NCBI GenBank assembly: GCA_963706595.1
Contig: OY970166.1
Coordinates: 1,952,001 to 2,016,000, forward strand
DNA: 64,000 nt
Reading direction: 5' to 3'
Source: an uncultured cyanobacterium
Lineage (GTDB): Bacteria; Cyanobacteriota; Cyanobacteriia; Cyanobacteriales; Nostocaceae
Part shown: piece after piece, positions 1 to 64,000 of the stretch
How the letters are laid out: each line of letters begins with the position of its first letter
How positions within the stretch are numbered: position 1 is the stretch's first letter
Notes under the pieces: generated by a model
Told to the model about the DNA's origin: nothing
The model's input: only the letters and a program-made list of their open reading frames with translations
Databases searched by the model: none
Position numbers and translations under genes: made by a program

Positions 1-285
1 CTCGCGTCTATTAATTTTGAAGATGACCAAAAAACACTTCAAGTTGAAGCCAATCAGCCCTTAACGAAGATCTGTGATGAGCATCCCGTTTCCATATTAT
101 TTGGTTGCCGCAGTGTTGCCTGTGGAACTTGCCTGATAGAAGTTATGAGTGGGATGGATAATCTTTCTCCCATTAGAGAGGAAGAGCAAATATTACTTGA
201 TATTTTAGTTCCAGATCATCCCAATGTTCGTCTAGCTTGTCAATGCGTAGTGCAGGGTGATATTCGGATTCGAGTAGCTGATTAA
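1..285 (+). CDS. 2Fe-2S ferredoxin-like protein (5'-partial)
   Basis: Frame 1 from base 1 reads LASINFEDD...FGCRSVACGTC...RLACQC...VAD*, with the Cx4Cx2C...C 2Fe-2S pattern; not in the ORF track because the start is outside the window. Confidence 0.85.
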   Translation, partial: LASINFEDDQKTLQVEANQPLTKICDEHPVSILFGCRSVACGTCLIEVMSGMDNLSPIREEEQILLDILVPDHPNVRLACQCVVQGDIRIRVAD

Positions 286-414
286 TTAAGAAATTTTACT
301 TCAAATAATTTTTATTATGGAGCCATAGTTCGAGACAGAAAGCTCACTCGAATTTCTCATCCATCTTACTTTGTACTTTTTCCATACTTCTGCCAATGGG
401 GAAATCATAAAATC

Positions 415-1803
415 ATGAAAACATCTAAGTTTTTACCAATTCTAAATCAACAAAATCTTCAGAAATCAGTCGTAAATGACAGAAATTTGGGATGTATTGA
501 GCAGGAGATGGAAAAGTTAAATAGTCGTGCTAAAACCTGGAATATAGTCACTATTAGTCGCATCAAAGGGCCTCTCAGGGCAGAAATTCTCAGACAGGCT
601 CTAGATATGATTCAGCTTCGCCACCCTAAACTTAATTCCCGGATTATTCGTTCTAGAACGAGACTTTGCTTTCAAACTGAAGGGACAGCAACAATCCCTT
701 TGCGTGTTGTGACAAAATTGGTTCATGAGCAGTGGCAAGAAGCCGTTAAAGAAGAAATGAACCAGGCAATTGATAGCAGCCAATGTCTAATGCGAGCCGT
801 CCTTGTTCACTGTCAGAGTAACAGCAATGAAAATTACTTGATTACAACAGGACATCATGCCGTTGGGGATGCTTTATCATCTATTCGACTGCATTCAGAA
901 ATTTTGACTTATTGTCAGCAAATTGTCTCCGGCAAGCTCATTAACCCAGTTTCTAGTTTACTGCCACTACCACCTGTAGAAGAACTATTACCCAAATGGA
1001 CAAAGAAGTTCAGAACTAAAATCAGCAATACACTATTTTTGTTGCAGCTTGGGTTACAGAAAATTTGGCATCGACCACAAACATTAGGCTTTGAAAAGTA
1101 TGCACCTATTGCCCAGCGTAGTTCTGATATTATTCACAGGCAACTTAACCCAGAGTTAACCCAACAGTTAATTAATTGTTGTCGGCAGGCAAATACAACT
1201 GTAAATAGTGCTTTATGTGCGGCAATGATGTTTATAATTGCCAATAAAATCGCTAAAAATAAAGACAAAGATATCAGAGTAAACTGCCTAACTTACCTTG
1301 ATTTACGGAGACATTTAGAATCCAAAATTAGCGATGAGCAGATGACTACATTAGCTTCATCTATTATGGGATTTTATACTATACGGACAAATACATCTTT
1401 CTGGGAATTAGCGCGGGAGGTAAAACAAAATGTTGAAGCTAGTAAAAAAGGCGGCGGTATGTATAAGATGATTTTAATTGCAAAGCAACTTATAGATTTT
1501 TCTTTAACCTATCCCCAGCAAGTAGCAGCTACAGTATCTGTATCTAATGCTGGTAGAGTCAATATCCCCAAAGATTATGGTGAATTTGAACTAGAAGAGA
1601 TCAGTTTTCTTGGTTCTCAGGCTCTGTATGCAGGTATGTTTGTTACTCATTCCGCAACTTTTGAAGGGAAAATGCTGTTGAATTTTGTATTTTCTGAACC
1701 TTCAATTAGTCGCAATACTATGGAGGATATTGTAAATCAACTCATGTCCTATCTTTCTCATATTTGTAACTTAAAAGTTGAGCCGAATTTAACTAAAATT
1801 TAA
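415..1803 (+). CDS. Condensation-domain / PapA5-like (CAT-fold) acyltransferase
   Basis: HHxxxD motif (GHHAVGD), RHPxL, DLR and SNAG motifs. Confidence 0.8.
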   Translation: MKTSKFLPILNQQNLQKSVVNDRNLGCIEQEMEKLNSRAKTWNIVTISRIKGPLRAEILRQALDMIQLRHPKLNSRIIRSRTRLCFQTEGTATIPLRVVTKLVHEQWQEAVKEEMNQAIDSSQCLMRAVLVHCQSNSNENYLITTGHHAVGDALSSIRLHSEILTYCQQIVSGKLINPVSSLLPLPPVEELLPKWTKKFRTKISNTLFLLQLGLQKIWHRPQTLGFEKYAPIAQRSSDIIHRQLNPELTQQLINCCRQANTTVNSALCAAMMFIIANKIAKNKDKDIRVNCLTYLDLRRHLESKISDEQMTTLASSIMGFYTIRTNTSFWELAREVKQNVEASKKGGGMYKMILIAKQLIDFSLTYPQQVAATVSVSNAGRVNIPKDYGEFELEEISFLGSQALYAGMFVTHSATFEGKMLLNFVFSEPSISRNTMEDIVNQLMSYLSHICNLKVEPNLTKI

Positions 1804-1871
1804 CCTGTATTTAGGTCATTGCTGAGGAGATAGTAAAACAGGACAAATGTAAACGCTTATAAATATAAAAC

Positions 1872-3206
1872 ATGATTGATAACAGAAAGCTAGGACAGCT
1901 TGAGCAGGTTATGGAAAAGTTAAATAGCCGTGCTAAAACCTGGAACATAGTCACTATCAGCCGCATCAAAGGACCTCTCAATGCAGAAATTCTCAGACAG
2001 GCTCTAGATATAATTCAGCTTCGCCACCCTCGACTTAATTCGAGGATTATTTATGCTCGCAACAGTCTCCGCTTTCAAACGGAAGGAACAACAAAGATTC
2101 CTTTACGTGTTGTCAAAACCTTTGATGATGAACAGTGGCAAGAAATTGTTCGTGAAGAGATGAACCAGGAAATTGATAGCAGTAAATGTCTGATGCGAGC
2201 CGTGCTTGTTCATATCCAGAGCGAAAGCCATGTAAATTACCTGATTACCACAGGACATCACGCCATTGGAGATGGACTATCCTCTATCCAACTTCATTCA
2301 GAAATATTAACTTATTGCCAACAAATTGTAGCTGGAGAATTACGTAATTCAGTTGTTAGCTTGTTCCCACTTCCACCCATAGAAGAACTATTACCTCCAG
2401 AAACAAAGGGGTTAAAAGGTAAAATACTTAGCACACTATTTTTTTTACAAATAGCGTTGCAAAAACTTTTTAATCCTCCAGCAACATTAGGTTTTGAAAA
2501 GTATGCACCCATTGGTAAACGTCGTTGTGATATTGTTCATAGACAGCTTGACCCAGAGATAACCCAACAGTTAGTTTATCGTTGTCGCCAAGAAAATACC
2601 ACAGTAAATAGTGCTTTATCTGCTGCCATGATGTTTGCAGTGGCCAGCAAAATAAAAAAAGGTAATCGCCAAAAAATCCAGATGAATTGCCTCACAGCTA
2701 TTGATTTGAGAAAACGTTTAAGAACTCAAATTAATGAGCATCAGATGGCTGTTTTAGTCTCATCTATGATAGGGTTTTATACCATCAAGACCAACACATC
2801 GTTCTGGGAATTAGCGCGGGAGGTCAAGCAAAATATTGAAACTAGTATTCAGCGCGGTGATATCTTTAAAATGATATTAGTATCCCGGCATCTGATAAAT
2901 TTCTGTTTTGCTTCCCCTAAACAATTAGCTGGGACAGTATTGCTATCCAATGTTGGCAAAGTAAACATACCTAAAAACTACGGTGAATTTGAATTAGAAG
3001 AAATCAGTTTTACTAGCTCGCAGTCTTTGTATGCAGGAATGTTAACAAGTCATACTGCGACTTTTAGAGGAAAAATGATGTTGAATTTCGTGTTTTCTGA
3101 GCCTTCAATCAGTCGCGATACTATGGAAGAACTGGTAAACAATTGTATGCTTTATATTTCTCATGTTTGTCACCTCAAAATTCAGCAAAATTTAACGAAT
3201 GTTTGA
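1872..3206 (+). CDS. Condensation-domain / PapA5-like acyltransferase, tandem paralog
   Basis: GHHAIGDG, RHPRL, DLR, SNVG; colinear and highly similar to the preceding gene. Confidence 0.8.
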   Translation: MIDNRKLGQLEQVMEKLNSRAKTWNIVTISRIKGPLNAEILRQALDIIQLRHPRLNSRIIYARNSLRFQTEGTTKIPLRVVKTFDDEQWQEIVREEMNQEIDSSKCLMRAVLVHIQSESHVNYLITTGHHAIGDGLSSIQLHSEILTYCQQIVAGELRNSVVSLFPLPPIEELLPPETKGLKGKILSTLFFLQIALQKLFNPPATLGFEKYAPIGKRRCDIVHRQLDPEITQQLVYRCRQENTTVNSALSAAMMFAVASKIKKGNRQKIQMNCLTAIDLRKRLRTQINEHQMAVLVSSMIGFYTIKTNTSFWELAREVKQNIETSIQRGDIFKMILVSRHLINFCFASPKQLAGTVLLSNVGKVNIPKNYGEFELEEISFTSSQSLYAGMLTSHTATFRGKMMLNFVFSEPSISRDTMEELVNNCMLYISHVCHLKIQQNLTNV

Positions 3207-3326
3207 CTAAAATATTCTGGTTGGTTTTTGAGACTAATCATGAATTCTAGCTACCAGAATAATGCTGGGCTATGTATTTTATCACCGCTAGCACTATCTA
3301 TAATCCGTTACTTTAGAGGTAAAACA

Positions 3327-3632
3327 ATGAACCAACCTAATCCTAATCCCAGTGCCATTGAATCTTATACTGTAGAAGAAATTGAAGCTTGGCTAGTCTC
3401 TCAAATTGCTGAACAGTTGAGTATTCAAACCGATGAAATAGATGTGAAAGAACCTTTAGATAGCTACGGATTAGATTCAGCCCAAGCGATGATGCTGGCA
3501 AATAAAACAGAAAATTTTCTGGGATTTAAGCTGTCTCCTATGCTGCTGTGGCATTACCCCACAATTGCATCACTATCCAAGCGCTTAGTCGAAGAAATAG
3601 AAGGCTCCGAGTCTGATATCTTTCAGATTTAA
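3327..3632 (+). CDS. Stand-alone acyl/peptidyl carrier protein
   Basis: YGLDSA phosphopantetheine-attachment motif and YPTIASL; GAGG RBS before ATG 3327. Confidence 0.85.
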   Translation: MNQPNPNPSAIESYTVEEIEAWLVSQIAEQLSIQTDEIDVKEPLDSYGLDSAQAMMLANKTENFLGFKLSPMLLWHYPTIASLSKRLVEEIEGSESDIFQI

Positions 3633-3670
3633 TTACTAATATTTTGCAACAATTGGGGAATTTTGAAACT

Positions 3671-5542
3671 ATGGAAGCATCAGAACTTGTAACGAACCTC
3701 ACTGATAAAGGAGTTTATCTTTGGGTTGATAATGACAAACTGAAGATTCGTTCTCCCAAGGGTATAATTACCCCAGAAATCCAGGCAAATCTCATTGCTT
3801 ACAAAACAGAAATTTTGGCTTTTATCTGCGAGAAGGATATCACTAAAAACACTGAGGTTGTGCCTCTGATACAGGGGCTAAATGTGCAAACTATTGGACG
3901 TTTGATTGGGGGATTTGCGGGTAAAAGCACTGTGGAATATAAACCACCTATTATTGACCCTAAAAAGATGGCTCAACAGTTAATGGTGACATTTAAACCT
4001 TTGCCAAAAAACTATAAAAAGTCAGAAATTTTGCAATTCCGCCAAGAATTAGAAAATTATCTCAAGGAATATGGTGTTAAAATCATTCCTTGGGAGCAAG
4101 CAACCACAGAGTTTACCTATGACATCTTATTGCCGATAATTAACCAGAAAAAAATCTTTAAAGTGAGGGGAGTTAGAGCCGAAATTAATGCTGTTATTGA
4201 TGTAGAAAATTCTCCATCTGCACTCAGGAAGCTGGGAATTTGTGCTGCGGAAAATTGGTACAAATTTTATTGCGACTTTATGTTGAAAAACCGAGAAATT
4301 TCGGTATTAAATATTGCCAGATTTAGTAGCTGGGCTGAAGACCACGCAGCCAAATATGTTGAAGATCCTACTAATACTCAGGTAATAATTTTAACCGAAA
4401 TAGATCATGATTTCATTAACCCAGAGATACCATATCAACAAAAAATTAATATTGGTTTAAATACTTTAGTTAGAACTTTTTCGGAAATTGTCATTGGAGT
4501 TGCTGTTGATAAAATTTCTATTTTAAATATGAATCTTTCCGACTCTATCTTCCCAAAACAAGAAATGAAAGAGTTTGTTTTTAAATCACTAATCCCAAAG
4601 GTTTTTGTGCCAATTTCTCCACTTTTATTGAATCGTTTTGAAATAGGAGAGTATCAATCAGAAAAATCTATTTTTGCGAAAAAATTAGTAAAATTGGGTC
4701 AAGAACTTGCATTAACAGGTCTATTTCCTCCTGGGTTTAAACTGAATGAAGTAATTAAAAGAAAGTCTCATAGAGATATTGTCAATGTGATTGTGAACGG
4801 TAGAACAGGTGTTTCTTATGGGTTTGTGGCTTATGCTGAACCTCCGCAATATTTTGGGGCTAAGGAAATAAATGTAGCTGAATGGGAAAAATTATCCCCT
4901 GTTGAGGGATTTACCAGTAATGAACTTCGTCAAAATGAACAAGGTAGACGTTATCTCAAAACCCAAATAAGAGGAGAAAATGTATTTAAGCAAATACCAG
5001 ATATTTGGCTGGTTAGCGCTCGTTCAGGGTCAAACAAAACCAATTTGAATATTGCCAGTGATGTGATTAGAATTGGTTTGAAAGACAAATTATATCTGGA
5101 ACTACCTGAAGGTATTCAGACAAACAAGGTAGATATCAAACCTTCTTATGATATCTACGTAATGCTGGCAATTAGTCTGTCTGCGGCTTTATATACGCCA
5201 GATTTAATTAAAGATGGTGCGCCAATTGTCCATTTTCACGGTTATCCGGCATTTGATTGGTTTAAACCGCATGAGTACTGTGTGGGAGTACACAACCCTT
5301 CTGTGCCTTGCGGTACTTATGAATCGGGTGTGTTCAATTTTTTGGGGATTTCTAGTTTAGCAAATCAACCGACAGCAAATATGTCTTTAATCAGTCTAGT
5401 AGAACCAGATCATGGGACTAATTTTATCGGACATGATTTGGAGTACCTTGTGGAAAGGTTGAAAACTGGTTGTGCTGAGGGGCAAATTGAGTTAGGTGGT
5501 AAGCATTTTGCTTCTCTGAAGGCTAAAGTAGAAAAATCTTGA
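3671..5542 (+). CDS. Protein with NRPS-type (TubC-like) N-terminal docking domain and C-terminal class II aldolase-like domain
   Basis: N-terminal GVYLWVDNDKLKIRSPKG...KTEILAF; C-terminal SGSNK, HFHG, PCGT and EPDHG resemble class II aldolase metal/phosphate motifs. Confidence 0.55.
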   Translation: MEASELVTNLTDKGVYLWVDNDKLKIRSPKGIITPEIQANLIAYKTEILAFICEKDITKNTEVVPLIQGLNVQTIGRLIGGFAGKSTVEYKPPIIDPKKMAQQLMVTFKPLPKNYKKSEILQFRQELENYLKEYGVKIIPWEQATTEFTYDILLPIINQKKIFKVRGVRAEINAVIDVENSPSALRKLGICAAENWYKFYCDFMLKNREISVLNIARFSSWAEDHAAKYVEDPTNTQVIILTEIDHDFINPEIPYQQKINIGLNTLVRTFSEIVIGVAVDKISILNMNLSDSIFPKQEMKEFVFKSLIPKVFVPISPLLLNRFEIGEYQSEKSIFAKKLVKLGQELALTGLFPPGFKLNEVIKRKSHRDIVNVIVNGRTGVSYGFVAYAEPPQYFGAKEINVAEWEKLSPVEGFTSNELRQNEQGRRYLKTQIRGENVFKQIPDIWLVSARSGSNKTNLNIASDVIRIGLKDKLYLELPEGIQTNKVDIKPSYDIYVMLAISLSAALYTPDLIKDGAPIVHFHGYPAFDWFKPHEYCVGVHNPSVPCGTYESGVFNFLGISSLANQPTANMSLISLVEPDHGTNFIGHDLEYLVERLKTGCAEGQIELGGKHFASLKAKVEKS

Positions 5543-5669
5543 GTTGATTTAGGGATTTATCAGAAATAAATTCAGCGAATAAACTAACCACTCCAGGCAC
5601 AGATAACGCTGATGAATAAGCCAGGGAGATGTTTTAGAGAAGGTCTCTAGGAAGATTTTAGCAAAAGCA

Positions 5670-5941
5670 TATAGCGGTTCTCGGTTGAGTGAGATACAAG
5701 AACCCCACCCCCAACCCCCTCCCCGCAAGCGCTACCGTGTACACACAAGTGGGGAAATTCTCTTTTGTGTCATAAGACCCCACCCCCAGCCCCTCCCCGC
5801 AAGCGAGGAGGGGAGCAGGATTTTTGTTTGAATACTGTTTCTAGGGCTGAAAATTAGCTCTAGTCCAATTTGTGTATACACCGTAGCCCCGCAAGCGAGG
5901 AGGGGGCTATGATGTATTTCATTCAAGTGGATACCGCTATA
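5670..5941. mobile_element. MITE-like element (TIR TATAGCGGT) carrying a nested 155-bp MITE (5732-5886)
   Basis: Outer TIRs tatagcggt/accgctata; inner TIRs ctaccgtgtacacacaa/ttgtgtatacaccgtag flanked by 11-bp direct repeat ccccgcaagcg. Confidence 0.75.
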
Positions 5942-6135
5942 TTAAATTTTCACCTGATGTCTAATCATTCAAAAACCTCACCCTGCTTTTGTTATGCAAA
6001 AGCTGTCCCTCTCCTTGGTAAGGAGAGGGTTTTGTTCAGCAGTTTTCATTTATCTGTATACGCTGCGGGAAGCCGCTAAAGCTGATTTTTTGATGTTCTA
6101 AACTGAGTGGTAAACTGCTGCAATTCATCGCATTA

Positions 6136-7056
6136 TTAGCTACGGATATTAATGCGGTCAACTAAAGGAGGGGCGCTGGAACCATTACCGTCTGTTTGCC
6201 GATTTTGGGGCGTACCGTGTAATTTTGGTTCTGGTTGTGGTGGTTGCGGTTCTGGACCCAGAGGTTGGGGATGTTCAATATATTCAAATTCTCCTTTACC
6301 ATCCATTGAACGCCCTTTTGCCCAACGACCTTCGGCGCTTTCATTACCATCTGAGTGATTCCAGAACTGATAAGCAACTTCGCGTTTCTCTAATTCCAGA
6401 GGGAAGGAACTGGGAACCGGAGTACTTTCTAGTCCTGATTCTTTTAGATCCTCAATGGCTGCTTCCCACTGATTTTGATGCATGGTGTCACGAGCAATCA
6501 TAAAGCTTAAGGTATCTTTCACCCCAGGATCATCGGACATTTCATAGAGTCGCACTGCTTGCAAACGTCCCTGAGATTCGGCATGGAGATTAGAGCGAAA
6601 ATCTGCCATGAGGTTGCCGCTAGCGACGATAAAGCGACCATTCCAAGGGAAGCCCACGCTGTCAGCCGGCATTGCACCTAAACCGGAAACGATCGCGTGT
6701 TGAGGGTTCATGGCTGCTGCCATAATCATCTCGCGTGGATTTGTACCACCCATCACCGCACCGACTACGGCATCTTTCGCCCCTTCTTCTTGGACTTTCA
6801 CTGGGGCTTTATCTAGGAGATGGGCGATCGTTGTCGCTAGCATCTCGATGTGACCGATTTCTTCAGTGCCGATATCTAGCAGCATATCCCTGTACTTAGC
6901 AGGGCCTCGGCAGTTCCAACCTTGAAATAGGTATTGCATCATCACGGTCATTTCGCCAAATGTACCACCGATGAGTTCTTGCATTTTCATCGCGTAGACT
7001 GCATCTGGTTTTTGTGGTGGCTTGAAATACTGTAACTTTTTCTGGTGATAAAACAT
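6136..7056 (-). CDS. Manganese catalase
   Basis: GGTFGEM, DIGTEEIGHIE, N...AE and RDTMHQ dimanganese ligand motifs. Confidence 0.92.
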   Translation of the reverse strand: MFYHQKKLQYFKPPQKPDAVYAMKMQELIGGTFGEMTVMMQYLFQGWNCRGPAKYRDMLLDIGTEEIGHIEMLATTIAHLLDKAPVKVQEEGAKDAVVGAVMGGTNPREMIMAAAMNPQHAIVSGLGAMPADSVGFPWNGRFIVASGNLMADFRSNLHAESQGRLQAVRLYEMSDDPGVKDTLSFMIARDTMHQNQWEAAIEDLKESGLESTPVPSSFPLELEKREVAYQFWNHSDGNESAEGRWAKGRSMDGKGEFEYIEHPQPLGPEPQPPQPEPKLHGTPQNRQTDGNGSSAPPLVDRINIRS

Positions 7057-7358
7057 TGGGTTTCCTACTTAATTGATGGCATCTGGCAATACACAAATTA
7101 AATGTGAGTTTTGTGTTGCAGATACTTTCTAGGAAACTAGCCAATTCTGATGTCTACATCATGCTGGCGGGATATAAAAATATGGCAGAGTTTATAACTA
7201 CAGATATACACAAAAATAGCTAAATTATCTGTGTTGAGATATATTATTGGTCTGGGTTTTAACAGTTATCAGTTACCAGTCAAGAGACATAAGCTAATCG
7301 GCATTTAACTTGCATAAAATGGGCGGGCATCTTTGCCCACCCCACAAGATTGATTATA

Positions 7359-7700
7359 TTAATTCTCATCTCGGCCATGAATTTGAGCAGGTGGACTGGT
7401 GGCTTCAACTGCTGTGAATGGTTCGAGGATTTTGTAAGTATGATTTGCACCTTTTGGTACTACCCAGGAACTTCCAGGTTCTAATAAAATCATTTGTCCT
7501 TCTATGTGCAGTTCTGCGCGGCCTTTAATTGCATAGCCAACTGTTTCGTATTCGCGGGAGGTTGGTTGTTTATCGGCGCTTGGTTGTTCGTCTTCCCAAA
7601 GACGCATAGATATTGATTTGCCAGAGGCTAAATATTTCTGACCGAGTTGACCTTTGGGGGAATGGCTGGAGTCTATTTTTTTAACACTTGTGTCAGTCAT
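7359..7700 (-). CDS. Cupin domain protein
   Basis: YETVGYAIKG...LEPG..WVVPKGANH cupin pattern. Confidence 0.8.
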   Translation of the reverse strand: MTDTSVKKIDSSHSPKGQLGQKYLASGKSISMRLWEDEQPSADKQPTSREYETVGYAIKGRAELHIEGQMILLEPGSSWVVPKGANHTYKILEPFTAVEATSPPAQIHGRDEN

Positions 7701-7715
7701 AATTAATTAACCAGT

Positions 7716-8885
7716 TTATGGTTTGAGTACAACTTTGATGCAGTTATCTTTTTTGTGCTTGAAAATTTCGTAGGCGTGGGGTGCTTGTTCTAGAGGTAGA
7801 CTGTGGGTGATCACAAATGATGGATCGATTTCACCGTTTTGAATACGTTCTAGTAATGGTTGTAAATACCTATGGACGTGTGTTTGTCCCATTTTGAAGG
7901 TGAGGCCTTTGTTCATGGCTGCACCCATTGGCATTTTGTCGATAAAGCCACCGTAAACTCCTGGGATTGAGACTTTACCAGCTTTACTACAAGTTAAAAT
8001 TACTTGCCTTAAGGCTGTTGGGCGGTCTGTTTCTAGGCGTACTGTTTGTTTTACTTGGTCGTATAAAGCCATAAAGTCTGTACCATGTGCTTCCATACCC
8101 ACTGCATCAATGCAAGCGTCGGGGCCACGTCCGCCGGTCATTTCTTTGAGGGCTTCCCCAACTTCGATGTCTTCGTAGTTGAGAACTTCGGCTTTGCCGT
8201 ATTCTTTCGCCATTTGTAGGCGTTCGGGAATGCGATCGCACGCTATAACTCTTTCTGCACCCAGGAGATAAGCGCTGAGGATGGCAAATTGTCCCACAGG
8301 TCCGCAACCCCACACAGCCACGGTATCACCGGGTTTGATGTCGCAGTTCTCAGCAGCCATGTAGCCTGTGGGAAAGATGTCTGTTAAAAACAATACTTGT
8401 TCATCTGTTAAATTATCGGGTATTTTGAACAAGCCGACATCGGCAAAGGGGACTCTCGCATATTCGGCTTGACCACCTGCGTAACCACCCAATAAGTGAG
8501 AATAGCCAAATATACCGGATGGTGAGTAGCCCATTAATTTTTCTGCCATCCAAGCATTCGGGTTGGAGTTGTCGCACAATGACCATAATTGCTGTTGACA
8601 AAATAGACAACCTCCGCAAGATATGGTGAAGGGAACTACTACGCGATCGCCTATTTGCAGATTTTTGACTTTACTCCCTAATTCAACGACTTCTCCCATG
8701 AATTCGTGACCCAGGATATCGCCTTTTTCCATTGCGGGAATATAGCCGTTATAAAGATGCAAGTCTGAACCGCAAATGGCGGTGGAAGTAATTTTGACTA
8801 TGGCATCACGCGGGTTGATAATTTTGGGATCAGGTACTGTTTCTACCCGCACATTGTTTGCTCCGTGCCAGCAAACTGCTTTCAT
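7716..8885 (-). CDS. Zn-dependent alcohol dehydrogenase (formaldehyde dehydrogenase-like, MDR family)
   Basis: CGSDLH, GHE, structural Zn Cys cluster, GCGPVG. Confidence 0.9.
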
Positions 8886-8994
8886 AATGATTTATCCTTA
8901 TTTATTAGTATCCTCTCGTGGTTTGCTTGGAGTTTGAATATTTTTTCAACCACAGAGGACGCAGAGAGAGAAGATTTTTTGCTCTCTTGTGCGC

Positions 8995-9381
8995 TTATGG
9001 TCTATTTTCTTGATAATATCCGTGTCGAGTGCCTGTAATTGGTTCTACGGTATCTTCAACTTGGGTTTGAACTGAGTCTAAAAACTCTTTTGTAGCTCTA
9101 GGCGTTGGTTCATCTAGGTTGAGCTTTTCTCGCACATTCTCAGCAGTTTCTTTGAGGTTTTTCTGAACATGATCAATCTGTTGGTCGTTTCTGATGGAGG
9201 CACTATCAGGCGTACCTTTGTAATAAATGCCTTCGGGAGTTTTTACGGTGTCAGCTTTCGCTAACATCAGATCATTCCCGTAGTTAAAAGTCTGAAATGA
9301 GAAAAAAGCAAAACCGATCAGAAAAATTACGATAATTTGGCGCAGAAGGATATTTTGTAACCAAGAAAATAGGCGTTTCAT
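8995..9381 (-). CDS. Hypothetical exported/membrane-anchored protein of the stress cluster
   Basis: N-terminal hydrophobic segment; GAGG RBS before MKRLF. Confidence 0.65.
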   Translation of the reverse strand: MKRLFSWLQNILLRQIIVIFLIGFAFFSFQTFNYGNDLMLAKADTVKTPEGIYYKGTPDSASIRNDQQIDHVQKNLKETAENVREKLNLDEPTPRATKEFLDSVQTQVEDTVEPITGTRHGYYQENRP

Positions 9382-9411
9382 AAAAATCCTCACTCAATTG
9401 TAATTGGATAA

Positions 9412-9954
9412 CTATTTTTGTCCGGTGGGCTGTCCCTCGGTGGTGGCAATTTCACCCGTTTCCATCAACATTTTGAAACGGCGTAAATCATCACCAATCT
9501 GCTGTTTTGGTTCTTCACCAAATAATTTGGCGATCGCAACACCTAAAGCCCCACCTGGAGGGTTATATTTAAGAACAACTTTGACTTCTGTACCGCGATC
9601 GCCTGGGGCTGCTTGAAAACGCACAAAACCAGAGTTATCCACATCTGCACCAGCTACAGAAGCCCAAGAAATAAACTCGTTTTCTCGGTCTTCTATAATG
9701 TCTGCGTCCCATTTCACACTCTGCCCCAAGGGAGCGTTAGCAACCCAATGGGAACGCTGTTCGTTATACACTTTCACAAGTTTGAGATGTTTCATAAATG
9801 TGGGCAGATTCTCAAAGTTGTGCCAAAAGCGGTACAGTTCATCTGCTGGTTTATTGATAGTTACTGTTTTTTCAACTTTGATGGGTTCGTTCATAAAGAA
9901 AGTGCTAAATAACTTTATTTCTCCCTTGCTTCCTGCCCCTCTGCCTCCATCCAC
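9412..9954 (-). CDS. SRPBCC (polyketide cyclase/dehydrase-like) family protein; start uncertain
   Basis: LYRFWHNFENLPTFM, WDADI, YNPPGG, DDLRRFKMLMETGEI. Confidence 0.85.
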   Translation of the reverse strand: MDGGRGAGSKGEIKLFSTFFMNEPIKVEKTVTINKPADELYRFWHNFENLPTFMKHLKLVKVYNEQRSHWVANAPLGQSVKWDADIIEDRENEFISWASVAGADVDNSGFVRFQAAPGDRGTEVKVVLKYNPPGGALGVAIAKLFGEEPKQQIGDDLRRFKMLMETGEIATTEGQPTGQK

Positions 9955-11045
9955 TACACAGCCGCCCCTGTGGTGGGCTTGGGAGGCTGAAGTTCAGTGC
10001 CTATGCGTCCCCGATATAGCTGTGCTAATCGCTGCTCGTATTGAAGCAAATCGTGGTAAATTTCTTTGAAAATCGCAGTGGCTACGGGATCAGTGTACAT
10101 AGCACACAAATTACCAATATCACCAATACCTGTTTGCACATCTCCCAAGGCGCAACGTAACTGATAGATGTCATCGCTACCAGTGAAGGCACTTTTGACT
10201 TTGGCGTATTGATTGGCGATATTTGCCACTATGGAAGGTTTTTCACCGAGTCTGTCCAGATAGGTTTCTAATTTCTGAATATGGCGCTGTCTATGATTAA
10301 TCATCTCTTGAAAGAGCGATAGCACTTGGCTATCTGATTCTTTTTCGGCGTACTGTTCCAGGGCTTCGATTGCATAACGCTCCCCACTCAAGGCTGTATT
10401 CAAGCCTTTAGTGATTTCACCTTTGGTAGAACCACCCCAAGCATCAGCCAATTTCCACCACTCGGCGCTGGTGTCTTTCTCGTCTGGAAGTGCAGCATCT
10501 TTACCACCGTAACCCAAACGACTGAGCAGCGCTGTGGTAAAAATCGCTAAATCTCCAGGTTCGCGAGAGGTAATTAAATTTTTGTCTACTACTAACGGCT
10601 GATCAAGATAATTTGCACCTGCATTGATCATGTCTTTGCTAATAGCAGTAAAGCCAGTGGCTTTTCTACCTTTAAGCAAATCACCTTCAATTAAAAGTTG
10701 TGGTCCGTGACATACCGCAGCGATCAATTTTCCTTGTTGCATGGCTTCTTGTACGAAGCGCACTGTGTTGGGGTTCCGCCGCATTTTGTCGGGTGCCATA
10801 CCCCCAGGAATTACCACTGCGTCAAATTCCGCAGCTATGGCTTCTGTGGTGGTTGCGTCGGGTTGAACCGAAAGTTGACCTCGTTTACCCTTATATTTTT
10901 CATTCATGCGGGAACCGAGGACAATTACCTCCATTCCCGCTTGTTTTAAGCCATGACAAGGGATAGTAAATTCTATATCCTCAACTCCATTTTCAATGAG
11001 GATCGCCACTTTTTTCTTACCAGAATGATTTTTAGAATTTGTCAT
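9954..11045 (-). CDS. DJ-1/PfpI (YhbO-like) deglycase/protease fused to a ferritin-like C-terminal domain
   Basis: GVEDIE, IPGG, AVCHGP nucleophile elbow, ITSREPGD; helical C-terminal half. Confidence 0.85.
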   Translation of the reverse strand: MTNSKNHSGKKKVAILIENGVEDIEFTIPCHGLKQAGMEVIVLGSRMNEKYKGKRGQLSVQPDATTTEAIAAEFDAVVIPGGMAPDKMRRNPNTVRFVQEAMQQGKLIAAVCHGPQLLIEGDLLKGRKATGFTAISKDMINAGANYLDQPLVVDKNLITSREPGDLAIFTTALLSRLGYGGKDAALPDEKDTSAEWWKLADAWGGSTKGEITKGLNTALSGERYAIEALEQYAEKESDSQVLSLFQEMINHRQRHIQKLETYLDRLGEKPSIVANIANQYAKVKSAFTGSDDIYQLRCALGDVQTGIGDIGNLCAMYTDPVATAIFKEIYHDLLQYEQRLAQLYRGRIGTELQPPKPTTGAAV

Positions 11046-11091
11046 GAATTTTCTCTATTTTTAGAACTTAACCAAATACATTAATTGCTGC

Positions 11092-11496
11092 TTAAACTGC
11101 TGGAACTTCACCCGTTGGCGATGTTGCGAACAGTTCTTCGTAATCATGAGAAAAATGATGATGAAACTTGGCAAATTTCTCAGGATTAATGGCGTTTTGT
11201 AAGACTGCAAATACAGCCCGGACATGGATTGCGGTTGTTGTCGGTTCTATATTTTCTCGGAGACTAACACGGGTAATAAATTCTTGCAGGTTGAAAGATT
11301 CACTACTTTGTCCTTCTCTTCCTTGCAAAGATTGGCCTAGTTCTTGTGGTAATTCTGCTGCTATTTCTTGTGCTTCATCGCCGGGGACACGTTCTTTGAG
11401 AGTTTCTAAAGTAGCACGGGTAGCACGTTCGGCTTCTTCACGATCATTTGATTGGGCTAGGCTTTGTACGTGTGTAATAAATTCGTTATATTCCAT
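11092..11496 (-). CDS. DUF2267-like protein
   Basis: MEYNEFI...AERATRATLETLKER...AELPQEL pattern. Confidence 0.75.
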   Translation of the reverse strand: MEYNEFITHVQSLAQSNDREEAERATRATLETLKERVPGDEAQEIAAELPQELGQSLQGREGQSSESFNLQEFITRVSLRENIEPTTTAIHVRAVFAVLQNAINPEKFAKFHHHFSHDYEELFATSPTGEVPAV

Positions 11497-11708
11497 TTTC
11501 GACCTCTGCTCATCCAAATAGATGCTTGGTTTTTATAAATCAAATGCCAAACTTTGAATTTATACTTGCTAGTTTATGAGCTAATAATTATTTTATCTTC
11601 GTTCTCTGGGGATAGATTTTTTTATAACTAAAGTAATACATCTTTGGTAATACAGGGTTTTGATGTGGCGACGTTATGATCAATAAGTAAATGAAATTAC
11701 TATTATTT

Positions 11709-12107
11709 ATGCTAGAAAATAATCAAAATGAAGAAGTTAATCCTGATGATTTAGCACCAGAAATTACGGAATCTTACGGTACTGGTGTCAAGGATCTGCC
11801 GGGGTATAATATTGGTGGGCGATCGCTCAAACAAAGAAACCGTGAATATACTCATACCAGTCCGGAAATTACTGGTGGTGATATTGATGCTAATTGGCAA
11901 GTGGAGGATGCAGTCGGAGATGAAGCCGTGGGTGGTACTGCTCCCACTCCTGATCAAAATGTGACTGATGAATTAGGAGCAGCAGTAGGTTTACCGATGA
12001 ATGACCAGACTTTTCTCCACACCAACGATATTTTAGAGCAACGTGATGATTCTCGCTGGGAATTAGATCCCATGTCTGCTGATGATTATTCAGAACGGAA
12101 AGAATGA
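11709..12107 (+). CDS. Acidic conserved hypothetical protein (DUF6335-like)
   Basis: TGGDIDANW..VGDEAVGGTAPTPDQN motif. Confidence 0.65.
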   Translation: MLENNQNEEVNPDDLAPEITESYGTGVKDLPGYNIGGRSLKQRNREYTHTSPEITGGDIDANWQVEDAVGDEAVGGTAPTPDQNVTDELGAAVGLPMNDQTFLHTNDILEQRDDSRWELDPMSADDYSERKE

Positions 12108-12131
12108 TGCTAATTGCACTTTTAATTAAGA

Positions 12132-15100
12132 TTAATTTCTAGTGCCAATTCCATTCAAATATATAATGACTGGACTATTGAAAGCATCACTACTAATACT
12201 GAGTTTTGCATCACGTTTCCCTTCACCTTGAGCATAGAAACTCACATCAATTTGATATTGATCACCTGGAGCTACTACAGTTTGAGTAATGCGGCCAGTA
12301 GGACTAAATTCGTTAGTATGGTTAGGGCTAAAGTCGTTAGTATGGTTGCCTTCTATCTGAATATTAGTGATACTTAAAGGTGCTGAACCTGTGTTAGTAA
12401 CTATAATAGTTTGTGGTGGGCTACTTTGATCTCCTATTTCTTGTTGTCCAAAGGTCAAGGAAGTACGACTTAGGCTGATATTTGGTCCAGGAGGGTTGGT
12501 GGCATTTCCAGTTAATTGAACTTGTTTGGGACTACCCGCAGCGTTATGGGCAATTTCTAGAATGGCTTGGCGATCGCCTTCATTTCTGGGTTGAAATTTG
12601 ATAGTAATTTGACAATTCTTTTCTGGTTCAACAGATGAATTATTAGCACAACTATTTTTAACAAATTTAAACTCTTGACTATCAATATTAGTGCTAGTTA
12701 TCTTCAAAGATGCTGAACCTGTGTTAGTAACTGTAATAGTTTGTGATTGGCTACTTTGATCTCCTATTTCTTGTTTTCTAAAGGTTAAGGAAGGACGACT
12801 TAGGCTGATATTTGGTCTAGGAGGGTTGGTGGCATTTCCAGTTAATTGCACTTGTTTGGGACTACCCGCAGCATTATGGGAAATTTCTAGAATGGCTTGG
12901 CGATCGCCTTCATTTCTGGGTTGAAATTTGACAGTAATTTGACAATTCTTTTCTGGTTCAACAGAGTAATTATTAGCACAATTATTCTTGATAATTTCAA
13001 ATTCTTGACTGTTAATTTTAGTGCTAGTTATCTTCAAAGATGCTGAACCTGTGTTAGTAACTGTAATAGTTTGTGGTTGGCTACTTTGATCTCCTATTTC
13101 TTGTTTTCCAAAGGTTAAGGAAGCACGATTTAGGCTGATATTTGGTACAGGACGCTTGGTGGCATTTCCAGTTAATTGGACTTGTTTGGGATTACCCGCA
13201 GCATTATGGGCAATTGCTAGAATGGCTTGGTGATCGCCTTCATTTCTGGGTTGGAATTTGATAGTAATTTGACAATTCTTTTCTGGTTCAACAGATGAAT
13301 TATTAGCACAATCATTCTTGATAATTTCAAATTCTTGACTGTCAATTTTACTACTAATTATCTTCAAAGATGCTGAACCTGCATTATCAATAGTAATTTC
13401 TGCTGTATTGCTATCTCCAAGAAAGATGTCACCAAAGTCCAATATCTGAGATTCAATCACCAAAATAGGTACAGGTATTTCACTTCCACTTCCAGTAAGT
13501 TGGACAAGCTGGGGAGTATCACTAGCATCGTGGTAAATTGTCAGTTCAGCATTGTACTGACCAGGAGTTTTGGGAGTGAAATCAATACTGATTTGGCAAA
13601 TATCTTGAGGATTGATCACATCTCCCGTAGCACAACCTCCAGATATAGTTTTAAAATTATCCTTTCTCTCACCACTAATCACAATAGCGAGAATTTTTAG
13701 GGGTTTTAAGCCTTGATTGCTAAAGGTCAAAGTTTTTGCTGGACTAGTTTGATTAATCTCTAAGGTGTTGAAATCTAGATTTTCTGGAGCAAGTACAACC
13801 CTAGCCTGATAGTTAGATAAAACAGATTTAATTCCCCATCCAATTAAGAACAGTCCAAAAATAGCAACAATTACCTTTAACCACAGAGGAAATCGGAGAA
13901 TGAGTAAATGAGACTCTGGCAGATGTTCGGGAATATTTGCGGATGGTTTTTCGCTAATATCAGGTACTTGATTGAGGATGTTGAGATTATGACGAGTGGC
14001 TTCAGCACCAATTTTGTCACCTAAAGATTCCCGAATCCGAAGTGCTTCATTTAAGAATTTTTGAGTTGAACTTTGATTTCCCAAACAAAGTTCACGAGTC
14101 CCCAGTTGATGCCATACCCAACTTTCGGTAACTTGGTCTCCAATGCTTTGCACCGCTTGCAGAGTTTGTTCCAATACCTGCCGCCATGCGTCCCACTGCC
14201 CATTCAGGTACTAGAGAACTTTCTGCGGCTCTGGCAAGAGTAGTCATCTCTGCATGATGACCATGCGCTGCTGCCCATTGCAATAGTTCCAAAAGTACAT
14301 CTGATTCTTGCAATAAGTTTTCAGGCAATGATTGATACTGTTGTACCCAGTTGCTAGAATAATTTAATATTTGCTCCATGCAAGCAGTTAAATTCCATTC
14401 CTGCTTCACAAACTCAATCACGTTGTTGGCGATGCGATAACAATCACCTTCCAACTCTACTAAATGAAATTTTTGCAAGCTATTTAAAAGTGGTTCAATC
14501 TTCAGTGCTTCTGTCTGGGCAGATGTATGCGATATTTGACTTATTTGTTGAGCAGCAAGCGTTGTTAAGGAAATTAGAATCGCTAAAATTGATAAAATCC
14601 AACGTTGAGATTTGGTGAGCGAACCCAATATATGCTTCCGCAAAAATTCCTCACGAGAAGATGATTTTACTAATTGTAATACTTCTGCTAAGGATAGGTT
14701 TTTTTCCTTGGCGATCGCTACTGTTTGAAGAATATCAAGAGGATGATTTTCCAAGGCAACACAGAGTAACTTAGCAGTAGATAATTCCTCCGGTGTTAAA
14801 GTTCTTCTTAACTCCTGTTCTACTAAACGTAAAGCATCCCTCTCCGGTAAACCTGGTAAAGCTTCAGCATATCCCTCTCCCCAAATATGTCGCTCATGAG
14901 ATGCCAGTATAAATGTGCCATTGGGGACGACGGTATTAATTACTCTATCCAAGTCATCTTGTTGCCACTGCACATCATCTAAAAGTAGCAGAAATTTTTT
15001 ATTATCTAACTTAAATTTAATCTCATCGTCAGTAGGTTTATAGGGAATATCACTGCTATAAAAGGCATTAAATAAAAATTGCAGCCAGTCAGAAATAGAC

Positions 15101-15633
15101 TTGCCACGAGTATCGTCATAGATAATACCATCAGGAAAGAGTTTTTCAATTTGAGGATGGTAAGAAAGGTAACGCAAAAGTACAGACTTTCCTAATCCCT
15201 TTCGTCCATAAAATTCTACTGGTTGTTCATACTGAAGGCTGGTAATTGTACTACTAACTTCTGATTTGCGACCTAGTAGACCAACAAACTGACGCGGACG
15301 AAAAAAAATCGGGGTGGTGCGAGGTGTTAATTTAACTTGTTGCTGTGGAGAAGTAATATTCACAATCCCACCATAAATATCTTTTATTTGGTAAATGTAA
15401 TTACCACAAGCTATTTGACTATTAGTATTTTCATTGATGTTATAGATGTCATCGCCAATTCTCTGAGCGTTTACCGTCTCAGCATTTACTACATCTCCAG
15501 CAAAGTGAGCGCCTTTTAAGTTGAAATTATTGGTTTCATTATTTACAGTTTGCTGGTTGTTATCGCCTTGAACATTATTGACGTTTCCGCCTACAGAACC
15601 ACCAACTGAAAAGTCATTAGGATTGTTAGTCAT
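12132..15633 (-). CDS. STAND/NB-ARC-like NTPase with TPR-like helices, TM segment and about five Ig-like (choice-of-anchor D/ASH) repeats; split by a +1 frameshift near 14207
   Basis: Walker A GRKGLGKS and Walker B LLLLDD; removing one G at 14207-8 joins the two ORFs (SSLV-LNGQWDAWRQVLEQ) into about 1166 aa; ~330-bp tandem repeats at about 12.4-13.4 kb. Confidence 0.75.
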
Positions 15634-15774
15634 TAAACTTCCCTATTCAACATTGGCATAAACGCTAAAACTCTCCACATTTTGAAGCGTAGAACTATCG
15701 ACTTGATACTTAAAAGCTAAATCAGGCTATTGTGAATTAGAGTTATCTGGTAGCGGATAACTCATAAATCATTT

Positions 15775-16251
15775 CTACAATCCCAATAGAGATGAACCAG
15801 CAGCAGCACCCAACCAGCTTGCAACCTTGATCATAATAGGCTTGGCTGTTGTCCACAGTTTTTTACCAGAATCAACAGTCTGAGTAGTCTTTTCTAAAGT
15901 TTCAGCAACACTTTCCAAACGATTTAATGCACGTTGTTTATTTGGTTCTTCTTTTTCTGTTGCTTTCTGGGCTGCACTCAAATCTTCAATGATTTCTTCT
16001 TTTGTGTCTGCTGGTAGTTCTGTTTCTTTAATCAAAGTTTGCAGTTTTGCAAGTAACTTGACAACATCCTCTTTATTCAATGATTTTGCGATATCTGCAC
16101 TTGCTTGGTTATGTTGTGTTACTTGATTACCATCTCCGAGTACAGCCTGATTATTATCTCCCTGTACTACTCGGTTATTGTCACCCTGAACGTTATTGAT
16201 GTTCCCGCCTACAGAACCACCAATGGAAAATCCACCAGAATTGTCAGTCAT
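15775..16251 (-). CDS. Small protein with G/N/Q-rich N-terminal motif and helical C-terminal domain
   Basis: 158-aa ORF with AGGGAAG RBS; N-terminus nearly identical to that of the downstream NTPase. Confidence 0.75.
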   Translation of the reverse strand: MTDNSGGFSIGGSVGGNINNVQGDNNRVVQGDNNQAVLGDGNQVTQHNQASADIAKSLNKEDVVKLLAKLQTLIKETELPADTKEEIIEDLSAAQKATEKEEPNKQRALNRLESVAETLEKTTQTVDSGKKLWTTAKPIMIKVASWLGAAAGSSLLGL

Positions 16252-16286
16252 AAAACTTCCCTGTTTTACGTTTGAATAAAAATTCA

Positions 16287-16397
16287 GGCGTTGCCCAAAG
16301 CAAGTATGAATTTAAATATAGAGAGGTGACGTGACACGTCTGTATATAGATTTTGACATGATCACAAATCGTGTTCATACTTCAAATCAGCAACGCC
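16287..16397. mobile_element. MITE-like element (TIR GGCGTTGC)
   Basis: ggcgttgc...tcagcaacgcc with near-TSD aaaattca/aaaattta; homologous to 23772-23882. Confidence 0.6.
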
Positions 16398-16684
16398 AAA
16401 ATTTAGAATGCTCCGGAACATCCATTGCTATATTTTCTAATCTGTGGATTCAATTATCGTTTTCTGTTAGCAATTATTTAATTTCTCTGTTCGACAAATT
16501 TTGAAACCCTCCTTGCGACTTCTCTCCTTGTGTCCCTTGTCCACCTGGAAGTCCCTAAATCTGGGGGCTTGTACCACTAATATCAAATTCGGGTGATTAC
16601 TGATCCTAAAATCTCTCAATGTAAGGTTGGGTTTCGCTGTCGTTCAACCCAACCTTGTATCTGGGAAAAAGTGGTAAACCGTCC

Positions 16685-19057
16685 CTAATCAACCGCTATT
16701 GGCCAAATTCTGATCGTTTTGTCAGCACTACCACTAGCGAGTAACTTACCATCTGGACTCAAAGAAATAGCATTTACAGTTCCTGAATGTCCAGTCAAGG
16801 TTTGCAAGACTTCACCTGTAGAAAGTTGCCAAATTTTGATCGTTTTGTCAGCACTACCACTGAAGAGGGTTTTGCCATCAGGACTAATGGCTAACGTTTT
16901 CACCTCATCTGCATGACTATTTAATGTATGCAGAAGTTTACCTGAGATTAAATCCCAAATTTTAATAGTTTTGTCAGCACCACCACTAAAGAGGAATTTG
17001 CCATCAGGACTCATGGTAATTGATTTTACCTCACCTGAATGACCGATGAGGGCGCGTAAAGGATCACCGGTGCGTGGGTTCCATAGTCTGATTTTGCTAT
17101 CAGCACTCCCACTGGCGAGGATTTTACCATCGTGGCTAATTGCGATCGCATGGACAGCAGAAGTATGCCAAAGTGTAGAAATGCGATCGCCTCCGGCGCG
17201 GCTTTGCCCATCGCTTGTATGCAAATTCCAGATTTTGATTTTATGACTCCCACTAGCCATAATCTGCCCATCTGAGCTAATTGCGACGACATTAACTGGT
17301 TTTTGATGTCCTAGAAGCGTATGCAGTAGTTTACCCCTTTTTAAGTCCCATACCTTCACATTGCTTCTGGGATGTTCACAACTACCAACAGCCAGAAAAT
17401 TACTATCAGGACTAATTGCAACAGATGAAACTGCTCCTTGATTAGCTGTGAGGGTGCGAATTTGTTGACCAGTCTTAAGATTCCAAACATTGATAGTTTT
17501 GTCAGTACAACCACTGACTAAAAACTCCCCATCTGAACTAATAGCTACTGATGCAACCTTCCCCGAATGTGCAGCCAGGGTATAACTGACAGAGGGGGAT
17601 GCTAGGGTAAGTTTCTCCTGGAGATGAGCGATTTTATCTAAAAGCTGGTCTACAGCCGAAATACTTTCACTATGCCCTACTGCTGTAAAATACTCTTTTA
17701 ACTTTTGCAAATATGCCTTGTCTTCTATCTTGATGGCTGATTGCATCGCCTCGAAAGGATTAATAAATTCCTCTACCGACACTTGACGTAATTCCAACCA
17801 TCTGTTGATAGAATAATCAACCTGTGACTGCGCCCAAGAAGAATCAGGTAAATGAGATAAACTTTGGGCTAATTGCAAAGCCAACTCTGGAACCCAGTAA
17901 CGACGCTCATCTTCTAAAGCTTGATAAACTTCTTCATAACCTGTAGCGTATACCCGCAAAAGTTCCTGTACAGATTGTAAATTAAAAGTATCTTCAAGTA
18001 AACTGGGCAGCACCTCTGGTAATAAAGGCGACACATCATAGTCCACTAAGTGATAAGCATCAGCTACCCAAGCAGCAACTAAACAATGACAGTTAATTAA
18101 CACCTGGGAAAGGGTTTCTAAATCCTGATGATTAACTTGATATTTTAAGGATAATTGACTCATATCAATACCCTGACCTTGCCATTTTTCCGCCTTTTCT
18201 AAAATTGCCAGATTTAGCACATTATCTTGGCCTAAATCATTAATTTCTGCGATATCTTCCCCCATTAATCGGAGTTCATCTCTCACCTTTCTCCATTCTA
18301 AAGCCCGACTTTTAGCAGACTCATGCAGAATTTCTCGATAAGGTAGACGAAAGATGGTTTTGTAATAATAAGTTTCCTGACCTAACCCCCAATAAGCAAT
18401 GCGGAAATTGAGATAATCCCCATCATGCTCCGATTCTAAAATCAAAATCGGCTCTGTTTTTAACATTCCAAACAAAGCCTTGATACTAGATTCACTATGA
18501 AACCGTTTACTATCCCAAGCGCCTGCTAAAAGTTCCGTGGGTCGAATGGGACTGTGGAGCGAATAATATTTGTGCAGAAACTCTCGTAAACCTTCCGCCA
18601 AAGTTAGCTCTATTGCCGAATTTTCCTCACTATTGTGGTCAAATTGGTCAAACTTAATTTGTGGAGGAGCTAGAAAAATTTTCAGAGGTTTACGTTGAGA
18701 ATTAGTGCCAACATCTAAAATTTGAGAAGGATATAGTCTCAAAGGCCAACTATCAAAAATTTTGGCAACTTCTGGCAATTTAAGAGAAGTTTCTCGTGAT
18801 TGCGTTGCTATTTTTAACTGTGTTGCACGTTGGTAAATAGCCAATTCTTGTTGCAGGACTTTTTGCTGTTCAAAGTCTGTAATCACACCATCTTTTTGCA
18901 GAGGTAAATTTACAGTTTGGATGAATTCTTTAATTACTTGAGGGAATTGAGAATTGTTGGTAGAGAGACTTTCAGCAGTTCGCTTTTGGATGAGAGTGAC
19001 AATCACAGGTGTGAACTCGATCACCAATTGAGTGAGTAACCTTAATCCTGGCTCCAT
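16685..19057 (-). CDS. WD40 repeat protein with uncharacterised N-terminal region
   Basis: Seven GH...SGS.DKTIKIW repeats at the C-terminus. Confidence 0.9.
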   Translation of the reverse strand: MEPGLRLLTQLVIEFTPVIVTLIQKRTAESLSTNNSQFPQVIKEFIQTVNLPLQKDGVITDFEQQKVLQQELAIYQRATQLKIATQSRETSLKLPEVAKIFDSWPLRLYPSQILDVGTNSQRKPLKIFLAPPQIKFDQFDHNSEENSAIELTLAEGLREFLHKYYSLHSPIRPTELLAGAWDSKRFHSESSIKALFGMLKTEPILILESEHDGDYLNFRIAYWGLGQETYYYKTIFRLPYREILHESAKSRALEWRKVRDELRLMGEDIAEINDLGQDNVLNLAILEKAEKWQGQGIDMSQLSLKYQVNHQDLETLSQVLINCHCLVAAWVADAYHLVDYDVSPLLPEVLPSLLEDTFNLQSVQELLRVYATGYEEVYQALEDERRYWVPELALQLAQSLSHLPDSSWAQSQVDYSINRWLELRQVSVEEFINPFEAMQSAIKIEDKAYLQKLKEYFTAVGHSESISAVDQLLDKIAHLQEKLTLASPSVSYTLAAHSGKVASVAISSDGEFLVSGCTDKTINVWNLKTGQQIRTLTANQGAVSSVAISPDSNFLAVGSCEHPRSNVKVWDLKRGKLLHTLLGHQKPVNVVAISSDGQIMASGSHKIKIWNLHTSDGQSRAGGDRISTLWHTSAVHAIAISHDGKILASGSADSKIRLWNPRTGDPLRALIGHSGEVKSITMSPDGKFLFSGGADKTIKIWDLISGKLLHTLNSHADEVKTLAISPDGKTLFSGSADKTIKIWQLSTGEVLQTLTGHSGTVNAISLSPDGKLLASGSADKTIRIWPIAVD

Positions 19058-19260
19058 AAGGAGATTCCTGTTAAGTAAATAAAATTTTCAGTGTACTGCA
19101 AAGATGCGTAGTAGCTTGTTAGGAGACACTTACAATATAGTAAGCTCATCTTTTTCATTAATAAAATTAGCAGCCACTGCCTATACTACTATCTTAAGAA
19201 ACATTTTTGGGGAAAAAAATAAAATTCATCATTGACTGTGGACTGATTAAAAAATATTTA

Positions 19261-19421
19261 TATAGCGGTATCCACTCCAATGAAGTACATCATAGCCCCC
19301 TCCTCGCTTGCGGTGAACCAGCGCTGTAGGCGGGTTTCCCACCGTAGGCGACTGGTGAACCCGAAGGGGGAGGGGGTTGGGGGTGGGGTTCTTGTATCTC
19401 ACTTAACTGATAACCGCTATA
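19261..19421. mobile_element. Second, inverted copy of the TATAGCGGT MITE with a different ~55-bp internal insertion
   Basis: Reverse-complement match to the 5670-5941 outer element; both reduce to 106 bp when inserts are removed. Confidence 0.75.
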
Positions 19422-19500
19422 CCAAAAAGCAAAATACCTCACTTAGCCTAAAAAGACGCATTGAGGTATTGCTTAGTTGTTAAATTAGTAACTGAAAAAA

Positions 19501-19917
19501 TTAAAATTTTATTCCAAGTTGTCCATTCAATCCGCGCACAGAATTATAACCCGCACCTATAAAAACGTTATCAGTAGCACCTACCTGAACACCACCAGAA
19601 AAAGCCACGCCCTGATCTTCTGAATACCAACCAACTCCGACATAAGGTGAAATCACTGGTAAACTCAGAAATTTCAAAACATCTGCGCCCACAGCCCCAT
19701 CCGGTCCAACTCCTACCTCCACCCCAAAATCTAAAGCTCTAACTCCTACAGCATAGGTAACATCGCCATCTTTTTCACCCACAGAAACCCAGGGTTGTGG
19801 TAAAAATTGAGCCGAAGCTTGACTGGGGACAAATAGAGTTAAGCAACTAAATGATGAAATGAGTATTTTGGCAAGAACAGATTTTTTCACGTTTTTCTCC
19901 CACACTACCTTTAACAT
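19501..19917 (-). CDS. Secreted/outer-membrane beta-strand-rich hypothetical protein
   Basis: Signal peptide (ASA-Q), alternating Gly/hydrophobic strands, C-terminal Phe. Confidence 0.65.
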   Translation of the reverse strand: MLKVVWEKNVKKSVLAKILISSFSCLTLFVPSQASAQFLPQPWVSVGEKDGDVTYAVGVRALDFGVEVGVGPDGAVGADVLKFLSLPVISPYVGVGWYSEDQGVAFSGGVQVGATDNVFIGAGYNSVRGLNGQLGIKF

Positions 19918-20101
19918 TTTGACATCCCTTGAAGGCGTAAAATTCCCATTCTAAGGCTTCTTCTTTCTAAGACTCGACTTACTCTCAGGAGTTTCCGTTC
20001 TCCGTTCCAGTCTCTGTACTAATGTCAGAAATTCATCTGAGTGTGTTAATTTCCTGTATAATTAACAACTGTTTATGACCGATTACTAAAAAAATCCCAT
20101 C

Positions 20102-20488
20102 ATGTCACCCGAATCTATTGAAACAATTGTATCCGCTTATTTTGCTAACATTGCAGCCATGAATCCAGAAGGCTGGGTGGAGAATTTTGCTGAAGATGCT
20201 ATTAGTCATGACCCGGTTGGTGAACCACCGGCGAAAGTACATGAGGGATATCGCGAGTTTATGGGACAGTTACAAGCATTCTTCGATAAATTAGAACCAA
20301 AAACTGAGCATATCTTCGTTGGTGGTAATGAGGCGGCGGTAAAGTGGACAATGGAAGGTGTGAGTAAAAGAGGTAAATCAGTTATCTTTGAAGGAATTAC
20401 GATTTTTGAAATTAACGCCGCAGGTAAAATTCAAACAACTCGCGCTTATTGGAATCCGGCAAATATGGTGGCGCAACTGCGGTCTTAA
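20102..20488 (+). CDS. SnoaL/NTF2-like (ketosteroid isomerase-like) protein
   Basis: FAEDAISHDPVG, FEGITIFE, TRAYWN. Confidence 0.85.
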   Translation: MSPESIETIVSAYFANIAAMNPEGWVENFAEDAISHDPVGEPPAKVHEGYREFMGQLQAFFDKLEPKTEHIFVGGNEAAVKWTMEGVSKRGKSVIFEGITIFEINAAGKIQTTRAYWNPANMVAQLRS

Positions 20489-21136
20489 ATTTCCAGGAGT
20501 GTAAAATTTTAAAATTATCCCACAATTCAGGAAGAGGATGTAACTACTTGGGAAAAGCGGTGCTTCAGTTATTTTTATGGAAAACTTTGGACAATAAATA
20601 TTTTATAGCCATTATCCAGTGCTGTTTCCACTCCAGACACTACTCAGTATCATTCTGACAATTGTTTTTATTGTCGAACTTTACCAATTTCAAAATTTAT
20701 GAGGCTGGTCTTTGCTGTGGGCAACAATTCAAGGGTCAACGCAGAAAAGGACAAAATAAGGGGCAACCTTTTTCCTTTCTAATTCTCAATGAAGGTAGAG
20801 GAATGGACTTTACCATAAACTTTTAGAAACCCTGGCGGTTGACACTCAGCAATTAACAAATTTTGTGTATTTTGCCCTCTCCAGATATCCCAATCAGAAT
20901 TCTAAATAGCACTCCATTCAGGGATACAATAACACTAGATATAGAAATCATATTTGATTTATGAAAAATTTTAAGTATTGTAGTGGCGTGGCAAGGCTAA
21001 AATGTTGCAATAGATTTTAGCCTTGTCACGCTACTACGTGTCTGTTCAAAAATCAAATAGTAGTCCTATATTTAATCCCGAAATCTGCAATTTATTTTGC
21101 ACCACTACTTATGAAAAAACAAAAGTGAAAACTAAA

Positions 21137-22306
21137 ATGCGGATACTAATGATTACGCCTAACTCAATTGCTGCAAAACGTCCTTTAGAGTGGTGTCTGA
21201 TCAACGGAGATGAAGTTTTGTGTGTCGGAGAAGAGGACTTCTATCAAAACAACCCTCCTCAAAACTATAGTTTTATCCCTGCTATTTCTAGTGGCATAGA
21301 TATCTTGCTAAATTCACCTGAATCAACCACAGAAAAGATAGCGGATTTGCGTAAATTACAAATAGAGCAACTGCAAAAATTAGTCAAAGAATTTCAACCT
21401 GATGTCATTCATGGGCATTACTTTTCGTTCACTGTAGAATGTTGTGCCTTAGCAAATTTGCACCCTTTAGTCGTATCAGTTTGGGGATTTTTGAATGATT
21501 TAATGTCGTCTGAAGCAGAGCGTCTCTTTAAATTTTATCCAGAGATACGTCCAATCATAGAATCGTCTGACGCTTTAATTGTTGAGACTCCTATTTTACT
21601 TGATAAATGTCAACCGTTCTTGAAATCTAACCAGCGATTAGAGTTAATACCTTTAGGTACAAACACACAACACTTCTCTCCTTATGATGGAGAGAATGTA
21701 GATTGAGCCAGAAAAATCTTAAATATTCCCCAAGAAGCTAAAGTTTTGTTATCGCCAAGAGGTTGGGATGAATCTTATCGGCATCAAGAGATTCTAGAAG
21801 CATTTGCTCTAGCTTATTCAGAATTACCACACCCAACAATACTTTTATTTATAGCTTTAGGGCGTGGCACAAGTGAAGAAGCTAAACTTTATCATCAAGG
21901 TATATTTCAGGTAATAGATAAACTAAAAATAAAGGATCATGTTAAAATCTTGCCTCCTATGTCTTATGAAATGATGCCTTATGTCTATGCTTTGGCAGAT
22001 GTAGTCATTAACTATCCTATTAATGACGCTTTTCCGTCTACGATAATAGAAGCAGTTGCCTGTGAACGACCTGTAATTACTGCTCAATTGCCAGGTTACA
22101 AAGGTACGTTCATTGAGGAATTCTGTACTTTAGTTGATGCCAATAATATGACTGAGTTAGCTAAGGCTATGGCTGAAGTCGTCAATACACCCAGAACTAA
22201 TTACAGCAGTCAAATTGCTAAAGCCCGTCAGGTAATAGTTGAACAATACGATGAGAGTATATTTAAAAATCGTCTGTTTAATCTTTATAAAAATCTGATG
22301 ATATGA
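21137..22306 (+). pseudogene. GT4 (GT-B) glycosyltransferase interrupted by an in-frame TGA at 21704-21706
   Basis: MRILMI start, FQPDVIHGH, DAFPSTIIEAVACERPVI; the two ORF-track pieces are in the same frame separated only by one stop codon. Confidence 0.75.
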
Positions 22307-22420
22307 TACTTTTTTAATACTGAATCTAGTACCTAGTGAGGCGTAAAATTCAGATAAGATCATGCTCTTGTCATCAGGAATTGAGATAAATGAAAGTTAA
22401 TTCTAGAGAAGCCATCACAA

Positions 22421-23671
22421 ATGCTTAAAAATATGGCTTGGTTCGAGCGAATTCGCCAACTATTTGAGTTCAGAAATTTTCGTCTTTTTTTCATAGGAGA
22501 TGCAATTTCTCTACTTGGTAGTTATATCCAGGGAATAGCCAACGTCTGGCTAGTTTATGATCTAACTAATTCGGCATTTTTGTTAGCTTTAGTCCAATTT
22601 TCAGGACTAATTTCTAATTTAACTTTCGCTCCTTTTGGCGGTATTATGGCAGATCAGATCAATCGCCATCGCATTATTCTAGTTACTGAAACTCTTTGTA
22701 TCTTGCCACCTTTAGCTCTAGCAGCTTTAACATTAACTGATACCATTCAAATTTGGCATATTATTATTTTGGATATTTTTAAAGGCATCATTAATGCCTT
22801 TTATGTGCCAGCACGTCACTCATTGTTTACAGAAATGGTAGAGAAAAAAGAATATTTAGGTAATGCGATCGCTTTCAATTCTTCAATATACAATGCTACT
22901 AGATTTATTGGTCCGGCTATTGGTGGTTTGTTAGTTGCTGCCTTTGGTGTGGGAATCTGTTTTTTAATTGACGCTCTTAGCTTTATACCGATGATCATTG
23001 CTCTTTCAGCTATGAATATTAAACCCAGCACAATAAATGTTAGTCATACTAGTTACTGGGAGAAATTAAAAGAAGGGTTTGTTTATGCTTCTAGCTTCCC
23101 ACCCAGTCGCGCAATTTTAACTCTACTAGGTCTTTCCAGTTTTATGGGAATGTCTTATGCGATTTTAGTACCTGTGTTTGCTGAAGAGATTCTTCACGGT
23201 GACGCTAAAACTCTAGGCTTTTTAATGTCAAGTTCGGGAATAGGAGCATTAATCGCCGCAATTTATCTAAGTTCAAGACATAGTATCATAGGATTAGAAA
23301 ACATAATTGCTTTTGCCCCAGTTATTTTTGGTAGTGGACTAATTGCTTTTTCATTTTTTCAAAGTTTTTGGTTGTCTTCCTTGATGTTGCTATTAATTGG
23401 ATTTGGTTTAGTTATGCAAGTAACATCTAGCAATACAGTTTTACAAATCTTAGTAGATGATGACAAACGAGGACGTTTAATGAGCTTTTTTAGTATGGTA
23501 GTTACGGTGATGGCATCACTAGGAGGTTTATTTGTTGGCGGCTTGGCTACCCATATCGGTGTCTCCATGACTTTAAGAATTTGCGGATTTTTCTGTGTTT
23601 TAGGTTCGTTTTTATTTTATCAAAAAACTCCGATGTTAAGACATTTTATTGAACAAACTCACAAAGCTTAA
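22421..23671 (+). CDS. MFS transporter (macrolide-efflux/MFS_3-like exporter)
   Basis: About 12 hydrophobic segments, RNFRLFF, GGIMADQINR, DDKRGRLMS. Confidence 0.9.
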   Translation: MLKNMAWFERIRQLFEFRNFRLFFIGDAISLLGSYIQGIANVWLVYDLTNSAFLLALVQFSGLISNLTFAPFGGIMADQINRHRIILVTETLCILPPLALAALTLTDTIQIWHIIILDIFKGIINAFYVPARHSLFTEMVEKKEYLGNAIAFNSSIYNATRFIGPAIGGLLVAAFGVGICFLIDALSFIPMIIALSAMNIKPSTINVSHTSYWEKLKEGFVYASSFPPSRAILTLLGLSSFMGMSYAILVPVFAEEILHGDAKTLGFLMSSSGIGALIAAIYLSSRHSIIGLENIIAFAPVIFGSGLIAFSFFQSFWLSSLMLLLIGFGLVMQVTSSNTVLQILVDDDKRGRLMSFFSMVVTVMASLGGLFVGGLATHIGVSMTLRICGFFCVLGSFLFYQKTPMLRHFIEQTHKA

Positions 23672-23771
23672 AAAACTGTTTGATCAAAATTATTTATTGA
23701 CTATAGGAATAATATTTGATTTTTCAAATATACGTACGATGGGCATTACCAACTAAAATCTGGATATTGTG

Positions 23772-23882
23772 GGCAATGCTGAAACCAAGTATGAATTTAG
23801 GTGTAGAGACGTTGCATGGAACGTCTCTGCAAGGGTTTCGATATCATCAAAAATCATTTTCATACATCAAATCAGCAACGCC
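23772..23882. mobile_element. MITE-like element (GGCGTTGC family) with internal GTAG palindrome
   Basis: ggcaatgctga...tcagcaacgcc; internal gtagagacgtt...aacgtctctgc; similar to 16287-16397. Confidence 0.6.
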
Positions 23883-23922
23883 GATATTTTCAGCGCAAGC
23901 TATCAGCAACGCCATAATTTAC

Positions 23923-24492
23923 TTATTCTTCAAACTGGTAATTTCCTAATTTTATATCTTCAGCAAAATACTCAGATACAAAATCTTTAGTTTCTTGATT
24001 GTAATAAAGAGCGTAATTTTTTTCTCTGGTATTGGGAATAAAGTGAGGAAGAACGGGGGCTGCAATCCCAATTTGTTCGCAAATCAACTTAAAATCATTG
24101 TTTAAGTTTTCAAATCTAGCAATAAACTTAACTTTTTTATTTTTCCCATAGACATAATCTACTTGTCGTTGCCGATGATAGAATGCTGAAGGTGAAATGA
24201 AATTAGGAAAATTTAAACAAAACTCCGCAAATGATATGTTCAGTTTAGGCAATCCTTCATATTTACCATCATTCCAATAGTGATATAAACTGACCATCCT
24301 ATCCCAAGGGTTTCTGATAAAACAAAAAGAAAAGAAACTATCCCAAGTTTCTTGATCGTATTCATCGGGTAAAAAATGGCCTTTATACGTTCCCCATTTT
24401 TCTTTAAGTTCGGGAAATAAAGTAACGGTAACAGCAGAACCGGCAGTTTTTGGAATATGAATGAAAATGAACTTTCTTTCTGTGTCAATCAT
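23923..24492 (-). CDS. Sulfotransferase family 2 protein
   Basis: FIHIPKTAGS (5'-PSB) and RNPWDRMVS (3'-PB) PAPS-binding motifs. Confidence 0.88.
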   Translation of the reverse strand: MIDTERKFIFIHIPKTAGSAVTVTLFPELKEKWGTYKGHFLPDEYDQETWDSFFSFCFIRNPWDRMVSLYHYWNDGKYEGLPKLNISFAEFCLNFPNFISPSAFYHRQRQVDYVYGKNKKVKFIARFENLNNDFKLICEQIGIAAPVLPHFIPNTREKNYALYYNQETKDFVSEYFAEDIKLGNYQFEE

Positions 24493-24571
24493 AGTTTTAG
24501 TAATTGCAGCTAAACAAAATAAAAGAAATTACAAAAAAGCAAAAATAATCAATGTGCTTCAGTCCAGGCAA

Positions 24572-25489
24572 TTATTTTTCCAACTGACGGCACATCTTTT
24601 CCCACCGTTTTTCGATTAGCTGTGAAAATATCGGCTCAGGGTAAGTCAAATTCTTTTGATTGATCATTTGAATTTTTTCTAGCCAATTTTTAGACTGGTT
24701 GAGAAAGTCTGGCGTGACTTTTTGTGCTGTTGAAATATTTCCTATAGAAAAATGTAAATCAAGTTCTTTTTGAGTCGGGTTGATACCAAAAGCTTTTAGT
24801 TGGTCTTCCAGAATCTTGATTGTCGTTAGTTTTTGTTCTTGCTCATGCTTACTGCTCATTTGATTTGGGTGTTGATGATAAAGATAATGTACTTCAGGAA
24901 TGTTAGCAAATTTCACATATTTTGCAGAACGCACCCAGAATTCATAGTCTTCTGCATACTCATAGGCAGGATCGTACCATAGCTGTGTTTCGGTGAAGGC
25001 AGAACGACGGATAATGGTAGTACCATGTGGAATTGTTCCTCTATTGGAGAAGAACAAATTACATCGAATAGTTTCATCATCTGTAGGATACTGACAAACG
25101 AAATCCGCACCCAAACCAGTGATTTCTAGCCAAGTACCACATACCCCCACTTCTGGATGAGTTTCCATAAAATTAACTTGTCTAGTTAAACGATTAGGAA
25201 GACTAATATCATCTCCATCAGAATGGACAATATACTCTCCTGTAGCCAAGGGTAATACTTTATTTAAACTATAAACTTTTTTCAAATTCTGCTCGTTTCG
25301 GAGTAACTTTATTCGGGAATCTTGCTTTGCATAAAATTCGAGAATAGACCAGGTATTATCTGTAGAACCATCATCAATGATCATCAACTCAAAGTCTTTA
25401 AATGTTTGGTCTAAGAAGCTCCTTATGGTTTTTTCTATAAAAATTCCTACATTATAAACAGAGATGACTACGCTAATTTTCGGAGACAT
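24572..25489 (-). CDS. GT2 (GT-A) glycosyltransferase
   Basis: ISVVISVYN, IIDDGSTD, DGDD, AEDYEFW. Confidence 0.92.
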   Translation of the reverse strand: MSPKISVVISVYNVGIFIEKTIRSFLDQTFKDFELMIIDDGSTDNTWSILEFYAKQDSRIKLLRNEQNLKKVYSLNKVLPLATGEYIVHSDGDDISLPNRLTRQVNFMETHPEVGVCGTWLEITGLGADFVCQYPTDDETIRCNLFFSNRGTIPHGTTIIRRSAFTETQLWYDPAYEYAEDYEFWVRSAKYVKFANIPEVHYLYHQHPNQMSSKHEQEQKLTTIKILEDQLKAFGINPTQKELDLHFSIGNISTAQKVTPDFLNQSKNWLEKIQMINQKNLTYPEPIFSQLIEKRWEKMCRQLEK

Positions 25490-25552
25490 TGTTAATTTTT
25501 AAATTAATTACTTGATGAAGTTTTTTGACTGACAGACAAATTTTCAATTATT

Positions 25553-25577
25553 AACCCCGCAATTTTCATGCGGGGCT
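25553..25577 (-). terminator. GC-rich hairpin between the peptide gene and GT2 (possible attenuator or processing stem)
   Basis: ccccgca-N7-tgcgggg inverted repeat. Confidence 0.4.
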
Positions 25578-25635
25578 ACTAGATGACTACACTGGTATTT
25601 AATTTAGTCAATCAGGAGTCAACTAACTAATCAAA

Positions 25636-25866
25636 CTATGCTACTGATAGAGCTATTGGATGAGCAGTACGTGCTGCAGTTCTACTCCAAGCAGTACGTG
25701 ATGCAATTCTACTCCAAGCAGTACGTGATGCAATTCCACGTAGAGCAGTACGTGATGCAATTCCACATAGAGCAGTACGTGATGCTGTAGCCGAAATGGA
25801 TATTTCTTCTAAGTTCAACTCAGTTAACTGATTCAGAAAATCTTCAAAAGAAGGTTGGTAGCTCAT
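25636..25866 (-). CDS. Putative RiPP precursor: acidic leader plus five 9-aa Ser/Thr/Arg-rich repeats
   Basis: GAGGA RBS; leader ...LTELNLEEI; repeats (T/I)A(S/A)RTAxxx; co-directional with GT2 and sulfotransferase. Confidence 0.65.
   Translation of the reverse strand: MSYQPSFEDFLNQLTELNLEEISISATASRTALCGIASRTALRGIASRTAWSRIASRTAWSRTAARTAHPIALSVA
25664..25790. repeat. 27-bp tandem repeat, five units
   Basis: gcagtacgtg starts at 25664, 25691, 25718, 25745 and 25772. Confidence 0.9.
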
Positions 25867-26032
25867 GACGCAATTATCCTCAAAAAATTAATTGATGGCT
25901 TTGAAATCAGTATTATCATACAGCACTTTGCTGACAAGTTAAAAGTTAAACAAATACCAATACTATAGCCAAATTACGAGGGTTCAACGGCTGTAGAAGC
26001 ATTCAACCTATCCCACTAATAGGCGTTGCAGA

Positions 26033-26245
26033 ATGGACAACCGAGACCAGTATGATTACGGTTGGAACTCAAAAGGACAGCGCTTCCATGCACTTAAATC
26101 AGGTCGTCGTGAAGGTCGGGTGAACATAATTGCCGCGCTGTGTAACCATAAGCTGATAGCTCCTTTCACTGTTGAGGGTGCGTGTAATCGAATAGTATTT
26201 GAGACTTGGCTTGAAGCTTGTTTACTTCCCACACTCAAACCGGGA
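26033..26245 (+). mobile_element. IS630-family transposase fragment
   Basis: YGW..KGQRFHALKSGRR.GRVNIIAAL...APF...GACN..VFETWL...LLP.LKPG; both ends missing. Confidence 0.8.
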
Positions 26246-26365
26246 CATTTTCGAGATCAGCTTCGACGTTTAAGTGGGCAGTAGAGTTAACAAAGCCTGA
26301 TTATAAACTGGAAATGAGAGGTGAACCCATCCATAATAAAGGGAGATGTTATTTTTAATTTAGTT

Positions 26366-27145
26366 ATGTACTTAACTTGGTTAGACAGCAATAGTTGGCT
26401 ACTAGAAATCGGCAACCAAAGGATATTGCTTGACCCGTGGCTGGTGGGTTCCTTAACTTTTGGCAATTTGGATTGGTTTTTTAGAGGTTCCCGGACACAA
26501 GAACGCCCCATACCAGAGAATATTGATTTACTTTTGCTGTCTCAAGGTTTGGAAGATCATGCTCATCCGGAAACTCTGAAGCAGCTTGACCACAAAATTC
26601 AAGTTGTGGGTTCGCCCAATGCGGCAAAATTATTACAGGGTTTGGGTTATACTTCCGTAACATCCCTAGCTCATGGTGAGAGTTTTAACTTGAATGAGCA
26701 AGTAGAAATTACTGCTGTTCCTGGGTCTACCGTGGGTTATAACCTAGTAGAAAATGGTTATTTGCTCAAAGAAGTCAGCACTGGTTTAACACTTTACTAT
26801 GAGCCTCATGGGTCGCATTCGCCAGAAGTGAAAAAGTTTGCACCAGTTGATGTGGTAATTACGCCAATTGTTGATGTTACACTACCTTTAGGTTTGCCAA
26901 TTATTAAAGGTAGGAAGAGTGCATTAGAAGTTGCACAGTGGTTACAACCCCAAATTATGCTTCCCACGGCTGCGGGTGGAGACGTAATCTTTGAAGGTTT
27001 GCTGACAAAATTTTTAACAGCGCAAGGAAGCGGAGAAGAGTTTAGTTCCTTACTAAATCAGCACAATTTAACTACAAGAGTGATGGAACCCAAGCCAGGC
27101 GATCGCCTAGAACTACAATTACAAAAGCGCACATTAAAAGTATAA
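26366..27145 (+). CDS. MBL-fold metallo-hydrolase (conserved cyanobacterial family)
   Basis: MYLTWLDSNSW, ILLDPWLVG, SQGLEDHAH, YYEPHG. Confidence 0.85.
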   Translation: MYLTWLDSNSWLLEIGNQRILLDPWLVGSLTFGNLDWFFRGSRTQERPIPENIDLLLLSQGLEDHAHPETLKQLDHKIQVVGSPNAAKLLQGLGYTSVTSLAHGESFNLNEQVEITAVPGSTVGYNLVENGYLLKEVSTGLTLYYEPHGSHSPEVKKFAPVDVVITPIVDVTLPLGLPIIKGRKSALEVAQWLQPQIMLPTAAGGDVIFEGLLTKFLTAQGSGEEFSSLLNQHNLTTRVMEPKPGDRLELQLQKRTLKV

Positions 27146-27213
27146 TCAACAGGGGTATACTAACCCTCTTCTCTTACCTCTGCGCCTCTGCGCCTCTGCG
27201 TGAGAGAAATTAT

Positions 27214-27378
27214 TTAATAATCATTGTCAGCCACACAAATTCCCTTACATTTAATCCCATTCGTAGCAGTGCGCTGACAATGAGGACAGAGAACTGGTTC
27301 AGATGCCGGTTCTTGATTTATCTCTATACTAGTGCTTTCCTGTAACTTATCCTTTTCGCTATCGGGTTTTACAGTCAT
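27214..27378 (-). CDS. Small Cys-containing hypothetical protein (54 aa)
   Basis: Manual translation MTVKPDSEK...LCPHCQRTATNGIKCKGICVADNDY*; CxxC...CxxxC. Confidence 0.6.
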   Translation of the reverse strand: MTVKPDSEKDKLQESTSIEINQEPASEPVLCPHCQRTATNGIKCKGICVADNDY

Positions 27379-27449
27379 AAAAATAAATGAACTTCTTGCT
27401 GTTTACATTTTACCAAGACAGTTGCACTGATTGCTCGTTCTGCTACAAT

Positions 27450-28289
27450 TTAAAGCAATTTCTGGTTTTTTGTTTTCACCCGTTGATAAAACTCCTCCAT
27501 TGTTTGAATAAAAGAATTATCTTTTGGCCAAAAAGGTGGGAAATCTCCTTGTTTCTTTACCAAAATTGCTGATACACTGCTTTGATTAGGAACTTCAATA
27601 GTTGATGGTAATCGTTTTGTTCCTAACCAAAATTCCCTAGCGGTGGGCTTTTGGTCAACAGATTGTTTTTCTAGTGTTGTGTAAAAGGATATAGCAGGTT
27701 CTAAGGAAATTTCTTCAGAGTTTAGGGATTCTGATAAAGCTTTACCTAATGGTGAATTAGCTAACTTTGTTTGCAGTTCGGCTTTAGATAAACCCCGTAA
27801 TTCAAATAACAAGAATGGGTTTTTATCCAGTTGTGAAGCGACTAAATAATAGACTCCGGCGATATGCTTACAAGGATTAGCATAATCTGGACAAGAACAT
27901 CTTGTAGTAAAATCCTTACTACTGTGGGGTAATAAATTTAATCCCAAATGAGCAAAATTATCCTCTATATTTTCAGGGACTTCATTTAACAGTAGTCGAG
28001 AAACCACACTAGCCTTAGAAGAAAGCTTCGTAATAGCTTCATTCCAGCTAGTTTTACCAATCGGTTTAATTTCAATTGAGATATTATAAGTTGGTTCTTT
28101 ATAAACTCCAAAATAGGGATTAATTGAACCTTTAACTTGAGCCGTAATATGATTTTTATCAATTTCAAAATTTAATACCTTACCCCCACGGGCGTAAGAA
28201 CGTCCGCGCTGGAGTCGGCTATCATCGGTGAATTCCTCTAACGCTTGAATAAAGCAATCGCCCCACCAAGTCCGAGTAAATTTAGCCAT
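27450..28289 (-). CDS. SWIM zinc-finger protein (partner of SNF2 helicase)
   Basis: RLQRGRSYAR, CSCPDYANPCKH. Confidence 0.9.
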   Translation of the reverse strand: MAKFTRTWWGDCFIQALEEFTDDSRLQRGRSYARGGKVLNFEIDKNHITAQVKGSINPYFGVYKEPTYNISIEIKPIGKTSWNEAITKLSSKASVVSRLLLNEVPENIEDNFAHLGLNLLPHSSKDFTTRCSCPDYANPCKHIAGVYYLVASQLDKNPFLLFELRGLSKAELQTKLANSPLGKALSESLNSEEISLEPAISFYTTLEKQSVDQKPTAREFWLGTKRLPSTIEVPNQSSVSAILVKKQGDFPPFWPKDNSFIQTMEEFYQRVKTKNQKLL

Positions 28290-28468
28290 AAATTAGACCT
28301 CTAGTAATTAGGAACCCCACCCCCAGCCCCTCCCCGCAAGCGAGGAGGGGAGTAAGAGTAAAAAAACTTTAAAACTCTTCCTTCTTTTCTTCTCTTCCTT
28401 CGTGTCCTTAGCGTCCTTTGTGGTATGCGCTTCGCGCACGCTAGGCGAACGTTTCTCCATAATTTAAT

Positions 28469-31400
28469 TTACTCCAAAATTGCACTCTTATTCAGCGCTA
28501 TCAATTGCTTAAAAGCCTCATTATTTAACTCCGTCAACCAAGACTCATCACTACCAACCACAGAAGAAGAAAGTTTTTTCTTATCCTCAATCATTTGGTC
28601 AATTCTCTCCTCCAAAGTCCCAATAGTCACAAACTTATGCACAAACACATTCTTTTTTTGACCAATGCGAAAAGCCCTGTCAGTGGCTTGATCCTCAACG
28701 GCTGGATTCCACCAACGGTCAAAATGGAAAACATGATTGGCTTTCGTCAGAGTAATACCCACACCACCAGCTTTCAGCGAAAGGATAAACACAGATGGTT
28801 CCGTATCCGGGTCTTGAAATTCAGTAATCATCTGTTCTCGACGTTTGCGACTCGTGCCACCATGTAGGTAGTAAGTATTGCAGTGCAGACTATGTTTAAG
28901 ATGCTTTTCCACACTTTCGCAAACATCTGTAAACTGGCTAAATATCAGCAAACTTTCACCTTCAGCAACCGCTTCATCTACCATTTCTGCTAATCGGCTC
29001 AGTTTGTGCGATCGCTCAGTGGAAAATGCACTATTATCTTGTAAGAACTGGGCAGGATGATTACAAATTTGTTTTAATTTCAGCAGAGTTGAAAGGATCA
29101 ATCCTTTGCGTTGAATACCTTCTGTTTTTTGCAGCTTTTCTTCAACATCTTTCACCACCACTTCATATAGTGATGCCTGTTCTTTAGTTAAATTAGTATA
29201 GAGTTTTTGTTCAACTTTATCTGGCAAATCATTAATAATCGATTGGTCAGTTTTTACCCGGCGTAAAATTAGCGGTTCCACCAATTTCTTCAAGGTAACT
29301 GATTTCACCCGGTCATTATCTTTCTGAATGGGAATTTCAAAAGACTTGCGAAACTGGGCTTCTTTACCCAAATAACCAGGATTGAGAAAATTAAAAATTG
29401 ACCATAAATCCAGCAGTCTGTTTTCTACAGGCGTTCCTGTTAACGCGAGTCGGTGTTTTGCCGAAATTTTGAGGATAGCTTTGGTTTGTGCAGCTTTGGG
29501 ATTTTTGATATTTTGCGCCTCATCTAAAACCAGACGTTGCCATTCCACACTATTGAACAGCTTTTCATCCTTCCGGGCTAGAGTGAAGGAAGTAATAATC
29601 ACATCATGCTGTTGACAAGCGGCTTTAAAATCAGGAGAATTTTGTAGGCGATCGCTACCATGATGCACCATACTTTTTAAATGGGGTGCAAACTTAGCAA
29701 TTTCCTTTTGCCAATTACCCACAACGGAAGTAGGCGCAATTAATAAAGTAGGTAAAACAGACTCCACTGCATCCTTTTCCTGCACAAGTCTAGCAATTAC
29801 TTGTACCGACTTACCCAAACCCATATCATCTGCTAAACAGCCATTTAAACCCAAACGTTCTAGATATTCCAACCAAGCCACACCCCGCTTTTGGTACTCG
29901 CGTAAAGTGCCTTGCAGATTTAACGTTTCAGAAATTGGTTCCAATTGGCTTTTATCTTGCAACTTCGCTATCATCTCCGATAGCACTTCATCATGTTCAA
30001 TTTCCCACTCTTCCCCAACTTCGGCACTGCGTTGTAAAAACTCCAACAAATTCATTTGGGGTTGTTCATCACCGTGAGACTCCCAAAATTCCAATAATTG
30101 CTGCATTTTATCCCGGTCTAATTCCATCCACTGACCGCGAAAATGCACGAGAGGAGATTTAGCATTAATTAATTGTTCCCATTCTTGGGGAGTCACAACT
30201 TGTTCCCCAATGGCTAATTCATATTGATACTCTACCAGGGAATCTAAACCAAAATAGCTTTTTGTTTCCCCTTTAGTTGGCGCGAGTTTCTTACCAGATG
30301 CTTTCAGGCGAACTTTGGCACGACGGCGACCAGCAGGAGTATACCAAGCAGGTACAATGACTTTAAAACCTGCATCTTCTAACAACCAAGCACTTTCTTT
30401 GAGAAAATCAAACGCCGCATCTAAAGTCAGTTGCATTCCTGTCGGCTGGTCTGTTTCTAACCCTTGCCAAAGTTGAGGATACATTCGCGCTGCGTAACCC
30501 AAATTTAACAGCAAATTAGTTTCAAAGTTTTTACCAAAATTCTTCTGTACAGAAGTTTTAGCTGTTTGATTCATGTTCCAGTAATCAGCTAAATCCAACT
30601 TTAAAGAAGGGTCTTGTTTACTGGCTACCAAAAATTGCATCTGCCAATTTTCTATTTCTTCGCTAGTAGGAGAATGCAGTTGAAAGCAGAGATAAAAAGG
30701 TGAATCTGATTGAGTGCGGGTAATTTTATTTTTCCACCCTTGCCATTGTTTATATTCTTCTAAAGCAGCATGACTTGTGAGTGGGTTATGGCGTTGGGGA
30801 TAAAGACAATAATCAATTAGAGAGTCTGAGATTTGCTTATCAAAAGCTGCTGTCGAAGGTGTATGTAGTAACTAAATCATTTAGTACAGATTCAGAAAAA
30901 TGCCGTAATAAAGTTTCCTGATTAAAGAACTCAATACTATCACTTGATTTTGCCGCACCTGCCACACAAATTAGTGGCATATAGTCAATATATTTTTGGA
31001 TATTACTTTCGTATTGTTCGGAAACAATTTCCCAGTTGGCATAAATTTCAAAAGGCTGAGAAGTTGGTTGTTTGCCTTTTTTCTTAGTTGTTGCGGCTGC
31101 TAACTGCCGATATTTCAGCGCTGGAATATATTGGTCTTTGATAATTACTTCTTTAAAAGCTTGAGTGTAGTGATACCAAAACAGCAAATCAGAACCAAGT
31201 TGAATATCCCCAGAATTATATAGTGCTAAAAAATGAATATCATTGATTAATTTAATGAAATTTATCGCTTTTTCAGCCTTAGCATAGATTGCTGTTTCAT
31301 AACAATCAACTTGCCAATATTGAAACTCCTCATAATCTTCAGGAATTTCCACTTCCAGATACTTAACTAATTCCGGCGAAGGTAAAGGCTGATTATTCGT

Positions 31401-31643
31401 AGTTGGTAAAGCAAAATATTTTGGAGAAATCAACTGACTCAATTGAGACGCTGTGGCTTTAATTCCCAACTCCTGCGTTAAAAAATTAGATAATTCCGCC
31501 TTAGCTAAATGTCCTGGATGAATACCTTGGCTATGACTGCGGCTTTTCTGACTAACCGGAGTTTCCACCCACAAATAAAAAGACCCCGACTGAATAAAAT
31601 CAGTAGACGCATCTGGTATCCAAGTTCCATGCAGGACTTTCAT
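28469..31643 (-). CDS. SNF2-family helicase; +1 frameshift near 30866
   Basis: LADDMGLGKS, DEAQ, TGTPVEN, QATDRAFRIGQ; removing one base at about 30866 joins both ORFs into about 1057 aa. Confidence 0.88.
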
Positions 31644-31795
31644 AAAAATGATGCCTTTGGATTGAAAAAATTTAGCAGTTTCTTACCACTGTACCAAAAA
31701 TCATCTCAACTCTTACTCTCCGCGCCTCCGCTTACTGAGCGACTTGTACTGAGCGCAGTCGAAGTAAGTCGAAGTATGCGCCTCTGCGTGAACCT

Positions 31796-33164
31796 TCACC
31801 CCACCCAAGCCAGACACAAATTCCGAAAATCATCACCCCTGGCTTCAAAATTAGGATACTGGTCAAAACTCGCACAAGCCGGAGACAACAAAACCACAGA
31901 CGCGTGATATTCTTTCGCTAATTCTGCTGACCGAGAAACAGCCTTCGCCATCGTTTCCACAATTTCGTAATTAGTATAACCCACCGCTTGCAGACGTTGA
32001 GCAAATGCTGGTGCTGCATTACCAATTAATAAAACCGCCGCCGCTTTAGCTTGAATTTTAGTTAACCAGCCAGTATCATCACCGGGTTTAGCTTCACCAC
32101 CAGCAATCAAAATTGCGGGACTATTCACAGAGACTAACCCAACTTCAGCCGCATCATAATTAGTGGCTTTGCTATCGTTAATAAAATCAATCCCTTCCCA
32201 AGTGCAAATATGTTCTAAACGATGGGGAACACCAGAAAATTTGCGAATTGCAGTATCAATAGCATCAGGCGCAATTTCTGCTAACCGCGCCGCAGCAACA
32301 GCCATTAAGAGATTTTGCAGGTTATGTTCTCCTACCATTCGCAAAGCCGAGGCTGAGATGACTCTTTCTGGTTTCAGAGGTTGGTTTTAACTTTTCTACA
32401 ACCCAACCATCTTCAATATAAAAGCCTTGTTCACTAACTAAAAAATCTTCACCTTTAACACTTGTCCAATAAGCATCCGGCCAATGACTGATACCCATCT
32501 TATTTAAATAGGAGTCATCACCATTCAATACTTGAAAATTGGACTGAAGTAATAACTTAGCTTTGATATTGTAGTAATTTTCTAAAGTCTTATGACGGGC
32601 GAGATGGTCTGGTGTAAAAGTCGTCCAAATGCCGATGCGGGGGGCGAGAGTAACTGAAGATTCGACTTGATAACTGCTAATTTCTGCTATTACCCAATCT
32701 GGCAGTTTTTCAGATAGCGCAACTTCACAGGCAGCATAACCAATATTACCACAGGCAGGGGCATTTAATCCGGCGGCTTGAAATATTGCGGCAATTAAAG
32801 CGGTAGTCGTGGTTTTACCATTCGTGCCAGTAATACCCACCCAAGGGGAAGCTTGTAAATATCGCCAAGCGAGTTCCATTTCGCCGATAGTTTCAATGCC
32901 TAATTCTCGCGCCTTGACTAACACGGGAATATCCCAAGGTACGCCAGGACTAACAACAATTAAATCAGATAAATCAGTGCCATTTAAATCAAGAGAATGC
33001 CCCAATTTTACAGTGATTTGCTCGGTAGCGAGTTCTTGTTGTTGTTTCAGGAGGCTAGAGGAGGTGTTACTATCACTTAGCACTACCTCCCAACCTTCCC
33101 GTTTCAACAATCTCGCCGTAGCAACACCGGACTTTCCTAATCCAATTACTGAAGCTCTAGGCAT
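31796..33164 (-). CDS. murD: UDP-N-acetylmuramoyl-L-alanine--D-glutamate ligase; +1 frameshift at about 32372-32374
   Basis: [40 protein letters not shown]; removing one base gives about 455 aa. Confidence 0.93.
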
Positions 33165-33333
33165 AGACTGTAGCAGAGTTCCCTGGTTAAGCACTCATTA
33201 TATTAACGCTTATTGGCAACAATTACACCAGTTTTTTGTGACATTAGGCTACAAATTTATAAGACCCCACCCCTAACCCCTCCCCGCAAGCGAGGAGGGG
33301 AACTGGATTCACAGTCCAAAAACCTTTTATTTG

Positions 33334-33413
33334 GTAGGGTGCGTTATGGACTTTAGTCCTAACGCACCGAGAATCTCAGATGGTGCGTTGCGCTACGCGA
33401 CAACACACCCTAC
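33334..33413. repeat. GTAG-type REP doublet (REPIN-like), 80 bp
   Basis: gtagggtg...caccctac with two internal palindromes; inverted near-copy at 63341-63420. Confidence 0.75.
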
Positions 33414-33535
33414 AAACTACAAATTTTTGACGCTATCACAGAAGACCTCTCTCCAAACCTCTCTCCTACAAGGAGAGAGGCTTTGAATTTTCCCCCTTCC
33501 CTCGTAGGGAAGGGGGCTAGGGGGTTAGGTTTTAA

Positions 33536-35686
33536 CTACAAATTTTTGACAATAGCACCAAAATCAGCCAATACACGGGCATGATTCCGCAGTAATCCTA
33601 GTAGGTGTAGCCGATTGCGTTTAATGTCTGGATTGGGGTCCATGACTAAAACGCTGTCTTCACCATCAAAGAAGTTAGCCACGGTGGGCGCGATTTTTTC
33701 TAGCGCTGCTATCAATAGTTGATAGTTGCGGGTTTGTTTCGCTGCTTGAGTTTGTGGGACTAATTCTACTAGGGCGTTGTAAAATGCTTGTTCAGAAGAC
33801 TTTTGGAAGAGTTCTGGCTGAATTAAACTTGTGGGTTCTAGCTGCTGGAAGTCTAAATCACCTTGGGCGGCTAGTCTGGTGGAACGGTTGACAGTTTCGT
33901 AGATTTTATCTAGAGTACCATCTTTGCGGATTTGTTGCAGATATAAGGCGCGATCGCGCACATCTAGCAAATCCTGTAACGCCCGTTCTGTATATTCTGG
34001 GTCATTCTCTCCCAAAACGGCGTTTACTAGGTCATAGTCAATTTGCTTTTCGTCTTGTAGTAAGGTGCGAATCCGTTGTAAGAAAAACTCTTGCAAAGCT
34101 GTAATTAATTTGTCTTGTTCCTTATTGTATTTCGCAGCAAAATCTGTGGCTATTTGCGTTAATAATTTATTTAAATTAATCGGCAAATTCGCAAACCAAG
34201 TAATATTAACCACCGCATTTGCAGCCCGACGCAACGCAAAGGGGTCTGAGGAACCTGTGGGAATTAAACCCAAGCCAAAGATACTGACTAAAGTATCTAA
34301 TCTATCAGCTAAACCGACAATTTGACCTGTGAGAGTTCCCGGTAAAATATCACCTGCGCCTGTGGGTAAATAATGTTGAACAATGGCACTGGCGACTTCT
34401 GCATCTTCCCCACTGGCTAAAGCATATTTTTCGCCCATAATGCCTTGCAATTCTGGGAATTCATACACCATTTGCGAAACCAAATCAGCTTTACATAATA
34501 AAGCCGCCCGTTCGGTTTTTTCGCGTTTGTTTGACTCTAATTCTAATTGTCGGCTAATGTAATCTGCAATGGTGACTATTCTATCTACTTTGTCACGAAC
34601 TGAACCTAATTCTTCTTGGAAGGTGACTGTTTCTAACTGCGGTAAATAGCTGACTAAAGGTTTCGCTAAATCAGCTTTATAGAAGAATTTACCATCAGCT
34701 AATCTGGCACGAATTACCCTTTCATTACCCACAGCAATAATATCTGCTTTGCTGGGATCGCCGTTAGAAACTGTGATAAAATTAGGTAATAACTCTTTAG
34801 TTTCAGCCGCTTTAAATACCGGAAAATAACGCTGGTGTGTCACCATCACTTCTGTAATTACCTCAGTCGGTAACTCTAAAAATTCCGGTTCAAATTTACC
34901 GACAACAGCAGAAGGATATTCTACAAGATTGGTAACTTCCTCTAACAAATCGGGGTAAAATATTGTCGAACCGCCGGCTTTCTCGGCTGCTGCTTGGACT
35001 GCGGTTTGAATAATATTTGCCCGTTCTTCAGGGTCAACGATGACAGCCGCATCGCGTAAAGTCTTGACATAATCTGTTGCTTCAGGAATAGTCACAGTTG
35101 CGGGATGTAAAACACGATGACCGTAGGTAATGCGATCGCTTGTAATTGTCTCAGATCCATTCACCAATTCAATGGGCAGAATTGTATCATCTAACAAAGC
35201 CACCAGCCAGCGAATGGGGCGAGAAAACTTCATCTCCCCATTACCCCAGCGCATTAACCGCTTCCCTTCCAAACCCGAAATCCACTCAGGAATTAGTTCT
35301 GTGAGAATTTCCGCCACAGGACGACCGGGAATACTTTTCTTGACAAAGACAAAATCCCCCTTCTCCGTGGGGCGAATTTCCAAAGCAGCGATATCCACAT
35401 CTTGCTTTTTGGCAAACCCTGTAGCGGCTTTCGTGGGCTGACCATCCTTAAAAGCAGCTTGGGCGGGAGGTCCCTTAATTTCCTCTTCCCGGTCTGGTTG
35501 CTGGGACGGTAGACCTGTGATGAGAACCGCCAACCGCCGGGGAGTACCGTAAACCTCCACAGCAGCACTGCTGAGACTATTGGCTGCTAAACTTTGGGGA
35601 ATGCGCGATCGCCATTGTAATATGGCATTACTGAGAAAACTTGCGGGTAGTTCTTCTGTACCAACTTCTAATAAAAATGCATTCAT
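33536..35686 (-). CDS. glyS: Glycine--tRNA ligase beta subunit
   Basis: [41 protein letters not shown]. Confidence 0.97.
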
Positions 35687-36060
35687 AGGACAATGTTTTA
35701 ACTTGGCGTTCCCACAGTTTACTAACATTTGGCACGAGGCGGGAGACATCCTCACCCAAATTCAGCCACTATCGCCAGCTATTTGACACGTTTTTAACTG
35801 GTGGCATTCTGTATCAACTCAGCCTAAAAGCTAAAAAACAGCTAAGTATCAAAATAATGAGTTTTACTTATATACAATTATTTAGTATATATAACTGATA
35901 TAATAAAAGCTTACGATTTAATAAATTATCTATTATTGCTGAATAGAAAACTTGAAGATTCTTGATTTGGAAAACAAATTTATTTGTAAAAGAATCTTTT
36001 TTGAAAAAGAGTTTCCTGGCGTTGTAGCTACTTTATTTATCACCACATTGGAGAGTCATT

Positions 36061-36165
36061 ATGTCTAAAGAAAAAAAGAGCAATAAAGAAGTTAAAAAAC
36101 CCAAAAAAGATGCTGACAAAAAAAAGGACAAAAAAAATACCAATATATCTAACAATCCTGGCTGA
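36061..36165 (+). CDS. Putative 34-aa Lys-rich small protein
   Basis: GGAGAG RBS; MSKEKKSNKEVKKPKKDADKKKDKKNTNISNNPG*. Confidence 0.45.
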   Translation: MSKEKKSNKEVKKPKKDADKKKDKKNTNISNNPG

Positions 36166-36809
36166 TTAGCTCTTTACCCAGAGACTCAGATTCCCGATTT
36201 GTTGAAAGATACATTTGGTGAATAGAGGTAAATTCCCTCATCCTAACGATAAAAAAAGGTTTTGCGTAGGCTTGCATTATGAAGATTGCGCCGTGAACCC
36301 TATAAAATCGTTGGTGTGAGGGTTATTTTATGAATGAACAGATGCATCCTCAAAGAAGTCGGAGATTTCTTTGTTCACTAATGATTTAAAGAACAGCCAA
36401 ATGAAGTACATCATAGCGCTCTTTTATGACTCTGATGAAAGAAAAAAGAGTAGGTTGGGTTGAAGCCTTGTGAAACCCAACGAAACCAAGGATTGTAGGT
36501 GTTGGGTTACGCCTTCGGCAAACTACGTTAACGTTCCTCTACCCAACCTACGTTTAAATTGATCAAAGTGATAAAAAATAAGGGTTCATGATTTTTATAT
36601 GACGAGAATAATAAAAGAGCGATAGTCCCCTCCTCGCTTGCGCTACCGTGTACACACAAGTCTTAAAGCTCCACCTAATGTTGCGTTTCGTCGTCTGTAT
36701 CTGGGCTGTTGGCTTGCTACAAGAAGCCGTCATTGCGTATCGCTAAGGCGAAAGCTCCGCTAACGCGTAGCGTCTCGCAGAGAGGAGGAACGACGACGCA
36801 ATCGCATAG

Positions 36810-37249
36810 TCCCGTATATAAATTGCAGCCCTTAGAAAAACCACAAATAGAAGAGTTCTTAATTTCCCGTCAACCGCAACTACCCCAAGATGCCAAAGTT
36901 CAAGGCGAAGATTACAAAACAGCTTGTATTGATTACCTGAAATCAGCCCTCAATCCTCAGCCGTCAATGGAAGGAAAAAGAAGAAGCGAAGCAAGAATGG
37001 TACTTCCGCCACGATAAAATTATGGATTTCTTCTTGGTGCAGAACTTTATGGGTGACAATGATGCCGCAGAAAGATTATTAGTTGATAGAATGAGTGACC
37101 CCCGATTTCGTGGGGTTTATTTTTTATTAGCGACTTTATTACCCTTAGATGCAGCCAAGGAACTGCGAGAAGCGTTGATTCAATATGCTGCTGATACTAA
37201 GGATAATACGGTAAGTAATACGTTTGTGCAGTTATTACGGTCTAGGTGA
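36810..37249 (+). pseudogene. C-terminal remnant of a NACHT-type NTPase protein
   Basis: YKLQPL..QIEEFL then a frame change to WYFRHDKIMDFF...; 5' part replaced by repeats. Confidence 0.55.
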
Positions 37250-37975
37250 GATAATATTGAAAAAGCTGTTATGGATAGAAATTAAACATCTCATTTTTTG
37301 TGTAGCTGGCGTGGCGACTTAGGCATAAACCCTATGAAACCTCACCCCAGCCCTCTCCTTAGCAAGGAGAGGGAGCAGGGAAATTGATGAAAGATTGTTC
37401 TCACCCTACATTTACTAACATCCAATACTCCCCTCTCCTTAGTAAGGAGAGGGGTTGGGGGTGAGGTTCTTTATTTAATTAAATAACCACAATCAAAAAT
37501 GCGTGGTTAAATTGCTCAAACCTAACCAACACAAACAAAACTTGAATAAAGTCGATTTCCGAGAAAAGCTAATATTCGGCGAAGTTTTACAATACCAATT
37601 TTATGTGAGGCTGCATATTATTTTTACCCCACCCCTTACCCCTACCCTGTTACTACAACTCAAGGAGACACCTCTTGCACCAGCTGCACCCCGCCGGAAA
37701 TATCTGATCTGTGTCAAAACCACTGCTGGATCAGTACGTGGTGGGAGAGTGACAACAACATCTTTTTGTGAGCATTGTTTACTTACTCTATCCAGAATAC
37801 ACAGCACAGGATACCCATTCACGTTTCTTCTTGATGTGAGATAGGGGATCATTTTGTTATCAATGAAATATTGCAAGATATATGTTGGTAGAGACCGCAA
37901 TATTACTATTATATGGAGTATCAAATACAATGACTTTGCCAATAGACATCTGCAAATAGGAATCTCGTTACTACT

Positions 37976-38713
37976 ATGTACAGTCACATATCAGGTAAAT
38001 TTACTGCTTTTGGGATCATGCCTTGGTTCTTGGGAAGCTGTTTGGTGCTGATTCCCCAAAGTAGTCCAGCACAAATACGGGTCAATAACACAGTGGTTCA
38101 GAGTTTACCGCCAGTACCTAATGTTCCATCAATGTCAGGAGTGGAATTTCAGTATCAGCAAAATTTTCAGCCCTACCAACCAGAACAGGTTAATCAATAT
38201 AGCCAAAATTTTCAGCGTTACTTAGTATATATTGAGAGTAGTAATTCCCAGACTTTGCAGCAAGTACGCCGGATTGATCCGGAAGCTTATATTCGGCAGT
38301 ACCAAGGACGTTCTGTGATTCAGTCAGGAATTTTTAGTCAACTAATTAATGCAGAAAATCGGGTCAGAGAATTACAGTCATACGGCATCAGCAATACCCG
38401 AATCGTCAACTTTAGTGATGGACAAGAAACTGGTTTTGTAACTCCTGGACAGCAACCAATGTCAACTCTCCCCAATCGGAGAAAAGAGTCTAGCTATTAT
38501 GCTGTGATTCCTGCCGAGGCGAGAGAATTACCTGCAATTGCAAATAATATTAGGCAACGTAGTGGACAGTATGGTGTCGTACTGGTAAGGCAAGAACCAC
38601 TAGGGTCACACGTCGCTGTCGGTCCTTTTACGAGCAGGACAGATGCAGAGGTATGGAATAAATATCTGCGAGAATTAGGATATGGTAACTCCAGAGTTTA
38701 CTACGGTAGGTGA
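37976..38713 (+). CDS. Exported hypothetical protein (SPOR-like repeats)
   Basis: Signal-like N-terminus; IQSGIFS..NAE and VAVGPF.SR..AE motifs. Confidence 0.6.
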   Translation: MYSHISGKFTAFGIMPWFLGSCLVLIPQSSPAQIRVNNTVVQSLPPVPNVPSMSGVEFQYQQNFQPYQPEQVNQYSQNFQRYLVYIESSNSQTLQQVRRIDPEAYIRQYQGRSVIQSGIFSQLINAENRVRELQSYGISNTRIVNFSDGQETGFVTPGQQPMSTLPNRRKESSYYAVIPAEARELPAIANNIRQRSGQYGVVLVRQEPLGSHVAVGPFTSRTDAEVWNKYLRELGYGNSRVYYGR

Positions 38714-39116
38714 ATTATCGCAGTTTTTGGGTACATCAAACATATCTAGAAGTTACGCATTGACAATTAACATTAAATATGCATTATCAAAAGCCATATC
38801 TTTTGTAGGGGTTTAGCAATGCTAAACCCCTACAATCCTGGTTTATTTACAATCAAAATCATCGTGGATAAAAGTCTGAAACGACGTATTCTATTGAAAG
38901 CATACCCTGATTAATTTGTAAAGTGCGTAAGTTCTAATATCTTTTTTTCTCACGCATCAGCGTTCGCGCAGCGTGCCGGAGGCTCTAGCCAAGTAAAAAG
39001 TACGTTAGGCGCAAAGACGCAAAGGAAGAAATTCTCAAAATTGCGATAAGTACTGATGGCTGAGTTAAAAGTTAAGAATGAGGAATTCAAGACTCGAAGC
39101 TGAGGACTCAGGACTA

Positions 39117-40694
39117 ATGCAAGATAGACAAGCACAAGTTTCACAAGTTGTAGTCACTGCTGGGCAAATGCGGGATATTGAAGGGCGCATCTTTGCTGCC
39201 GGAATGCCTGTTGCGGCTTTAATGGAAAAGGTGGCGGGATTAATTGCCCTTCGTGTTCAGCAAGCGGAAGGATCTCGTGTGGGGATTTTAGTCGGTCCTG
39301 GTCATAATGGTGGTGATGCTTTGGTTGTAGCCCGTGAATTACACTTTCGCGGGTATGCAGTTTGGTTATATTCTCCTTTTTCTAAATTAAAGGAGTTAAC
39401 TTCGCAGCATTTGCAATATGCTCAGAGTTTAGGTATTCCCTGTTATCAAGCATTTGAGCAATTGCCTGATTGTGATTTTTTGATTGATGGGTTGTTTGGT
39501 TTTGGTTTAGAAAGACCAATTACTGATGCGTTAGCGGAGCTTACCGAAGGTATCGCTTTGGCAATTAATCAGCTAAATCAATGGCGTAAGCCGATTTTGA
39601 GTATTGATATTCCTTCAGGTATTCACACTGATACAGGTGAAGTATTAGGCACTGCTATTCGGGCGACTCACACATTTTGCCTCGGTTTATGGAAGCTGGC
39701 TTTTTTCCAAGACCAAGCTTTAGAATATATCGGCAAAGCGGAATTAATTGATTTTGATATTCCTGTGGCTGATGTGGAAGCTGTTTTAGGAGATGCACCC
39801 AGAATTAAACGCATTACCCCAGGAACAGTAAAATTAACTTTACCTTTACCTCGTCCACCAGTGACGCACAAATATAAAGAAGGTCATTTACTGCTGATTT
39901 GTGGTTCCCGTCGCTATGCAGGGGGAGCAATTTTAACGGCTTTGGGGGCGCGTGCTAGTGGTGTTGGTATGCTCTCAATTGCTGTGCCAGAATCTTTGAA
40001 ACCGCTTTTAGTATCACATTTACCCGAAGCTTTAATTATAGGTTGTCCAGAAACGGAAACTGGAGCGATCGCACATCTGCAATTACCAGACAAAACTGAT
40101 TTGAGTTCCTTTAGTGCGATCGCCTGTGGACCCGGTTTAACATTAGATGCTACCCCCATTGTCCAAGAGGTAATTTCGAGCGAAGTTTCCTTAGTCCTCG
40201 ATGCTGATGGCTTGAATATCTTGGCATACATGGGAACCATCCCCACATTACAAAAACGCCAAGCGCCAACGGTTCTCACACCCCACACAGGTGAATTTCA
40301 GCGCTTGTTCCCCGATCTTGCCGACCCCAAGCACGACAGGGTAAAAGCAGTGAAAGACGCGGCTGTGCAGAGTGGGGCTGTAGTCTTATTAAAAGGAGCA
40401 AGAACTGCGATCGCTAACTCCCAAGGTGCAATTTGGATTAATCCTGAAAGTACCCCAGCTTTAGCCCGTGGTGGTAGTGGCGACGTATTGACAGGATTAA
40501 TCGGCGGCTTATTGGCACAAGCAGCCACTAAGGAAATTCCTGTAGAAGATATTGTAGCAACTGCGGCTTGGTGGCATTCTCAAGCTGGGATTTTAGCCGC
40601 CCAAGAACGCACAGAACTAGGTGTAGATGCCTTTACTTTGACACAATATCTGATGAAAGTGATCAATCAATTACCTACGCTGGGTTGGGGTTAA
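39117..40694 (+). CDS. nnr: Bifunctional NAD(P)H-hydrate epimerase/dehydratase
   Basis: GPGHNGGD, DGLFGFG, DIPSG, LDADGL, TPHTGEF, GGSGDVL. Confidence 0.92.
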   Translation: MQDRQAQVSQVVVTAGQMRDIEGRIFAAGMPVAALMEKVAGLIALRVQQAEGSRVGILVGPGHNGGDALVVARELHFRGYAVWLYSPFSKLKELTSQHLQYAQSLGIPCYQAFEQLPDCDFLIDGLFGFGLERPITDALAELTEGIALAINQLNQWRKPILSIDIPSGIHTDTGEVLGTAIRATHTFCLGLWKLAFFQDQALEYIGKAELIDFDIPVADVEAVLGDAPRIKRITPGTVKLTLPLPRPPVTHKYKEGHLLLICGSRRYAGGAILTALGARASGVGMLSIAVPESLKPLLVSHLPEALIIGCPETETGAIAHLQLPDKTDLSSFSAIACGPGLTLDATPIVQEVISSEVSLVLDADGLNILAYMGTIPTLQKRQAPTVLTPHTGEFQRLFPDLADPKHDRVKAVKDAAVQSGAVVLLKGARTAIANSQGAIWINPESTPALARGGSGDVLTGLIGGLLAQAATKEIPVEDIVATAAWWHSQAGILAAQERTELGVDAFTLTQYLMKVINQLPTLGWG

Positions 40695-40830
40695 GTTCCC
40701 TGGAAAAAACCGTAACGCTTTCGTTTTATTCCCATTAGGTGAAAATTTTGGTAAAAATGCGGTAATTTCTGAGGCTGAACCTTCAATCTTCCTGCAAGCT
40801 GGAGTTAGTTAGCATCTACTCTCAACTCCT

Positions 40831-41136
40831 ATGCAAATTGTCATCTTATCTATCTGGTTAGGATTAATGTTCGCAGCCGTTGGATTGGCTGTTTGGGTGA
40901 TTCAAAATTCCCAACCGAAACGCGCTAGTCAAACATCCGCCAGGAAAAATAATCGTCCCGTACACCTACCCATCAAAACCAATTCTAGACAATGGAAAGA
41001 ACTCTTATCCTTGTTACATGGTGATACTGATGCAGCATACAGATTAGTCAATGCGGAAATGAGGCGTAATCCCACCAGAACCGCCCAATGGTGCATTGAT
41101 AAAGCACTCTGGCAATTGAAGAGAGATAGAATGTAA
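40831..41136 (+). CDS. Small membrane-anchored hypothetical protein
   Basis: N-terminal TM helix; LL.LLHGD...A.RL...W...KALWQL.RDR. Confidence 0.65.
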   Translation: MQIVILSIWLGLMFAAVGLAVWVIQNSQPKRASQTSARKNNRPVHLPIKTNSRQWKELLSLLHGDTDAAYRLVNAEMRRNPTRTAQWCIDKALWQLKRDRM

Positions 41137-41413
41137 GTCTGTCTGAGAATCGCCTCAGTAGAAGCTACAGCTACTCTAGACGTAGTATGTCCCAAGAGAA
41201 AGTAATTGAGTATTTAAATGAACGTACTGAGGGATTACCTGTAATAACATTTAATGCTTTTAAAAGCAGGATAGCTAATGCTGTAACTGACATTTATTTT
41301 GGTAAGACATTAAAGGCAGCTACAAGACACTTTTTACAGATAAGTATTAATGCCAAGTAAGGGTTTTAAGTTGAATTACAGACATATTTAACGTCATAAG
41401 TAATGAAGAGGTA

Positions 41414-44400
41414 TTAATCATGAAATATTTGATAAATACTAATCTCTCCTTCTGAATAATTTTCATAAATGTGCTGATAAACCTCAAAGCATTTTTTCTC
41501 ATACACTTCTGCTGAGTAACTTGGAGGTAACTTATCTAGAATATCTTTAATTGTCACTTCTACACCTGCTCTAGTTTGCTGGCGTTTTCTCCAGTCTAGA
41601 ACTAACTTTTCACGTTTTAATGTCTCTAATAATTCCCTAGCTACTTGTTTGACTTCTAATTCTTCTTCTTTAGCTAGTTTAATTTCTGGTTTAGTCAGTA
41701 AGTCAAAAATAGCTAATTCTTCTTCAGTTAGTTTATTTGCAATTGCTCTTTTATCTTCTTGCTTTAACTCTTGAGCAAAGTTAATCAACTCATTAAAGAA
41801 CCATTCCACATTTCTTGAACCAGCATTATACTCATCTATTAATTTTTGAAATTTTTCTAGATAATTAATCCGGGTTCTATTCAACTGCACCATCTTTTGT
41901 ACTTTGCTGTTAATATTACCTTTAAGTTTCTCTGCTGTTGTCCGTTGATAACCAGTATTAAACTGTGCTTGTAATGCTTCAAAGTCTAAATTATTTAGGT
42001 TTACTAATTGACTGGGATTATTAGAAATGATAAATTGTCCAGCCTTAATAGAATCATCTAATAATTCTTCTACCTGTTCTACTACCTCAGATATATCTGT
42101 ATGTGAAACTTCTGACCTAAGTTTATCTGCTAATCTGGTTAATAATGCTTGAGTTTTCGTAAATTCACTAGCAGCTATATCAGGTAAGATTGCTTTATAT
42201 AGCTTGGTGACATTATTAACGATAGAAAAGTAGTTGCGTTTAGAATCATCATTAACTAATATTGCTTCTACAGCTTCATCCCAAAATTTAGTTCGTAAAA
42301 AAGCATCTTGAGTATTTTCTAACTGGGTAAAGTCAATTCCTTTATCTTGGCAGAATACTAAGGCTTCGGTTATTGCTTCTCGCAATTGTCCTACTAAAGC
42401 TGACTTGTTTTTAACTGGTGTATCTCCTTCCTGAATACCACCACCGGAAGCAGAACCATAGATAGATAATGCTGTTTGTAAATCTCTAAATACTCCTATA
42501 TAATCAACTATTAACCCATTATTTTTATTTTGAAAAACTCGATTAGCTCTCGCTATAGTTTGCATGAGAGTATGGTTATACATGGGTTTATCTAAATAAA
42601 TAGTGGAACAGCTAGGAACATCAAACCCTGTTATCCACATTGCACAGACAAATACTATTCTGAGGGGGTTTTCATTATCTTTAAATTTCTCATCTAATGC
42701 TGGTGACTCTTTAGCAATTCTTTGACGGTGAGGGGTAATATCTAATTGTTTTTTCTGAAATGCTTCTATCTCACCTTGAGACTGAGAAACTATTACAGCC
42801 ATGTCTGTTTCTTCCATGTAGCGAATTTGTTTAAAAAGTTTCTTTTGTTCAAATTCACTCAGGGTTGATGTAGCTAATTCTGTTTTCAGTTTAATTAAAT
42901 GTTGTTGCCAAAAATTCTGAACTTTATTATACATTTTTACAGTGGTAAATCTATCAATAGAAATTACCATTGCTTTACCTTTATAGCCTCTATTTAAAAA
43001 GTGAGTGACTATATCAGCAGCAATTACTTCTAAACGGTCATTTCTGGTAATAATTTGATATTCTCTAGCACATTGTCTTTCTAAAATATTTTCTTCTTCT
43101 TCATCTATCACGGTATTATCAATGATGCGATAAATATCTTCGTTTAAATCATCATTGGTTAATTGCAGTTCAGGAATCCTATTTTCATAAAATAGCGGTA
43201 CTGTGGCGTTATCTTCGATTGATTGACGGAAGTTGTAAATACTAACATACTCACCAAATACATCTCTAGTTCTTTCTTCCCCTGCCATTAATGGTGTACC
43301 TGTAAAGCCAATAAATGCTGCATTTGGTAAAGCTTTTCTCATGTTTAAAGCAAATGTATCATATTGGCTACGGTGAGCTTCATCAGCTATTACAATAATG
43401 TCTTTACGGTCAGATAGTTTAGGGTATTCTTGATCTTTTTCAATGCGAAATTTTTGAATTAATGTGAATATATAGCGGTGGTCTTCTTTGAGTAATTGTT
43501 TTAAATGTTCAGCGTTTTTAGCTCTAACTTCTTTTTCTGGTTCTGTGACTACCCCAGTATAAGCAAAGTTTTTATAAATTTGGTCGTCTAGGTCTTCTCT
43601 ATCGGTGATAATTAAAAATGTCCAGTTGCCTATTAATTTACGCAGTATTTTTTGAGAAAAGAACACCATAGAATAGCTTTTACCGCTTCCTTGGGTATGC
43701 CAGAATACACCTAATTTACCTTGGTTGTCTTGAATGTTTTTAACTCCCTCAATGGCACTGTTAACGCCTAGAAGTTGGTGATTTTTAGCTACTATTTTTA
43801 CTAATGAACCTTTGGCGGTGTAGAAAAAGATGAAATTTTCTATCAAGTCTAACAGCTTTGTTTGCTCACAAGTTCCTCTAATGATTGTATCTAGGGAAAT
43901 TATGCCTTCTTCACCTTCACTATTGATTTTCTTCCATTCGCTGTAGTGTTCCCAGGATGCTGTTAAGCTACCAATACGGCTTTTACTGCCATTAGAAAGG
44001 ATAATCAAAGCGTTATACCAAAAAAGCTGAGGTATTGTTTGTTTATAATCTTGTAGATTGTTTTTATAAGCTAATTCTAAACGTTTGTGATTGGCTTTTA
44101 GTTCAATAAATACTAAGGGTAAACCATTGACAAAACCTATTAAGTCAGCACGTCTAGTATATATTTCTCCTGTTACCCAAAATTGAGAAGCTAGGAAGAA
44201 ATGATTATGAGTTGGATTTTCCCACTCAATAACCTTAACTGTTTCTACCTGTTCCTCATCATTAGCATCTTTGAAGTTTACCTTTACCCCAGTTTTTAGC
44301 AGTTGGTAAATTTCCCGGTTAGCATTTTCTAAACTTAAGGTGTTACGACTGCGGGTCAGTTCTTCTGTAGCGAGTTCTAAAGCTTCTGCGGGTAAGTCTG

Positions 44401-44590
44401 GGTTAAGGGTGATTAAGGCTGTACGCAGTTTAGGAAGTAACACTACCTCATCCCTGGTTATTCTGCCTAATGTGCCATTTGTACCTAGTTCTTCATCGTA
44501 GCAGTTGGCAGTATTCCAGCCTAATTCTGATAATAGCTTAATGGTAGCGTTTTCTAAGGCTTGTTCTGAGTCAGGGTGAGGATAGCGCAT
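41414..44590 (-). CDS. hsdR: Type I restriction endonuclease subunit R
   Basis: D...NGLPLVFIELK nuclease motif, HTQGSGKS, DEAHR, FTGTP, QTIARANR. Confidence 0.95.
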   Translation of the reverse strand: MRYPHPDSEQALENATIKLLSELGWNTANCYDEELGTNGTLGRITRDEVVLLPKLRTALITLNPDLPAEALELATEELTRSRNTLSLENANREIYQLLKTGVKVNFKDANDEEQVETVKVIEWENPTHNHFFLASQFWVTGEIYTRRADLIGFVNGLPLVFIELKANHKRLELAYKNNLQDYKQTIPQLFWYNALIILSNGSKSRIGSLTASWEHYSEWKKINSEGEEGIISLDTIIRGTCEQTKLLDLIENFIFFYTAKGSLVKIVAKNHQLLGVNSAIEGVKNIQDNQGKLGVFWHTQGSGKSYSMVFFSQKILRKLIGNWTFLIITDREDLDDQIYKNFAYTGVVTEPEKEVRAKNAEHLKQLLKEDHRYIFTLIQKFRIEKDQEYPKLSDRKDIIVIADEAHRSQYDTFALNMRKALPNAAFIGFTGTPLMAGEERTRDVFGEYVSIYNFRQSIEDNATVPLFYENRIPELQLTNDDLNEDIYRIIDNTVIDEEEENILERQCAREYQIITRNDRLEVIAADIVTHFLNRGYKGKAMVISIDRFTTVKMYNKVQNFWQQHLIKLKTELATSTLSEFEQKKLFKQIRYMEETDMAVIVSQSQGEIEAFQKKQLDITPHRQRIAKESPALDEKFKDNENPLRIVFVCAMWITGFDVPSCSTIYLDKPMYNHTLMQTIARANRVFQNKNNGLIVDYIGVFRDLQTALSIYGSASGGGIQEGDTPVKNKSALVGQLREAITEALVFCQDKGIDFTQLENTQDAFLRTKFWDEAVEAILVNDDSKRNYFSIVNNVTKLYKAILPDIAASEFTKTQALLTRLADKLRSEVSHTDISEVVEQVEELLDDSIKAGQFIISNNPSQLVNLNNLDFEALQAQFNTGYQRTTAEKLKGNINSKVQKMVQLNRTRINYLEKFQKLIDEYNAGSRNVEWFFNELINFAQELKQEDKRAIANKLTEEELAIFDLLTKPEIKLAKEEELEVKQVARELLETLKREKLVLDWRKRQQTRAGVEVTIKDILDKLPPSYSAEVYEKKCFEVYQHIYENYSEGEISIYQIFHD

Positions 44591-44660
44591 AGGTACTGGT
44601 GTATATACACAAGATGGTGTCTATATTAACTATGCACTATGAGGTTAGGAAGTGGCTAGG

Positions 44661-45962
44661 TTAAGCAGCAATGTCTAGGGTGTCAATGTCTAGGTTTTCT
44701 ACGTCTATTTCTCCTGAGATGAGTTTGGGTAGGAGTAGGTCACGGGTTTTTTGGAGATTTTGATTTTTTTGCTGCAATACATCTGTTGCTTTAAGGAATT
44801 GTTCTAGTTTGTATGCAGCATCAATTTGTAGTTGAATTGGAGGAATAATAATAGGTACTTTTCTTAATTCAGTTTGTCTAATACCTAAAACAGTTGTACC
44901 GCTTTGACGAGCAATAATCTCTCCTTGAATTAAGGGTGAGCTAAGTGCAAAATACAATATCTCAGGTTTAATTAATTGAGGATTAGCTCTAATACTATAT
45001 AGCCTTTGACTTAAACAAAATTTATGTTCTCTTACTAAAAAGTGTAATTCTCCTAATGGAGCTTCTGAAGTCATTAATATATCACCTTGCCTTAATTCTG
45101 ACTTCATCCATTTTTTATATAAATCTTCACTAACAAACTTAGATTTTTCTAAATTAATAAGTTTGCCAGCTTTAACATTAAGAGCAGAAATGGCTATTAT
45201 ACCTGACTCTGACCAAATTCCACCTAGTTTATTGGGTGTTTTTCCTCTATAATCAATTATATCTATAACGATATCTCCTAACTTTCTAACCTCCCAACCT
45301 TCAGGAATTAAACCTAACTCTGACTCAACCATTTTTACCTTTTCATGACCAGGAAAGCGGAATTTTAAAAACCACTCATGGTAGAGAGTTTGCGCCATTT
45401 CTTCTAATATTTTGATGCGTCTTGTGTTGTTTTCAATTAGGTCATCATAAGCTGAGAGAATGGAGGCTATTTTATTTTGGGTAGCAATTGGAGGTAAGGG
45501 AACTTCTAAGTTAGAAAGTATACCTTGGTTTAAATTAGAAATATTTGTTCCATTTCCCTGTGCAGACAAAGTTTGTCGCATTAAAGATGAACGAAATAAA
45601 TAAGCATAAAACCTTGGGACTACTTTTTTTGATTTAAACCTAAGCTTTATTGTAAAGGCAGAATGTGCTACCTGCTCCTTAATATCAGCAATAAATAGGC
45701 TTCTACCAATTAATGCTCTGTTGCCATTTGACCTCACAAAAATAATGTCATTTTTTTGAAGTAGGTCTTGTTCTTTAATTATTCCTGTAGGCTCAACTTC
45801 ATCCAAGCTATTAAATGAAGCAATACTGCCGTCTTTAAAATCTTTAACGTTGATAACTTTAATGCCCTTACCGAAATTATCTTTTGTATAGTTAATTCCA
45901 TTTCTAAATTCTGCAATACTTCCTAAATTTACACTTTCCCAAACGACACTTTTATTTCTCAT
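44661..45962 (-). CDS. hsdS: Type I R-M specificity subunit S
   Basis: Two TRDs separated by PP...[17 protein letters not shown]...[20 protein letters not shown]. Confidence 0.93.
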
Positions 45963-47527
45963 AGTATTTTCTCCAATAAAAAAGCTACATTCTCAGAAAT
46001 TCTTTCTTCTAACTCTCTAGCTTCCACATTCAAAACTTCCAACTCCTCATTTAACTCCTCCAACCTTTCCACAAAATCAAAATCTTCCACTTCCTTCTCA
46101 GCAACTCCTACATAACGACCAGGGTTTAAACTCCAACCTTGTGCTTCAATCTCATTAACACTTGCTACCTTACACAAACCAGCAACATGAATATATTTAC
46201 CTTCTGGGAATTTTTCCTTTAAAATACTTTCACTATCATGATGATTTTCTACCGCTTCCCCTCTATATAACCTGACAATATTAGCGATAAATTCAATCTG
46301 TTCTGGTGTAAATTCTCGATGCGCTCTATCTATCTGTGTAAAAATATGTCTAGCATCAATAAATAATACTTTATTCTTACGAATTGTATCTACTTTACCC
46401 TTATCAAAAAACCATAATGTACAAGGTAAAGTCACAGTGTAGAAGAAGTTAGAACCCACAGCAACCATGACATCTACTACACCTAACTGGATTAACTTCT
46501 TCCTAATTTCTAACTCTGAACCTCTAGCATCACTAGCAGAGTTAGCCATGACAAAACCTGCTCTACCTGTTTCATTTAAGGTACTGTAAAATAAGTGAAT
46601 CCAAATATAGTTAGCATTATCTACCTTGGGTAATCCTAACTCTTTTAATCGGATATCACCCTTCATTTTCTCTTTATCCACCTTATCAACGTTAAATGGT
46701 GGATTAGCCATCACAAAATCAAAGTAATCTATATCTATATTGGCGTGGTTAATCTCATAATAAGTATTACCCTGTTTAATGTCTCCTGAAAGTCCATGTA
46801 CTGCTAAGTTCATTTGACATAAATTAACAGTTTCCCCTACTTTCTCTTGACCATAAATACTGATTTCTTTACTAGGATTTTTTTGATGTCTTTCTATAAA
46901 CTTGGCACTTTGAACAAACATACCACCTGAACCACAAGCAGGGTCATATATTCGCCCGTGATATGGTTCTAGTATTTCCACAATTAATTTAACTATAGAA
47001 GTAGGTGTAAAAAACTCTCCCCCTTTTTGCCCTTCACTCATGGCAAACTTACCAAGGAAGTATTCGTAAATCTTACCGAAAGCATCCCCTTCTAAGTCAG
47101 CACCAAAATCAATCTTACTAAACTTTTTAAGTAGTTCTATTAATAACTCATTATCAAGGTGATTATAGTTTTTAGGTAAAGCACCTTCTAAATCTTTGTT
47201 TTCATCTTCTATCGCCTTCATTGCTTGGTTAATAGATTTACCAAAATTTGCACTTTCGGGTAAGTCTAGTAACTTAGAAAAACGTGCATCTTCAGGTAAG
47301 TACATTACACCTTTAGCCTGAAAATCTGTTTTAGAAATTTCTCTTCTACCGCTTCCCTTGCTTTTTAATTCCTTCTCAGCTTGGGTAAACTTCCAGTCAG
47401 CATAACGGAGAAAGATTAAACCTAATACTGGTACAGAATACTCTGATGATTTTAGTTTAGAATTTGCCCTTAGCTCATCAGCAGCATCCCATAAACGCTT
47501 TTCTAACTCTGTTGTGTTGGCAGGCAT
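45959..47527 (-). CDS. hsdM: Type I R-M adenine methyltransferase subunit M
   Basis: [27 protein letters not shown]; 4-bp overlap with hsdS. Confidence 0.95.
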
Positions 47528-48141
47528 AGCAGAACAGTTATAATAAAACCTTATGAATTATACGGCTATCTGTACCTGAAAATACCTAATTACACATAAT
47601 TGTTATATATTCTGGTGACATAATGTTAGGAGTCACGTTTGCTTTGGAGTCCCAAAAGAATTATTAATTTGGCTATAAAGGCTTAGGAGTCCCAATTAGT
47701 CAAATCCATTACGCTGGTATAGATTTAATTTGCATATTAACTACAGCTAAAACTGTTGTGGTATAGGTATGCTAACCGTCCTGATAAAGTTTATTAGCTT
47801 GGTATGTTAAGGATGGAGAAAAGTATATTAGGGTTGCAATAATAGGCAATGACAATTATGTGTAGTTTATATAATGCCTAATGTTAGCAGTTGTATCTGT
47901 TCAACAACCTGCGATAGAAAATAGACGGTTCATAGGCGCAAATAAGCCTAATATTTTGTCGGTTGTAGATTGAGACTGTTATTAGGCAGCTATTCTATTA
48001 ATTAACAGAATCTAGACAGATATGTATGAACTATAACAAGTTCTTATTCCTACCATCCGTCCTACTCATTATTGATACTTCTAGGGTATCTTAACTATTA
48101 GTTGAGAGAAAACTGAGAGAAAAACAAGGATGGATGGTAAG

Positions 48142-48213
48142 TGGGTGACCTGAGACTCGAACTCAGAACCAGCAGATTAAGAGTCTGATGCTCTACCATT
48201 GAGCTAGTCACCC
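48142..48213 (-). tRNA. tRNA-Lys (CTT)
   Basis: Reverse complement GGGTGACTAGCTCAATGGTAGAGCATCAGACT-CTT-AATCTGCTGGTTCTGAGTTCGAGTCTCAGGTCACCCA forms a cloverleaf. Confidence 0.93.
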
Positions 48214-48281
48214 GTAACAGAACTCTATCATCGCATATTTCTGTTGGATTTGCAAGCTAGGAACCAAAGAATATATGATCT

Positions 48282-48893
48282 TTAACCAATGGGATGATTT
48301 CCGGGATTTACAGCGTGAATTTGCTCACTACCCGATTGCGGTCTTCCTCGTTTGTAACGGGCTTCTTCTGGTTTACCCCATCCTAGTTGCAAAATCATTT
48401 CCAGAAAGTTAGAATTTTCCCATTTCCACAAACTTGCCCATTCGGTGGTTTGAGCAATTCTCTCTACATCAGGCTGGAGAATTTTTTGGTGTTGTTTATT
48501 GTTGTTAAAACTCAAGTACAAATCCATCCCCGCCGTGACTTCATCCCAAAATTCCAAGATGGTATTTTTCGTGGCTTGAATGATTTCTAAGTCTGTGCTA
48601 AGGGCAATTAATTCGGTATCGACTTCTGGATAATGTAAGGTTTTACCCTTGACTGTCATTTCTCTCCAGAGAATACCCGATACTTGATTTTCTCTTTGAT
48701 AATCGTGAATGGCAGCTTTAAAATCTTGATAAGCGGTGAACTTTTGCAGCCCATCAGTTTTGATAAACTGGTCAATTACAGGATTACCAGAAACTGTCAC
48801 CTCTAATTTTAGGCGTTTGCCCTTGAGACAGGCTTGGCGTTCATCTGCCAAAATTTGAATTAGCTCCTCGCTAGTATACACCTTTGACATCAC
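48282..48893 (-). CDS. Conserved hypothetical protein
   Basis: 203-aa ORF with no recognisable motif. Confidence 0.7.
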   Translation of the reverse strand: MMSKVYTSEELIQILADERQACLKGKRLKLEVTVSGNPVIDQFIKTDGLQKFTAYQDFKAAIHDYQRENQVSGILWREMTVKGKTLHYPEVDTELIALSTDLEIIQATKNTILEFWDEVTAGMDLYLSFNNNKQHQKILQPDVERIAQTTEWASLWKWENSNFLEMILQLGWGKPEEARYKRGRPQSGSEQIHAVNPGNHPIG

Positions 48894-49132
48894 AACACAC
48901 TCTAGTAATCATTAGTAATTAGTCATTAGTCATTTGCAGTGAACTATGGACTAGGGATTAACTTAACTGCTAACTTGTTATCAGATGGTAGATGTTTCAG
49001 GCAGATATCTCTACTCTAAAGGCGCACAGTGATCATATTCACTAATTTTCATATTATCGCTTTTTATCCAGAGAAATGCAGTATCAGAGGAAACTAAAAA
49101 TCAGGGCAGACCAATTTGGTCTACCCTCAAGG

Positions 49133-49723
49133 TTATTCGGCTAACTCACTACTAAATTCGTTGAATGAACGTCTCTGTAACGGTAAAGATTCGGTGCGTG
49201 GTAATAAATCAAACGCTGTCCGAAATTTATCGTCTATTTCTTCGTAAGCTACTTGACCAGTTTTATTTAAAACTACCTGACCTGATTTATCAAAGACTAC
49301 AACTTGAGGCACAGCCCCAGAATAATAGTATCCTGGTTCAGTGGGTTCATAAGTTTCTTTAAGAGGGATAGTATCCACATCTATGGGAATAATCTCTGCT
49401 GACCGACCGTAGAATTCCTGAACCTGTGAAATCGAAATAGCGTATTTTTTACAATCACTGCTGTCATCGACATAAAATGCCAAGAATACAGGCTTATGTT
49501 CTTCTAAAGCTTTTGCTAAACTCTGTCTGGGCGGAACCAGCGAACCATTGCCAGCATAAATCACGAAAATGTTACCATCGTACAGATCATCTTCAAGACC
49601 AGCAAGCGCAGGTTGTATATTTATCATCAATAGACAAGCAAGCAACAACAAGCATTGGGACAGCCTTTGTCGCCAGCCCGCAATTGTTTTATGTAAAAAA
49701 AGAAACTTTATGCTTTTCATCAA
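49133..49723 (-). CDS. Thioredoxin-fold thylakoid protein (photosystem I accumulation factor-like)
   Basis: Signal/TM segment, YDGNIF..YAGNGSLVP, FYVDDSSDCK, VPQ cis-Pro. Confidence 0.75.
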   Translation of the reverse strand: MMKSIKFLFLHKTIAGWRQRLSQCLLLLACLLMINIQPALAGLEDDLYDGNIFVIYAGNGSLVPPRQSLAKALEEHKPVFLAFYVDDSSDCKKYAISISQVQEFYGRSAEIIPIDVDTIPLKETYEPTEPGYYYSGAVPQVVVFDKSGQVVLNKTGQVAYEEIDDKFRTAFDLLPRTESLPLQRRSFNEFSSELAE

Positions 49724-49833
49724 ACGGAACCTTGCAAGCTATTAATTTTCATCAGTTTGTGCTGAATTTGTCAAACTGGGCTGGATATGTATTTACACTC
49801 AAGCACTATATTTTAAGATAACGCTTACAGGTA

Positions 49834-49924
49834 TGGGAATGGGGAATGGGGAATGGGGAATGGGGAGTGGGGAGTTACTTCGACTACGCTCAGTAACCGG
49901 GGGAATGGGGAGTGGGGAGTGGGT
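49834..49924. repeat. STRR heptamer array (GGGGAAT/GGGGAGT) interrupted by an SDR-like insert
   Basis: Tandem heptamers with ttacttcgactacgctcagtaacc at about 49875-49898. Confidence 0.8.
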
Positions 49925-49972
49925 AAATTAAAGATTATAAATTAGGAACCGCCAAAAGATTAAGGTACGGAT

Positions 49973-51310
49973 GTGGGAAATAAAATTCAACTTATAGATA
50001 GACTGCGACTCGGTTTCGCGGTGTCAGTGGCTAAAAGTGTGACATTTATAGTGCGATCGCTGCGTCTGGGTGCTGCTAGTGTATTACCAGGGTCAATTGC
50101 GCGTCGTATTGAACCCCGGCTGTTGGAATTATTGAGTCAGCAAGTTAAAAATGGCGTAATTCTGATTGCTGGTACTAATGGTAAAACTACCACAGCGCTG
50201 CTTTTATGTACAATCTTAGAACGCCAAGGTTATCGTATCGCCCATAATTCTACAGGCGCAAACCTGGAAAATGGCTTGATGACGGCGTTGATAGAAAATA
50301 CTACCTTGCTGGGGACGCTGAATGTTGATTACGCTATTCTGGAAGTAGATGAGAATATTGTACCCAGAGTTTTAAAGCCTCTCCAGCCCAGAATTATCCT
50401 TTGTTTAAATTTATTCCGCGACCAATTGGATAGATATGGGGAAGTAGACAGCATTAGTAAGCGCTGGACGAAGGTGATTTCTACTCTCCCATTGGAAACG
50501 GTAGTTATTCCCAATGCTGATGACCCGACTTTAAGTTATCTCGGTCAGCAGTTACCCCAAAAGGTATCATTCTTTGGGATGAATGAACCAGAACATTATT
50601 TGGAAGCTATTCCTCACGCTGTGGATTCGATTTATTGTCCTAGTTGTGGACACTCTCTCGATTATCAAGGTGTATATTTGTCCCATTTGGGAGATTTTAC
50701 TTGTCCCCAGTGTGGTTTTAGCAAAAGTAACCCGACTCTAGAAAGCAGCGAATGGTCACAAATTTTGGTGGGTTTATATAACAAATATAATACTTTAGCG
50801 GCTGTGACTGCGGCAAAAGAGTTAGGCGTTGATGAAGGGATAATTCGAGATGCGGTTAACAATTTTCAAGCTGCTTTCGGTCGGGCTGAAGATTTGGTAA
50901 TTAACAATAAACGGGTGCGGATTTTGTTATCAAAAAATCCGGTGGGGACAAATGAAACCATTCGCGTCGTCACTGAAAGCACTGATACAACTACACTGCT
51001 GGTTTTAAACGATCGCACGCCTGATGGTACTGATGTATCATGGATTTGGGACGTAGATACAGAGAAGTTAGTCCAACGGGGCGGAACTTTAGTGGTAAGT
51101 GGCGATCGCGTCTATGATTTGGCGTTACGTCTGCGGTATAGTGAAAATGCGGGTGAGAGTAAGCTTAATTTAATTGTAGAAGAAGATTTGCGTCAGGCGA
51201 TCGCAACTGCCTTAAAGCATACCCCAGAAAATGAAACTCTCCACATTCTCCCCACCTATTCAGCCATGTTAGAAGTGCGAGAAGTTCTCACTGGTAGGAA
51301 AATTCTTTAA
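49973..51310 (+). CDS. murT: Mur-ligase family protein, MurT-like (DUF1727)
   Basis: [24 protein letters not shown], two CxxC, KNP, DGTDVSWIWD. Confidence 0.85.
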   Translation: MGNKIQLIDRLRLGFAVSVAKSVTFIVRSLRLGAASVLPGSIARRIEPRLLELLSQQVKNGVILIAGTNGKTTTALLLCTILERQGYRIAHNSTGANLENGLMTALIENTTLLGTLNVDYAILEVDENIVPRVLKPLQPRIILCLNLFRDQLDRYGEVDSISKRWTKVISTLPLETVVIPNADDPTLSYLGQQLPQKVSFFGMNEPEHYLEAIPHAVDSIYCPSCGHSLDYQGVYLSHLGDFTCPQCGFSKSNPTLESSEWSQILVGLYNKYNTLAAVTAAKELGVDEGIIRDAVNNFQAAFGRAEDLVINNKRVRILLSKNPVGTNETIRVVTESTDTTTLLVLNDRTPDGTDVSWIWDVDTEKLVQRGGTLVVSGDRVYDLALRLRYSENAGESKLNLIVEEDLRQAIATALKHTPENETLHILPTYSAMLEVREVLTGRKIL

Positions 51311-51372
51311 AAGATATTGGGTTTATATTCTCCCCTCTCCTTAATAAGGAGAGGGGTTGGGGGTGAGGTTTC

Positions 51373-52152
51373 TTATACTAAATAACTCGTATTCGGAACT
51401 ATGGGAAAGAAAGCATATTCATACCAAGCAGTCCAAATAAAACTTCTGATCCAGCGTTGATATTTTTCAGGACTGATTTCATAGTTAAATTCTCCCTCAG
51501 ATATATCAATAGAAGATAAATGAGAATTACAACCGCAACCATGATGATAGGTAAAGCCGTATTTAGAAGCGATGCTTTGCACTTTCATTTGGATAGCAAA
51601 AACTTTTCCGGCGTGTAATATAGCATCCCAAGAACGCTTGTGTACTATATCTCGTTTATCAAAGCGTAAAGCCCGTTCTTCAAATACATGATCTCGGTAA
51701 ATTGGCGCTAAATGTACATGATAAAAACTAGCAGGTAATTCATAGCCAAACTCATTAAAAAGATCCATCCCAATGAGTGCTACCTTTACCTCATCTGCAT
51801 ATTCTCTTCCCTTTGATTCCACATCTCGAAGGATTTGGGCAAAATCTGGATAGCTATCAATTAAAAAATCATGTCCATAAAATTCTAAGGTTTCATAACC
51901 GAGTTGTCCAAATAGCTGAGAGAATGCCGATTTGAACTGAGCTAATTCTGGACGTTCATTAAATAAGTCTACATCACCCTGCGCCAGTTTATATTGGAAC
52001 AACTGCGCCATTTCTACATAACTTTGTGGGTGATGAATTCCTACATTTGCGACTCCTGCGGCTATATCTTGCCATATAGGAGGTAATTGAGCAATAGCAA
52101 CCGCATTTTCCGAAGCAATTACGGCAATATTAGGAGCTTCAATAACTTGCAT
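51373..52152 (-). CDS. Hypothetical protein with His/Cys-rich motifs
   Basis: 259-aa ORF with GGAG RBS; HVH and HHGCGCNSH. Confidence 0.7.
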   Translation of the reverse strand: MQVIEAPNIAVIASENAVAIAQLPPIWQDIAAGVANVGIHHPQSYVEMAQLFQYKLAQGDVDLFNERPELAQFKSAFSQLFGQLGYETLEFYGHDFLIDSYPDFAQILRDVESKGREYADEVKVALIGMDLFNEFGYELPASFYHVHLAPIYRDHVFEERALRFDKRDIVHKRSWDAILHAGKVFAIQMKVQSIASKYGFTYHHGCGCNSHLSSIDISEGEFNYEISPEKYQRWIRSFIWTAWYEYAFFPIVPNTSYLV

Positions 52153-52502
52153 AAATAATCTCCATTTAGACTTAAAATCAGCATTTAATTACAATACTTG
52201 TTTTGGAAAAATTTTAAAATTAATAAATATTACTAAAATAAATATTTTGGCGATTTTAATTGTGTAAATTAAATCCAGAATCAAATATCTACTTTGTCAG
52301 TATGGTGAATATATGACAAAAAAACTGTTACATAAAATACGAAATTTTCACATATAAGATATGCTGATTTCACACTTGCAGATGTTTGCACAGTATAATA
52401 CCTTAGCCAATGGTCGCTGAAATATTGCTCATCCAGTTCTAGATATACAACGGATAATTACGGTATATGTGGATAAAAATTATTAGTTATGAGTGAGGTT
52501 TT

Positions 52503-53321
52503 ATGAGTTCGGAAAATTTAGAATTAATCATTGGGTGGTTGTATCCCACTTTGATGAGTACTTATGGCGATCGCGGGAATGTAATTACTATCCAACGTCG
52601 CGCCCAGTGGCGGGGGTATAATGTCAAGGTGGTAGCACTGGATCAAAATGCCACGGCTGCTGATATTCAAGCTGTAGATATTATAGTGGGTGGTGGCGCA
52701 CAAGACCGTCAACAAGAAATTGTCATGCGTGATTTGCAAGGCGCGAAAGCTGATGCTATGCGTGATCAAATTGAAAATGGCACACCGGGAGTATTTACCT
52801 GTGGTTCCCCCCAACTGCTAGGAAAATATTATGAACCTGCTTTGGGACAACGGATTGAAGGTTTAGGTATCCTCGATTTAGTCTCTGTGCATCCTGGTGA
52901 AAATACTAAGCGCTGTATTGGTAACTTGGTAATTGAAGTTACAGCTTCTCGTCTGGCGCAGGAACTAGAAGAGATGACGGGGAGTAAACCTTATTTAGTC
53001 GGTTTTGAAAATCACGGTGGACGCACCAAGTTAGGTAAGGTAGAAGCCTTGGGGCGTGTAGTCTATGGTTTGGGTAATAATGGTGAAGATGGTACTGAGG
53101 GAGCATTTTATCAGAATGCGATCGCCACTTATTCCCACGGTCCGCTATTACCAAAAAATCCTTTCGTCGCTGACTGGTTAATTCAAACAGCGTTGCGGCT
53201 AAAGTATCAGCAAGCGATCGCTTTATCACCCTTAGATGATAGTCTAGCTTTACAAGCGCGATCGGCAATGTTAAAGCGGTTAAAAATCAGTTTACCAAAT
53301 CCCGCCATAGCCAAAGTTTAG
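52503..53321 (+). CDS. gatD: CobQ-like class I glutamine amidotransferase, GatD-like
   Basis: YGDRGN, GGGAQDRQQ, CGSPQLLG, GFENHGG, TYSHGPLLPKNP. Confidence 0.85.
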   Translation: MSSENLELIIGWLYPTLMSTYGDRGNVITIQRRAQWRGYNVKVVALDQNATAADIQAVDIIVGGGAQDRQQEIVMRDLQGAKADAMRDQIENGTPGVFTCGSPQLLGKYYEPALGQRIEGLGILDLVSVHPGENTKRCIGNLVIEVTASRLAQELEEMTGSKPYLVGFENHGGRTKLGKVEALGRVVYGLGNNGEDGTEGAFYQNAIATYSHGPLLPKNPFVADWLIQTALRLKYQQAIALSPLDDSLALQARSAMLKRLKISLPNPAIAKV

Positions 53322-53465
53322 CAATAGCTGGGGAGTGGGGAGTAGGGTAAAAACCTTTCGGTGTCTAACTTTTATGATCAGTTTATGTCCTAACCTCCTT
53401 GGCGGTTGCTATATCAATAAAAAACTCCCCTCCTCGCTTGCGGGGAGGGGTTGGGGGTGAGGTTC

Positions 53466-55256
53466 TTACCGTTTAGCGAACTTTTTGCTAACTTTCCGCA
53501 AACGAATCGAGTCAGGTGTAACTTCCACCAATTCATCAGGACCAATGTATTCCAAAGCCCGTTCTAAACTCATGTCTATTGGTGTTTGCAATTGTACCAA
53601 TTCCTCTCCACCAGAAGCACGGTGATTGGTTAACTGCTTCGTCTTACAGACATTCAATTCCAAATCTTGAGGACGATTATGTTCTCCGATAATCATGCCT
53701 TTATAGACTTTAGTACCTGGAGTGATAAAGAATGCGCCTCTATCTTCCGAGTTTTTCATGGCGTAGAAAGTCGAAACACCTTCTTCAAAAGCAATGAGAA
53801 CGCCTTTGTTCCGGGCTTCAATATCACCAGAGAGGGGACGATAATCATGGAAACTGTGGTTCATGATTCCTTCACCACGAGTCATCCGCATGAATTCACC
53901 CCGGAAACCAATCAAACCACGGGCGGGAATAATAAACTCTAATAGAGTGCGTCCATTCCCAATCACTTGCATATCTTGCATTTCGCCTTTGCGTTGTCCC
54001 AGGCGTTCAATACAACTACCAACACCGTCTTCGGGAGTATCCAACGCTAGGAGTTCAAAAGGTTCGCAAGGTTGACCGTTGATTTCGCGGTAAATTACTT
54101 GTGGTTGAGATACTTGGAACTCGAAACCTTCTCGGCGCATGGTTTCAATTAAGATACCCAAGTGCAATTCACCACGACCGCAAACTTGGAATTTATCGGG
54201 AGAGTCAGTTTCTTCGACTCGAAGGGCGACGTTAGTTTCTAATTCACGGAATAGGCGATCGCGTACTTGTCTTGATGTTACCAGTTTACCTTCCTGACCA
54301 GCAAAGGGTGAATCATTTACCCAGAAGGTCATTTGTAAAGTGGGTTCATCCACCTTAATTAGTGGTAAAGCTTGGGGTTCGTTGGGGTCAGTAATCGTTT
54401 CCCCAATATAAGCATCAGCGAAACCAGCCACAGCCACAATATATCCGGCGGTGGCTTCTTCCATATCCACCCGCTTCAGTCCTTCAAATCCCATCAATTT
54501 GGTAATTTTGGACTTGACAATTGTACCATTTTCTGTTACTAGAGCCGCTTGCTGTCCAGCCCGAATAGTACCGTTGTGGATTCTACCAATCACAATCCGT
54601 CCCAGATATTCAGAATAATCTAAGGTGGTGACTTGTAATTGCAGGGGCTTGTTGATGTCGCCCACAGGAGGTGGAACGTGTTGCAGAATCGCATTAAACA
54701 GGGGCTGCATATCTACCGATTCTGCTTCCAAGCTTTCCTTGGCGAAACCGGACATACCGGAAGCAAACAGGTAGGTAAAATCACACTGGTCTTCATCTGC
54801 GCCTAATTCGAGGAACAGATCCAAAACCTTATCAACAGCAACGTGCGGGTCAGTTTGGCCGCGATCAATTTTGTTGATCACAACGATGGGGCGCAGTCCT
54901 TTTTCCAGAGCTTTTTTCAAGACAAAGCGCGTCTGGGGCATAGGGCCTTCGTTAGCATCTACAATCAATAGACAACCATCAACCATTCCTAGTACCCGTT
55001 CAACTTCGCCGCCGAAGTCAGCGTGTCCAGGGGTATCAACAATATTGATCAGCGTTTCTTTGTAACGAACGGCTGTATTTTTCGAGAGAATTGTAATACC
55101 CCGCTCCCGTTCTAGGGTGTTGGAATCCATGACACAATCCGGAACGTCTTCACCTTCTCGGAAAATACCAGATTGTTTGAGGAGCGCATCAACCAGGGTA
55201 GTTTTGCCGTGGTCAACGTGGGCGATAATGGCGACGTTGCGAATTGGGAGCGTCAT
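53466..55256 (-). CDS. typA: Translational GTPase TypA/BipA
   Basis: [37 protein letters not shown]. Confidence 0.97.
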
Positions 55257-55489
55257 AGGAGCTTTTAGTGAACTCAAGAGGGGGTTTTCAGATTCAATTT
55301 TAAATGCTGAGTTGCTTTAACAGAATTGTTTATGATTAGCAATTTCTGTAAAGAACCTTTAACAATTCTAGCGTAATCTACACAATTCCGGGGGGTTTTC
55401 TTGAGGCTATCCCAGAATAAATATTTTTTTTGAGCATTTTTTCTATAAACGTGTCACAATTAACACCAATTTTGTAAATTTAGTGAATC

Positions 55490-56827
55490 ATGGCTTGGGT
55501 ATCAGGACAGCAATTGCAGGGTGGTAAATACGTCATTGAGCAAGAATTAGGCGAAGGTGGATTTGGGATAACTTATCGTGCTAAAGATAATAATGGGCGA
55601 TTGGTTGTAATTAAAACCTTGAATGAGCAAGTGCAACGCCGTCCTGATTTTGCCAAGTTTCAGCAAGATTTTTTAAATGAAGCCATCAAATTAGCTAAAT
55701 GCAGTCATCCTCATATTGTGCGGATGGATGAAGTGATTCATGAGGATGTACTGTGGTGCATGGTGATGGAATATATTGATGGGGAAGATTTAGCCAGTCG
55801 GGTTGAAAATCAAGGTGTTTTATCGGAAGCCGAAGCATTACGCTACATTCAGCAAATTGGCGAAGCTTTGATAGTAGTTCATAATAATGGCTTACTGCAT
55901 AGGGATATCAAACCACAAAATATTATGTTGCGTGCTGGTAAATCAGAAGCAGTGTTAATTGATTTTGGCATAGCGCGGGAATTTAGCCCAAACTTGACAC
56001 AGACGCATACAGAACTTTTATCTCTTGGTTTTTCGCCAATTGAGCAATATGATAAGCGAGCAAAACGAGGTGCTTACACAGATGTTTATGCCTTAGCTGC
56101 AACCCTCTATTCTGTGTTAACGGGAGAAGTTCCTACAATGTCTCCCATTCGGGCAATTGGTACGCAATTAATAGCACCAAAAGAAATTAATTCTAGTATT
56201 AGCGATCGCCTAAATCAAGCAATTCTCCAGGGAATGGAAGTAAAACCAGAAAATCGCCCTCAGTCAGTACAGGAATGGCTGAAATTGTTAGATTTGAATC
56301 CCACAATTCCTGCTATACCATCATCAACACAAACTACTTCAGTTCCATTAATTTCATCGCTGAACTTTGATTATTATAAGCTGCAAAATTTACTGGCAGA
56401 TGGTAACTGGATAGCTGCAAATATAGAAACTAGCAATCTCCTGGTTTCTATAGCTTGTCCCAGAAAGGGACGCTGGCTTGACTCGGAATCAATAAAAAGA
56501 ATTCCCTGTGAAGATTTACGTATAATTGATCAACTTTGGATACACTACAGCAATGGACTTTTTGGCTTTAGTGTGCAAAATCTTATTTGGCAGCGTGTGA
56601 AAGGAAATGTCAATGAATTTGGTAATAGTGTGGGTTGGCGTGTGAATAAATCATGGATTAAATACTCTCAATTTACCTTCAGTCTTGATGCTTCAAAAGG
56701 ACATTTACCAGCATATCTAGAATTTTTAGGCTTTGTATGGAAGTCAGGGTGGTTTGGTGATTATTGGGATGGTGATCTGAGTCGAGTATATGCTTTAGCC
56801 TCAAGAGTGAAACAGTGTAATCTTTAA
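55490..56827 (+). CDS. Ser/Thr protein kinase with C-terminal GUN4-like domain
   Basis: GEGGFG, HRDIKPQN, DFG; IDQLW..YSNG.FGFSVQ..IW, GHLP. Confidence 0.9.
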   Translation: MAWVSGQQLQGGKYVIEQELGEGGFGITYRAKDNNGRLVVIKTLNEQVQRRPDFAKFQQDFLNEAIKLAKCSHPHIVRMDEVIHEDVLWCMVMEYIDGEDLASRVENQGVLSEAEALRYIQQIGEALIVVHNNGLLHRDIKPQNIMLRAGKSEAVLIDFGIAREFSPNLTQTHTELLSLGFSPIEQYDKRAKRGAYTDVYALAATLYSVLTGEVPTMSPIRAIGTQLIAPKEINSSISDRLNQAILQGMEVKPENRPQSVQEWLKLLDLNPTIPAIPSSTQTTSVPLISSLNFDYYKLQNLLADGNWIAANIETSNLLVSIACPRKGRWLDSESIKRIPCEDLRIIDQLWIHYSNGLFGFSVQNLIWQRVKGNVNEFGNSVGWRVNKSWIKYSQFTFSLDASKGHLPAYLEFLGFVWKSGWFGDYWDGDLSRVYALASRVKQCNL

Positions 56828-56872
56828 TCCTTTTATTTTTTGATTCCTCTAAACCATTAAATATAAGCTTTA

Positions 56873-57448
56873 TTATCTCACCTTTAACCAACTAAAAATA
56901 TCTGTTGGTTGTAACTGCCAATCTGTTAACACATCGAGAACAGGTAATATATCATTATTGTATTTAACTTCAGGTAATTGATGCGGTTGAAATACCATCA
57001 CCGATTTATCATTAGGGTCAATAAACCAACCTAATTTAGTCCCCTGGTTAATACAAAAAATAATTTTATTAATTACATGATTAGGAGATTGATCAGGTGA
57101 TAAAATTTCAATAGTCCAATCTGGATAACTTTCAAACCTATTGGCAATTTCTCCATCTGGATCAGTGGGGATACGTGACCACTCAAACACAGCAATATCT
57201 GGAACTAAAGAACGTCCCCCAAAAGTGCAGCGTAACTCGGTTAATGCTAAAGCTTTTTGCTGGGGTTCACCCACCTGATTGATATTAGTTGATAAACAAG
57301 TTTGGATTCTGCTATGTTTTCCCTGGGGCATTGGTTTTTGATAGATGCTGCCGTTGATATATTCACTAGCTGGTTTAGTTTCTGGTAATTGCAGAAATTC
57401 TGTCAGAGAAAGCTGGGAATTTACCTGAGTCGAAAGTACCATCAGCAA
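56873..57448 (-). CDS. Uma2 family endonuclease-like protein
   Basis: PETKPASEY, PD, PDWTIEILSP. Confidence 0.88.
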   Translation of the reverse strand: MLMVLSTQVNSQLSLTEFLQLPETKPASEYINGSIYQKPMPQGKHSRIQTCLSTNINQVGEPQQKALALTELRCTFGGRSLVPDIAVFEWSRIPTDPDGEIANRFESYPDWTIEILSPDQSPNHVINKIIFCINQGTKLGWFIDPNDKSVMVFQPHQLPEVKYNNDILPVLDVLTDWQLQPTDIFSWLKVR

Positions 57449-57555
57449 ATACTCCTAAAATATAAAAATATGGTAATTTAGCTCGTAATAATTGCTCTTA
57501 GCCCTTAATTCAGGACTAAAGTCCTGACTACAAACCTTTAATTATTTACGACCAC

Positions 57556-58131
57556 TTACAGTAATATTTTTAAAGGCTGCGTAAACCCTGGGACAACATC
57601 TTCACCATTCAAAATTGCTGTAGCTGGATACTGAGTAATTGACCCATCCCGACGATAAACCAAAGCTTGCTGATTTTGACGGTCAATCAACCATGCTAAC
57701 TGCACACCATTGGTAATATATTCTGACATCTTGGCTTTAAGTTTCACCAAACTGTCATTTTTAGAACGAATTTCAATCACAAAATCAGGCGCTAAATTAA
57801 TAAAAGCGTCCTCTTGCTGATCCCAATTTTCTGGTAAACGTCCTTTCGCCACAAAAGCAGCATCAGGCGATCGCACTGCCGTATTTGGTAATCTAAAACC
57901 TGTACTTGGTCCAAAAACCTCACCTAAATCTTGACTTTCCACCCAAAACAACAAATAAGCGCCTGCTTTTATTTCGCGATTTCCAGAAATTCCCCCAGTT
58001 GGTGGCATAGTTTCTAAAGTTCCATCAGCATTGCGTTCAAACCGCAGTTCTGGGTTTTGCGAACTCATCAACATCAATTCTTCATCAGTGACAGCATAAC
58101 AAGACTGCACCGTTACTTTTTCACTGTTCAT
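57556..58131 (-). CDS. Uma2 family endonuclease-like protein
   Basis: MPPTG, SPDAAFV, PDFVIEIRS, KM.EY..NGV. Confidence 0.88.
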   Translation of the reverse strand: MNSEKVTVQSCYAVTDEELMLMSSQNPELRFERNADGTLETMPPTGGISGNREIKAGAYLLFWVESQDLGEVFGPSTGFRLPNTAVRSPDAAFVAKGRLPENWDQQEDAFINLAPDFVIEIRSKNDSLVKLKAKMSEYITNGVQLAWLIDRQNQQALVYRRDGSITQYPATAILNGEDVVPGFTQPLKILL

Positions 58132-58260
58132 GATGATGCCAACTGGAATGACACCTTTATTTTAGTAGGTATACCCGCTATAATCTTTCTCTCTTCCTTT
58201 GCGTCCTCTGCGCCTTGGCGGTTCGTTTTAAAATAGACCTAAACACCAGCGCATAAAAAA

Positions 58261-58833
58261 ATGCTCACAGAACGCTTCACCGCAGCCTTAAGCTACGCCA
58301 CCCAACTCCACGCCAAACAAGTGCGTAAAGGCTCAGGAGTCCCCTACATTGCCCATTTATTAGGTGCTGCCAGTATTGCTTTAGAATATGGAGCAAACGA
58401 AGATGAGGCGATCGCAGCCCTTTTACATGATGCCATAGAAGACCAAGGAGGTGATGCCACACGAGTAGAAATTCGCCGCCGCTTTGGAGACAATGTAACA
58501 GATATTGTCGATGGTTGTACGGATGCCGACACCACACCCAAACCACCTTGGCGACAGCGCAAAGAAGCTTATATTGCTCACATTGCCACCGCCTCACCCT
58601 CAGTATTACTGGTATCAGCTGCTGATAAACTGTACAATGCCCAGTCAATTCTCAAAGATTATCGCGTCTTAGGCGAATCATTTTGGGAACGCTTTCATGG
58701 AGGTAGAGAAGGAACCCTTTGGTATTATCGCGCCCTTGTAGATGCCTTTACCAAGAGGGGAAATACTCCCCTAGTTCAAGAATTAGAACGAGTGGTGAGA
58801 GAAATCGAACGACAAACGGCTAATAAAAAATGA
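58261..58833 (+). CDS. HD-domain hydrolase, Mesh1/small-alarmone-hydrolase-like
   Basis: H..Q.RK..GVPYIAH, ALLHDAIED, ADKLYN. Confidence 0.85.
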   Translation: MLTERFTAALSYATQLHAKQVRKGSGVPYIAHLLGAASIALEYGANEDEAIAALLHDAIEDQGGDATRVEIRRRFGDNVTDIVDGCTDADTTPKPPWRQRKEAYIAHIATASPSVLLVSAADKLYNAQSILKDYRVLGESFWERFHGGREGTLWYYRALVDAFTKRGNTPLVQELERVVREIERQTANKK

Positions 58834-58917
58834 AGGCTGAAGGCGGAAAAAATCCATACTTCAAACTTCATCATTTTTCGATATCAAATTGTCACTGCAA
58901 AAACAGTATTGTCTTTG

Positions 58918-59934
58918 TTAGCGGAACATACTACTTACTGAAGTATCTTCGTGAATCCGCCAGATGGTTTCACCTAACAGATTAGCGACTGAAAGCACCA
59001 CTAATTCCGGAAAGCGATCGCATTCTGGTATAGGTATCGTATTGGTAACAATGACTTCCTCAAACAAGCCACTTGACAAACGCTCCTTTGCAGGTGGCGA
59101 AAACACAGCATGAGTTGCACAAGCATATACCTGACTTGCACCTTCTCGACGCAGCAACCTTGCGCCTTCGCTAATTGTGCCGCCAGTATCAATCATGTCA
59201 TCCACCAAAATGGCTGTTTTACCCTTCACATCACCGATGACGTTCATCACTTCAGCCACATTATGAGCTTGACGACGTTTATCGATAATAGCCAACGGCG
59301 CATCATTCAGCTTTTTAGCAAACGCTCTAGCGCGTGCGACACCGCCGACATCGGGAGAAACAACCACAACATCAGACAGTTGTTTACTAGCCAGATAATC
59401 GAAAATTACTGGCGAACCGTAAACATGATCAAAAGGTATATCAAAATAACCTTGAATTTGCGCCGAGTGCAAATCCATAGCCAAAACCCGACTAGCTCCG
59501 GCTTTAGCAATCAGGTTAGCCACCAATTTGGCGGTAATTGACTCGCGTCCTGCCGTTTTGCGGTCAGCGCGGGCATAGCCATAATAGGGAATTACTGCTG
59601 TTACCTGTCGTGCAGAAGCCCGACGACAAGCATCAACCATAATCAGCAATTCCATCAAGTGGTCATTAACAGGTTGACAAGTTGGTTGGATTAAATAAAC
59701 ATCACAACCCCGAATTGATTCTTGAATTTGAACGTATAGTTCTCCATCCGCGAACCTTTTGCGAATCATTGGACCCAAGTCCATACCCAGGTAACGAGCG
59801 ACTTCTTGAGACAGTGGGACATTGGCAGAGCCAGAAAATAGCCGCAGGCGATGATTTTCCGTCACTCCTGTGGCGGCTGGTTGCACCTTTAAACTTGCAG
59901 AACTCAGCACAGCAGAACCTCGATGTGCATTCAT
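58918..59934 (-). CDS. prs: Ribose-phosphate pyrophosphokinase
   Basis: FADGE, PYYGYARADRK, DLHS.QIQG, SPDVGG, DDMIDTGGT. Confidence 0.97.
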   Translation of the reverse strand: MNAHRGSAVLSSASLKVQPAATGVTENHRLRLFSGSANVPLSQEVARYLGMDLGPMIRKRFADGELYVQIQESIRGCDVYLIQPTCQPVNDHLMELLIMVDACRRASARQVTAVIPYYGYARADRKTAGRESITAKLVANLIAKAGASRVLAMDLHSAQIQGYFDIPFDHVYGSPVIFDYLASKQLSDVVVVSPDVGGVARARAFAKKLNDAPLAIIDKRRQAHNVAEVMNVIGDVKGKTAILVDDMIDTGGTISEGARLLRREGASQVYACATHAVFSPPAKERLSSGLFEEVIVTNTIPIPECDRFPELVVLSVANLLGETIWRIHEDTSVSSMFR

Positions 59935-60654
59935 GGCAATATTATCATTAGATATTTAGCAGATTTAACTGAAATGGCCTAAAAAAAACATCTGTGAGTT
60001 TTTTTAAAGCTTTCATAAAAACTTTAAACATTTCTCAATATAATTATTTTGGCTCATGTTGTAGTCCTTTTGGTGAACAAACCATTGTTGGGACAAAAAC
60101 AGTAGCAACACTGGCGCATAAATTCTTCAAGGAAAGTTGAACATTTACTCAATACTCTATGATACTAGCTGCAAAATTATAAACTAGCAGACTAGATTTT
60201 CGATAGTAAATTATCTCAAAAATTATCGGGTGTGGCAAATTTAGCTCGCGTGAGTTGTGATGGGTGAGGGCTGATGCTATCTCTACATGGTAGTTTTTAG
60301 ATATCGGCTCTTGACTAAGAAAGGCACAAAAAAGGCTGAAATTAATCGTCCGCAGCTAGTTAGGGAATTGCTCTCACGGTCAATTTTAGTCATTTTTTAC
60401 ACATAATTACTGATAAAACAGGGGAAAAATAGAGTTAAATAAGTCTTAAAAGCCTTACTTAGCACGTACTAACACGGAATTTATTACCTCCCGGCTGGGA
60501 CTTATAGCAACGGCCAAGGTGCTGAGGACAAAAACAGACCATAAAACCCTTGTAATTAAGGAGTTTTAAGCCTGCTCCCTGCTTCCCTGCCCTTGCCCCC
60601 TGCTATATCTTTGTAAGTGGCTTTTGCTCCAGTTGCTATTACAGTTCATTAATC

Positions 60655-62307
60655 ATGCAAGCACCCATTACAGTTGGTTCTATTCTGCAAGACCGTTATC
60701 GAATTATCCAAATTCTCGGAGAAGGAGGATCTGGCAGAACCTATTTGACAGAAGACCAGCGACGCTTTAACGAACTTTGCGCGGTCAAAGAATTTATTTC
60801 CCCCACAGGGGCTGATGCTTGGGAGAAAGCACAAGCACTTTTCCAGGAAGAAGCTGCTATTTTATATCAAATAGAGCATTCACAAGTGCCGAAATTTCGG
60901 GAAAAATTTGAGCAATATCAACGCTTATTTTTAGTGGAGGACTACGTTGCTGGTAAGACTTACCGGACTCTGCTGAGTGAGCGTCTAGCTGCTGGTCAAA
61001 CTTTTACTGAGGCAGAAGTATGGCAATTAATTGGCTCTTTGCTGCCAGTTTTAGAGCATATTCATAGTCGCGGGATTATTCACCGGGATATCTCACCGGA
61101 AAATATTATTTTGCGCGCTGGCGATACTCAGCCAGTGTTAATTGGCTTTGGAGTGGTGAAGGAATTAGGAACGCGGTTACAGTCTCCAGATAGCACAACG
61201 CCAATTACCAATGTGGGTAAATTAGGTTTTGCGCCTCCTGAACAAATGCAAACAGGGCAAGCTTACCCTCATAGTGATTTGTATGCACTAGCGGTGACAG
61301 GGATAGTTTTGTTGACTGGTAAAGAACCAACTGATTTATTTGATGTCACCCAACTAACTTGGAATTGGCAAGAGTGGGTGAAGGTGAATGCACAATTTGC
61401 CCAAGTTATGAATAAAATGTTAAGTCATTTACCAGGCGATCGCTTCCAGAATGCGGCTGATGTCATCCAAGCATTACAGATTCTGCAAAAACCCAGTGTT
61501 TCTACTCCAGAATTGTCCCAAGTCCAAACCATTGCGGTTGGTCGTCGCCCCAACTCAATCACACCGCCAGTTTCACCCCGCAAACTTGAGCCAGTAATTT
61601 CACCCAGTCGCTCTAGCTCGATTTTAGATAGTCCATTAGCTCTTGGGGCTATTGGTAGTGCAGTGGTAATTTTAGCCGGAGTCGGTTCTTGGGCTTTGGT
61701 AAGTTCTATCCGCAGTCAGCAAAATACACCACCAGAAATCACACTTCTAGAAACTTTTCCTTCCCCCATTGTGACTGGTGAGAAAACACCTACACCAGAA
61801 ATTACACCAGAAATTACACCAGAAATTACACCAGAAATTACACCAGAAATTACACCAGAAATTACACCCACCAGTGTAGAACCTGTGGTATTTAGTAGAC
61901 GGCTGAACTTGAAAGCATCTGATATGACTACAGTGGAAGAGACTATCAAGAGAAATCAAATCATTCAGTACACATTCTCTGGGGACGAAGGAGCCAAGTT
62001 AACGGCATCTATTGACCAAGCAAGCGGCATTTTGCTCACAATTTTAGATGGAAATCAAGAACCAATTGAGAGTAATGCCCAGCAAGTAACAACATACGAT
62101 GGCATATTGCCGATGACTGGGAGATATATTATTCAGTTAATTCCACAGCCAGAAATTGCCGAAAGTGATTACAGTCTGAATGTGGCATTAGAAAACCCAG
62201 TTATACCAACACCCACACCAACCGAAACACCAATACTACCGCCTATACCTCAACCAAACTTTGGCGAGGAAAATAACACTCCTACTGATAGCACGCCAGG
62301 ATTATAG
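60655..62307 (+). CDS. Membrane Ser/Thr protein kinase (DFG motif reads GFG) with Pro/Thr-rich linker and C-terminal extracytoplasmic domain
   Basis: AVKE, HRDISPEN, VLIGFG, TM helix, (TPEI)6. Confidence 0.85.
   Translation: MQAPITVGSILQDRYRIIQILGEGGSGRTYLTEDQRRFNELCAVKEFISPTGADAWEKAQALFQEEAAILYQIEHSQVPKFREKFEQYQRLFLVEDYVAGKTYRTLLSERLAAGQTFTEAEVWQLIGSLLPVLEHIHSRGIIHRDISPENIILRAGDTQPVLIGFGVVKELGTRLQSPDSTTPITNVGKLGFAPPEQMQTGQAYPHSDLYALAVTGIVLLTGKEPTDLFDVTQLTWNWQEWVKVNAQFAQVMNKMLSHLPGDRFQNAADVIQALQILQKPSVSTPELSQVQTIAVGRRPNSITPPVSPRKLEPVISPSRSSSILDSPLALGAIGSAVVILAGVGSWALVSSIRSQQNTPPEITLLETFPSPIVTGEKTPTPEITPEITPEITPEITPEITPEITPTSVEPVVFSRRLNLKASDMTTVEETIKRNQIIQYTFSGDEGAKLTASIDQASGILLTILDGNQEPIESNAQQVTTYDGILPMTGRYIIQLIPQPEIAESDYSLNVALENPVIPTPTPTETPILPPIPQPNFGEENNTPTDSTPGL
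61792..61863 (+). repeat. 12-bp perfect coding tandem repeat (ACACCAGAAATT)x6
   Basis: Directly visible; encodes TPEI x6. Confidence 0.92.
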
Positions 62308-62369
62308 TACCTGCGATGTATTATAATTATTAAAAATTGTGCATACTTGAAAAGTAATCACCAAAGAGA

Positions 62370-63047
62370 TTGTTGAACACATTACTGATTACTGGTACTG
62401 ATACGGAGGCTGGCAAAACTGTTTTAACCACAGCGTTGGCAGCCTATTGGCAAAAGTATTATCCGCAGCGTAGCTGGGGAATTATGAAGCCGATTCAATC
62501 GGGGATAGGCGATCGCGAATTATATCAAAAGTTATTTGCCTTAGAGCAATCTGCCCAAGAAATTACACCTTTGTATTTCGCAGCCCCCCTAGCCCCTCCC
62601 ATCGCCGCCGCTAAGGAAAATCGGAGTGTGGATTTGGCGGTGGTATGGCAAGCTTTTTCTAAGTTGCGATCGCAGCGTGATTTTGTTCTAGTAGAAGCTT
62701 TGGGTGGTTTAGGTTCACCCATTACCGATGAGTTGACAGTGGCTGATTTAGCCGGGGAATGGCGTTTACCGACGGTATTGGTAGTCCCAGTCAGATTAGG
62801 TGCGATCGCTCAAGCCGTGGCGAATGTGGCATTGGCTAGGCAATCCAAGGTAAATCTCAAAGGTATTGTTCTTAACTGTGTACAACCCCGTACAGATGCA
62901 GAAATAGCCGACTGGACACCATCAGATTTAATTCAATCTCTGACTCATACGCCAGTTTTAGGTTGTTTGCCTTATTTAGATAATGTGGAAGATTTGGATA
63001 AACTCGCGCAAGTCGCATCAAATCTGGATTGGGAAAGATTAAGCTGA
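62370..63047 (+). CDS. bioD: Dethiobiotin synthase
   Basis: ITGTDTEAGKT, KPIQSG, VEALGG, GIVLN. Confidence 0.93.
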   Translation: MLNTLLITGTDTEAGKTVLTTALAAYWQKYYPQRSWGIMKPIQSGIGDRELYQKLFALEQSAQEITPLYFAAPLAPPIAAAKENRSVDLAVVWQAFSKLRSQRDFVLVEALGGLGSPITDELTVADLAGEWRLPTVLVVPVRLGAIAQAVANVALARQSKVNLKGIVLNCVQPRTDAEIADWTPSDLIQSLTHTPVLGCLPYLDNVEDLDKLAQVASNLDWERLS

Positions 63048-63114
63048 TGTAGCCTTTGACACGCAAAGTCTCCCCTCTCCTTACCAAGGCTACGGTGTAC
63101 ACACAAATGATGAT

Positions 63115-63320
63115 TTGACATACCTCCTCTTCCTGAAGGAGAGAGGATTCCTTAACGCTTCATTGGGTTGTGCTATCGAAATAGTCTTACCATCCCTCGA
63201 CGTTCGTTTAAAGTCTCCCAATGCCCTGTGGCGACTATATTCCAATTTTACCAGAAAGCCGTCCTAAAAGGCTTGTACTGAGCTTGCCGAAGTGACGGGG
63301 CTTGTATCCCATTATTTTCG
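63115..63320 (-). mobile_element. Non-autonomous IS200/IS605-type remnant (left end, tnpB 3'-like region, right end)
   Basis: Minus strand: AAGCCCCGTC..TTTTAGGACGGCTTT left hairpin (interrupted by an SDR), internal ..GCCACAGGGCATTGGGAGACTTTAAACG.., right hairpin GAATCCTCTCTCCTTCAGGAAGAGGAGG ending ..GTCAA. Confidence 0.55.
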
Positions 63321-63340
63321 GTCAGTCAAAATTATGTTTT

Positions 63341-63420
63341 GTAGGGTGTGTTGTCGCGTAGCGCAACGCACCATTATAGATTATCGGTGCGTTAGGACTA
63401 AAGTCCATAACGCACCCTAC
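63341..63420. repeat. GTAG-type REP doublet, inverted copy of 33334-33413
   Basis: Both palindromic arms match the 33.3-kb element; spacer diverged. Confidence 0.75.
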
Positions 63421-63612
63421 CTAAGTTGATGTATGCTGTTACACGCGAAAGCTCCCCTCTCCTTACCAAGGAGAGGGGTTGGGGGTGAGGTTAGTGTTTA
63501 AATCCCCATTCCTCAAAAAACACAGATGAAACATTCACCCTGAACTCTTTGAGAAAGATTAAACTTGGAAAATATCCTCAGTTAGCTTTACTGAAATGAG
63601 CTTGTTTTGATC

Positions 63613-64000
63613 ATGGTTTCCACTTTTCCCAACTCTTCTGTCGATTTATCTCGCGTTCGTCTGGAAATTCGCTCATTGCAACCGCGATTAGTAGAATGGC
63701 GGCGGCGACTGCATCAAAAACCAGAGTTGGGGTTTAAAGAAAAACTCACGGCTGAGTTAGTCTCTAGCCAGTTGCAAGCATGGGGAATTGAACATGAAAC
63801 TGGCATAGCTCAAACTGGTATTGTGGCTATTATTCAGGGAAGCAAACCCGGTGCTGAGAAAGTATTGGCAATTCGGGCTGATATGGATGCTTTGCCAATT
63901 CAAGAACTGAATGAAGTTCCCTATAAATCGCAACATGATGGAGTGATGCACGCTTGTGGACATGATGGACATACTGCGATCGCACTGGGTACAGCTTACC
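63613..64000 (+). CDS. M20 family amidohydrolase (3'-partial)
   Basis: WRRRLHQKPELGFKE, RADMDALP, MHACGHDGH. Confidence 0.9.
   Translation, partial: MVSTFPNSSVDLSRVRLEIRSLQPRLVEWRRRLHQKPELGFKEKLTAELVSSQLQAWGIEHETGIAQTGIVAIIQGSKPGAEKVLAIRADMDALPIQELNEVPYKSQHDGVMHACGHDGHTAIALGTAY

Follow-up and report, generated by a model that had tools for sequence, protein, structure and literature searches.

A cyanobacterial gene pair sharing an N-terminal G/N/Q-rich repeat motif, a candidate sensor/effector module of conflict systems

The window, the whole 64,000-nt stretch of DNA that was analysed, carries on its minus strand two adjacent genes whose products begin with the same G/N/Q-rich segment: a 158-aa protein, which we call the effector after its proposed role, and, downstream of it, an NLR-like gene. 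The pair comprises the following features.

15775..16251, minus strand: effector gene (158 aa), with N-terminal G/N/Q-rich motif, four-helix bundle and hydrophobic C-terminal helix
16253..16262, minus strand: RBS-like AGGGAAGTTT 5' of the effector ATG (sequence)
16174..16251, minus strand: effector residues 1-26, the segment common to the effector and the neighbouring NLR (DNA identity 63/78)
16123..16194, minus strand: three 8-residue repeats NVQGDNNR / VVQGDNNQ / AVLGDGNQ, effector residues 20-43 (alignments A1 and A2)
15811..16107, minus strand: predicted helical bundle of the effector, helices at residues 49-56, 60-76, 81-99, 105-123 and 127-147 (AF2)
15778..15840, minus strand: C-terminal hydrophobic segment PIMIKVASWLGAAAGSSLLGL of the effector with G148xxxG152, a predicted membrane-inserting tail of borderline hydropathy (Kyte-Doolittle)
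15635..15644, minus strand: RBS-like AGGGAAGTTT 5' of the NLR ATG (sequence)
14092..15633, minus strand: NLR-like gene, first reading frame, a 513-aa ORF homologous up to residue 475 to the intact L016 protein (Pfam NB-ARC; tblastn of the 1171-aa L016 protein)
15556..15633, minus strand: NLR residues 1-26, shared motif (alignment and phmmer)
14938..15225, minus strand: NB-ARC match, NLR residues 137-232 (Pfam PF00931)
15184-15207, minus strand: Walker A GRKGLGKS of the NLR (sequence)
14971-14988, minus strand: LLLDDV (Walker B) of the NLR (sequence)
14207..14209, minus strand: frameshift splitting the NLR gene, one extra base, GTACCT here and GTA-CT in L016 (comparison with L016)
12132..14207, minus strand: NLR continuation in the shifted frame, with TPR-like helices, a transmembrane helix and five choice-of-anchor D / ASH Ig-like repeats (Pfam and NCBIfam)
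13818-13904, minus strand: transmembrane helix VIVAIFGLFLIGWGIKSVL in the NLR continuation (Kyte-Doolittle mean 2.24)

As the original prediction had it, the 158-aa protein and the NTPase downstream start alike: their coordinates are confirmed, and the first 26 residues are common to both. The best local alignment, between effector residues 1-35 and NLR residues 1-33, scores 117, against 38.5 +/- 6.2 (maximum 61, n=500) for the shuffle control, giving z = 12.6. The DNA of the two genes is identical at 63 of the first 78 coding bases, at 14 of the 18 bases upstream and at just 6 of the 23 bases that follow, and with the RBS-like decamer AGGGAAGTTT preceding both ATGs the duplication does include the putative RBS, as had been proposed. 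A strict regular expression for the motif, run over six frames of the 5.57-Mb genome, matches these two ORFs only; a phmmer search of 28,724 six-frame fragments with residues 1-49 of the effector recovers the effector itself (3.5e-25) and the neighbouring NLR (1.2e-5), the third match in the whole genome falling at E = 6.1 with no other significant. Two further motifs reportedly stacked in the NTPase do exist as sequence (NLR residues 27-115) but are unpaired, this segment finding no partner in the genome (best non-self E 0.49).

The core of the shared motif is a set of three 8-residue repeats, xVQGDNNx, common to the effector and its partners in most other genomes. Its threefold repetition in the small protein is borne out by a 41-sequence motif alignment, in which G23/G31/G39 and N26/N34/N42 recur at period 8 and are invariant or at least 90% conserved; the octad register of the effector agrees with that of the partner N-termini, and N, G, Q and V together account for 32 of its first 50 residues. 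Octads of partner N-termini produce weak matches to the Pfam beta-roll family LbR_Ice_bind (PF21300; 20.9-30.5 bits against a cutoff of 30, all but one below 30 bits). The grass (Lolium) ice-binding proteins of this family likewise consist of short N/G/V-rich tandem repeats with a periodicity of about 7-8 residues, but form a full folded roll where about three repeats are present here, and the likeness is a resemblance of repeat type, not homology. A signal or leader peptide was ruled out as a reading of the tag, since fused proteins carry the motif internally and most partners have it beginning at about residue 20-30.

The window's NLR matches PF00931 NB-ARC at 29.5 bits (cutoff 23.5), with GRKGLGKS and LLLDDV both present, and to that extent deserves its earlier description as a STAND NTPase; its 513-aa ORF, however, is interrupted near 14208 by a +1 frameshift and goes on in another frame to 12132. 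The shifted-frame part is collinear with residues 475-1039 of L016 (tblastn), and unlike that 1171-aa protein the window NLR has no single intact open reading frame. Because its sensor gene carries this one-base frameshift, the window copy may be inactive, unless the extra base is an assembly error.

The shared N-terminus of the window could, on these data, be a scar of no present function, left when a recent recombination or duplication event carried the effector 5' end and RBS over onto a decaying NLR pseudogene. The frameshift agrees with such a scar, as do the 81% DNA identity, which reaches into the 18 nt upstream and ends abruptly after codon 26, and the unrelated N-termini of other members of the window's NB-ARC family (among 301 genomes of the order, 6 have a match to this family, beginning at residue 62 or later). 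We nevertheless consider it very improbable: L016, which comes from an independent genome and has an intact NLR of 1171 aa, keeps the same junction, synonymous differences in the shared segment suggest retention rather than fresh copying, the frameshift could have arisen in assembly, and the family-wide pairing and covariation described below argue for function.

Pairing and motif sharing, as anticipated, are conserved well beyond the window genome, among filamentous cyanobacteria. Among 61 effector copies (60 in 59 loci plus the window copy), 49 are followed on the same strand by a frame that bears the matching motif and starts at most 200 nt downstream; the other 12 have no motif-bearing partner downstream. 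Of the 41 pairs counted, 35 have a gap of exactly 9 nt between effector and partner. The spacing in the window is 141 nt, which is atypical for the family.

Domain scans of 46 downstream proteins identified NACHT (19), nSTAND1 (7), iSTAND (6), FGE-sulfatase (4) and HTH_upst_double_PIN (2), single cases of PIN-TPR-GreABC, WD40, NB-ARC/ASH (L016), TPR and DUF488, and no family in 3; an additional scan found further nSTAND1, NACHT and WD40 partners. The partners of the effector family are, by these scans, conflict-system sensor proteins, as had been suspected. The partner need not be an NLR: FGE-sulfatase/lectin, TPR-GreABC-PIN (L005 and P0235), WD40-only and iSTAND proteins also occur, and the FGE-sulfatase and WD40-only partners lack an NTPase for driving oligomerisation. 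The effector is thus constant and its partner a variable sensor-type protein, and several pairs are found within one strain (L013, L017, L028).

Two effector homologues (L077, L078) combine homologous helical domains (BLASTP 1e-18 and 2e-17) with different N-terminal motifs, and the NACHT proteins downstream of them bear the same altered motifs as their respective effectors. Over the three motif classes, cognate scores range from 59 to 128 (59-126 in the class matrix, with L016 reaching 128 in separate comparisons) and cross-class scores from 19 to 41, with shuffle z of 7-20. The co-variation that had been put forward as a check is therefore seen between the three classes, through the neighbours of L077 and L078, but not within Nostocales pairs, where the cognate mean of 92.5 against a non-cognate mean of 89.8 indicates no pair specificity and the p value of 0.0016 comes from five divergent pairs, with phylogeny as a confounder. 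Judged from sequence, a conserved, co-varying, motif-sharing pair of this kind is the genetic signature of HET-s/NWD2 and BASS systems.

In the AF2 model of the effector, pLDDT is below 50 over residues 1-56, leaving the motif disordered, and reaches 76-85 in blocks over residues 61-150. The rest of the protein is modelled as a four-helix bundle with a hydrophobic GxxxG helix at its end, which AF2 packs into the bundle. This helix is borderline hydrophobic (maximal 19-residue Kyte-Doolittle mean 1.33, residues 139-157), and P138, W146 and G148 are invariant in alignment A1. A Foldseek search of the model against PDB returned no match at E <= 1e-3, just generic helical bundles, and the Pfam and NCBIfam scan of the effector gave no family match, hits to Pfam KBP_C and NCBIfam GerR/RsfA being far below cutoff and taken as coiled-coil noise. 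ESM Atlas placed the effector in cyanobacterial clusters of its own and offered a 0.88 lead to TCAD2, which was dropped because Pfam has no TCAD2 match at E <= 0.1. An ElaB/YqjD/DUF883 identity, the JGI name on homologue P0020, likewise has no Pfam support.

Relatives of the effector comprise 106 proteins of 86-277 aa and 107 longer, fused ones, in which the module is joined to AbiTii (6 proteins), TRADD-like_N (2) or caspase (1), among others. In 38 of the 61 copies it lies at the C-terminus of an open frame longer than 300 aa; those examples that were translated and scanned encode a polytopic pentapeptide-repeat membrane protein. In every copy the motif comes before the helical domain, N-terminal when the effector is standalone and internal when it is fused; the claim that the motif is N-terminal in both partners thus holds for the standalone form but not for those 38 copies, where the motif is internal because the module ends the longer frame.

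Such membrane fusions invite the reading that the small protein is a tail-anchored tether or scaffold, an EACC1-like constant component that holds variable sensors at the membrane through the shared motif, with death or defence carried out by other domains. Consistent with this are the C-terminal hydrophobic helix, the JGI naming of P0020 as a membrane-anchored protein, the 38 of 61 copies that end a long frame, the effector-type domains (e.g. PIN) that some partners carry themselves, and the membrane-spanning nature of the window-type NLR. In the Pfam scans, however, most partners (NACHT, nSTAND1 and iSTAND with repeats) lack any effector domain themselves, so that the small protein is the sole candidate executioner there; there is no Pfam DUF883 match at E <= 0.1, and the analogous helical proteins Bell, Bab and HeLo are executioners. 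A mere tether seems to us distinctly improbable.

How the motif would couple the two proteins admits another reading, in which it is a stoichiometric homotypic adaptor, an 'effector-associated domain', whose octads fold into a short stable beta-roll and dock effector to sensor, either one-to-one or within a defined oligomer, while prion-like templating plays no part. The architecture fits the EAD-coupling principle, one copy on the core STAND/iSTAND protein and one on the adjacent effector, as set out in the available part of PMC7159879, and the weak matches noted above are to the folded grass antifreeze beta-roll family; moreover, many pairs have a near-identical motif and a single genome can hold several pairs, and the motif therefore behaves as a generic docking module. 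Against an adaptor, no Pfam EAD model was matched (E <= 0.1), and the EADs described in the accessible text of PMC7159879 are small, globular and mostly alpha-helical, whereas here we have a G/N/Q-rich repeat of 25-45 residues that AF2 leaves disordered. Three octads would make only about 1.5 beta-roll turns, which are unlikely to be stable alone, and one motif class has a QAGRD core, which is abundant in a published BASS set. We regard stoichiometric docking as unlikely.

On balance we think it somewhat more probable than not that the 158-aa protein and the NB-ARC protein are the effector and sensor of a cyanobacterial conflict module, serving immunity or programmed death, and that the G/N/Q-rich repeat motif couples them, likely by amyloid-like (beta-solenoid) templating. 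In favour of this reading count the specificity of the tag in the genome, the conserved pairing, the constant effector with its variable partners, the co-variation of motif classes, the QAGRD core of one class, the TPR-GreABC-PIN partners of the type of the Bab/Agp sensor, the composition and AF2 model of the effector, and a defence context given by its match to PADLOC PDC-M14B and by the fusions to AbiTii, TRADD-like_N and caspase. Against it count the octad motif not being found in the searchable BASS sets, the missing pair specificity within Nostocales, the borderline hydropathy of the C-terminal helix and its packing into the bundle, the unspecific outcome of the fold search, the 12 copies with no motif-bearing partner, the partners that lack an NTPase, and the frameshift and atypical spacing in the window. 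The pair is best read as a BASS/HET-s-like signalling pair with a new putative effector, a new motif and an inverted topology, in which a variable sensor likely uses the tag to switch on a constant effector of cell death that is predicted to target the membrane. When the sensor is triggered and oligomerised, its N-terminal motifs would stack into a cross-beta nucleus, which would template the same motif on the effector; templating would detach the hydrophobic C-terminal helix, with its GxxxG, from the four-helix bundle, and the freed helix would insert into and damage the membrane, so that the cell is killed or arrested.

A bolder extension, which we find possible but doubtful, is that a portable 'death-tail' cassette (octad beta-solenoid switch, four-helix bundle and glycine-zipper helix) might act in filamentous cyanobacteria as the executioner shared by at least eight sensor classes unrelated to one another, including NTPase-free FGE/C-type-lectin and WD40-only sensors, with its polarity reversed relative to HET-S, Bell and Bab. 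Prion-like templating would then serve bacterial immunity as a general plug-and-play bus and not be peculiar to NLRs, and the executioner could stay the same where BASS1-like or other motifs take the place of the motif.

Fungi and animals are known to use amyloid or prion-like signalling between immune sensors and death effectors; to our knowledge, its bacterial form rests so far on Bell/Bab-type effectors with C-terminal motifs. The present module would add a second, unrelated effector fold in the opposite arrangement, with the motif leading and the membrane helix at the end, a motif made up of 8-residue repeats, and a layout of one effector with many sensors, its partners being of NACHT, nSTAND1, iSTAND, NB-ARC, lectin and PIN-TPR types. 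Its short, testable peptides and natural motif swaps offer a handle on how templating specificity is encoded, and it suggests a likely role for widespread cyanobacterial proteins annotated as 'hypothetical' or 'pentapeptide repeat'. A literature search found no description of the effector family or of the octad QGDNN motif; the BASS Table S2 and the BASS11 tables, which lay outside its reach, may bear on novelty.

In HET-S / NWD2, the N-terminal motif of an NLR templates a pseudo-repeated motif on a neighbouring pore-forming HeLo effector, and the repeats form a beta-solenoid. The present pair likewise has an NLR N-terminal motif and a repeated motif on the adjoining helical effector, but HET-S has its motif at the C-terminus and its membrane helix at the N-terminus, an order reversed here, and belongs to another kingdom and other sequence families.

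Nearer at hand are the Bell-domain/NLR pairs with amyloid signalling sequences BASS1-10 (Dyrka et al., 10.1101/2020.01.06.895854), which, as far as the accessible part of that paper describes them, also consist of adjacent collinear genes with tiny gaps for a small helical effector and an NB-ARC/NACHT protein, have effector and NLR N-terminus share a motif of about 25 aa rich in G, N, Q and V, which can be repeated on the effector side, and are confined to multicellular or filamentous bacteria. By the same description they differ in that the motif is C-terminal on Bell effectors and here N-terminal to the helical domain; the effector is not recognisable as a Bell domain by Pfam or NCBIfam, its hydrophobic helix being C-terminal and that of Bell (a bundle of about five helices) N-terminal; and the partners here include non-NLR sensors. 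The BASS data file of PMC8086366 contains 1,146 occurrences of QAGRD, the core of the L077 motif, a by-eye resemblance, and the 28 among the occurrences listed all belong to family C01; the first half of the window motif resembles, again by eye, the published C09_s041. In the searchable part of the published BASS sets the octad strings VQGDN, QGNQN, QGDGN and QGNNN have 0 matches and QGDNN has 1, incidental.

PDC-M14 is a PADLOC phage-defence candidate identified by 'guilt-by-embedding' (10.1101/2024.01.29.577857, in the part available); our literature search found no text on PDC-M14 itself. Its profile PDC-M14B matches effector residues 29-139 at profile positions 156-265 of 267 (E = 6.3e-10), and cyanobacterial matches to it start at positions 148-161 and end at 258-266; only the C-terminal ~110 profile positions match the effector, and the first 155 do not.

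The EAD1-11 and the EACC1 two-gene system of NTP-dependent conflict systems (Kaur et al., PMC7159879) differ, on the text available, in that EADs are globular while the motif here is a low-complexity repeat, predicted disordered and outside the Pfam EAD models. In the same text they resemble our pair in placing one short module both on the STAND/iSTAND core component and on the effector next to it, in serving many core systems with one module, in having a 5' gene that is constant and membrane-associated followed by a 3' gene that varies, and in being enriched in multicellular bacteria.

Bab/Agp (BASS11) is an experimentally validated amyloid-signalling abortive-infection system of E. coli, with Agp as its sensor (10.1101/2024.11.07.622273). 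Compared with what the accessible portion of that report describes, the present pair, known from sequence alone, has another motif, another effector and the opposite topology, and the window's own partner is an NB-ARC-TPR-TM-Ig protein. The two have in common, within the same portion, a two-gene layout and an amyloid or amyloid-like motif borne by both the sensor N-terminus and a small helical effector, and the TPR-GreA/B-C-PIN sensor type of Agp also partners the present effector family, at L005 and P0235.

A conserved, specific and co-varying motif is common to a constant small helical protein, which we call the effector, and to variable sensor-type neighbours. In the window, every gene concerned here is encoded on the minus strand:

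16685-19057, minus strand: 790-aa WD40 protein
15775-16251, minus strand: effector open reading frame, 158 aa
14092-15633, minus strand: first-frame open reading frame of the NLR, 513 aa, with NB-ARC match
12132-14174, minus strand: 680-aa open reading frame, overlapping the 513-aa frame in another reading frame

Translation reproduces both N-termini as given in the original prediction, and its duplicated ribosome-binding site is equally present, AGGGAAGTTT standing ahead of the effector ATG and the NLR ATG. The tag common to effector and NLR exceeds chance (local alignment score 117, versus 38.5 +/- 6.2 for shuffles). A strict motif regular expression run on six frames of the 5.57-Mb genome matches only these two genes; a looser one, requiring two of the 8-residue repeats (octads, xVQGDNNx), has the effector as its sole match; and a phmmer search with the first 49 effector residues against 28,724 fragments returns the effector itself and its neighbour (1.2e-5), the next E being 6.1. 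The two further motifs proposed for NLR residues 27-115 could be located as sequence, but elsewhere in the genome nothing matches them (best E 0.49). DNA identity between the two genes is 63/78 over codons 1-26, 14/18 in the stretch directly upstream and 6/23 after codon 26, and the same boundaries appear in L016, the locus of a relative with an intact NLR.

The 790-aa WD40 protein lies upstream of the effector on the same strand; its seven WD40 repeats are C-terminal and overlain by a PADLOC HEAT-ARM_XIII match, and its N-terminal 480 aa have no Pfam family. Elsewhere in the window, a 632-aa open reading frame (3644-5542, plus strand) begins with a TubC_N docking domain, a sign that a natural-product assembly-line gene may be close by.

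The 513-aa frame scores 29.5 bits for NB-ARC (Pfam cutoff 23.5) and contains a Walker A motif (GRKGLGKS) and LLLDDV; the 680-aa frame contains a strong transmembrane helix (13818-13904, minus strand, Kyte-Doolittle 2.24) and five choice-of-anchor D / ASH Ig-like repeats. The intact 1171-aa L016 protein aligns to the window as two pieces, residues 1-474 and then 475-1039 in the next frame, and DNA alignment locates one additional window base at approximately 14208 (GTACCT, versus GTA-CT in L016). The native order would therefore be motif, NB-ARC, TPR-like helices, transmembrane helix and extracytoplasmic Ig repeats, a membrane-spanning architecture that is intact in L016. If read through the frameshift (12132-14207 plus 14092-15633, minus strand), the window NLR is predicted to be a membrane-spanning STAND protein with NB-ARC and TPR-like parts inside and Ig-like repeats outside, a layout, with one transmembrane helix and external Ig repeats, that is unusual for a sensor of the NLR kind. 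Less than 8 kb from the frameshift a GT4 glycosyltransferase is split into two adjacent plus-strand frames (Glyco_trans_4 half, 21023-21706; Glycos_transf_1 half, 21746-22306), which may be another disrupted gene or an indel from assembly. Both interruptions fit real gene decay or assembly indels alike, and the window copy of the module may be decaying. A rival reading, for the window only, is that recombination left the shared tag as a scar with no function on a pseudogene.

The gene pair is kept beyond the window genome. A single script was applied to 61 effector copies from 59 loci (species-representative genomes) and the window, a partner being a same-strand open frame at most 200 nt downstream with an N-terminal motif score of at least 46. 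By this measure 49/61 copies have a motif-bearing downstream frame and 12 have none (L004, L006, L036, L038, L039, L040, L041, L043, L045, L048, L049, L053), the search in L040 being limited by a contig that ends 359 nt on. A separate, earlier tally put the intergenic gap at exactly 9 nt for 35/41 pairs; the 141 nt of the window are atypical. Most pairs have three octads common to the partner in register, e.g. NVVQGNQNRVVQGDENQSVLGDNNTVVQGN, unlike the window and L016, whose partners have the first half and first octad in common with the effector. In L055, L056 and L058, which are more distant, the partners have both motif halves in common with their effectors.

A Pfam scan of 46 proteins downstream of the effector (NB-ARC for L016 coming from a separate scan) assigned 19 to NACHT, 7 to nSTAND1, 6 to iSTAND, 4 to FGE-sulfatase and 2 to HTH_upst_double_PIN giant proteins, with one each for PIN-TPR-GreABC, WD40 only, NB-ARC/ASH, TPR and DUF488, and 3 without a family. 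Three of the 46 lack the motif (the 550-aa protein of L027, and those of L045 and L049). Additional partners beyond this set are nSTAND1 (L023), NACHT (L025) and a WD40-rich protein (L018), and in L003 the iSTAND partner is followed by an AAA ATPase gene and then a WD40-repeat gene. A motif-only profile searched against 1.84 billion entries returned 73 cluster representatives at E <= 1e-3 (20 at <= 1e-10), and in the 30 that were scanned the families are those already seen among the partners, the motif lying at about residues 20-62. The body of the window NB-ARC protein is rare (6/301 genomes of the order, the window's own included), and other members of its family have unrelated N-termini. 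The octad profile also drew unrelated proteins (P0246, P0230, P0240) with long 8-residue repeat runs, e.g. STATQGDW about 14 times or RAITGSGN about 17 times.

Effector relatives comprise 106 proteins of 86-277 aa and 107 of 278-2000 aa, and wherever the source names an organism it is cyanobacterial, almost always from a filamentous genus (Nostoc, Anabaena, Nodularia, Rivularia, Calothrix, Moorena, Symploca, Coleofasciculus, Mastigocoleus and others). Their alignment consists of a conserved N-terminal part (GGFSVGGSVGGxVxNxQGDNN, then RAVQGDNN-type repeats), a helical region and an invariant tail (P138...W146-L-G148-AAAGS-LLGL) with borderline hydropathy (1.33) and a GxxxG motif. The motif has period 8 (G23/G31/G39 and N26/N34/N42). 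AlphaFold2 (25 sequences) gives residues 1-56 pLDDT below 50 and models residues 60-147 as four helices (pLDDT ~76-85), for which Foldseek found generic bundles only. Within PADLOC PDC-M14B, the 110 C-terminal positions match the helical domain (6.3e-10); this profile is component B of an experimentally unproven 'guilt-by-embedding' defence candidate (10.1101/2024.01.29.577857).

Most of the long relatives carry a pentapeptide-repeat annotation. Among the effector copies, 38/61 lie in an open frame >300 aa, the fused form. P0107 (727 aa; L010:4294-6477, plus strand) ends in the whole 158-aa module; there and in most of loci L001-L051 the order is pentapeptide repeats, a hydrophobic stretch of ~190 residues (almost purely Ala/Val/Gly/Phe/Thr), further pentapeptide repeats, an unassigned ~170-aa domain and the complete motif-plus-bundle module. 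Other fusions ahead of the module are AbiTii (6 proteins), TRADD-like_N (2), a caspase domain (1) and Band_7 (1). Three pentapeptide-repeat membrane proteins (L073-L075; G271, G424, G469) have a C-terminal helical tail that matches the same PADLOC profile, with no octads and no motif-bearing gene downstream; these may be orphan or differently coupled variants.

Whether the motif co-varies within pairs, as proposed, depends on where one looks. In Nostocales it is nearly invariant and there is no cognate preference (mean 92.5 for cognate versus 89.8 for non-cognate pairs); the window, L016, L055, L056 and L058 drive the permutation p of 0.0016, which is confounded by relatedness. Swapped motif classes, by contrast, do match. 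Two diverged effector homologues were located with the PADLOC profile: L077 has the motif VQIGQAGRDLTQTQ and is followed by two NACHT genes starting GQIGQAGRD and GQIGQALRD, while L078 has VQMVQAGQNATASQ and is followed by a NACHT gene starting VQQVQAGGDAIALQ. Their helical domains are homologous to that of the window effector (BLASTP 1e-18 and 2e-17), and the scores of effectors against partners form a block-diagonal matrix (cognate 59-126, cross-class 19-41, shuffle z 7-20), so the motif has been swapped jointly in both genes, at least twice. Such joint swaps are hard to explain unless effector and partner copies must match, and at the level of the family, judged by sequence, the finding is genetically solid.

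We propose that an activated sensor would bring N-terminal motifs together, that the clustered motifs would stack into a cross-beta or beta-roll nucleus, and that this nucleus would template the octads of the effector, freeing its hydrophobic GxxxG helix for membrane attack. Alternatively, a folded beta-roll could dock the effector stoichiometrically, or the small protein could be a membrane tether. Our preferred reading is that the module is a predicted BASS/HET-s-like signalling system in which the effector and repeat motif would be new and the polarity reversed.

Family C01 of the BASS data supplement is presumably BASS1. QAGRD, the core of the L077 motif, occurs at least 1,146 times in that supplement (PMC8086366), and in C01 in 28/28 among the matches listed, e.g. 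...RVYQAGRDQHITER; GGSVGG occurs in one C09 sequence of the searched part, and that sequence resembles the first half of the window motif. Both resemblances are judged by eye. Octad strings are absent from the searched part, save one QGDNN in a C06-filed NLR N-terminus. The published NLR N-terminus C06_BAZ20405.1 has an octad-like stretch (…STLSGGMQAIQGDNNIQLQGN…) before its annotated motif, so published BASS sets may already contain the octad tag, overlooked and stacked with a second motif. No Pfam EAD model matches; the effector/partner layout fits the EAD-coupling and EACC1 themes of Kaur et al. (PMC7159879). In the experimentally validated E. coli Bab/Agp system the sensor is, according to 10.1101/2024.11.07.622273, of the TPR-GreA/B-C-PIN type, and this same architecture is that of the effector's partner in L005.

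Follow-up and report, generated by a model that had tools for sequence, protein, structure and literature searches.

The window, as the whole 64,000-nucleotide stretch of DNA analysed here is called, contains a small gene cluster that probably specifies a linear, O-glycosylated ribosomal peptide with sulfated glycans, and that appears to belong to a family, hitherto undescribed, with a dedicated subfamily of GT4 glycosyltransferases at its centre. Literature searches found no description of such a cluster, nor any glycan-sulfated RiPP. On the minus strand the precursor gene is followed by a hairpin and the genes of a GT2 glycosyltransferase and a sulfotransferase; the GT4 and MFS transporter genes lie on the plus strand and converge with them. 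This arrangement, with MITE and IS630 sequences at the edges, had been correctly described in the initial annotation. Two runs of close relatives, X1 and X2, also carry the cluster, with the GT4, MFS, sulfotransferase and GT2 genes and the leader found together at approximately 95% identity. The features are as follows:

20836..20931, plus strand: left limit of the stretch common to X1 and X2
20932..21113: MITE-like insertion directly upstream of the GT4 start, absent in X1 and X2
21137..22306, plus strand: GT4 glycosyltransferase of the peptide-associated subfamily, 389 codons, interrupted by TGA
22421..23671, plus strand: MFS transporter (MFS_3/EntS-like, PF05977), 416 aa, proposed exporter
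23692..23890: one or more multi-copy repeat elements, situated where the MFS and sulfotransferase genes converge
23923..24492, minus strand: PAPS-dependent sulfotransferase (Sulfotransfer_2, PF03567, 38.4 bits at a cut-off of 22), 189 aa, intact
24572..25489, minus strand: GT2 glycosyltransferase (PF00535), 305 aa, intact
approximately 25552..25578, minus strand: hairpin with a 10-bp GC-rich stem, between precursor and GT2
25636..25866, minus strand: precursor ORF, 76 aa
25877..25881, minus strand: ribosome-binding site GAGGA, 10 nt 5' of the precursor ATG
26033..26284, plus strand: IS630 transposase fragment, right edge

The precursor ORF and its ribosome-binding site were found as first reported, and so were the acidic leader and the five 9-aa repeats. 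Its whole 231 nt are open in only one of the six frames. The leader, approximately residues 1–28, contains the motif PSFEDF and five Asp/Glu residues and is devoid of Lys, Arg and Gly-Gly. The core region of 48 aa is built of repeat units of 27 nt each and includes six Thr, seven Ser, eight Arg and one Cys; it has no Tyr and no Asp or Glu, acidic residues being absent after position 21. As previously noted, no protease, YcaO, radical SAM or ATP-grasp gene is present among the ORFs annotated at the cluster, and the same applies to RRE genes. Neither a spacer, a cleavage motif nor a protease separates the repeat units, so the term "multi-core" is unproven. The peptide matches no family or leader model in Pfam and NCBIfam and has no Gly-Gly, which corrects the initial comparison with cyanobactin, Nif11 and double-glycine leaders. 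A homologue search, in which 2842 candidates out of 5.8 billion proteins were scored, returned only the precursor itself, and the ESM Atlas gave low recognition and no usable match. A six-frame scan of the 5.57-Mb genome finds the motif PS(F/Y)EDF once, inside the precursor.

In the close relatives the leader is conserved and the repeats are divergent. The X1 leader differs at three places over codons 1–27, where the aligned piece stops, and the X2 precursor has five indels, all at codon 29 or beyond, which sum to −6 nt and keep the frame. A small precursor with a conserved leader, a variable core and dedicated enzymes adjoining it is what characterizes a RiPP, and this combination is found here. 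Because the leader motif is common to peptides encoded beside orthologous enzymes, and because the leader is conserved while the repeats vary, the comparisons support the view that the ORF acts like a RiPP precursor.

The GT4, whose nearest solved structures are of the MshA/BshA type (15–18% identity), belongs to a family adjoined by small peptides in other cyanobacteria and in Chloroflexi. An RRE lies within 3 kb of the homologues from this subfamily at 25 of 25 loci but at none of 39 loci with distant GT4s, the RRE profile having been derived from six of the subfamily loci. A short leader-bearing ORF, defined as a co-directional ORF of 35–100 aa within 2.5 kb with a lasso-type (Y/W)xxPx(L/V/I/F) motif, is present at 22 of 24 subfamily loci and at 2 of 39 distant ones; both sets of counts are inflated by kinship, since 13 of the 24 loci represent one Nostoc-type cluster and four are of the Stigonema type. 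The Nostoc-type branch of the family combines the RRE with a B2 peptidase, a kinase and an NTP transferase. Precursors with 9-aa Thr repeats occur at other subfamily loci as well (L114, L129 and L131, the L129 peptide being of the TPQTT repeat type, and also P0122, P0123 and P0129). A precursor profile gave ten matches, of which the six new ones were read; P0126, P0128 and P0130 start like signal peptides. Subfamily members were detected in 29 of 389 family genomes and in none of ten congeneric genomes, and none was found among plasmids and viral contigs. The comparison of loci shows a GT4 subfamily that, as judged from gene neighbourhoods, travels with small Thr/Ser-rich peptide genes.

Within this subfamily the window GT4 falls into a clade with those of G527, G654 and G704 and with proteins lacking context (IQ-TREE support 100/99 with 32 rows, FastTree 1.0 with 114 rows). 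A peptide of 80–81 aa with the motif PS(F/Y)EDF(L/I) adjoins the GT4 in all three of these genomes, G654 and G704 being near-copies and the motif having been defined after the four peptides were viewed. No RRE was found in the available DNA of the three loci or in the window. An earlier idea, that the shared leader is a shortened lasso-type YxxPxL leader requiring a lost RRE, was dropped, as an RRE-less sister clade fits better. By comparison, then, the window peptide carries the leader motif of its own GT4 clade, and it is very likely the substrate of this GT4. The GT4 and precursor genes are situated at opposite ends of the cluster and on opposite strands.

When the 389 family genomes were searched with the leader profile, the matches comprised the four source genomes and two weak ones, G464 and G458. 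The former is a true homologue that shares 45% identity with the G527 peptide in a 38-aa stretch. Its gene is followed by those of a GT41 OGT-like protein, of a sulfotransferase and of a GT2–sulfotransferase fusion, whose GT2 part shares 56% identity with the G654 cluster's GT2. The G458 match was rejected as an ATP-grasp precursor of which only the double-glycine half matches. The G527 peptide has a Gly-Gly site and scores above the cut-off of TIGR01847, in which it differs from the window leader.

The initial proposal of a glycosylated and sulfated RiPP retains its core, in that the peptide is precursor-like and both modifications recur in related clusters; the link to the peptide, however, runs through the GT4 and not, as had been supposed, through the GT2. 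The latter resembles most closely in fold SpsA, the chondroitin polymerase and WrtF. Among its 120 homologues listed, one is 72% identical and the remainder are at or below 45%, and no close orthologue was found in 388 family genomes (best 36–39%). It is 28–31% identical to the GT2s of related peptide clusters, which share 56–74% among themselves. It is a generic glycan-type enzyme whose nearest relatives resemble common glycan GT2s, and its lineage is not that of the related clusters' GT2s. At three loci of GT2 homologues that were inspected the gene lies among sugar-pathway or unrelated genes, and 80 metagenome loci (557 kb) contained no leader or RRE match; the GT2 was rejected as the anchor of the peptide system.

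The sulfotransferase belongs to PF03567, a family of carbohydrate sulfotransferases, and an APS kinase is encoded in the genome. Cyanobacterial homologues were found in two of 220 genomes (35–37% identity), with no such peptide within 1.5 kb of either. To judge from the family of the enzyme and the lack of Tyr in the core, sulfation would be on the sugar rather than on the peptide repeats, where it had originally been placed. It seems reasonably likely that one glycopeptide is the substrate of both the GT2 and the sulfotransferase. It is unlikely that the locus consists of two parts, with GT4 and precursor responsible for a mono-glycosylation and GT2 and sulfotransferase being passengers whose substrate is an exopolysaccharide or a small molecule that leaves the cell through the MFS protein. 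Such a division would agree with the generic glycan lineages of both enzymes, unlike those in other peptide clusters, and with the EntS-like character of the transporter; yet both genes follow the precursor immediately on its strand, are co-inherited with it in X1 and X2 and recur behind the homologous precursor in G464, and no polymerase, flippase or chain-length gene was found near the cluster. MFS proteins are carriers of small molecules, and a glycopeptide of 48 aa would be a large cargo for one, which speaks against the proposed export.

The same enzymes might also produce an uncut peptide that remains in the sheath or biofilm matrix as a very small mucin-like glycoprotein, much like EbfG, the double-glycine matrix proteins found in Synechococcus. 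This is improbable, as a secondary metabolite or a signal would agree better with the patchy distribution and the hypervariable cores; the question is one of function, and the chemistry proposed here would hold either way. Very improbable is an acceptor other than the hydroxyl of Thr or Ser, that is, modification of Arg by the GT4 or direct sulfation of Ser/Thr. The eight Arg and 13 Ser/Thr residues do stand in regular register in the core, but it is Thr and not Arg that is common to the cores beside orthologous GT4s, which consist of Pro-Thr-Leu units in G527 and contain Thr-Thr in L114, L129, L131 and the Nostoc type, and the membership in the carbohydrate-sulfotransferase family PF03567 and the fusion of the sulfotransferase to a GT2 in G464 argue against direct sulfation. 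A non-coding minisatellite, open by chance beside an unrelated glycan cassette, would explain the missing homologues and the missing ESM Atlas and family matches, but is largely refuted by the ribosome-binding site, the leader motif common to orthologous clusters and the frame-keeping indels confined to the repeats.

In the favoured reading, that of a sulfated glycopeptide, the precursor would be made in excess from a precursor–GT2–sulfotransferase transcript, in which the hairpin would step down the enzyme genes. The 151-nt spacer between precursor and GT2 folds at z −4.9, a value reached by none of 200 shuffles. The hairpin has no U tail and was not listed by a terminator scan; in X1 and X2 the stem is kept and the loop is inverted (loose ends at 25564/25566). 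It is probably a transcript-stabilising or step-down element. The GT4 would then recognise the PS(F/Y)EDF leader, needing no separate RRE for this, and put the first sugar on the Thr (or Ser) of each repeat, the GT2 would add a second sugar, and the sulfotransferase would sulfate the extended glycan from PAPS. Removal of the leader, close to residue 28, would be the work of a protease encoded elsewhere, which may also cut at the Arg-rich repeats, and the product would be exported by the MFS transporter.

That the pathway is active in this strain is somewhat doubtful. The gene inventory given initially is anatomically sound, but it overlooked an in-frame TGA at codon 190 of the GT4 (21704–21706). 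This codon is Arg in X1 and X2, and Lys stands at the position in the sister clade, which rules out a first reading, taken from an alignment, of TGA in place of Trp; one column of the search profile A2 is affected by the wrong Trp. If the TGA is real, the window copy would have become a pseudogene recently, since the cluster of the close relatives is intact at this codon. The alternative is an error of the assembly at what would be a CGA codon. Sixteen of the 33 shared GT4 differences examined between the window and X1/X2 are synonymous. In the same window murD and an SNF2 gene are frameshifted as well.

The cluster is best explained as horizontally acquired. Its genes have a GC content of 32–36%, the precursor 42% and the whole genome 41.3%, and a DNA search of 60 relatives gave matches limited to MFS homologues and repeat elements. 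The element 5' of the GT4 matches the genome at 102 places, and that between the MFS and sulfotransferase genes is present in numerous copies in this and related genomes; X2 skips positions 23681–23923. The X1 and X2 contigs extend 1.6–1.9 kb further upstream with DNA foreign to the window; the loss of a gene at the left limit of the shared stretch is therefore possible.

Several known systems share parts of this architecture. In serine-rich-repeat adhesins a GT4 (GtfA/GtfB) primes Ser/Thr repeats, which further glycosyltransferases extend, but there the sugars go onto giant surface proteins. RaxX, the substrate of the bacterial RiPP sulfotransferase RaxST, is sulfated on Tyr, whereas residues 29–76 of the window peptide contain none. 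Cyanobactins depend on PatA/PatG-type proteases and on recognition sequences flanking each core; the cluster has no protease and no repeat spacers, and its peptide gives no leader-model match. Graspetides are made by an ATP-grasp ligase with Asp/Glu acceptors in the core; here both the gene and acidic core residues are absent. Nif11, NHLP and double-glycine leaders differ by their models and Gly-Gly, neither of which the window peptide matches, although the G527 peptide passes TIGR01847. Lasso peptides are marked by an RRE, a B2 peptidase, a macrolactam cyclase and an acidic core residue at 7–9, a set the cluster does not display; the genome contains a weak 58-position match to PF00733 and no lasso cyclase.

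Glycocins (among them sublancin, glycocin F and thurandacin), modified by GT2 enzymes, are described as the only RiPP class defined by glycosylation, which is rare in RiPPs (PMC11912497). They resemble the present case in that a ribosomal peptide with a linear precursor is glycosylated, but here the peptide-linked enzyme is a GT4, repeats and a sulfotransferase are present, the core has one Cys, no disulfide pattern and no Gly-Gly, and the exporter is of the MFS type with no C39 protein in the cluster, all five C39 matches of the genome lying outside it. No SunS/ThuS-type GT2 was found among the 23 NCBIfam families matched, the 15 PDB sequence matches and the 28 fold matches listed, and the glycocin analogy drawn initially therefore fails. 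Linear polyphosphorylated peptides (LPP), described from Bacillota, and paeninodin-type lasso clusters have lasso-type YxxPxL leaders, a discrete RRE, an HprK kinase and an NTP transferase, and their peptides are proposed to be phosphorylated, as the primary modification, and glycosylated (PMC13381572). The window cluster ORFs, in contrast, include no RRE, HprK kinase, NTP transferase, signal peptidase I, B2 peptidase or ABC transporter. For cacaoidin, a class V lanthipeptide, one GT4 and two GT2 enzymes are proposed to form a disaccharide on a RiPP (PMC8068269); its sugar is a secondary decoration on Tyr, while here there is no dehydratase, cyclase or core Tyr. The IgtG enzyme of davasins performs iterative Ser O-glycosylation of a RiPP (PMC11912497), but differs from the present case in that its target is one residue of a mature lasso fold in Streptomyces.

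There is an even chance, in our estimate, that these clusters form a new RiPP class of cyanobacteria and Chloroflexi, consisting of linear mucin-like O-glycopeptides defined by a peptide-priming GT4. It would include two or more leader systems, one with an RRE and a lasso-type leader and the other with the RRE-free PS(F/Y)EDF leader, and interchangeable enzymes for extension (GT2, GT34, GT92-like) and capping (sulfotransferase, LicD, kinase/NTP transferase). A leader-directed GT4 acting on the Thr/Ser repeats of widely dissimilar cores would be a new enzyme by which a class can be defined, and would also provide a portable means of glycosylating peptides at chosen sites; named enzyme–peptide pairs are now available for testing by co-expression. 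If the class is real, the product of the window would be a bacterial ribosomal peptide with several sulfated glycans. The finding also suggests that cyclase-free "lasso" clusters in Nostoc-type cyanobacteria have been misread; many lasso-looking cyanobacterial clusters would, on the same condition, be cyclase-free members of this class.

The cluster lies in a 5.57-Mb genome assembled as one contig, from a family that has members with Nostoc-type clusters, and contains the following precursor gene:

25636-25866, minus strand: precursor ORF of 76 aa, with five 27-nt units

A GAGGA site is located 10 nt 5′ of the precursor start, and its frame is the only fully open one among the six. Past the precursor come a hairpin, a GT2 gene and a PF03567 sulfotransferase gene, convergent with the GT4 and MFS genes; this layout, including the repeat-bearing ORF with its RBS, had been described in the initial annotation and was re-found in the window. 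The GC content of the enzyme genes is 32-36% versus 41.3% across the genome, and the cluster is bordered by a repeat element with 102 matches on one flank and an IS630 fragment on the other.

The GT4 appears to be the anchor enzyme of the cluster. It forms a clade with the GT4s of three related genomes (G527, G654 and G704) and with proteins of no available context, supported at 100/99 in a tree of 32 rows selected out of 114, and at 1.0 in a tree of all 114. In each of the three genomes the GT4 is adjoined by a peptide of 80-81 aa starting with PS(F/Y)EDF(L/I) and an acidic helix. The motif PS(F/Y)EDF occurs once in the six frames of the source genome, in the precursor, and a looser pattern also occurs once; among the other loci compared, PS(F/Y)EDF is found at those three only. 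A leader profile matched six of 389 genomes: the four that had supplied its sequences, and two weak matches. The common leader motif thus ties the window peptide to the GT4, and comparative support for this predicted pair is strong. The sister peptides retain a double-glycine site, which is absent from the window peptide and appears to have been lost. No RiPP recognition element (RRE) was present near the GT4 in G527 (16 of 28 kb) or in the whole 9-kb contigs of G654 and G704.

Four sequencing runs, X1-X4, were compared with window positions 20000-27000. X3 and X4 gave short scattered pieces only. X1 and X2, from close relatives, contain the GT4, MFS, sulfotransferase, GT2 and precursor start at ~95% identity; the matching sequence is split over several contigs, and no single piece crosses the whole stretch. 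The repeat element 5′ of the window GT4 is absent in both, and their contigs extend 1.6-1.9 kb further upstream with sequence absent from the window. The GT4 differences common to X1 and X2 number at least 33 (16 synonymous, 17 not), drawn from 40 of 334 difference rows with five X1-only and two upstream rows omitted. The X1 precursor has three differences over 25785-25890, its aligned piece stopping at codon 27, and that of X2 has five indels with a net change of -6 nt, none of them before codon 29; these differences, from two fragmentary contigs, fit a conserved-leader, variable-core pattern. The hairpin (25552-25578) keeps its stem in X1 and X2, but the short segment that the two arms enclose, the loop, is inverted.

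Of 8000 candidates scored, 102 proteins belong to the GT4 subfamily at E≤1e-40, and the subfamily was found in 29 of 389 family genomes. An intact member, modelled with a pLDDT of 93.5, has a GT-B fold, and structure comparison revealed no characterised close relative, the nearest, MshA/BshA, being only 15-18% identical. A profile scan of GTDB contigs gave, among the matches listed, at least 63 loci: 24 with subfamily members (33-48%) and 39 with distant GT4s. Among these matches an RRE, detected with a profile made from six subfamily RREs, lies within 3 kb in 25 of 25 subfamily loci (the paralogue of the source genome included) versus 0 of 39 distant ones (one control locus having no GT4 profile match). 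In 22 of 24 subfamily loci, versus two of 39 distant ones, there is a short ORF on the GT4 strand whose leader bears a lasso-type motif; the 25/25 and 22/24 counts are inflated by kinship, roughly six lineages being represented. The peptide tails beside subfamily GT4s are Thr/Ser-rich. Several of the peptides consist of 9-aa repeats, with TPQTT units in three loci, and P0122, P0123 and P0129 are 9-aa repeat peptides too; clusters of this type hold RRE, GT4, GT34 and GT92-like genes only:

L114:6119-11173, L129:12410-12610 and L131:5850-11230: RRE/GT4/GT34/GT92-like clusters, precursors with three or four 9-aa TPQTT repeats

A near-identical TPQTT repeat is present in P0126, P0128 and P0130, proteins with signal-peptide-like starts. 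The Chloroflexi clusters L137:2808-12613, L139 and L141 contain one or two subfamily GT4s, an RRE and a WxxP-leader peptide with a Ser/Thr end, and adjoin a C25-peptidase (gingipain-family) surface-type protein.

The paralogue, 45% identical to the window GT4, is accompanied by an RRE, a small peptide, an HPr-type kinase, a GT2, a B2 peptidase, an ABC transporter and an NTP transferase. This cluster (L116) and two further loci of the same genome lie as follows:

C1:3281951-3289938 (L116): lasso-like cluster, including the GT4 paralogue and a 40-aa peptide
C1:3294779-3302551, 5 kb from L116: some ten small precursors, related to one another and arrayed next to kinase-like genes
L243:7176-15514 (~2.201-2.209 Mb): second RRE cluster, with extended PqqD, two NTP transferases, an HPr-kinase-like protein and three GT2s

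No precursor was identified in the L243 cluster. A search of the genome for a lasso cyclase gave a weak partial match and nothing beyond, and the L116 peptide core is without Asp/Glu at positions 7-9. This cyclase-free type was seen in 13 Nostoc-type loci among the GTDB contig matches listed, and such clusters probably yield linear phospho- or glycopeptides; the NCBIfam model lasso_cyano matches the Nostoc-type peptide weakly (25.8 bits, cut-off 33).

The GT2 and sulfotransferase are the weaker part of the case. Their proposed role in tailoring the peptide agrees with gene order, co-inheritance in X1 and X2 and recurrent logic, but the window GT2 has generic relatives and stands apart from the GT2s of other peptide clusters: identity to them is only 28-31%, against 56-74% among those enzymes themselves. 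The G654 and G704 clusters additionally hold a GT2, an epimerase, LicD, an NTP transferase-aminotransferase fusion and a methyltransferase. A related arrangement was found in genome G464:

L246:612-6590: double-glycine precursor, then TPR-GT41 (OGT-like), sulfotransferase and GT2-sulfotransferase fusion

Its precursor is homologous to the leader-motif peptides, no subfamily GT4 was found in the G464 genome, and the locus is a candidate O-GlcNAc-primed sulfated peptide cluster. Since TPR/GT41 and sulfotransferase genes are common among cyanobacteria, G464 is suggestive rather than proof. In L137 a sulfotransferase lies ~3 kb upstream of the GT4, and the source genome has an APS kinase (for PAPS). 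Support for the putative sulfated glycans on the peptide is moderate.

Codon 190 of the window GT4 reads TGA in this assembly, an in-frame stop that the initial annotation does not mention; in both X1 and X2 it is CGA (Arg). None of the sequencing runs screened by window words contained half of the words. Frameshifts affect three other window genes:

14092-14174: frameshift-like junction, STAND-type gene
30640-30840: frameshift-like junction, SNF2 helicase gene
32322-32344: frameshift-like junction, murD

As one of the split genes is essential, the assembly probably retains indel errors that were not corrected. The cluster copy in this genome is possibly dead. Decayed fragments of an RRE and a same-subfamily GT4 at L231:8043-8902 (genome G503) point to the loss of such clusters in other genomes too.

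The literature searched, mostly outside subscription papers (PMC11912497, PMC8068269, PMC12267927 and PMC9576775 included), yielded no description of the GT4 family, the leaders or a glycan-sulfated RiPP, and no match to five sequence/accession strings. Fusions of an RRE with a glycosyltransferase are noted in PMC7470986, where they count among the unassigned clusters, and RRE-bearing relatives may be listed in the cluster tables of PMC13381572, PMC7470986 or the lasso catalogues behind lasso_cyano. The window cluster does not have the defining features of glycocins, lasso peptides, linear polyphosphorylated peptides, cyanobactins, graspetides or RaxX; the glycocin pathway is closest in working, but the priming enzyme differs.

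In the most likely order, whose every chemical step we infer from observed associations, the GT4 would prime Thr/Ser of the peptide, the GT2 would lengthen the glycan so begun, the sulfotransferase would cap it, a trans-acting protease would free the core and the MFS protein would export the product. Judging by sequence comparison, we regard the 76-aa ORF as a real precursor in an undescribed glyco-RiPP family.
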